From Planctomycetota bacterium (lineage in GTDB: Bacteria > Planctomycetota > UBA1135 > UBA2386): a stretch of 29,967 bases of DNA. The DNA lies in assembly GCA_947501605.1 (NCBI GenBank), contig CANMWZ010000045.1:1-29967 (forward strand), written 5' to 3'. Position numbers and translations under genes: made by a program. Positions 1 to 29,967 of the stretch are shown here, piece after piece (the stretch's first letter is position 1; every line of letters begins with the position of its first letter). The notes under the pieces were generated by a model. That model was not told the DNA's origin. It made no database searches and saw only the letters and a program-made list of their open reading frames with translations.

Positions 1-62
1 GGGGCTCTCAGACCATCCGCGCGCAGAGTGGGATGGTCGTCGTGGCTGTCGGGTCTGAGAGC
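1..62 (-). repeat. Dispersed oriIS-like element, copy A (3' end runs off the window edge)
   Basis: Reverse complement ctctcagacccgacagccacgacgaccatcccactctgcgcgcggatggtctgagagcccc aligns without gaps to 6788-6848 (43/61 by hand count) and closely to 11066-11109 and 7036-7075. Contains an 11-bp inverted repeat (4-14/52-62) and an 8-bp one (11-18/31-38). Confidence 0.75.
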
Positions 63-142
63 TCGCCTCCCTCGATCGCCGCAGACGTCGGGGCGGCTGC
101 TGTCGAGCAGAGCTTCTCCGAGTGGTCGCGCTGGGTAGAGAG

Positions 143-463
143 CGTCACCACCCGATCCTGCGCCAGCGAGAAGATCTGGAACCCACCCGAGTCGGTGAGG
201 ATTCCCCGCTCCCAGCCCATGAACCGATGCAGCCCCCCGAGCTGCCGCATCGCCTCGGGCCCCCGCCGCAACGCGAGGGGATACGCATTGCCGACGATCA
301 TCTCCGCGCCGAGCTCGCGCAGTTCCTACGCCGTGAGCCCCGTGACGGAGGCTCGTGTGCCCACCGGCATGAATGCGGGAGTCTGGATCACGCCGTGGGC
401 CGTGGTGATGCAGCCAGCGCGCGCTTGGCCATCGGTGGCCTGGACCGAGAACGTGAGCGGCAC
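143..463 (-). pseudogene. tgt: Queuine tRNA-ribosyltransferase, 5' fragment with in-frame stop
   Basis: GTG at 463, then [33 protein letters not shown] at 326-328, then in frame [39 protein letters not shown]. Similarity ends after DRVVT (~143), about 107 codons of a ~370-aa enzyme. Confidence 0.9.
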
Positions 464-673
464 GCGAACTGGCTTACCCGACGGGGAACAAGGGCAACAG
501 GGCGAGAGCTGGCGCGCAGGCCACGCGATGGGCACGGTCGCGATCGACGGCCGCAGAGCGAACGCGAGCGCGAGCATGCTGCAGCCGGCGCCGGTCGGCG
601 GCACGATCCGGCCGCAGATGCCGTGTTCGCGGACAAGGGCCGTCAGCGCGGTCGCTGGATCGCAGCCGCTGGA

Positions 674-1630
674 TCACCGCCGCTCGTCGGCCTGCACCTC
701 GACCACGTAGATCAACACCGCATTCGCCGGCACCCGATTGCCCGCCCCGTGCTCGCCGTAGGCCAGTGCCGCCGGAATGGTCAACCGGCACACCTCCCCC
801 GGCCGCATCCGCTGCAGCCCTTCCCAGAATCCAGGCACCACCCATTCCTGCCGCAGCGGCTCGGGTTCGCCGCGCACCAGCGACGAGTAGAACACCGTGC
901 CATCGGTCAGCCACCCGGTGTAGTGCGCGCGCACCGTGGCAGCCGCACCGGGCCGTTCGCCGGCGCCCTCGCGCAGCACCTCGCAGACCAGTCCCGAGTC
1001 CGTCCTGATGCCCTTGCCCGGCGCCGTCAGCGCGAACTCCGGCATGCCCTCCGGCTTGCGGTCGTCGAACTCCGGCGCGATCTCGGTGGTGATGCGGAAC
1101 GGTCCGAACGCCAGCACGAGCGACAGGCTGCGCGGCGTGAGCTTGCTGTCGCGCAGCGCGATCTCGAACTGCTCGACCACAGTGGCGTCGCGCACCAGCT
1201 GCACCGGCACGCGCAGATCCGGTTCGCCACCCCCGATGGTCGCATAGCTGCGGCCACCGGCATCGACCCGATCGGCGGCGAACAACGCCAAGGACCATTC
1301 CTGCTTCGCCTCGCGTCGCGCGCTGACATACCAACGCCCCCGCGGCAGTTTGTGCGTGCCGAAGGCGAGATCGACGTCGGTTCGCAGCGTGGTCAACGCA
1401 CCTTTGCCGAGCGGCAGCGACGTCGCCGTGTCCTGCAGCACGAAGCCCTCGTAGTTGGGCCGCCACTTGGGCTGGCCGTAGTCGATGGCGACGCTCTGTT
1501 CGCCCGAACGGCCGATCCAGGTCGCGCGAGTGCTCTGACGCACTTCGCTGCCGACCGAGACGAAGAACTGGGCGGGCAACGCGCTGGTGAGCAGCAGCAC
1601 GACGGAACCGAGGCGATGGCGCGAGGTCAT
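674..1630 (-). CDS. Exported FKBP-type peptidyl-prolyl isomerase with N-terminal DUF2911-like domain
   Basis: Signal-peptide-like MTSRHRLGSVVLLLTSALPAQ. N-terminal IDYGQPKWR..LG..TTLRTDVDLAFG..LPRG.W resembles DUF2911. C-terminal FKBP motifs TDSGL..EVLREG.G..P..VRAHYTGWLTDGTVF.SS..EGLQRM.PG..RLTIP..LAYG. Start placed at ATG 1630. Confidence 0.8.
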   Translation of the reverse strand: MTSRHRLGSVVLLLTSALPAQFFVSVGSEVRQSTRATWIGRSGEQSVAIDYGQPKWRPNYEGFVLQDTATSLPLGKGALTTLRTDVDLAFGTHKLPRGRWYVSARREAKQEWSLALFAADRVDAGGRSYATIGGGEPDLRVPVQLVRDATVVEQFEIALRDSKLTPRSLSLVLAFGPFRITTEIAPEFDDRKPEGMPEFALTAPGKGIRTDSGLVCEVLREGAGERPGAAATVRAHYTGWLTDGTVFYSSLVRGEPEPLRQEWVVPGFWEGLQRMRPGEVCRLTIPAALAYGEHGAGNRVPANAVLIYVVEVQADERR

Positions 1631-1836
1631 GTGCGTCAGCCTAGGCGCCGCGGCGGCCAGCCCGGTAAGCGCCTCGTCAGTCGGCGCCACGCTTCCGGCT
1701 GCAGCGCGGCGTCCGCGCGGCGCGAGTCAGGCGGTAGGAGAAGGAAGCTGCAGTCTCTGGCCGGCGGCGAACTCGAGGCCGGGGAACGGTGCTGGGTTCG
1801 CCGGTGACTCGGTTCCGCAGCTGCTAGACTCGGCGA

Positions 1837-4269
1837 GTGACCCTGCCGATCGACGAGATTCGCGATGCGTTCGAGCATCGCCTCCAGGCTTCGAACCGTC
1901 TCGTGGTCACGGCGGAGACCGGCGCCGGCAAGTCCACGCGAGTCCCGGTCTGGCTCGCCGAGCGCTTCCCCGGCCTGATCCTGGTGGTCGAACCGCGCCG
2001 CGTCGCGTGCGACGCGCTGGCGGACTTCTTGTCTTCGGAACGCGGCGAGGCCACCGGCGGCTACTTCGGCAGTCGCGTGCGCTTCTCGGATCGATCCAGT
2101 GAACGCACTCGCGTCCTGTTCTGCACACCGGGCGTTGCGCTGCGCATGTTGGCCGAAGCACCGGCACCGGGTGCGATCGTCGTCGACGAGTTCCATGAGC
2201 GCTCGTGGCAGATGGACCTCGTGGTCGCCGCGGCGGCGAGTGTGCCGCGATTCCGCGAGGTGCCGCTGATCCTCACATCGGCCACGATCGACGCCGAGTC
2301 GGCGGCCAAGAAGCTCGGTGCTGCCACGCTGCACGCAACCGGCAGGATGTTCCCCGTCGACGTGTCCTACGATTCGAACACGATCGAACCGACCGCCGAC
2401 CAGATCGGCCCGCGGACTGCGAATGCGATCCTGAAGTCGCTGCGAACGCACGAGGGCGATGTGCTCGTGTTCCTGCCTGGCATCAAGGAGATCCGCGCGG
2501 TCGCGGCGTCGCTAGGTCCATGCTCCGAAGAGGTGCTGGTCGTGCACGGCTCACAGCCGCCGGAAGCGATGCGTCGCGTGTTCCAACGGTCTGCGCGCCG
2601 GCGGATCTACTTGTCGACCAACGTAGCGGAGACGTCGATCACGCTGCCGGGCGTGCGCATCGTGGTCGACAGCGGGCTCGCGAAGACGCAGCTCCACCGG
2701 GCGGGGCGCGCCGTGCTGGCGACCGTGCCGATCTCCGAGGCGTCGATGCAACAACGCGCCGGGCGCGCGGGACGCGTGGCGGCCGGCGTGTGCGTGCGGC
2801 TGTGGTCGGAACGCTTCGGTGCCGAGCCGTACCAGCGCCCGGAGATCGAACGCGTCGAGCTCGACGACCTGCTGCTGCAGGCCGCCGAGCTCGGGCTGTT
2901 CGGGGCCGCGTTCGAGCGCGCAACCTGGATCACCGCACCGCCGGCCTTCGCGGTGCAGCGCGCGCTCGAACGCATGCGGTCGCTGGCCGCGGTCGACCAG
3001 ACCGGTCTGACGGACCGTGGCAAGCGGCTGGCCCGGCTGCCGGTCTCGGCGGAAGAGGCCGTCCTGCTCGTCGACGCGCCGGCATCGATCGATGCGACGC
3101 TCTGTGACCTCGTCGCGATCCTGCAGAGCCGTGGGAGCTTCCTGCGCAACCTCGACGACCTCGACTCCGGCGAGCGGTCCGCGGCACTGGCAGCGCGGAT
3201 CGAGCTGCTCGCGGGAGTCGGTGACGAGGTCACCATGAACCTGCGGTTGCTCCGCGACGGCGTGGCGAGAACGCACCATCTCAGCCGCCAGCGGCTCGAC
3301 GAGGCGCGCGCGATCAGCCGGCAACTGCGGGAACTGACCGGGGCTCGCGGCGAGTCCACCAAGGGTCTCGACGCCTACATCGTCGCGCGGCTGCCGCAGG
3401 CGGGTTTCGTTCGGCGGCCGCGAGCGGACAATTACCAGGCTCGCTCCGTCCCGTGGGCCAACGGCACCGTCGAAGTGCAGGTGTTTCCGTTCGAGCCGCC
3501 CGACCCAGAGGTCGAGCCTCGCAAGTGCATCGCAGCGGTCATTCTCGAGACCGAGTGGCTGGCGTCGTCGAGCGGCGTGCGCGGGATCGGTCGCATGGTC
3601 CTGCCGTCGGATCCGCAGGTGTTCGCGGCCGCGGGCCTCGGCGAAGCAACGGTCGCCCACGTGCAGCTCGACAAGAGTTCGCCCGGTCGGATCAAGATCT
3701 CAGCCACGCGCGAGCTCGAGCTTGCCGGAGTTTGCCTGGCGAGTGGCGAGGTCGAACTGCGCGGAGCCGAACTCCATCGAGCCATCGCCGATCTCGTGCT
3801 CGAGAATCGACTCTTCCGTGGCGCAGGCGACGCGCTGCGCGATGCGCTGCACGGCTGGGCTCTGTTGGCACAGTGGCAGGACGAGTCGGTTGCCGAGCAT
3901 CGCACCTCGTCCGCGCCAGCACCCACGGATGCGGCGACCTGGCTCACGCAGCGAGTGGCGACGCTTGGCGTCGAGTCGGCCGCTGATCTGGCGCTGCTCG
4001 ATGCGGCCGATCTGCTGCCCGATCTGGAGGCCGAGACCGGAGTGCCCGCATGGATCGCGGCGCCGATCGTCAAGGCCTTCCCGCGAGTGTGGATGCATGA
4101 GGGCGGCCAGTACTCCTGCTCCGTGCGGCCGGCGAGCCGGACGGTGGAGCTGGAGCCACTCGACGGCAGGGCGCGAAAGCAGAAGGAGCCGTCGGCTGGG
4201 GCTCTGCCACGCTTCCAGGGGTTTCGCGTGGTCTACGTGCAGGGCAGTCGTCGGCTGACGCTGCGTTGA
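1837..4269 (+). CDS. ATP-dependent DEAH-box RNA helicase, HrpB-like
   Basis: Motifs AETGAGKST (I), EPRR (Ia), DEFHER (II), SAT (III), LVFLPG (IV), STNVAETSITLPGV (V), QRAGRAGR (VI), followed by an HA2-like region. Confidence 0.9.
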   Translation: MTLPIDEIRDAFEHRLQASNRLVVTAETGAGKSTRVPVWLAERFPGLILVVEPRRVACDALADFLSSERGEATGGYFGSRVRFSDRSSERTRVLFCTPGVALRMLAEAPAPGAIVVDEFHERSWQMDLVVAAAASVPRFREVPLILTSATIDAESAAKKLGAATLHATGRMFPVDVSYDSNTIEPTADQIGPRTANAILKSLRTHEGDVLVFLPGIKEIRAVAASLGPCSEEVLVVHGSQPPEAMRRVFQRSARRRIYLSTNVAETSITLPGVRIVVDSGLAKTQLHRAGRAVLATVPISEASMQQRAGRAGRVAAGVCVRLWSERFGAEPYQRPEIERVELDDLLLQAAELGLFGAAFERATWITAPPAFAVQRALERMRSLAAVDQTGLTDRGKRLARLPVSAEEAVLLVDAPASIDATLCDLVAILQSRGSFLRNLDDLDSGERSAALAARIELLAGVGDEVTMNLRLLRDGVARTHHLSRQRLDEARAISRQLRELTGARGESTKGLDAYIVARLPQAGFVRRPRADNYQARSVPWANGTVEVQVFPFEPPDPEVEPRKCIAAVILETEWLASSSGVRGIGRMVLPSDPQVFAAAGLGEATVAHVQLDKSSPGRIKISATRELELAGVCLASGEVELRGAELHRAIADLVLENRLFRGAGDALRDALHGWALLAQWQDESVAEHRTSSAPAPTDAATWLTQRVATLGVESAADLALLDAADLLPDLEAETGVPAWIAAPIVKAFPRVWMHEGGQYSCSVRPASRTVELEPLDGRARKQKEPSAGALPRFQGFRVVYVQGSRRLTLR

Positions 4270-4364
4270 CGGGTATGCGACGCGTCCGGCGGTAGAGACG
4301 TCGATGGCTCGGAGTCGGCCGAGCTCACGGGACGAGTACCAGGCAGGCCCGGCGCCCTCCGAGC

Positions 4365-4427
4365 CGAAGGTTTTCCGAGCGAATCCCCCGATCACGAAGG
4401 TTTTCCGTGATGTGCGAAGGAATTTCG
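4365..4427 (+). promoter_or_regulatory. Putative operator: three phased direct repeats upstream of the Fic gene
   Basis: cgaaggttttccg at 4365-4377 and 4395-4407, with a degenerate cgaaggaatttcg at 4415-4427. The second copy overlaps the palindrome atcacg-N9-cgtgat (4391-4411). Function is inferred. Confidence 0.45.
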
Positions 4428-4478
4428 GGCGCGCACGCCGAGACTCGATGTGTCGCCGGTTCCGGCACCCCCAGAGCG

Positions 4479-5969
4479 ATGCCTCCCTCCCAAGATCGAA
4501 CTGCTCTCGGCTACCAAGCCCTGGTCGAGCAGTTCGCCATTCGATGCCTGCCACTGCCGCACGTCTCCTACTCAAGGGGTCAAGGTGGCATGCGAATCGA
4601 GACCGAGGGCAGCAGGACGGTCCAGACCTTCCCGCCCACCTACGTCCCAGCGAACACCGTCGCGGCGCAGTTGGAGTTCGCACTCAAGTACGACGGGGTC
4701 AACCTAGAGGTTCTGCGCGCCGTCTTCGAACGCTGCGACCGAGGCGAACTCGCGGCCTCGATCCGAGCCACGCCGACCGGCAAGTACACCCGTCGGATCT
4801 GGTTCCTGTTCGAATGGCTGACCGGCCAGACTCTCGACGTCCCGGACGCCGCATCCGTTGGCTACGTCGACGCAGTCGGCGATGTGGCGTTCGCGGCGAA
4901 GCCGCTGCCGAGTCCGCGACACCGCGTGCGCGACGACCTGCCGGGCCATCCGGACTTCTGTCCCCTGGTGCGCAAGACGCCAAGCCTGCTCGCGTTCCTC
5001 GGCAAGAAACTGCATGAACGTGTGCAGGCGATCGTCGACGAGCACGACTCTGCGTTGCTGCACCGCGTCGCGCAGTTCCTGTACTTGAAGGAGACCAAGT
5101 CCAGCTTCGAGATCGAACGCGAACACCCGGATCGCCAACGCACCCTGCGCTTCGTAGAGCTTCTGCGCTCCACGACCTCGATTCGCGAGCTGTCGCACGC
5201 CACTCTCGTCGACCTGCAGCACGCGATCCTCGATCCACGGTATGCAAAGAGCCGCTACCGCAGCGACCAGAACTACGTCGGTCAAACGCTCACGAGCTAC
5301 CGCGAACACGTGCACTACGTCTGCCCACGCCCGCAAGACGTGGAGTCCCTGATGGCCGGATGGTTGCAATGCAACGCGCGGCTCGCAGCTTCGACGATGG
5401 ATCCGATCGTGCAAGCCGCGATGCTGGGGTTCGGCTTCGTCTACATCCACCCGTTCGACGACGGCAACGGCCGTCTGCACCGTTATCTGATCCACCACGT
5501 GCTGTCGCGCAGCGGCTTCACACCGGAAGGACTCGTGCTGCCGGTCTCGGCGGTGATGCTCGCTCGGCCGCGTGAATACGATGCTTGCCTCGAAGAGCTC
5601 TCGCGCCCTTTGCTGCCCCTGCTGGACTACCACCTCGATAGCTCTGGCCGCATGACGGTCCACACCGACAGCGTCGGCCTCTATCGCCATTTCGATGCGA
5701 CTGCAGCGGCGGAGTACCTCTATGCAACCGTCGAGCACACGATCGACACCGACCTGCGCGGCGAGATCGACTACTTGGTTCGCTTCGACAGAGCTTGGCG
5801 CAGCATCCGGGACATCGTCGACATGCCCGACCGCCGGCTCGAGTTGTTCCTCAAGCTCTGCTTGGCCAACGGTGGACGTCTGTCGGCCGGCAAGCGCAGC
5901 CACTTCGCCGAGTTGACGGATGCAGAGATCGCCCGCATGGAAGCCACGCTGCACGACGCCGGCCTTTGA
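4479..5969 (+). CDS. Fic family protein (long form)
   Basis: Canonical Fic motif HPFDDGNGRLHR. Upstream SSFEIER resembles the (S/T)xxxE(G/N) inhibitory helix. Start chosen at ATG 4479; the ORF is open from 4407. Confidence 0.9.
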   Translation: MPPSQDRTALGYQALVEQFAIRCLPLPHVSYSRGQGGMRIETEGSRTVQTFPPTYVPANTVAAQLEFALKYDGVNLEVLRAVFERCDRGELAASIRATPTGKYTRRIWFLFEWLTGQTLDVPDAASVGYVDAVGDVAFAAKPLPSPRHRVRDDLPGHPDFCPLVRKTPSLLAFLGKKLHERVQAIVDEHDSALLHRVAQFLYLKETKSSFEIEREHPDRQRTLRFVELLRSTTSIRELSHATLVDLQHAILDPRYAKSRYRSDQNYVGQTLTSYREHVHYVCPRPQDVESLMAGWLQCNARLAASTMDPIVQAAMLGFGFVYIHPFDDGNGRLHRYLIHHVLSRSGFTPEGLVLPVSAVMLARPREYDACLEELSRPLLPLLDYHLDSSGRMTVHTDSVGLYRHFDATAAAEYLYATVEHTIDTDLRGEIDYLVRFDRAWRSIRDIVDMPDRRLELFLKLCLANGGRLSAGKRSHFAELTDAEIARMEATLHDAGL

Positions 5970-6156
5970 AGGTCGACCTGCGCCCAGCCGCACTCCACCC
6001 GAGCGCGCGTAGCTGCGCGCTGCCCTTTCGGCCGTTCGCATGCCCCCCCACGGGAATCCCGCCGCGCTTGTCCAATCCGACCCGGCCCGGGTCATGACCG
6101 GACGTCGACGCATCGCGGCCCTCCTTCCGGGCCCCACGTCGAGAGCAGGATCCGCC

Positions 6157-6717
6157 GTGCATGCCTTCCCCGACCTCATCCGTTCCGTCGCCCTTCTAGC
6201 CGCCATTGCGCCCCTCGCCGCCCAGACGACCGGGGTCGCCGGCATCAACGACTACACCGTGAACGGCGTCGCGCCAGGATCGTCGTCCTGCCCGCAGGTG
6301 TGCATCCCGACGCCCGGGATCATCACGATGAACGTCAACACGGTGCCTGGGGCCTTCGTCGTGATCGTGTTCACCGACTGCCCGTGTCGCGGTTGCGCGA
6401 TCCCGTGGGCGGCCAATGCGTGCACGCCGGCGATCCCGAACGGCATCTTCCCGGCGTGCTCGACCACCAACCAGTCGATCGACTTCTTCCCGATCCCTGG
6501 CTGCAACGTCATCTGGTCGGGAACGGCCATCGCCACGGCTGCCGGCCAGGCCACCATCCTGCTCCCGGTCCCACTCATTGCCATCGGCACCGTGCCGTGC
6601 AGCACGTTCCAGATGTTCTCGACGCAGGCCATCGTGTTCGATCCGTGCGGGCTCGGCGGGGTCCCGATCGGCCCCGGGCCGTTCGTGCTGACGCAGGCCT
6701 ACGACGTGACGTTCTGA
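6157..6717 (+). CDS. Cys-rich exported hypothetical protein
   Basis: GTG at 6157 preceded by AGGA. Signal-peptide-like VALLAAIAPLAA|Q, strong GC3 codon bias, 10 Cys in 186 aa. Confidence 0.75.
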   Translation: MHAFPDLIRSVALLAAIAPLAAQTTGVAGINDYTVNGVAPGSSSCPQVCIPTPGIITMNVNTVPGAFVVIVFTDCPCRGCAIPWAANACTPAIPNGIFPACSTTNQSIDFFPIPGCNVIWSGTAIATAAGQATILLPVPLIAIGTVPCSTFQMFSTQAIVFDPCGLGGVPIGPGPFVLTQAYDVTF

Positions 6718-6787
6718 GTGCGTTCCAGGTGACGCGCGAGCGCTACCGGGGGGTGGAGCCTCGCGCGCACGCGATCCGCAGCGGCCA

Positions 6788-6863
6788 CTCTCGGATCCGA
6801 ACTCCATGACTGCCATACCGCTCGGCCCTCGGGTCGTCCGGGAGCACCGTTGGACCTCCTATC
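6788..6863 (+). repeat. Dispersed oriIS-like element, copy B (ends CCGTTGGACCTCCTATC)
   Basis: Gapless 42/58 match of 6805-6862 to 11066-11123 and 43/61 to copy A. Stem ctctcggat (6788-6796) / gtccgggag (6836-6844). Confidence 0.7.
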
Positions 6864-7035
6864 GCGGTCCTGAATCTCGCGGGCGCGACGCGCCTCAGCG
6901 CAGGCTCTCGATGCGACCCGTGGCGTCAACGATCAGGGTGACGAAGGTCGAGGGCAAGCAGCGGAGTCTCGACGGAATCCGCAGATTCCGCTGAGCGCGA
7001 CGCAGCCATCGGTCTTCAAGCTGGCCGCAGCCGCT

Positions 7036-7075
7036 GGAACTCCAAAGAGGCTCCAGACCATCCGCGAGCAGAGTG
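7036..7075 (-). repeat. Dispersed oriIS-like element, copy C (3' part only)
   Basis: Reverse complement cactctgctcgcggatggtctggagcctctttggagttcc. 7054-7075 matches 9-30 at 21/22, and ctttggagttcc is shared with copy D. Confidence 0.75.
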
Positions 7076-7128
7076 CGGCGGCCGCGGCAATTCGGGCAGG
7101 TCAACACCTCAATGAGGTAGACGCGGCG
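7063..7128 (-). mobile_element. IS91/ISCR-like transposase C-terminal remnant
   Basis: Translates as RRVYLIEVLTCPNCRGRRTLLA, matching from memory the LRRVF.IDVL.CP.CGG.R..LA C-terminal CxxC segment of IS91-family transposases. Fused directly to repeat copy C. Confidence 0.65.
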
Positions 7129-7185
7129 GCGGAAGTGCTATGGATGGGCGCCGGGCGCAGACGAGTGCCACCCAAACACAGATTC

Positions 7186-7878
7186 ATGACCCACCAACCA
7201 CTGCGCCGTTCGTTCCTCCGGATCGCGATCGCATTCCTTGCGATGACCGCACTGGTCGCGATCGCAACCGTGCTGTCGGGCGGCATGAGCGAGACCCAAG
7301 GCCGCATCCTCGCGACATCCGCGACGATCTCGCTAGCCAGCGTCTGCGCTATGGCCTGCGCCGCCTTCCTCGAACGCGGTCGCTTGCCCTCGCTCGCCTA
7401 CGTCGGCATGGCACTCGCGTTCACGGCAGCGGCCCTGATGATCTTCGGCATCTGGTTGCAGCTCACAGTCCTCGGCAGCGAGGCATTCTGGAAGTCCGTC
7501 TTCCTCTGCACGCTGTGGGCGGTCGCGTTCGCCCACGGACAGCTGTTGTGCCTGCCGACGCTCTCGAAGTCTCACCGTTGGACCCAAGGTGCTTCAGTCG
7601 CGTGCATCACCACGTTGGGCCTGCTCGGTTCGATCGCGGTCGTGTTCGAACCCCATGGCGACTTGCTGCCGCGGCTCATGGTCACGCTCGCGATCCTGAT
7701 CGCCCTGTTGACGCTCGTCGTGCCGATCCTCGCCAAACTGCGATCGGGCCACGAAGGCACGGACGGCGAACCTCACAGTGCCTCGGATCGCCTCGTCCTC
7801 GTGCGCGGCGGCGACGGCGTGTTCCGCGACTCGCTCGGACAGCGCTACCGCGTCGAGCGAGTCAGCGAAGAGAGCTAG
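7186..7878 (+). CDS. Multi-pass membrane hypothetical protein
   Basis: About six hydrophobic segments and a short soluble tail; ATG at 7186; biased codon usage. Confidence 0.75.
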   Translation: MTHQPLRRSFLRIAIAFLAMTALVAIATVLSGGMSETQGRILATSATISLASVCAMACAAFLERGRLPSLAYVGMALAFTAAALMIFGIWLQLTVLGSEAFWKSVFLCTLWAVAFAHGQLLCLPTLSKSHRWTQGASVACITTLGLLGSIAVVFEPHGDLLPRLMVTLAILIALLTLVVPILAKLRSGHEGTDGEPHSASDRLVLVRGGDGVFRDSLGQRYRVERVSEES

Positions 7879-8009
7879 CGGGGCGGGCGTCGCAGCGGCT
7901 GCGCGATCGCGTCGTGCCGCCGCCATTGCTGCCTGACGATGGCGATGGCGGTTGCGACCACCATGGCCAACGCGAACGCCACCGCTCGCAGGCTTCGAGT
8001 TCGTCCCAC
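7875..8009 (-). CDS. Possible 44-aa single-TM small protein
   Basis: GTG 8009 to TAG 7875: MGRTRSLRAVAFALAMVVATAIAIVRQQWRRHDAIAQPLRRPPR. Hydrophobic core flanked by Arg; no clear RBS. Confidence 0.3.
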   Translation of the reverse strand: MGRTRSLRAVAFALAMVVATAIAIVRQQWRRHDAIAQPLRRPPR

Positions 8010-8067
8010 GGTCGCGCGCTGCGGCCGTCAGGTCGGAGCCATCGAAGTTCGGTAGGTCTTCGCGCGC

Positions 8068-10848
8068 TCAGCGCCCCGCCGGTTCCAACCGGAACTGCGC
8101 CACCATCGCCTGCAGCTGCGAGGCCATTTCGGCAAGGTCCGACGACGCGCGTCCGGCGTCGGTCACGCCGCTCGCCGCGCGCGTCGCGGCCTGCGCCACG
8201 TTCGCGATCGAACTCGCGATGTCGTTGCTGCCCTTGGCGGCCTCCGTGATGCTGCGCGCGATCTCCTGCGTCGTCGCACTCTGCTCCTCGATTGCACTGC
8301 TGATCGAGTGTTGCGCCTCGTGGATCGAGTGGATCGTCTGCAGGATCTCCCCGATCGTCTGGCGCGCCACGGCGGTCTCGCTCTGGATCGAGTGCACGCG
8401 CTGTCCGATCTCGCCGGTCGCCTTGCTCGTCTGACCGGCGAGTTCCTTCACCTCGTTGGCGACGACGGCGAAGCCGCGGCCGTGCTCGCCGGCGCGCGCC
8501 GCCTCGATCGTCGCGTTGAGCGCCAGCAGGTTGGTCTGCGAGGCGATCTCCGCGATCAGCTTGAGCACCTGGCCGATGTCGTCGCTGCTCTTCTGCAGGC
8601 GATCCATCACCTGGCCCACGGCCCCGGCCTTGTCGACCGCCTGCTGCGCCACGGTCGTCGCGTGCGTCACGTTGTTGGCGATCTCTTTGACCGCCGCGAG
8701 CATCTCTTGCGACGCACTCGAGATGGACTGCAGGCTTTCGTCGACCGAGGCCGCGGCCTGCGTCACGACGCGGGCCTGTTCCGAGGTCTCCTCGATGCTC
8801 GAACCCATTTCCTTGCTGACGCGTGCGAGTTCGTCGGCTGCGCCGGTCAGCGAGTGCGAGTTGGTCGCGATCGACGAGACCGCCTCGCTCATCGCCGACA
8901 TGGCGCGATTCAGCGAGTCCTTCACCTTGGCGTGATCGCCCTGGTAGTCGCCGCTGATGCGAACGCTGAGGTCGCGAACGCCGATGCGCTCGATCACCGC
9001 GCGCGACTCCTCCATCGGCCGCGTGGTGCGGTCGAGCATGTTGTTGATGCCCTGGCAGAGGTCGCGGAAACTGCCCTCGAACTGGCTCGCGTCGGCGCGC
9101 ACCGACAGGTCGCCGCGTTCGGCGCCGGCCACGAGCTGGCTCGTCGCAGTGAGCAGCCGCTGCAGAACGTCTACGGTCCCGGCCACCGCCTTCTGCATGC
9201 GCAAGAACTCGCCGCGTCCGTCGGTCCGCAGCTGCACGTTGGTATCGCCGCGCGCGAGTCGCTGCATCGCCTCGCTGCAGGCGGCGACGGGCGCCGCGAC
9301 CTCGGCCATCATGCCGTTGATGCCGTCGCAGAGTTCCTTGTAGCTGCCGCGGTATTCCCTCGTGTCGGCGCGTTCGTCGAGGCGGCCGTCGCGGCTCGCC
9401 TCGATGAGGCGACGCGTGTCGCCGACCATCGAACGCAGCACCGACGTCGTCTGTGCGAGCGCGTCGCGGATCGGCCGGAGATCGCCCGGGAATTCGCCTA
9501 TCACCTTCGCCTCGAGGTCGCCGGCGGCGACCGAGGCCAGCACCTTCGCGGTCTCCTGCAGCGGTGCGGCGATCTGGGCGAACATCTCGTTGACGCCAGC
9601 GCACAGTTCGCGATACCCGCCCTCGAAGCGATCCGCGTCGGCGCGCTTCTGCAGTTCGCCGCGGCGCGAGGCGTCGATCAGACTGCGGGTCTCGGCGAGC
9701 ACGCCGACGAGCACGTCGACCGTGCGATTGAGCGAACGCGCCATCTCGTCGAGTTCGCCGCCATTGCCTTCCTCGAGCTTCTGCGACAGGTCGCCCTTTG
9801 CGACGGCACCGAGCACCTCGGCCGTGCGCCGCACGGGCGCGCTGATGCGCGTGGCGATGCGCCGGGCGGCGAACAGGATCACGCCGACGGCGGCCCCCAT
9901 CAGCAGCAGCACCTCGTTGCGCAACGCGGTGGCCCGCGCGAAGGCGACTTCGGCGCTCTGTCCCAGCGACGCGACCCAGCCGTAGCCCGGATACGCGTCG
10001 TAGCCCTTCGAGGCCGCGAAGCCCATCACGGTGTCGGAGCCGTCGCTTGGGTCCCTCTCGCGCGTCCACCCCGCCTCGCCGTTGCTGCCGCGGCTCGCCG
10101 CCTCGGAACCGCCGGCCACGAGGTTCTCGGTCAGCACGTCGTCCTCGTCGGCGTCCTCGAGCACGAGGCCGTCCTTCGCCGTCACGTGCGCGTGCGCCTC
10201 GATGCCTTGCTGCTTCAGCGTCGTGCAGGTCTCCTGCAGGATCTGGCCAACGATGCGTTCCCACGACGCGCGGTTGGACCACACGCGGACGACCTTGCCG
10301 TTCTCGTCGCGAACGGGCGCGGAGAAGGACAGCGCCAGTTCGTGCGTGCCGCGCAGCTCATCGACGAATGCATCACGGCACGGAGGCCCGCAGTGCGCCC
10401 TGCCCGGTGCGATCTCGCCCGCCATGCACGCCTCGAACCATGGCTCGCCCTTCACGTTCTTGCCGACGATCGCCGTCGTGTCGAGTGGCTGCCCGGTCTC
10501 CGTCACGGTGTTCGCTGCGATCACCGTTCCGTCGGCGTCGGCTACGAGCATCAGGTCGTAGAGCACGTAGGCCTGCATGTAGAAGTTGGCGGCCCTCTCC
10601 ACCTCCTCCTTCGTGCCGCGCGCGAACGGATGGAACGCAAAGGCCTGCACGTCGCCGTAGCGCTCGAACAGGTTGCGATCGATCTTCTGGATCGCGCCCT
10701 GCGCCTCGGCCCGCAATCGATCGCCCGCGTTGGTCTCCAGCGAAGCGCTCGAACGCAGATAGGCCACGGTGCCGACGACGGCGACGGGCACGAGACCGAG
10801 GACGAGAAAGGCTGCGGTCAGTCGACCGCGGATACTGGTGGGGAGCAT
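8068..10848 (-). CDS. Methyl-accepting chemotaxis protein with Cache-like sensor and multiple HAMP repeats
   Basis: TM1, periplasmic [15 protein letters not shown] region, TM2, repeated G[DE]L..R/K..D...[FY].G.[YF]..L..G[IV]N HAMP units, and signalling hairpin [37 protein letters not shown]. Confidence 0.95.
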
Positions 10849-11065
10849 CGCTCGCTGCGGAGACCCAAAGGGATCTATGCCCGTTGTTCGGGGTTTGGCA
10901 CGAGGAACCCCACGCGCAGAAGTCCGTAGCCAAGGCTCGCTTTCGCCCTCTGCGTAGGCGATCTACGCCCACCGTCGTAGAGGTCTCACCGGAAAGCGAT
11001 CGATGCGACCGGATCGCGGTGATGGTTCCGGTCGCGCGGCGGTGACGACCACCCGCGCACTGCCG

Positions 11066-11123
11066 CACGACTACTATCTCGCTCTGCGCGCGGATGGTCC
11101 GAGAGCGCCTTTGGAGTTCCGAT
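11066..11123 (+). repeat. Dispersed oriIS-like element, copy D
   Basis: cacgactactatctcgctctgcgcgcggatggtccgagagcgcctttggagttccgat aligns gaplessly to copies A and B and near-identically to copy C. Confidence 0.75.
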
Positions 11124-11153
11124 GGCGCTACGAAGGTCGGTTGCGCACCTGCG

Positions 11154-12041
11154 TCATGCGCTGCGGAACGCCCGCTCCGGCATCGGCACGACCATCACGG
11201 GGTGCAGGCTGTGCTTGCAGACTCGGTAGGCAGTGCTACCGATCACGGTTCGTAGCAGCGCCGAGTGGCCGTGCGTGCCGACCACAACCACATCCCCTTC
11301 GCGACTCTGCTTCTGCAGCACCTGCCATGGTTCACCGTCCGAGAACTCGGCCTCCAGCCGCGACGGGTACGTGGTGCGCAGATCGGCGACGATGCGTTCG
11401 AACGCTGCCATGCTGTCCTTGCGCAGTTGGTCGACCGCAAAGTAGGGCTCGATCCCGGACGCCAGCGTCGGCAGCTCGAACGCGTGCACGACCTTCAGCG
11501 ACGCGCCGAGTCGGGTCGCGAGCTCGAGCGCCGCACGCACCACGGTGTCGGTCTGCGGTGACAAGTCGACGCCGACAGTCACGCGCCGCAGCATTTCGAA
11601 GTCGTGGCTCTGGATCCAAACCGGGCAGTGCGCCTTCGCCAGCACCGATCGCGCCGTGGCGCCGAAGTGCAGAAAGCCGAGTTCGCGATGGCCGCCAAGC
11701 GCGATCAGGTCCGTCGGTCGATCGGCCTTCTGCACCAGCAGCTCGGCAGGCTGACCTTCCTTCACCTCGACAAGCCCTTCGATGTCGTCCATCGGCAGGT
11801 CATGACACCGCAAGGTGGCGGCGAGTCGCTGGACAAACGCCTGCTTGCGGGCCGCGAGGCTCTGCACCTTGGTCGCTTCCCATGCGGCCATCGCCGCCTG
11901 GGACCAACTGCGCCAGAACATCGAGATCGCATGCACGAAGTGCACTTCACTGCCAAAGCGCTGCTGCAGGCGCACCGCCGCGACGGCAGCGCGGTCGCCT
12001 GCGCCTTCTCGGTCGATGCCGACGAAGATGCGTGAGAACAC
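11154..12041 (-). CDS. Universal stress protein (two USP domains)
   Basis: Two repeats of I/V-x-VG-[IV]D...[FV]VHA...G-x-P....DL/VV.G.HG...G[AS]TA..V......PV. Confidence 0.9.
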   Translation of the reverse strand: MFSRIFVGIDREGAGDRAAVAAVRLQQRFGSEVHFVHAISMFWRSWSQAAMAAWEATKVQSLAARKQAFVQRLAATLRCHDLPMDDIEGLVEVKEGQPAELLVQKADRPTDLIALGGHRELGFLHFGATARSVLAKAHCPVWIQSHDFEMLRRVTVGVDLSPQTDTVVRAALELATRLGASLKVVHAFELPTLASGIEPYFAVDQLRKDSMAAFERIVADLRTTYPSRLEAEFSDGEPWQVLQKQSREGDVVVVGTHGHSALLRTVIGSTAYRVCKHSLHPVMVVPMPERAFRSA

Positions 12042-12172
12042 GGTTCACCTCCACGCCGCAAGATCGCGGTACGGAGAGGGTAGGGCATCGCCACGGATGG
12101 ACCATGCCGCGCATGGCGTAGCTGGCGAGAGCTACGTGGCCACCGCCATCGGCGCTGGGCTCAGCCCCTCTG

Positions 12173-12303
12173 GTGCATCGAGACGATGCTTCGTCCGTTC
12201 GCACCGCGTCACCTTGGTCTTGCCGGACGCGGCATTCAACGCTTCGGCGGTGTTGGTGTTGGTCTTGACCTTGGTGTCCCGCAGACCGTTCGTCTCGATG
12301 CAC
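12173..12303. repeat. 14-bp perfect inverted repeat enclosing ~103 nt
   Basis: gtgcatcgagacga (12173-12186) / tcgtctcgatgcac (12290-12303). Confidence 0.6.
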
Positions 12304-12350
12304 TCCAACGATGCGTCAAAACGGACCGGAACCCGGCCAGAGTGTGACGT

Positions 12351-12479
12351 TCACTGGGCGGGGATGGTGATCAACGGCAGCTTGTCGTTGCCACCTGTTT
12401 CCGCGAGCGTGAAGAAGAACATCACCGCGGTGAGCGCGCGCTTCGTCAGCCAGTCGCCCTCCTCGATCCAGAACCAGTG
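12351..12479 (-). pseudogene. 3' fragment of an unrelated hypothetical protein gene fused to truncated rtcA
   Basis: Reads [39 protein letters not shown], then with one base restored PAQ-stop (TGA 12351-12353). The protein-like C-terminus is in a different frame from rtcA. Family recognition is from memory only. Confidence 0.5.
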
Positions 12480-12480
12480 C

Positions 12481-12648
12481 CTTTGCCGCGAGCACCGCCG
12501 TGAGGTGTTGCCGCTGCAGCCCGGGCTTCGGCCGCCCGGCGCGCACGTTGGTGAGCGTGAAGGGTTGGCCCGTGACCAGTGCGAGCGACAGCGCGGTGCG
12601 CAGCACCTGGCCGCCGCCTTCGCCCGCGGCTCCGTCCAGTGCGATCAC
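12481..12648 (-). pseudogene. rtcA: RNA 3'-terminal phosphate cyclase, 5' fragment (56 codons)
   Basis: [29 protein letters not shown]...[19 protein letters not shown] is the RtcA N-terminus, starting 3 nt after the rtcB stop. Similarity stops abruptly at ~12481; full RtcA is ~340 aa. Confidence 0.9.
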
Positions 12649-12651
12649 GGT

Positions 12652-13872
12652 TCAGCCCTTCACGCAGACGACTTGCTTCAGCGTGTGCACGACCTCGACG
12701 AGGTCTTGCTGGGCCGCCATCACCGTGTCGATGTCCTTGTAGGCCATCGGCGTTTCGTCGATGACGGCTGCGTCCTTGCGGCACTCGACGCCTGCGGTCG
12801 CGGCGATGTGGTCCTCGACGGTGTAGCGCCGGAACGCCTCGCCGCGCGAGATCGCGCGACCAGCACCGTGACTGCACGAGTGGAAGCTGTCGACGTTGCC
12901 CTTGCCGCGCACGATGAACGACTTTGCGCCCATCGAACCCGGGATGATGCCGAGTTCGCCCTTGGCCGCGCTCACGGCGCCCTTGCGCGTGACGAACACC
13001 GACGCGCCGAAGTGCTCCTCTTGTTGCACGTAGTTGTGGTGGCAGTTCACCGCCACTTCGCCGTGCGCGAACTTGGGCAGGCCATAGAACCGCTGCAGCG
13101 CTTCTAGGATCGAGGCCATCATCAGATCGCGGTTCTCGCGCGCAAACTTCTGCGCCCACGACACCGCGAACACGTAGTCGTCGAAGTGCTCGGCGCCTTC
13201 GGTGAAGTAGGCGAGGTCCTTGTCCGGCAGATTGCCGAGCTCTCGCTTCATGTCCTTCTTGGCGAGATCGATGAAGTGCATGCCGATGCGATTGCCGACG
13301 CCGCGCGAGCCGCTGTGGAGCATCACCCAGACGCGCTGCGCCTCGTCGAGGCAGACCTCGACGAAGTGGTTGCCGCCGCCGAGCGTGCCGAGGTGCTGCG
13401 CGGTCGAGCCGCGATCGAGCTTCGGATGCCGTTCGAGGATCCGTTCGTAGCCCATGTGCAGTCGTTTCCAGGCGTCCTCGGCGCGCGCCGGCAGGTTGGC
13501 CCAGGCGCCGCGGTCGCCCTTGCCGCCACCGTTGGTGCGGCCGTGCGGCACGACGCGCTCGATCAACGAACGCAGGCCCTTGAGGTCGTCGGGTAGGTCG
13601 CTGGCGGTGAGCGTCGTGCGCACCGCCATCATGCCGCAGCCGATGTCGACGCCGACGGCGGCGGGGATGATGGCGCCCTTGGTCGGGATCACGCTGCCGA
13701 CGGTCGCGCCGATGCCCCAGTGCACGTCGGGCATCGCCGCGACGTGGCCGTGCACGATCGGCAGCCGCGCCACGTTGCGCAGTTGGGCGAGAGCCTTGTC
13801 GTCGGCGACCACGCCGCGGATCCAGGCCTTGATTGGGACACCTTCGGTGTCGAATGAGACGAACGAGTCCAT
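12652..13872 (-). CDS. rtcB: RNA-splicing/repair ligase RtcB
   Basis: All hallmark motifs present: MPDVH, VGVDIGCG, GTLGGGNHFVE, HSGSRG, HHNY, RKGA, IIPGSMG, SCSHGAGR, DETP.AYK; 406 aa. Confidence 0.97.
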   Translation of the reverse strand: MDSFVSFDTEGVPIKAWIRGVVADDKALAQLRNVARLPIVHGHVAAMPDVHWGIGATVGSVIPTKGAIIPAAVGVDIGCGMMAVRTTLTASDLPDDLKGLRSLIERVVPHGRTNGGGKGDRGAWANLPARAEDAWKRLHMGYERILERHPKLDRGSTAQHLGTLGGGNHFVEVCLDEAQRVWVMLHSGSRGVGNRIGMHFIDLAKKDMKRELGNLPDKDLAYFTEGAEHFDDYVFAVSWAQKFARENRDLMMASILEALQRFYGLPKFAHGEVAVNCHHNYVQQEEHFGASVFVTRKGAVSAAKGELGIIPGSMGAKSFIVRGKGNVDSFHSCSHGAGRAISRGEAFRRYTVEDHIAATAGVECRKDAAVIDETPMAYKDIDTVMAAQQDLVEVVHTLKQVVCVKG

Positions 13873-13970
13873 GATGCGATCGGGTCGGTAGGAGTGGTAT
13901 CCGATGGAGGGCTGATCAGGCGCTATCAGAGTGGGAAGAGTCCGAGGCCTTGAGTTCGGCTACCGCCGGC

Positions 13971-13985
13971 TCGAAAGGCGTGCCA
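13971..13985 (-). promoter_or_regulatory. Degenerate sigma54 (-24/-12) promoter of rtcB
   Basis: Minus strand TGGCACGCCTTTCGA: perfect TGGCACG -24 box, but GG-N10-GA instead of GG-N10-GC. It lies ~100 nt upstream of rtcB, next to a divergent rtcR remnant, as expected for the RtcR/sigma54-controlled rtcBA operon. Confidence 0.6.
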
Positions 13986-14072
13986 CCAAGCCCGGCCGTC
14001 GTCGACGAGGTCGTCGATGCGAAGGCGCATGCCGCGGTCGTCGAGCACTTCGAGATCATCGAACCAGAGGCA

Positions 14073-14466
14073 CAGATCGAGGTGGTGGCGCTCCTGTCGA
14101 AAGCACCGATCCTGCTTATGGGCCCGACCGGTGCTGGCAAGTCGTAACTGCGCGACGATCCGCAGCGATGCGGCCCATTCGCTGCTGTTCGGTCACGAGA
14201 AGGGCGCGTTCACTGGAGCGCTGCAGGCGCGCAGCGGGCTGTCATGCACGGCGCACACGGGCCTGTTGCTTCTCGACGAGATCGACGAACTCGAGCTCGC
14301 GGAGGTCATCCGCTGCATTCGTCGCCGAAGCACCTTGTCGGCCGCAGGGTGCTAGCTGTTCGCGGTGACCCGACAGCAGCGGACCACGACCAACGATGCC
14401 GACCGACTGCGGAACCACCTGACGCGCTTTCATCTCGAACATGCGCGCGTGGTCGACGGTGGCTGA
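14073..14466 (+). pseudogene. rtcR: sigma54-dependent activator RtcR, internally deleted remnant
   Basis: Three RtcR pieces in order: QIEVVALLSKAPILLMGPTGAGKS (Walker A); frameshifted NCATIRSDAAHSLLFGHEKGAFTGA..LLLLDEI (GAFTGA + Walker B); and LAEVIRCIRRRSTLSAAGC*LFAVTRQQRTTTNDADRLRNHLTRF (C-terminal HTH, TAG at 14353-14355). Divergent from rtcB. Confidence 0.9.
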
Positions 14467-14803
14467 GAGGTCCGATCTGCTGTTCGACGGCTGCAACTCG
14501 AGCCGCAACGGGACCATCGTCACGCACCGCCGGCCGAGATGTCACAGACTCCTGCACGCCGCGTGTTGGTGTTGCCGCGCTCCCGGCCCCGTTGGTCGAA
14601 ACGACGATGGCGACGATGGCCAGCACCAACGCAGTCGACGCGAGCCTCAGGGGAGCACGAGTTGTCGTCACGCAATCAACGATAGTCACCGAGGAACCTC
14701 CCCCCGCCGGCGGTCCCCCGCGCCGCGGCGAGACGGCGCCGTGCGGCGCAAAGCCGGGGTGAAAACACCGTCACCACGCCACCATTCGCCGAGCGTAGAG
14801 CGC

Positions 14804-16081
14804 TCACTCCGGCATCTTGACGAACCGCTCGCGCGCCGCGCGTTCGAGCGCTTCGCGGTGCTGCGGCGCGGCAATGCCGATCAGCGCCTTCGCGCGCTGG
14901 CGCAGGTTCTTGCCGCGCAGATCGACCGCGCCATGCTCCGTCACGACCCAGTGCACGTGCGCCCGCGTCGTCACGACGCCCGCTCCTGGTTTCAGCACCG
15001 GCACGATGCGCGAGATGCCTGTGCTCGTCGTCGACGGCAGCGCGATCACCGGCTTGCCGCCTTGCGACATCGCTGCACCGCGCATGAAGTCCATCTGCCC
15101 GCCGACGCCCGAGAACATCTGCGTGCCGATCGAATCGGCGCACACCTGACCGGTCAGGTCGATCTCGATCGCACTGTTGATCGCGACCACCTTCGGGTTG
15201 CGACGGATGACGCCCGGATCGTTCACGTAGGCGATGTCGAGCATCGCTACCTGCGGGTTGTCGTCGAGGAAGTCGTAGAGCTTGCGCGTGCCCATCGCGA
15301 AGCCGGCGACCAGCTTGCCCGGATGCGTGCGCTTGTTGCTCCCGTTGATGACGCCGCGCTGCACCAGCGGCAACACGCCGTCGGAGAACATCTCGCTGTG
15401 GACGCCAAGATCCTCGTGTGACTCGAGCTCGGCCAAAACCGCGTCGGGGATGCTGCCGATGCCCAGCTGCAGCGTGGCGCCGTTCTCGATCAGCGCCGCA
15501 CAGTGGCGACCGATCGCTTGTTCGACCGGACCGCCGCGGACGTGCGGTGACTCCGGCAACGGCTCGTCGACCAGCACCGCGGCCGTGAAGCGGCTGCTGT
15601 GCACGAGGCCATCGCCGTGAGTGCGCGGCATGCGCGGGTTCACCTGTGCGACGACCAAGGTCGCCGAGTCGAGGGCGGCGCGCGCGATGTCGACCGACAC
15701 GCCGAGCGAGCAGTAGCCGTGGCGATCCGGCGGCGACACGTGCACCAGCGCCACGTCCAGCGCCAGCACGCGTTCGCGGAACAGCGACGGCATCTCGCTC
15801 AGGAACGCCGGCACGTAGTCGGCATCGCCGCGCGCCACAGCCTGACGAAGGTTGGCCCCAAGGAACAGTGCGTTGTGGTGAAACGCCGCCGCCATGTCCG
15901 GCGCGGCACAAGGCGCATTCCCTTCGGTGTGCAAGTGCACCAACTCGACGTCACGCAGTTCGCTGGCGCGGTCCGCAAGGGCGCGCAGCAAGACCAGCGG
16001 AGTGGCCGAGGCGCCGTGCACGAACACGCGCTGCCCCGAGTTGATGTACTTGACAGCTTCCTGGGCCGACAACGTTCGCAT
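14804..16081 (-). CDS. Acetyl-CoA hydrolase/transferase family protein (4-hydroxybutyrate CoA-transferase-like)
   Basis: Motifs VSPPDRHGYCSLG, LQLGIGSIPDAV, DLGVHSEMFSDG (catalytic Glu), INSAIEIDLTGQVCADS, SGVGGQMDF, VTEHG..DLRGK. Confidence 0.93.
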   Translation of the reverse strand: MRTLSAQEAVKYINSGQRVFVHGASATPLVLLRALADRASELRDVELVHLHTEGNAPCAAPDMAAAFHHNALFLGANLRQAVARGDADYVPAFLSEMPSLFRERVLALDVALVHVSPPDRHGYCSLGVSVDIARAALDSATLVVAQVNPRMPRTHGDGLVHSSRFTAAVLVDEPLPESPHVRGGPVEQAIGRHCAALIENGATLQLGIGSIPDAVLAELESHEDLGVHSEMFSDGVLPLVQRGVINGSNKRTHPGKLVAGFAMGTRKLYDFLDDNPQVAMLDIAYVNDPGVIRRNPKVVAINSAIEIDLTGQVCADSIGTQMFSGVGGQMDFMRGAAMSQGGKPVIALPSTTSTGISRIVPVLKPGAGVVTTRAHVHWVVTEHGAVDLRGKNLRQRAKALIGIAAPQHREALERAARERFVKMPE

Positions 16082-16367
16082 GCCACGATCAGGCCACGGC
16101 AATGCCCCGCGCGCCATGGGCTATCAGCCGGTCTCGCGATGCGAAGGTGTTCACCAAGGCCCTCGACACTTGGGAACTGCATCCTCAGCAGAGCACTCTC
16201 GCTTCGACGGCCGCCAGCGAAGGCGCTCCCTGCAGGCCACGTCGCGGACCCAACCACCACGACCACCCGCCCGCTCGGTGCTCGGGTCAGCCGGGAGCCA
16301 TGATGCTCTTCGTACAGGTCCGCCGGCTGACCGTCGCCATCGCCGCTCGAAGCCCTAGCATGACCCT

Positions 16368-17264
16368 GTGACCGATGACTTGCTGACTTCGCTACCACGC
16401 GTCGCCGACGTCGAGATCGTGCGCGGCGCCCGAGCCGATGGGCCACCGCAGTTCTTGTTCGAGATGCCGCACGGCGCCACGCGCGCGGCCCACTTCGACG
16501 ACCTGCGATCGGAACTGCACGGCGACTACCCGAGCGACCTACGCGACTTCTTCTTCGTCAACACCGACGTCGGCGCGCCGGAGCTGGCGCGGCGGACGGC
16601 CGAGTTCCTGGTCGCGCAGCGGCCGTCGTGCAGCGCGATGCTGCTGACCGCGCGCATCCCGCGCACCTTCGTCGACTGCAACCGCGTGATCGATGCGGAC
16701 GAGCATCAGAGTCCAACCGGCATGACGCCGGGTCTGCATGCCTGGGTGCGCGACCCGCGCGACCGCGCGTTGTTGATCGCGCGCCATACTGCCTATCGCC
16801 AACTGGCGGAGCGCGCGTTCGCGCTGGTGTGTGCACGTGGCGGTCTCGGCGTGATGCTGCACACCTACGCGCCGCGCAGCATCGACGTGCCCGTCGACGA
16901 CCACGTCGTCTTGCACCTGCGTGCGGCCTATCGACCCGAGACCATCGGCACATGGCCGCTGCGGCCAGCGATCGACCTGATCGCGGCGACGCCGGACGGT
17001 CGCACGCTAGCCGACGAGAACCTGCTCGCGGCAGTGCGTCGCGAGGGCGCCGCGGCCGGCCTCGAGGTCGCGACCAACAACACCTATCCGCTGCATCCGA
17101 GCACCCTGGCCTTCGCGTTCGCCGAGCGCCACCCGCGCCACACGCTGTGCCTCGAGGTGCGCCGCGATCTGCTCGTGCGCGAGTTCACGCCGTTCGCCGA
17201 GATGATCGCGGACCACGAGCGCGTCGATCGCGTGGCGCGGCTACTCGCCAATGCAATCGGCTAG
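16368..17264 (+). CDS. N-formylglutamate amidohydrolase family protein
   Basis: Motifs E.PHG, NTD, PR.FVDCNR, H..Y, LHTY, LEVRRDL typical of the FGase-like Zn-peptidase fold. Confidence 0.7.
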   Translation: MTDDLLTSLPRVADVEIVRGARADGPPQFLFEMPHGATRAAHFDDLRSELHGDYPSDLRDFFFVNTDVGAPELARRTAEFLVAQRPSCSAMLLTARIPRTFVDCNRVIDADEHQSPTGMTPGLHAWVRDPRDRALLIARHTAYRQLAERAFALVCARGGLGVMLHTYAPRSIDVPVDDHVVLHLRAAYRPETIGTWPLRPAIDLIAATPDGRTLADENLLAAVRREGAAAGLEVATNNTYPLHPSTLAFAFAERHPRHTLCLEVRRDLLVREFTPFAEMIADHERVDRVARLLANAIG

Positions 17265-17463
17265 CGCGGCCTGCTGCACTCGTGGCGCGGCGGCATGCCG
17301 AACGGCGCGAGGTCGGAAGGTCCAGCGCCGCGGTGCACCAAGCGGAGAACATCGAAGGGTCGATGGTCGGGGGTCTCGGTGCTGGTCGTCCGGAGTGCCC
17401 TGCCTCTGCAAGCGCACGCTTTCGCAGGGTGGAAGTTCGGCGACACTACTCTAGGATGAGCCG

Positions 17464-18990
17464 ATGCTCCGTCCCGAGCGTTCGAACCAACTCCACCACA
17501 AGGCGAATGGCCTTTCCGCGCGCGCGGGCCTCTGCTCGTTCGCCGCTTTGCTAGGCCTCGCGTCCTGCCGCGTTGGCCCGGATGCGCCGCCCGACACGAC
17601 AGCGCCGCCAAGGGATGCCTTGTCCCGGGGGCCGCTCGGCGACGGCGTGACCGCGGATCAGCAGCCGTTGCCGCGGTGGTGGACGTCGCTGGGGGATCCG
17701 CTGCTCAACACGCTCATCGAGCGCGCGGACGCTACCAACCAGACGCTCGCTGCCGCTGCGGCCAATGTGCGCGCTGCGTATGCCGCGGTCGGCGTGAGCG
17801 AGGCCCAGTTGTGGCCGACGGTCGGTGCAGGCGCTCAATACACGCGCACGCTGACCAACATCGCCTTGCTCGCAGCCAATGGAGTCGTGCTGGAGCCATA
17901 CAACAGCTACGCCTATGGCGTCGGCATGTCGTCATGGGAAATCGACCTCTGGGGCGGGGTCCGTCGCCAAGTCGAAGCTGCCGCCGCGTCGGCCGAATCG
18001 CGCGTCGAACAATTGCGCGACGCGCTCGTCTCGGTGCGCACACAGGTCGCAGCCTCCTATGTGCAGTTGCGCATGCTGCAGGAGCAGCGCGCATCGTTGA
18101 TCGCCAATTGCGAGGCACTGTCGACGACGCTCGAACTGACGCGCGCTCGCTTTGCAGCTGGCACAACCAATGCGCTCGACGTTTCGCGCGCAACGGCCGA
18201 ATACGACGGCGCCGACGCAGAAGTACCGCAGATCGACGCCGGAATCGCATCGACCATCGCGACGATTGCGGTGCTGTGCGGCGGCAATCCGTCGGAGTTC
18301 GCGCCGATGCTGGCAGAGAAGCAGGCCATGCCCAAGTCGCCCGAAGTCGCGGGTATTGGGTTGCCCGAAGAACTGCTGCAGCGTCGTCCAGACGTTCGCT
18401 CCGCGCAGCAGCGCCTCGTGGCGGCGACGGCGGCGATTGGCGCGGCGGAGGCGTATCGCTATCCCAAGCTCACGATCTCGGGCAACTTCTACATTGCGAC
18501 CACGGGAACGGATGGCCTCGCAGACCTTGGCAACCGGGCATACTCGATCGGGCCATCGCTCTACCTGCCGCTCTTCACTGGCGGCCGCATCGACGCGACC
18601 GTCAACCAAAAGCGCGCCGAGGCAGAAGCCGCGCTTGCGCAGTATCGCGGCGCAGTGATCGCTGCGGTGGGCGATGTCAGCGCGTGCGCGAGCGACTTCG
18701 TGCATGCGCGCGAGACGCGCCGTCGATCGGATTCGGCGTTGGCCAGCGCCGACGCGGCGCTCTCACTCGCGCAGCAGCAGTATGACGCTGGCGTCATCGA
18801 CTATGCGACGCTGCTCGACGTGCAGCGCGGCAAGTTGAGCGCCGAGAGCACGGCCGTCGAAGCACGCGCCGGAGTGGTCCAGGGATACATCGCGCTCCAA
18901 CGGGCTCTCGGAGCCGGTTGGGACGCAGAAGAACAAGCGGTCGAGGCCGCAATTTCGGCAGAGAGCACGCAAAGCGAGAACGCACGATGA
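17464..18990 (+). CDS. RND efflux outer-membrane lipoprotein (NodT/OprM, TolC family)
   Basis: Lipobox LASC, WWTSLGDPLLN.LI, SWEIDLWG, LLQRRPDV, L.RALG.GW. Confidence 0.93.
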   Translation: MLRPERSNQLHHKANGLSARAGLCSFAALLGLASCRVGPDAPPDTTAPPRDALSRGPLGDGVTADQQPLPRWWTSLGDPLLNTLIERADATNQTLAAAAANVRAAYAAVGVSEAQLWPTVGAGAQYTRTLTNIALLAANGVVLEPYNSYAYGVGMSSWEIDLWGGVRRQVEAAAASAESRVEQLRDALVSVRTQVAASYVQLRMLQEQRASLIANCEALSTTLELTRARFAAGTTNALDVSRATAEYDGADAEVPQIDAGIASTIATIAVLCGGNPSEFAPMLAEKQAMPKSPEVAGIGLPEELLQRRPDVRSAQQRLVAATAAIGAAEAYRYPKLTISGNFYIATTGTDGLADLGNRAYSIGPSLYLPLFTGGRIDATVNQKRAEAEAALAQYRGAVIAAVGDVSACASDFVHARETRRRSDSALASADAALSLAQQQYDAGVIDYATLLDVQRGKLSAESTAVEARAGVVQGYIALQRALGAGWDAEEQAVEAAISAESTQSENAR

Positions 18991-20135
18991 ACGCGAAGTT
19001 ACGAGCAATGGGATTCGGCCTGGCATTGGCAGTGGTCCTCGCGTCGTGCGCCAAGGCGCCGAGCGTTCCGCCGCCGCCCGCCGAGGTCACAGTGCGCACG
19101 GCGGTCGCGGTCGCCGAACCCGTGCGGCGCATCCGCACGTATCCAGGCGTCGCGCAGAGCGTGCACTCGGTCGCGATCAGCGCGCGCATCGCAGGCTTCT
19201 TGGCGAAGCAGCACGCCAGGGACGGCGCCACGGTCAAGGCTGGCGAACTCCTGTTCACGATCGACGAGCGGCCGTTCGCAGCACAGCTTGCCGCAGCGCA
19301 CGCAACGCTTGCTCAGACTGAAGCGCAGGTTCCGGCCGCGCTGGCTGCGCTAGAGCAGTCGCAGCGTGACGTCGAACGCAATGAGCCGCTTGCGAGCGCA
19401 GGCGGCGTGTCAAAGCAGTCGTTCGACCAGATGAAGACCAAGGTCTCGCAGTCCGACGCGCAGCTCACTGCGGCCAAGGCTGCCGTGGTCGCCGCGCGCG
19501 CGCAGGTCGAGATCGCGGAGCTCAACCTCTCCTACTGCCGCATCACCGCGCCATGCGACGGAGTGATCGGCAAGGCCGCGGCATCCGAAGGCGAAATGGT
19601 CGGCCCGGGCTACACGGTGCAGCTCAACCTGCTGGTGCAGATGAACCCGATGTGGGTCGAGTTCAGCCCGAGCGCCACTGAGTGGCCACTCGTCAAGGAG
19701 CGCATGGATCAGGGCGAGGTCAAGGCGACGATCGTCTATGGCGGCGTCGAAACGCTGCAGGCGACGGGCGTCGTGACGTTCGCGTCCAACGTCGTCAACG
19801 CGCAGACCTCGACGATCACGCTGCGCGTGACGTTCGACAACCCAAGCGACGCGTTCAAGCCGGGTACGTTCTGCAACGTCAAGCTCGACCTCGGCGAGAT
19901 CCCCGGCGTCGTGATGGTCCCGACGCGAGCGCTCGTCGCGCGCGAGACGGACTTCTACGTGTGGCGCGTCAAGCAGGACCAGACCGTCGAGAACCTGCGC
20001 GTCGTGGCCTCGATCCGCGAACCAGAGCGCGTTGGCATCGTCGAGGGCATCGCCGCTGGCGATCGCGTGGTGGTCGCCGGGACGCAGAAGTTGCGCGCCG
20101 GGTCCAAGGTCAAGGAAGAGCAGGCAGCAAAGTAA
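18987..20135 (+). CDS. RND efflux periplasmic adaptor (membrane fusion protein)
   Basis: ATG overlaps the upstream stop (ATGA). Lipobox LASC, I.ARI.G.L, V..G..LF.ID, LNL.YC.ITAP.DG.IG, GI..GDRVVV.G.QKLR.G. Confidence 0.93.
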   Translation: MNAKLRAMGFGLALAVVLASCAKAPSVPPPPAEVTVRTAVAVAEPVRRIRTYPGVAQSVHSVAISARIAGFLAKQHARDGATVKAGELLFTIDERPFAAQLAAAHATLAQTEAQVPAALAALEQSQRDVERNEPLASAGGVSKQSFDQMKTKVSQSDAQLTAAKAAVVAARAQVEIAELNLSYCRITAPCDGVIGKAAASEGEMVGPGYTVQLNLLVQMNPMWVEFSPSATEWPLVKERMDQGEVKATIVYGGVETLQATGVVTFASNVVNAQTSTITLRVTFDNPSDAFKPGTFCNVKLDLGEIPGVVMVPTRALVARETDFYVWRVKQDQTVENLRVVASIREPERVGIVEGIAAGDRVVVAGTQKLRAGSKVKEEQAAK

Positions 20136-20144
20136 GGCACCACG

Positions 20145-23100
20145 ATGTCGCGCTTCTTCATCCACCGACCGATCTTCGCGACGGTCATCGCGCTCATCAT
20201 GCTGCTGGCTGGCGGCGCGACAATGTTCACGCTGCCGATCGCGCAGTTCCCGACCATCGTGCCGCCGACCGTGCAAGTCAGCGCGGTCTACAACGGCGCC
20301 GACGCCGAGACCGTGGCGCAGACAGTCACGAGCCCGCTCGAACAGCAGATCAACGGCGTGCAGGGCATGCTCTACATGTCGTCGAACTCGACGAGCAACG
20401 GGCAGTCCGTGATCACCTGCACGTTTGAGGTCGGCTACGACCTCAACATTGCCGCGGTCGACGTGCAGAACCGCGCGCAGCAGGCGTTCTCGCAGTTGCC
20501 GCAGGAAGTGCAGCAACTCGGCATCACGGTCACGAAGCAGTCGTCCAACCTGACGCTCGTGGCGGCGCTGCGTTCGCCCGAGGGCGCTTACGACTCGCGC
20601 TACCTCACCAACCTCGCGGACATCACCGTGGTGCCGGCGCTGAAGCGCCTGAAGGGCGTCGGCAGCGTGACGATCTTCGGCCTCGAGCAATACTCGATGC
20701 GCATTTGGCTCGATCCCGCGCGCCTCGCGGCGATGGGGCTCACGTCCGCCGACGTGGCGCGCGCGATCCAATCGCAAAACAAGCAGTCGGCCATCGGCTC
20801 CATCGGCGCCGAGCCGAGCGTTGACAAGCCCGCGTTCCTCGTGAGCCTCACGACCAAGGGGCGCCTGGTCAGCGAACAGGAGTTCAACGACATCGTGGTG
20901 CGCACCGGCGACGCCGGCGCTGTCGTGCGCGTGCGCGACGTCGGACGCGCCGAGATGGGGTCGTATCTCTACACCGGCACATCGCACTACAACGGCAAGG
21001 GCGCGGCGCTGATCGGCGTCTACCAGTTGCCCGACGCCAACGCGTTCGCCGTCGCGCAGGAAGTGCGTGCGGAGCTGGAGCGGCTTGCGCCAATGATGCC
21101 GCCGGGCATCGAGCGCGAAGTCGCATACGACTCCACGACGTTCGTCGACGCGTCGCTCCACGAGCTGATCAAGACGCTGATCGAAGCCGCGCTGCTCGTG
21201 CTCCTCGTCATCTTCGTGTTCTTGCAGGATTGGCGCGCGACGCTGATCCCGATGGTCGCGATCCCGGTGTCGATCGTCGGCACGTTCGCGGTCATGGCGG
21301 CGTTCGGCTTCTCGATCAACTCGCTCACGCTACTCGGCCTCGTGCTCGCGATCGGCCTCGTCGTCGACGACGCGATCATCGTCGTCGAGAACGTGCACCA
21401 TCAGCTGGAGAACGGCGTCACCGACATGAAGGAGGCGGCAGAGAAGGCGATGAAGCAGGTCACGGGACCAATCGTCGCCACGAGCCTCGTGCTGCTCGCG
21501 GTGTTCATTCCCGCGGCGTTGATGCCCGGCATCACCGGCCAGCTCTACAACCAGTTCGCGCTGACCATCGCGTTCTCGATCGCGCTGAGCACGATCAACT
21601 CGCTGACGCTGTCGCCAGCACTCGCGGCGGTGTTCTTGAAGCCCGGGCACAGCGCGTCCACGTTCAAGCCATTCGTCCTCTTCAATCGGTTCTTCGATTG
21701 GTTGCGCGAGGTCTATGGCGCGATCGTCCACTGGTTTGGCGTGCGCTGGTACATCGTGCTCGGCTTCTTCGTCGCGTCGCTCGCAGCGATCGTGATGTTG
21801 CTCGCCAACACGCCGACCGCGTTCATCCCCAACGAGGACCAGGGCTACTACTTCATCGGCGTGCAATTGCCGCCGGGCACCGCGCTGCCGCATACGGTCG
21901 CAGTGAGCGAGAAGGCGCGGGCGATCGCGGCCGAGGACGAAGCGGTAGTCAACGTCGTGCAGATCGAGGGCTTCAACTTCCTCACTGGCACGCAGCAGAC
22001 CAACTCCGCGTTCCTCATTGTGACGCTGAAGCCGTGGGAAGAACGCGATCCGCGCACCGAGAACGCGCGAGCGGTCATTCTGCGCGCGCTGCCGCGGTTG
22101 CGTGACATCCCCGAAGCCGACGTGTTCCCCGTGCCGCCGCCGCCAATCGCGGGCCTCGGCGCAGCAAGCGGCTTCCAGCTCCAGCTCGAGGACTCGCAAG
22201 GCGTCGGCTTTGGCGAGTTCGCCGATGTCGCGCGCGAGTTCGTCGCGGCCGCGTCGAAGAAGAAGGAGCTGTCTGGCATCAACTCGCCGTTCAGCGACTC
22301 AGTGCCGGTGGCGCGCCTGGACATCGACCGCACCAAGACGCAGATGCTCTCAGTGGCGTTGAGCGACGTCTACACGGCGCTTGGCCAGAACCTCGGCCAG
22401 TCCTTCGTCAACAACTTCGCGCTGTTCGGCAAGGTCTACAACGTGATGCTGCAAGCGGACGCGCTGCAGCGCATGGGCGTCGAGGACATCCTCAACATCC
22501 ATGTGCGCAACGCCCAGGGCGGCATGGTGCCGCTGTCCGCGATCGCCAAGGTCTCGCTCGGCACCGCGACCGACAATGCGACGCACTTCAACCTGTTCAA
22601 CACGATCCAGGTGAACGGCAGCCCGGCCGCTGGCTACAGCTCGGGCGACGCGATTCGCGCCATCGCCGAAGTAGCCGCCGAGTCGCTGCCGTCTGGCTTC
22701 ACCTACGAGTGGACCGGCACGGCCTATCAGGAGATCGAGTCCGGCGGCTATGCCGGCCTCATCTTCGGTCTCGCGCTGATCGCCGTGTTCTTGCTGCTCG
22801 CCGCGCAATACGAGTCGTGGTCGCTGCCGTTCAACGTGTTGCTCGCCGTCGCGTTCGCCGTGCTGGGCGCGCTCGTGGCGCTCCAGATCACCGGCATCGC
22901 GCTCAACACCTACGCGCAGATCGGCCTCGTGATGCTCGTCGGCCTCGCGGCCAAGAACGCGATCATGATCACGGAGTTTGCCGCCGAGCGTTACTACTCT
23001 GGCGAGTCCGTGCGCGATGCGGCCGTCAACGCGTCGAAGCTGCGTCTGCGTCCAATCCTGATGACGAGCTTTGCGTTCATCCTCGGCATCCTGCCGCTCG

Positions 23101-23297
23101 TCGTAGCCCACGGCGCCGGCGCGATGAGCATGCGCTCGATCGGCACGGTCGTGCTCGGCGGCATGCTGGGCGCAGTCGTCGTCGACCAGATCGTCGTGCC
23201 AACGCTGTTCGTGATGATCATGGGCCTGCGCGAGAAGTTGTTTGGCAGGCCAAAGCGCGCGCACGCACAAGCTGGCGGCCACGACGGCCACGCCTGA
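20145..23297 (+). CDS. RND multidrug efflux permease, HAE1 (AcrB/MexB) family
   Basis: 1050 aa; MSRFFIHRPIFA start. Proton-relay motifs GLVVDDAIIVVEN, GLAAKNAI and RLRPILMTS are intact. Confidence 0.97.
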   Translation: MSRFFIHRPIFATVIALIMLLAGGATMFTLPIAQFPTIVPPTVQVSAVYNGADAETVAQTVTSPLEQQINGVQGMLYMSSNSTSNGQSVITCTFEVGYDLNIAAVDVQNRAQQAFSQLPQEVQQLGITVTKQSSNLTLVAALRSPEGAYDSRYLTNLADITVVPALKRLKGVGSVTIFGLEQYSMRIWLDPARLAAMGLTSADVARAIQSQNKQSAIGSIGAEPSVDKPAFLVSLTTKGRLVSEQEFNDIVVRTGDAGAVVRVRDVGRAEMGSYLYTGTSHYNGKGAALIGVYQLPDANAFAVAQEVRAELERLAPMMPPGIEREVAYDSTTFVDASLHELIKTLIEAALLVLLVIFVFLQDWRATLIPMVAIPVSIVGTFAVMAAFGFSINSLTLLGLVLAIGLVVDDAIIVVENVHHQLENGVTDMKEAAEKAMKQVTGPIVATSLVLLAVFIPAALMPGITGQLYNQFALTIAFSIALSTINSLTLSPALAAVFLKPGHSASTFKPFVLFNRFFDWLREVYGAIVHWFGVRWYIVLGFFVASLAAIVMLLANTPTAFIPNEDQGYYFIGVQLPPGTALPHTVAVSEKARAIAAEDEAVVNVVQIEGFNFLTGTQQTNSAFLIVTLKPWEERDPRTENARAVILRALPRLRDIPEADVFPVPPPPIAGLGAASGFQLQLEDSQGVGFGEFADVAREFVAAASKKKELSGINSPFSDSVPVARLDIDRTKTQMLSVALSDVYTALGQNLGQSFVNNFALFGKVYNVMLQADALQRMGVEDILNIHVRNAQGGMVPLSAIAKVSLGTATDNATHFNLFNTIQVNGSPAAGYSSGDAIRAIAEVAAESLPSGFTYEWTGTAYQEIESGGYAGLIFGLALIAVFLLLAAQYESWSLPFNVLLAVAFAVLGALVALQITGIALNTYAQIGLVMLVGLAAKNAIMITEFAAERYYSGESVRDAAVNASKLRLRPILMTSFAFILGILPLVVAHGAGAMSMRSIGTVVLGGMLGAVVVDQIVVPTLFVMIMGLREKLFGRPKRAHAQAGGHDGHA

Positions 23298-23330
23298 GTT
23301 GCTGGGTTGCGCGGGCGGTCACTCGTCCGC

Positions 23331-23481
23331 GCAGAAGAGCAGTAGCGAGGCCTCGCTGTCGATTTCGCCAGCCGTGGCGGTGTCGTCATCGACAGCCAGC
23401 TTGCCGTGGCGCCGCAGCGCGCGGCGCACGCGACTGCCGATGGCGCACCTGCTGTGCGACGTCGCGATCGGTGACTTCGCC
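23331..23481 (-). mobile_element. IS91-like transposase internal remnant (frameshifted)
   Basis: GEVTDRDVAQQVR then frameshift AIGSRVRRALRRHGKLAVDDD..EIDSEASLLLFC. Resembles from memory the T.EDVA.LV..I..RV.R.LRR.G.L..DD...L.FC segment of IS91-family transposases. Confidence 0.5.
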
Positions 23482-23879
23482 GTGCGGATCGAGGGTCCCC
23501 ACGGCTGCTCCGTGCCCGAACGGTCGCGGTGTTCACGCGGATCTCTGCCCGGCCCAGTCGCCCGTTCCTTTGTGCAACCCGGCACCTAGGTAACACTGCA
23601 TCTGGCGCAATCGGCATCAGCAGCCGCGACCTCTCGGGCAGGGTCGCTAGCGCAAGCGCTCCGAGGTGCATGCTCCAGACATCGTCCGTGGCCTGGAAGC
23701 CCTCGATCGAAGCCCCGACCACGAAGGCAGCCGCTGCCCGTCGATCGCGCGACCAAGCGGGGCACGCAAACGCCATCGCGGCCAGCAGCGCGGCGTTTCA
23801 TCTCCAAGGGATCGGCCTATGCTGAATCGCCTCAAGACCCTGGGCATTGGCCCTTGTGTCGCAACCGGAAGCAACTGAC

Positions 23880-24104
23880 ATGGCAAAGAAGCAAGCAAGC
23901 GGCGGCGTCTATCGCGTGACGGAGATCATCGGCACCAGTTCAGTCTCGTGGGAAGACGCGGCACGCACCGCCATCGAGACGGCGGCAAAGTCGTTGCGCG
24001 ACCTGCGCGTCGCGGAAGTTGGCCAACTCGACATGAAGATCGAGAACGGCAAGGTCGTCGCTTACCGGGCGCGCGTCACCCTGTCGTTCAAATACGAGGA
24101 TTGA
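23880..24104 (+). CDS. Dodecin family protein
   Basis: 74 aa; VYRVTEIIGTS..SWEDAA..AI..A.KSLRDLRVAEV...D..IENG.V..YR..V.LSFKYE. Confidence 0.92.
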   Translation: MAKKQASGGVYRVTEIIGTSSVSWEDAARTAIETAAKSLRDLRVAEVGQLDMKIENGKVVAYRARVTLSFKYED

Positions 24105-24167
24105 GCGGCAACGTGTGGCGGTCGGAGCGCGCGCCGACCACCCTCGCGGCGCAACTCGACGAGCGCA

Positions 24168-25574
24168 TCAGCTACGCACTTCAATCTGCAGTGCGTCAGT
24201 GAGTGCTATGGGGTTGCCGTCCTTGAACACCGCGACCTGCGCATGCAACGTCGCGGCCTCGGGACGATTCAAGAGCACCGCCGCGGCGGTGAAGCGGCCG
24301 CGCGCACGGCCGTCGCCAAAGCGCTGCAGCGGCTGGATGGCTACCGGCGGGATCGGCAGCCACGCCGTGAGGCTGCCCTCAAGATCGGTCTTCACTGTCA
24401 CGAAGTCGAGCGCGAGCACCACGTCCCCGGTGGCCGGCAATCCCTGCACTTCGCACTGCAACACGTGATCACTCCCTTCCAGCCATGTGATCTGCGCCTG
24501 CACCTGTCGCTTTGCTGGTAGCGCGACGACTGCGCTGCGCCGCCAAGCCGACGTTGCAGCAATGCGCATTACGAGATCCTGGGTGAACACCGCAGCGCCG
24601 AGCCGATTGAAGTGGCCTGGGTCGTACCAAAGTGTGCGATCAAACAGATCTGGGAACTGCTCGGGTCGATCGAGGTCCAGCACGGTCGCGCGCTTGGCGA
24701 TTTCTGCGATCGAATCGCGGCCAGCAAAGCCCCCGTAGTAGCACGGCATCACCACATAGATCGGCTCGATGCCAGCCGCCCGCACACGTGCGTCCACCGC
24801 GTTGAACGCGGCCATCGGGAAGCCGCCCGAATCCTCTTCTACCTTCGATGCACTCCACTTGGTCGCCAGCATTTCCTTCGGGCGGTCGGGTTCCTCGGCG
24901 AAGATCTTGGCCTGCTCGCGCATGTCCGCGGCGGCAATGCTCTCGGTCGCGAGATAGCCACAATCTGCCACCGGGTAGGTCCCCGGTAGGGGTAGCCCAT
25001 TGGCCCGAGCCAGCAGGGAATCCAACAACCGAACTCCTTGGCCGAGGCGGAAGCCGTTCGCCGCGGTGTGCATTGTCAGGAACAGCAACTGTTGTAGCTT
25101 CGACTCTGACCGTTCCTTGGCTGCCCACAGTCCTGCGAGGCGAGGCCACAGTTGGCGCGGCGCGTGCATCTCGATGTCCTGGTCGGTGAGCCAGTTGGTA
25201 CCGCGCAGCATCTGACTGAACGTGTTCAGCTCGATGACCAACGTCTTGATGCCAGTCGGTCGAAGATCAAGCAGCCATTCGATGCACTCATCGCAATCGT
25301 GTCCGCGCAGTCCGCTCATCGCGAAGTTCAGCGATCGCGTACGAAAGCCGATCTCGGCCATCCGCTGGTCAAAGACCTTTGGCACGACGCCGAAGTTCAT
25401 GCGGCTGCTTCCGATGAAGACCGTGTCCCACTGGTCGACGTCGTCGTGCAATTGCACAAATCGCGGTCTCGTCCAACTCCAGATCGGCACTTCGTCGAGA
25501 TCGTGGAGCCACGCCGCCGTGCCCAGCAGTGCTAGCACGAACAAGACCGTGTGAGTCAATCGGTGGGCCAACAT
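24168..25574 (-). CDS. SGNH-like periplasmic partner of MBOAT O-acyltransferase, with extra C-terminal domain
   Basis: N-terminal TM, FIGSSR (block I-like) and DPGH (DxxH). Starts 8 nt after the MBOAT stop. Confidence 0.7.
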   Translation of the reverse strand: MLAHRLTHTVLFVLALLGTAAWLHDLDEVPIWSWTRPRFVQLHDDVDQWDTVFIGSSRMNFGVVPKVFDQRMAEIGFRTRSLNFAMSGLRGHDCDECIEWLLDLRPTGIKTLVIELNTFSQMLRGTNWLTDQDIEMHAPRQLWPRLAGLWAAKERSESKLQQLLFLTMHTAANGFRLGQGVRLLDSLLARANGLPLPGTYPVADCGYLATESIAAADMREQAKIFAEEPDRPKEMLATKWSASKVEEDSGGFPMAAFNAVDARVRAAGIEPIYVVMPCYYGGFAGRDSIAEIAKRATVLDLDRPEQFPDLFDRTLWYDPGHFNRLGAAVFTQDLVMRIAATSAWRRSAVVALPAKRQVQAQITWLEGSDHVLQCEVQGLPATGDVVLALDFVTVKTDLEGSLTAWLPIPPVAIQPLQRFGDGRARGRFTAAAVLLNRPEAATLHAQVAVFKDGNPIALTDALQIEVRS

Positions 25575-25582
25575 CGGTGGGA

Positions 25583-27010
25583 TCAGAATTGGAAGTAAAT
25601 GAAAGGCCGTGCGTGCAGCGGCATGAATGCAAGCGCCAGCTCCGCAATGACGCCGAACAGCAGCGTCACCAACCACGCCGGCAACACCCGTCGCGCCCAC
25701 AGGTGCATGTCCATGCTAGTCAGCACGTGCAGCACCAAGAGCGGCGCCAACAAGGCCCCGCAACGCGCCAGCAAGCCCCAATGTGGCATGGGAGACCATA
25801 TCACTACTTCTTGCTGCCCCGGCGACTCCCACCACAGCCAGGCCTTGGCCATCGTCCACGAAGCGCTGAAGTCCCCGGCGCGGAAGAAAATCCACGCCAG
25901 GAGCACCGTGTAGAGGGTCAGCAGCCGCGACACGAAGGGCAGCTTGCCTGCCCCCACGCAGCGCACCCACTCCTTGTGTGCCACCAGCGCAACGCCATGG
26001 ATCGCGCCCCAAATCACGAAGTTCCACCCCGCCCCGTGCCACAGCCCGCCCAGCAGCATTGTCAGCAGCAGGTTGCGATGCGTGAACCAGCGGCCGCCGC
26101 GGTTGCCGCCGAGCGTGATGTACAGGTAGTCGCGCAACCAGGTGGACAGGCTGAGATGCCAGCGCCGCCAAAAGTCAGTGATGCTGGTCGCCAGATACGG
26201 AAAGCGGAAGTTGGGGCACAGCTCGTAGCCAAGCAATCGTGCGGACCCGATCGCCATGTCCGAGTAGCCCGAGAAGTCGCAGTAGATCTGGATCGCGTAG
26301 CAAACCACCGCGATCCAGATCGACCCAGCCGTGTAAGCCGACGGATCCTTGAAGACCATGTCGGCGGGACCAGCGACCAAGTCAGCGATGACCGCCTTCT
26401 TGACGAAGCCACTCAGGAACTGTCCCAACGCGAGGTGAACATCCACCTTCGCAAAGCTGCGCTTCTCGTCCAACTGGAACAGGAAATCCGATGCGCGCAC
26501 GATCGGCCCCGCCACCAACTGCGGGAAGAACGTCACGAAGAGCAAGAAGTCGGAATAGCTCCGCACCGCCTTCAACTGCCCGCGGTACACATCAATCGTG
26601 TAACTCATCGCCTGGAACGTGAAGAAGCTGATGCCGACCGGCAGCAGAATCCCCAGCGTCAGATCACTGATGTCCAATCCCAACCCGCGCAACCCCGCCC
26701 CGATCGAAGCCGCGAAGAAGTCGAAGTACTTGAAGAACCCCAGCGTGCCTAGGTCATAGGCGAGACTTGCAAACAGCCAGCCCTTGCCCTTTTGGCCGCG
26801 CGCTCGTGCGGCATCGATCTTCAGCGACGCCACGAAGTCCACTGTCGCGCACCCGACAATCAAGCCGAGGAATCGCCAATCCCAAGAGCCGTAAAAGTAC
26901 AGGCTCGCCGCCAACAGAAGCAGCTTCCGCTGGCTGTTGGTGCGCAGCGACCAGTAGGCCGTTAACACCAGCAGGAAGAACAACAGAAAGCGCGGCTCGG
27001 TGAAGATCAT
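25583..27010 (-). CDS. MBOAT family O-acyltransferase (AlgI/PatA/DltB-like)
   Basis: LPVGISFFTFQAMSY, FFPQLVAGPIVR, QIYCDFSGYSDMAIG, FWRRWHLSLSTWLRDYLYI.LGG, GLWHGA (catalytic His), PFIYFQF C-terminus. Confidence 0.97.
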   Translation of the reverse strand: MIFTEPRFLLFFLLVLTAYWSLRTNSQRKLLLLAASLYFYGSWDWRFLGLIVGCATVDFVASLKIDAARARGQKGKGWLFASLAYDLGTLGFFKYFDFFAASIGAGLRGLGLDISDLTLGILLPVGISFFTFQAMSYTIDVYRGQLKAVRSYSDFLLFVTFFPQLVAGPIVRASDFLFQLDEKRSFAKVDVHLALGQFLSGFVKKAVIADLVAGPADMVFKDPSAYTAGSIWIAVVCYAIQIYCDFSGYSDMAIGSARLLGYELCPNFRFPYLATSITDFWRRWHLSLSTWLRDYLYITLGGNRGGRWFTHRNLLLTMLLGGLWHGAGWNFVIWGAIHGVALVAHKEWVRCVGAGKLPFVSRLLTLYTVLLAWIFFRAGDFSASWTMAKAWLWWESPGQQEVVIWSPMPHWGLLARCGALLAPLLVLHVLTSMDMHLWARRVLPAWLVTLLFGVIAELALAFMPLHARPFIYFQF

Positions 27011-27756
27011 CGATGGGGCAACCCGAAAGGCGCGACCATGCGAACAGCGTAGCCCCGACGGGAGACGCCCTGCTAGCTCGATCCGATCGCGCGACCTTCA
27101 TGCCCGCGTGGCGATGCCTGCGTCATAGCAGTGGTTTCACAATTGGCCTGCGAGCGAGCCCGAACAACGACGATCGGGTCCGCGTCACGGCCATCGGGCT
27201 TCGGCCCGGCCGCAACCGCTGGGGTGTTGTGCAGCCACTTGTAGGCCCCGGCCCCTACGACGAGGCGCAACGGCAGCGCGTGCCGCTCAGGCCACGGCCC
27301 ATTGCCGTGTCGCGCGACCCCGCGCCCGGAGAACACGGACACCTGAGTCTCCTCCGACCCGAGCCTCCAGCAGCTGCAGCCTCGATGGTTGCCTCAGCGC
27401 CGTCGTCAAGTCGGCCGCTCGCTCGGTCGCCACGAACCCACAGCGACTACGACACAAGGCGTGCCGTGATCGCTTGTTCCAGACAGAAACCTGGGGAAGG
27501 CCCTGGCGCGCCGCAGCCACACGCCGCCCATTCAGCTCTGCCGAAGGCGCGGGCGGCCTGAGCGAGCCGTCGCTCTTCCATCTGTGGCGGAGCGGGGAAC
27601 GAACGTCCGCGCGGTGCGGTACAGAGCCCGAGTAGCAGTTGCTCTGTCGTCTTTCAGGCGAGAGGGCATGGACCGTGGGGGTGATCCGACCGATCATCAC
27701 CGACCTTCCCCACCACGTCGTCGCGCTCCTTGCGCGCCTGCCCCCGAGCCCTCTCG

Positions 27757-29676
27757 ATGCGCACTCGCCTGCTTGTGTTGTTTGCGGCTCTGCTGGTGCT
27801 GTCGAGCTGCCAGCTGACCCTGGTGGCGTTTGCGGTTCCCATAACGACTCCCGTCGGTCAGGTGTTCGAAGTCGCTGCGACGTTCACCACGACCAACACG
27901 CCGGGCTCTGGCGGTGCCGTGCTGCAGGTGCCGAACGGCTTTGCAGTGTTGGGCACGAGTCCGCCAAACATCAGCTTCGTGCGCGACGATCCAGCGCTCA
28001 TCGGGCTCTACACGGCAGAGCCGGGCCACTACCTCGCGAGCTGGTCGTTTGGTCAACTGTCACTGCCTCCGACATCAACCTATCGCGTCTTCGTTCGCGC
28101 ACCGTCGGTGCCTGTGCAAGGGACATTCAAGGTGGTGCTCGCCAATCGACAGTCCAGTCAAGCTTGGCAGTCGAGTTCGCCAGCGGGCGTCACCAACTTC
28201 GCCTTGATCACCTCGGCGCCAAACGCGCGGTCCGTGCAGGTCGTCCCGGTGCCGCTCACGGACTACGCAATCGACGCGATCGGTATGCCCTACGGGACTG
28301 TGATCTCGTCGTTCTGGGGTGTGCGCCTTGCCGATCTCGACGGCGACGGCAATGACGACCTCGCGACGACGAGCCGCGCCTTCCGTCGGCTGCCCGCGGG
28401 CTGGTTCGAATCCAGCACGGGCCTCACGCCTTCGACGTTTCGCGAACGCGTCGCCACAGGAGATTTCGATGGCGATGGCTTCGTCGATCTGGTGCAAGGC
28501 AGCGGCCAGGTCTTCTTTGGCAACGGCGGTGCCGGTTGGGTAGCGGGCCCGCGACTGACTGGCATCGTGCCGACCTTCGGTGTCGCTACCGGTGACGTCA
28601 ATGGCGACGGCCTCGACGACATCGCCCTTGCCGGCTTCGACAAGTACCTCTTCGTCTACCGCAGCAACGCCAACCGCACGTTCACCAACTCGAGCAGTGG
28701 GCTGCCGGCCCTACCGATCCTTGGCGGCGGCGAAGTGTTGCTGCACGACGTGACCGGCGATGGCAACCTCGACCTGGTCTGGACCGAGGTCTGGGCCGGC
28801 AATGGCCAAGGCGCATGGTCAGTCAGCACTGGCATGAGCCCCAATGCCGCGGCCGGCGTGGATGCCGGCGACCTCGACGGCGACGGGTTGCCTGAAGTCG
28901 TACACGCCAACAACGGAACGGGTCTCACGGTCCACCGGCACCTCGGTGGCAATGTCTGGGCCTTGGTAGCGCCCATCGCACCCATCGCCAGGATCGTCAG
29001 CAGTGTGGTGGTGCTCGACTACGACCGCGACGGCCTCAATGACTTGGCCGTCGGCTACAACGACACTACGAACGGCATCGAGATCTGGCGCAACCAGGGC
29101 GGCATGACGTTCGCGCTGATGCCAGGCACGGGGATGCCCGCAAGTACCCCCACTTCGGTGCAAGACCTCGCCGTCGGGGACATCAACGGCGACACCTTTC
29201 CAGACATCGCGGCCGCATTCAGCGCCCAGGGGCTCGCGGTGTACCAAAACTGGCGGTCTGGCGTGTCGCGCTTCGGCGCTGGATGCGGAGGCGCGGCGCT
29301 GCCGTCGCTGACGCTTGCGGCGAGTGGCCAGCCGCAGCTCGGCAACAATGCGTTCGCCCTGCGACTAGTCGGCGGGCAGCCAGGGACGACGGCGGTGCTG
29401 TGGCTCGGCAGCAGCCGTTCGACATGGATCGGCACAGGCGCCTTGCCGCTCGATCTCGGCGGCTTCGGTGCGCCGGGCTGCACGCTCTTGACGGGAGCCG
29501 AGTCGGTGATGTGGGGCGTGTTCGATGCCGCCGGTGCCTTTGCTCTGCCAACGCCGATCCCAGCCATTCCGTCCCTGCAACGATCGACGGCGTTCGCACA
29601 GGGCGCGGCGCTGGCGCCGAGCGTCAACGCGTTGGGGTTCGCGTTCTCCGGCGGCCTCGCGATCCGCATCGATTGA
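27757..29676 (+). CDS. Exported FG-GAP/VCBS repeat (beta-propeller) protein with C-terminal domain
   Basis: Hydrophobic leader; seven D-x-[DNT]-[GR]-D-[GT]-x-x-[DE] repeats ([63 protein letters not shown]); tail begins FGAGC. Confidence 0.88.
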
Positions 29677-29713
29677 TGCGCGGTCAGGCGCCGACGTCGC
29701 CAAGCCCAGAACC

Positions 29714-29967
29714 ATGAAGCCACTCACGGTCGCCGAGATCCGCGCGCGAGTCGCGGCACTGCCGAAGTGGACCTTTGAGGGCAACGCTCTGCGGCGAGAG
29801 TTCGTCTACCGCGACTTCGCAGCGGCCTTTGCGTTCATGACGCGTGTCGCGACCTTGGCCGAGGCCCACGACCACCATCCGGATTGGCGCAATGTCTACA
29901 ATCGCGTGACCATTGCCTTGTCGACGCACGACGCTGGCGGCGTGACGCATCGCGATTTCGAACTGGC
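29714..29967 (+). CDS. phhB: Pterin-4-alpha-carbinolamine dehydratase (partial, runs off window; absent from ORF track)
   Basis: ATG 29714: [84 protein letters not shown], with HHP and THD signatures. Confidence 0.92.

Follow-up and report, generated by a model that had tools for sequence, protein, structure and literature searches.

The capture of resistance genes in clinical proteobacteria is what ISCR elements are chiefly known for. For the better-described element IS91, the literature holds that its oriIS starts rolling-circle copying, that failed termination moves the adjacent DNA along with the element, and that the last 82 bp of IS91 are enough for transposition when the enzyme is provided in trans (PMC13181058). 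A similar account is given for the approximately 100-bp origin of ISCR1, whose 22-bp end is quoted there (PMC13023784), and according to another account no ISCR element with demonstrated transposition existed as of 2018 (PMC6218425). Remnant copies in which an extra oriIS flanks a captured gene are reported for ISCR28 (PMC12772301, citing Yuan 2024). Neither solo oriIS mini-copies nor ISCR elements of Planctomycetota came up in our literature search, which covered mostly non-subscription work and is therefore weak evidence on this point.

Here we consider a group of short dispersed repeats in a stretch of 29,967 nucleotides (the window) from a Planctomycetota bacterium; the window makes up contig C45 in full, from a genome of 4.65 Mb that is 91% complete, and its DNA is present in lake-water and freshwater-sediment runs. 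Very probably, the repeats are 5'-truncated 3' non-coding ends, likely oriIS, of an ISCR-type IS91-family transposase gene. The basis for calling them oriIS is their homology to the DNA directly past a transposase stop codon, their fixed 3' border and ragged 5' borders, and a covarying hairpin. The main inference of a preliminary description, that these are oriIS-derived pieces of IS91/ISCR elements, is borne out by additional copies, by transposase ends lying upstream of them, by the end motif and by the lack of an Rfam match. The unity that its term "element family" conveys is overstated: the ragged 5' ends, which give lengths from about 60 to 960 nt in this genome, mark the copies as derived from a single element end by truncation and deletion, and not as a unit bounded on both sides.

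Sequence inspection and BLAST both place the four copies originally listed at 1-62 (A, minus strand), 6788-6863 (B, plus strand), 7036-7075 (C, minus strand) and 11066-11123 (D, plus strand), and the gapless identities (A-B 43/61, B-D 42/58, A/C core 21/22) were reproduced exactly. None of 1500 random genome segments scored as high as either the A-B or the B-D gapless comparison (null maxima 32 and 30). When local scores are compared with 20000 random segments, none reaches those of A-D, A-C, C-D and B-D, two reach that of A-B, and 1949 reach that of B-C, which is not significant as a pair; five of the six copy pairs thus lie beyond nearly all random segments, B-C being the exception. A held-out profile built only from ten copies on other contigs recognized B (E 1.4e-11), A (2.8e-11), D (3.7e-5) and C (0.066), together with a fifth, weaker copy (E, 16195-16299; E 3e-4) that had been absent from the original list; the best match of this profile on the reversed genome had an E-value of 0.46. 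The size first proposed, about 60-80 bp, proved too short, as A covers approximately 1-156, B 6765-6866, and C 7031-7128 if its transposase part is included.

An intact end was seen in the window only in copy B (6765-6866, plus strand), a solo oriIS stub with a hairpin at 6826-6844 (loop 6833-6837), an unbroken TT-N6-CCTA motif and its CCTA at 6858-6861; the family model described below finds it at E 9.6e-8, with B among its training sequences. Copy A (1-156, minus strand; profile match 156-2) is a stub truncated by the contig end about 13 nt short of the CCTA motif, and it is 77% identical over 1-133 to a transposase-linked end in G041, a genome from another genus of the family. Its flank is formed by the 5' fragment of a second tgt gene (116-427, minus strand; PF01702 positions 2-110; one internal TAG), which reads into copy A and is not part of the element. 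Since this fragment is truncated and only 51% identical to the intact tgt of the genome on contig C31, it is probably foreign DNA that was cut by copy A. Copy D (11066-11128, plus strand) is the shortest stub and carries CCGA in place of CCTA, and in copy E (16195-16299, plus strand), a diverged stub, the terminal motif is gone; they match the G041 end with 86% (E 2.4e-14) and 71% (E 3.2e-6) identity, respectively.

Copy C combines an oriIS part with a damaged end motif (7031-7075, minus strand; 87% identical to D over 39 nt; family model E 0.0014, with C outside the training set) and a transposase C-terminal remnant of 22 codons (7063-7128, minus strand), whose amino-acid sequence is 86% identical to the transposase on contig C55 of the same genome (E 1.7e-5). 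The two parts are joined in line at a short sequence common to the transposase gene and the origin region, with a loss of about 308 nt of element sequence. An internal fragment of the same transposase gene lies at 7897-8022 on the plus strand, opposite to copy C, with 72% amino-acid identity (E 4e-13) and 81-85% DNA identity to the copies on contigs C55 and C66. The copies lie between unrelated genes, but to call them all intergenic needs correction, because C begins within a remnant of the transposase gene and there is an overlap between A and the end of the tgt fragment.

Short fragments form a mosaic in the 170 nt that separate copy B from copy C. A 50-nt piece at 6892-6941 (minus strand) is 86% identical to C18:26487-26536, which presumably resembles the end of a fliN-type gene. 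The segment at 6941-7037 (plus strand), within which copy C ends, is an internal fragment of a second dispersed repeat of about 140 nt at full length, a MITE-like sequence that ends in inverted repeats and is often bordered by CTAG; a profile of this repeat gives 53 matches at E<1e-3 in the genome, seven of which are its seeds. Upstream of copy B, at 6040-6717 (plus strand), there is an unannotated 225-codon gene without a Pfam match, paralogues of which are found on C41 (78% DNA identity) and C64 (72%).

BLAST and nhmmer searches of the same genome revealed 11 more copies on five other contigs, which themselves seeded the nhmmer model, and one further copy, on C85, was recognized by the family model. 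With the window counted, seven contigs carry copies, and those besides the window (six) amount together to about 72 kb. All have a common 3' end point, and their upstream reach varies (approximately 140, 220, 235, 255, 350-370 and 960 nt). The longest copy continues into a transposase gene, of which it includes the 3' half (C55:11399-10674; PF04986, 59 bits) and whose stop codon lies about 225 nt ahead of the motif of the repeat, and other copies have 140-370 nt of this upstream DNA from C55 in common, with the identical end point. On C52, a fragment matching PF14319 (68 bits) is located upstream of a copy, and a deletion join resembling that of copy C is present at C52:3913. The check proposed earlier, to look for transposases upstream of the repeat, thus shows that a transposase gene ends directly upstream of the longer copies, and the search for further copies found many more in the genome and its relatives. 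The PF14319 zinc finger and PF04986 are both linked to the element, separately in the C52 and C55 fragments and jointly in an intact relative (L054), and the window itself contains remnants only. Between the five same-facing origins on C55 (locus L004) the cargo includes HicA/HicB, an ECF-type sigma factor, carboxypeptidase-regulatory-repeat proteins and a beta-propeller protein.

In the 91%-complete assembly, where contigs C66 and C85 end inside transposase DNA, an intact ISCR-type transposase is missing, and the source enzyme is therefore assumed. An intact IS91-family gene on C10 is unlikely to be this source: it belongs to a different subfamily (416 bits on the IS91 model, 35 on the ISCR model), and the family model finds no end adjoining it. 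The C10 locus (L001; C10:488-2599) comprises a tyrosine recombinase followed by this intact transposase, and beyond the latter a long imperfect palindrome and a tRNA-like sequence.

The connection between end and enzyme extends to relatives. The C55 protein matches 69 of the 91 genomes of the family, and in G041 a transposase tail is followed by an intact end of the subfamily represented in the window, the one that matches copies A, D and E. The intact relative L054 (genome G007) has a 554-codon frame that is 36-38% identical to the transposases of ISCR1 and ISVsa3 and contains the zinc finger, an HFH motif and the tyrosine within LCRY; with 365 bits on the model for ISCR clade Ia (NF052416, cut-off 925) and 79 bits on that for IS91 (cut-off 125), it is ISCR-like and stands outside ISCR clade Ia. 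Among 36 transposase C-terminal matches examined in relatives, a set in which a few elements are counted twice, 23 have TT-N6/7-CCTA 160-195 nt past the stop codon (background in random windows, 1.5%), eight have no motif and five no stop codon within reach. Although this pattern was drawn up after part of those sequences had been seen, it also fits the independently read ends of ISCR1, ISVsa3 and IS91 taken from plasmids, which answers positively the comparison with known IS91 ends that had been proposed at the outset.

The position of the 3' border can be read from near-identical copies, which share CCTA plus 5 nt and then diverge at 10 of 15 ends in G104 and 13 of 16 in G062; no fixed tetranucleotide follows CCTA+5 among these copies, and the border is fixed at 5-6 nt past CCTA. 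A family model built by sequence only from 29 ends has matches in 50 of the 91 genomes (up to 43 among 61 candidates scored per genome), the genomes that supplied training sequences matching by construction. In individual genomes matches to the origin outnumber those to the transposase (16 versus 1 in G067, 43 versus 8 in G057). Among 84 ends at hand-picked loci, a transposase remnant lies within 420 nt in 40, none was detected in 32 by this test, which overlooks small remnants, and 12 reach a sequence edge; some solo ends in relatives keep only 40-80 nt. Simpler searches recovered little: BLAST with copy B alone had hits in 0 of 40 relatives, a result attributable to the divergence of the end beyond the reach of BLAST, an exact-pattern scan gave one match among genome contigs (on the G041 contig) and none among metagenome contigs, and a protein scan gave two short fragments. 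A short second origin or duplicated end was observed directly behind the first one at L060:5306-5405 and L064:2583-2640, and downstream of the transposase in L018, as though origin junctions were re-used.

That the stubs might form an ordered, integron-like capture array, in which the transposase cuts at two same-facing origins, excises the intervening genes as a circle and builds head-to-tail cassettes by reinserting it at another origin, concerns their organisation and not their identity. We consider this unlikely, even though several arrangements speak for it. On each of C55 (five origin ends), C66 (two) and C52 (two), all ends have a common orientation and are spaced at 1.7-7 kb, 36 of 39 neighbouring pairs at the hand-picked loci are co-oriented, a short second origin lies directly behind the first one both in L060 and in a plasmid-borne ISCR, and a two-origin "sandwich" is described for ISCR28 (PMC12772301). 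The set of 39 pairs was, however, picked by eye from lists that showed the strands, and when all 127 hits of five genomes were taken without selection, co-orientation held for only 23 of 37 neighbouring pairs (p 0.19), a count that leaves out the six hits falling on flanks in the empty-site test. One of the four neighbouring pairs in the window is co-oriented, the genes between stubs lie on both strands, and no cassette was seen to be common to two arrays. Clustering of the stubs is evident, with 65 of the 127 hits sharing a contig; a consistent order is not.

A further alternative, in part carried along in the preliminary description, holds that the repeat is a small structured RNA or a regulatory leader kept for a function of its own; it is highly improbable. 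The stem singled out in that description does show a real A-T to G-C change between A and B, but no covariation across the 15 copies in the genome, where 72% of its cells are paired and 231 of 500 shuffles reach its covariation score; a second stem in the same 15 copies (ACCATCC/GGATGGT) is 82% paired, again without covariation. The conserved structure is instead a short subterminal hairpin ahead of the motif. Chosen by RNAalifold, it has 89% of its cells paired and no covariation in the 15 genome copies; in 29 sequences from across the family, 117 of 174 cells are Watson-Crick pairs as opposed to 98.8 in shuffles (0 of 5000 as high), with exchanges between C-G, T-A and G-C, and the 22 relatives alone have 87 such cells against 72.9 (3 of 5000), shuffles of this kind ignoring relatedness. 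Copy D folds better than shuffled sequences on both strands (z -2.5 and -2.8), as a structured transcript might, but copy B and three copies from C55 and C78 do not (z -0.7 to +1.0). Transcription could start inside the end, since 19 of 49 distinct ends from relatives have a -35-like TTGAC/TGGAC box some 70 nt ahead of CCTA (2.4% in shuffles), with a -10-like hexamer 17-19 nt after it. This box, however, faces outward into the next gene, as do the POUT promoters of ISCR1 (PMC6218425), and it is to be regarded as a candidate outward promoter by its sequence; it is degenerate in the copies of the window, and a sigma-70 scan of positions 6600-7300 gave no site. No Rfam family matches the window at the gathering score, and ragged 5' ends that run into transposase coding DNA are likewise at odds with a structured RNA. 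The reading of the repeats as integron attC sites between gene cassettes, suggested by their imperfectly palindromic, intergenic position between unrelated genes and by a GTTRRRY in copy B, can be excluded, since R boxes are missing (GTTRRRY and RYYYAAC each occur in one of 15 copies, never both together), no integron integrase over the cut-off is encoded in the genome (best score 113.7 bits versus 265), and the copies, which occur in both orientations, continue into DNA of the transposase gene.

If the repeats are truncated transposon ends, as we conclude, a plausible sequence of events can be proposed for their formation from the biology of IS91. An HUH transposase would recognize the hairpin in its single-stranded form and nick adjacent to CCTA, after which rolling-circle copying would proceed toward the upstream DNA. 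An early stop of copying, which we infer from the combination of a fixed 3' border with ragged 5' borders, would then leave at a new site no more than the terminal tens to hundreds of bases. Existing copies are shortened by deletion where short sequences are shared, as the joins of copy C and C52:3913 show. If its end is intact, a stub could move once more, together with its upstream DNA, with the help of a transposase made elsewhere, and repeated movement of this kind might give rise to patchwork islands where stubs cluster.

In four sequencing runs, one of which may be the source sample, near-identical contigs cover the window. They span copies B, C, D and E with nothing altered but single bases, and none shows an empty site; for one stub of a relative, no matching flanks of an empty site were found either. 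In four same-genus genomes the best match to the helicase of the window is 38-39%, so they offer no syntenic locus for comparison. Since no stub has an empty site as its counterpart, each solo copy could also be the product of deletion followed by decay where it stands. At 13 junctions, all of them occupied sites, no terminal inverted repeat and no duplication were seen, and no terIS-like or common 5' junction was found among the truncated copies. Copy A behaves differently in one run (X3), where a 168-nt contig spanning 1-149 and 19 nt past the window has a depth of 30.5 compared with 12.2 in the adjoining DNA; by alignment, these 19 nt end at CCTA+6. The contigs of X6 and X9 are interrupted at this same upstream point, and those of X7 at the same downstream one. 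The pattern fits a second identical copy or alternative neighbours, and the assembly contains no second copy of this unit. Copy A may have been copied recently, the multi-copy contig being only a hint. Judging by damaged or missing ends in C, D and E, most stubs of the window look dead, and copy B is intact as far as its sequence goes. The further-reaching possibility that enzyme-less oriIS stubs of 40-170 nt are active minimal rolling-circle elements, which carry upstream DNA and gene fragments, bring an outward promoter and so drive the assembly of accessory islands, strikes us as conceivable but rather doubtful.

The stubs are very probably decayed oriIS ends of an ISCR-like clade without a prior description, an ordinary kind of mobile-element remnant. 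The value for the window itself is modest, as an unannotated repeat is explained and the region is marked as a patchwork of accessory DNA. The clade, on the other hand, offers dozens of natural ends per genome together with intact enzymes for testing, and comparison alone fixes the border at CCTA plus 5-6 nt, the conserved hairpin and the candidate outward promoter.

Set against known systems, the ends resemble those of IS91, IS1294 and IS801 in that an oriIS downstream of the gene terminates in CCTA plus 5 nt and is preceded by subterminal palindromes; in IS91 the CAAG target follows directly. Those elements have a defined terIS and a tetranucleotide target (CTTG/GTTC); here the truncated copies showed no terIS and the near-identical ends no fixed tetranucleotide, and the transposase of the intact relative scores far below the cut-off of the IS91 model. 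In eukaryotes, non-autonomous Helitron derivatives have rolling-circle element ends with a subterminal hairpin that persist without the enzyme beside captured gene fragments. Mobile oriIS stubs would make a bacterial counterpart of these, a likeness that we put forward tentatively and as analogy only, since both the enzyme family and the hosts are different. The closest resemblance is to the ISCR elements (ISCR1, ISCR2/ISVsa3, ISCR28), which share with the intact relative a one-tyrosine HUH transposase with a zinc finger at 36-38% identity, about 170-230 nt of non-coding DNA past the stop codon (CCTA follows after 223 nt in ISCR1 and 226 nt in ISVsa3), a border of TT-N6-CCTA plus 5 nt without a fixed tetranucleotide thereafter, and 5'-truncated copies beside accessory genes with a candidate outward promoter. 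In contrast to these elements, the Planctomycetota ends belong to a separate clade with its own short hairpin with a GTGGT loop, whose family model has no match to the ends of ISCR1 or ISVsa3 at E 0.05; they reside in accessory DNA in which no link to resistance genes or integrons was seen, and stubs of 40-100 nt are common among them, reaching up to dozens per genome.
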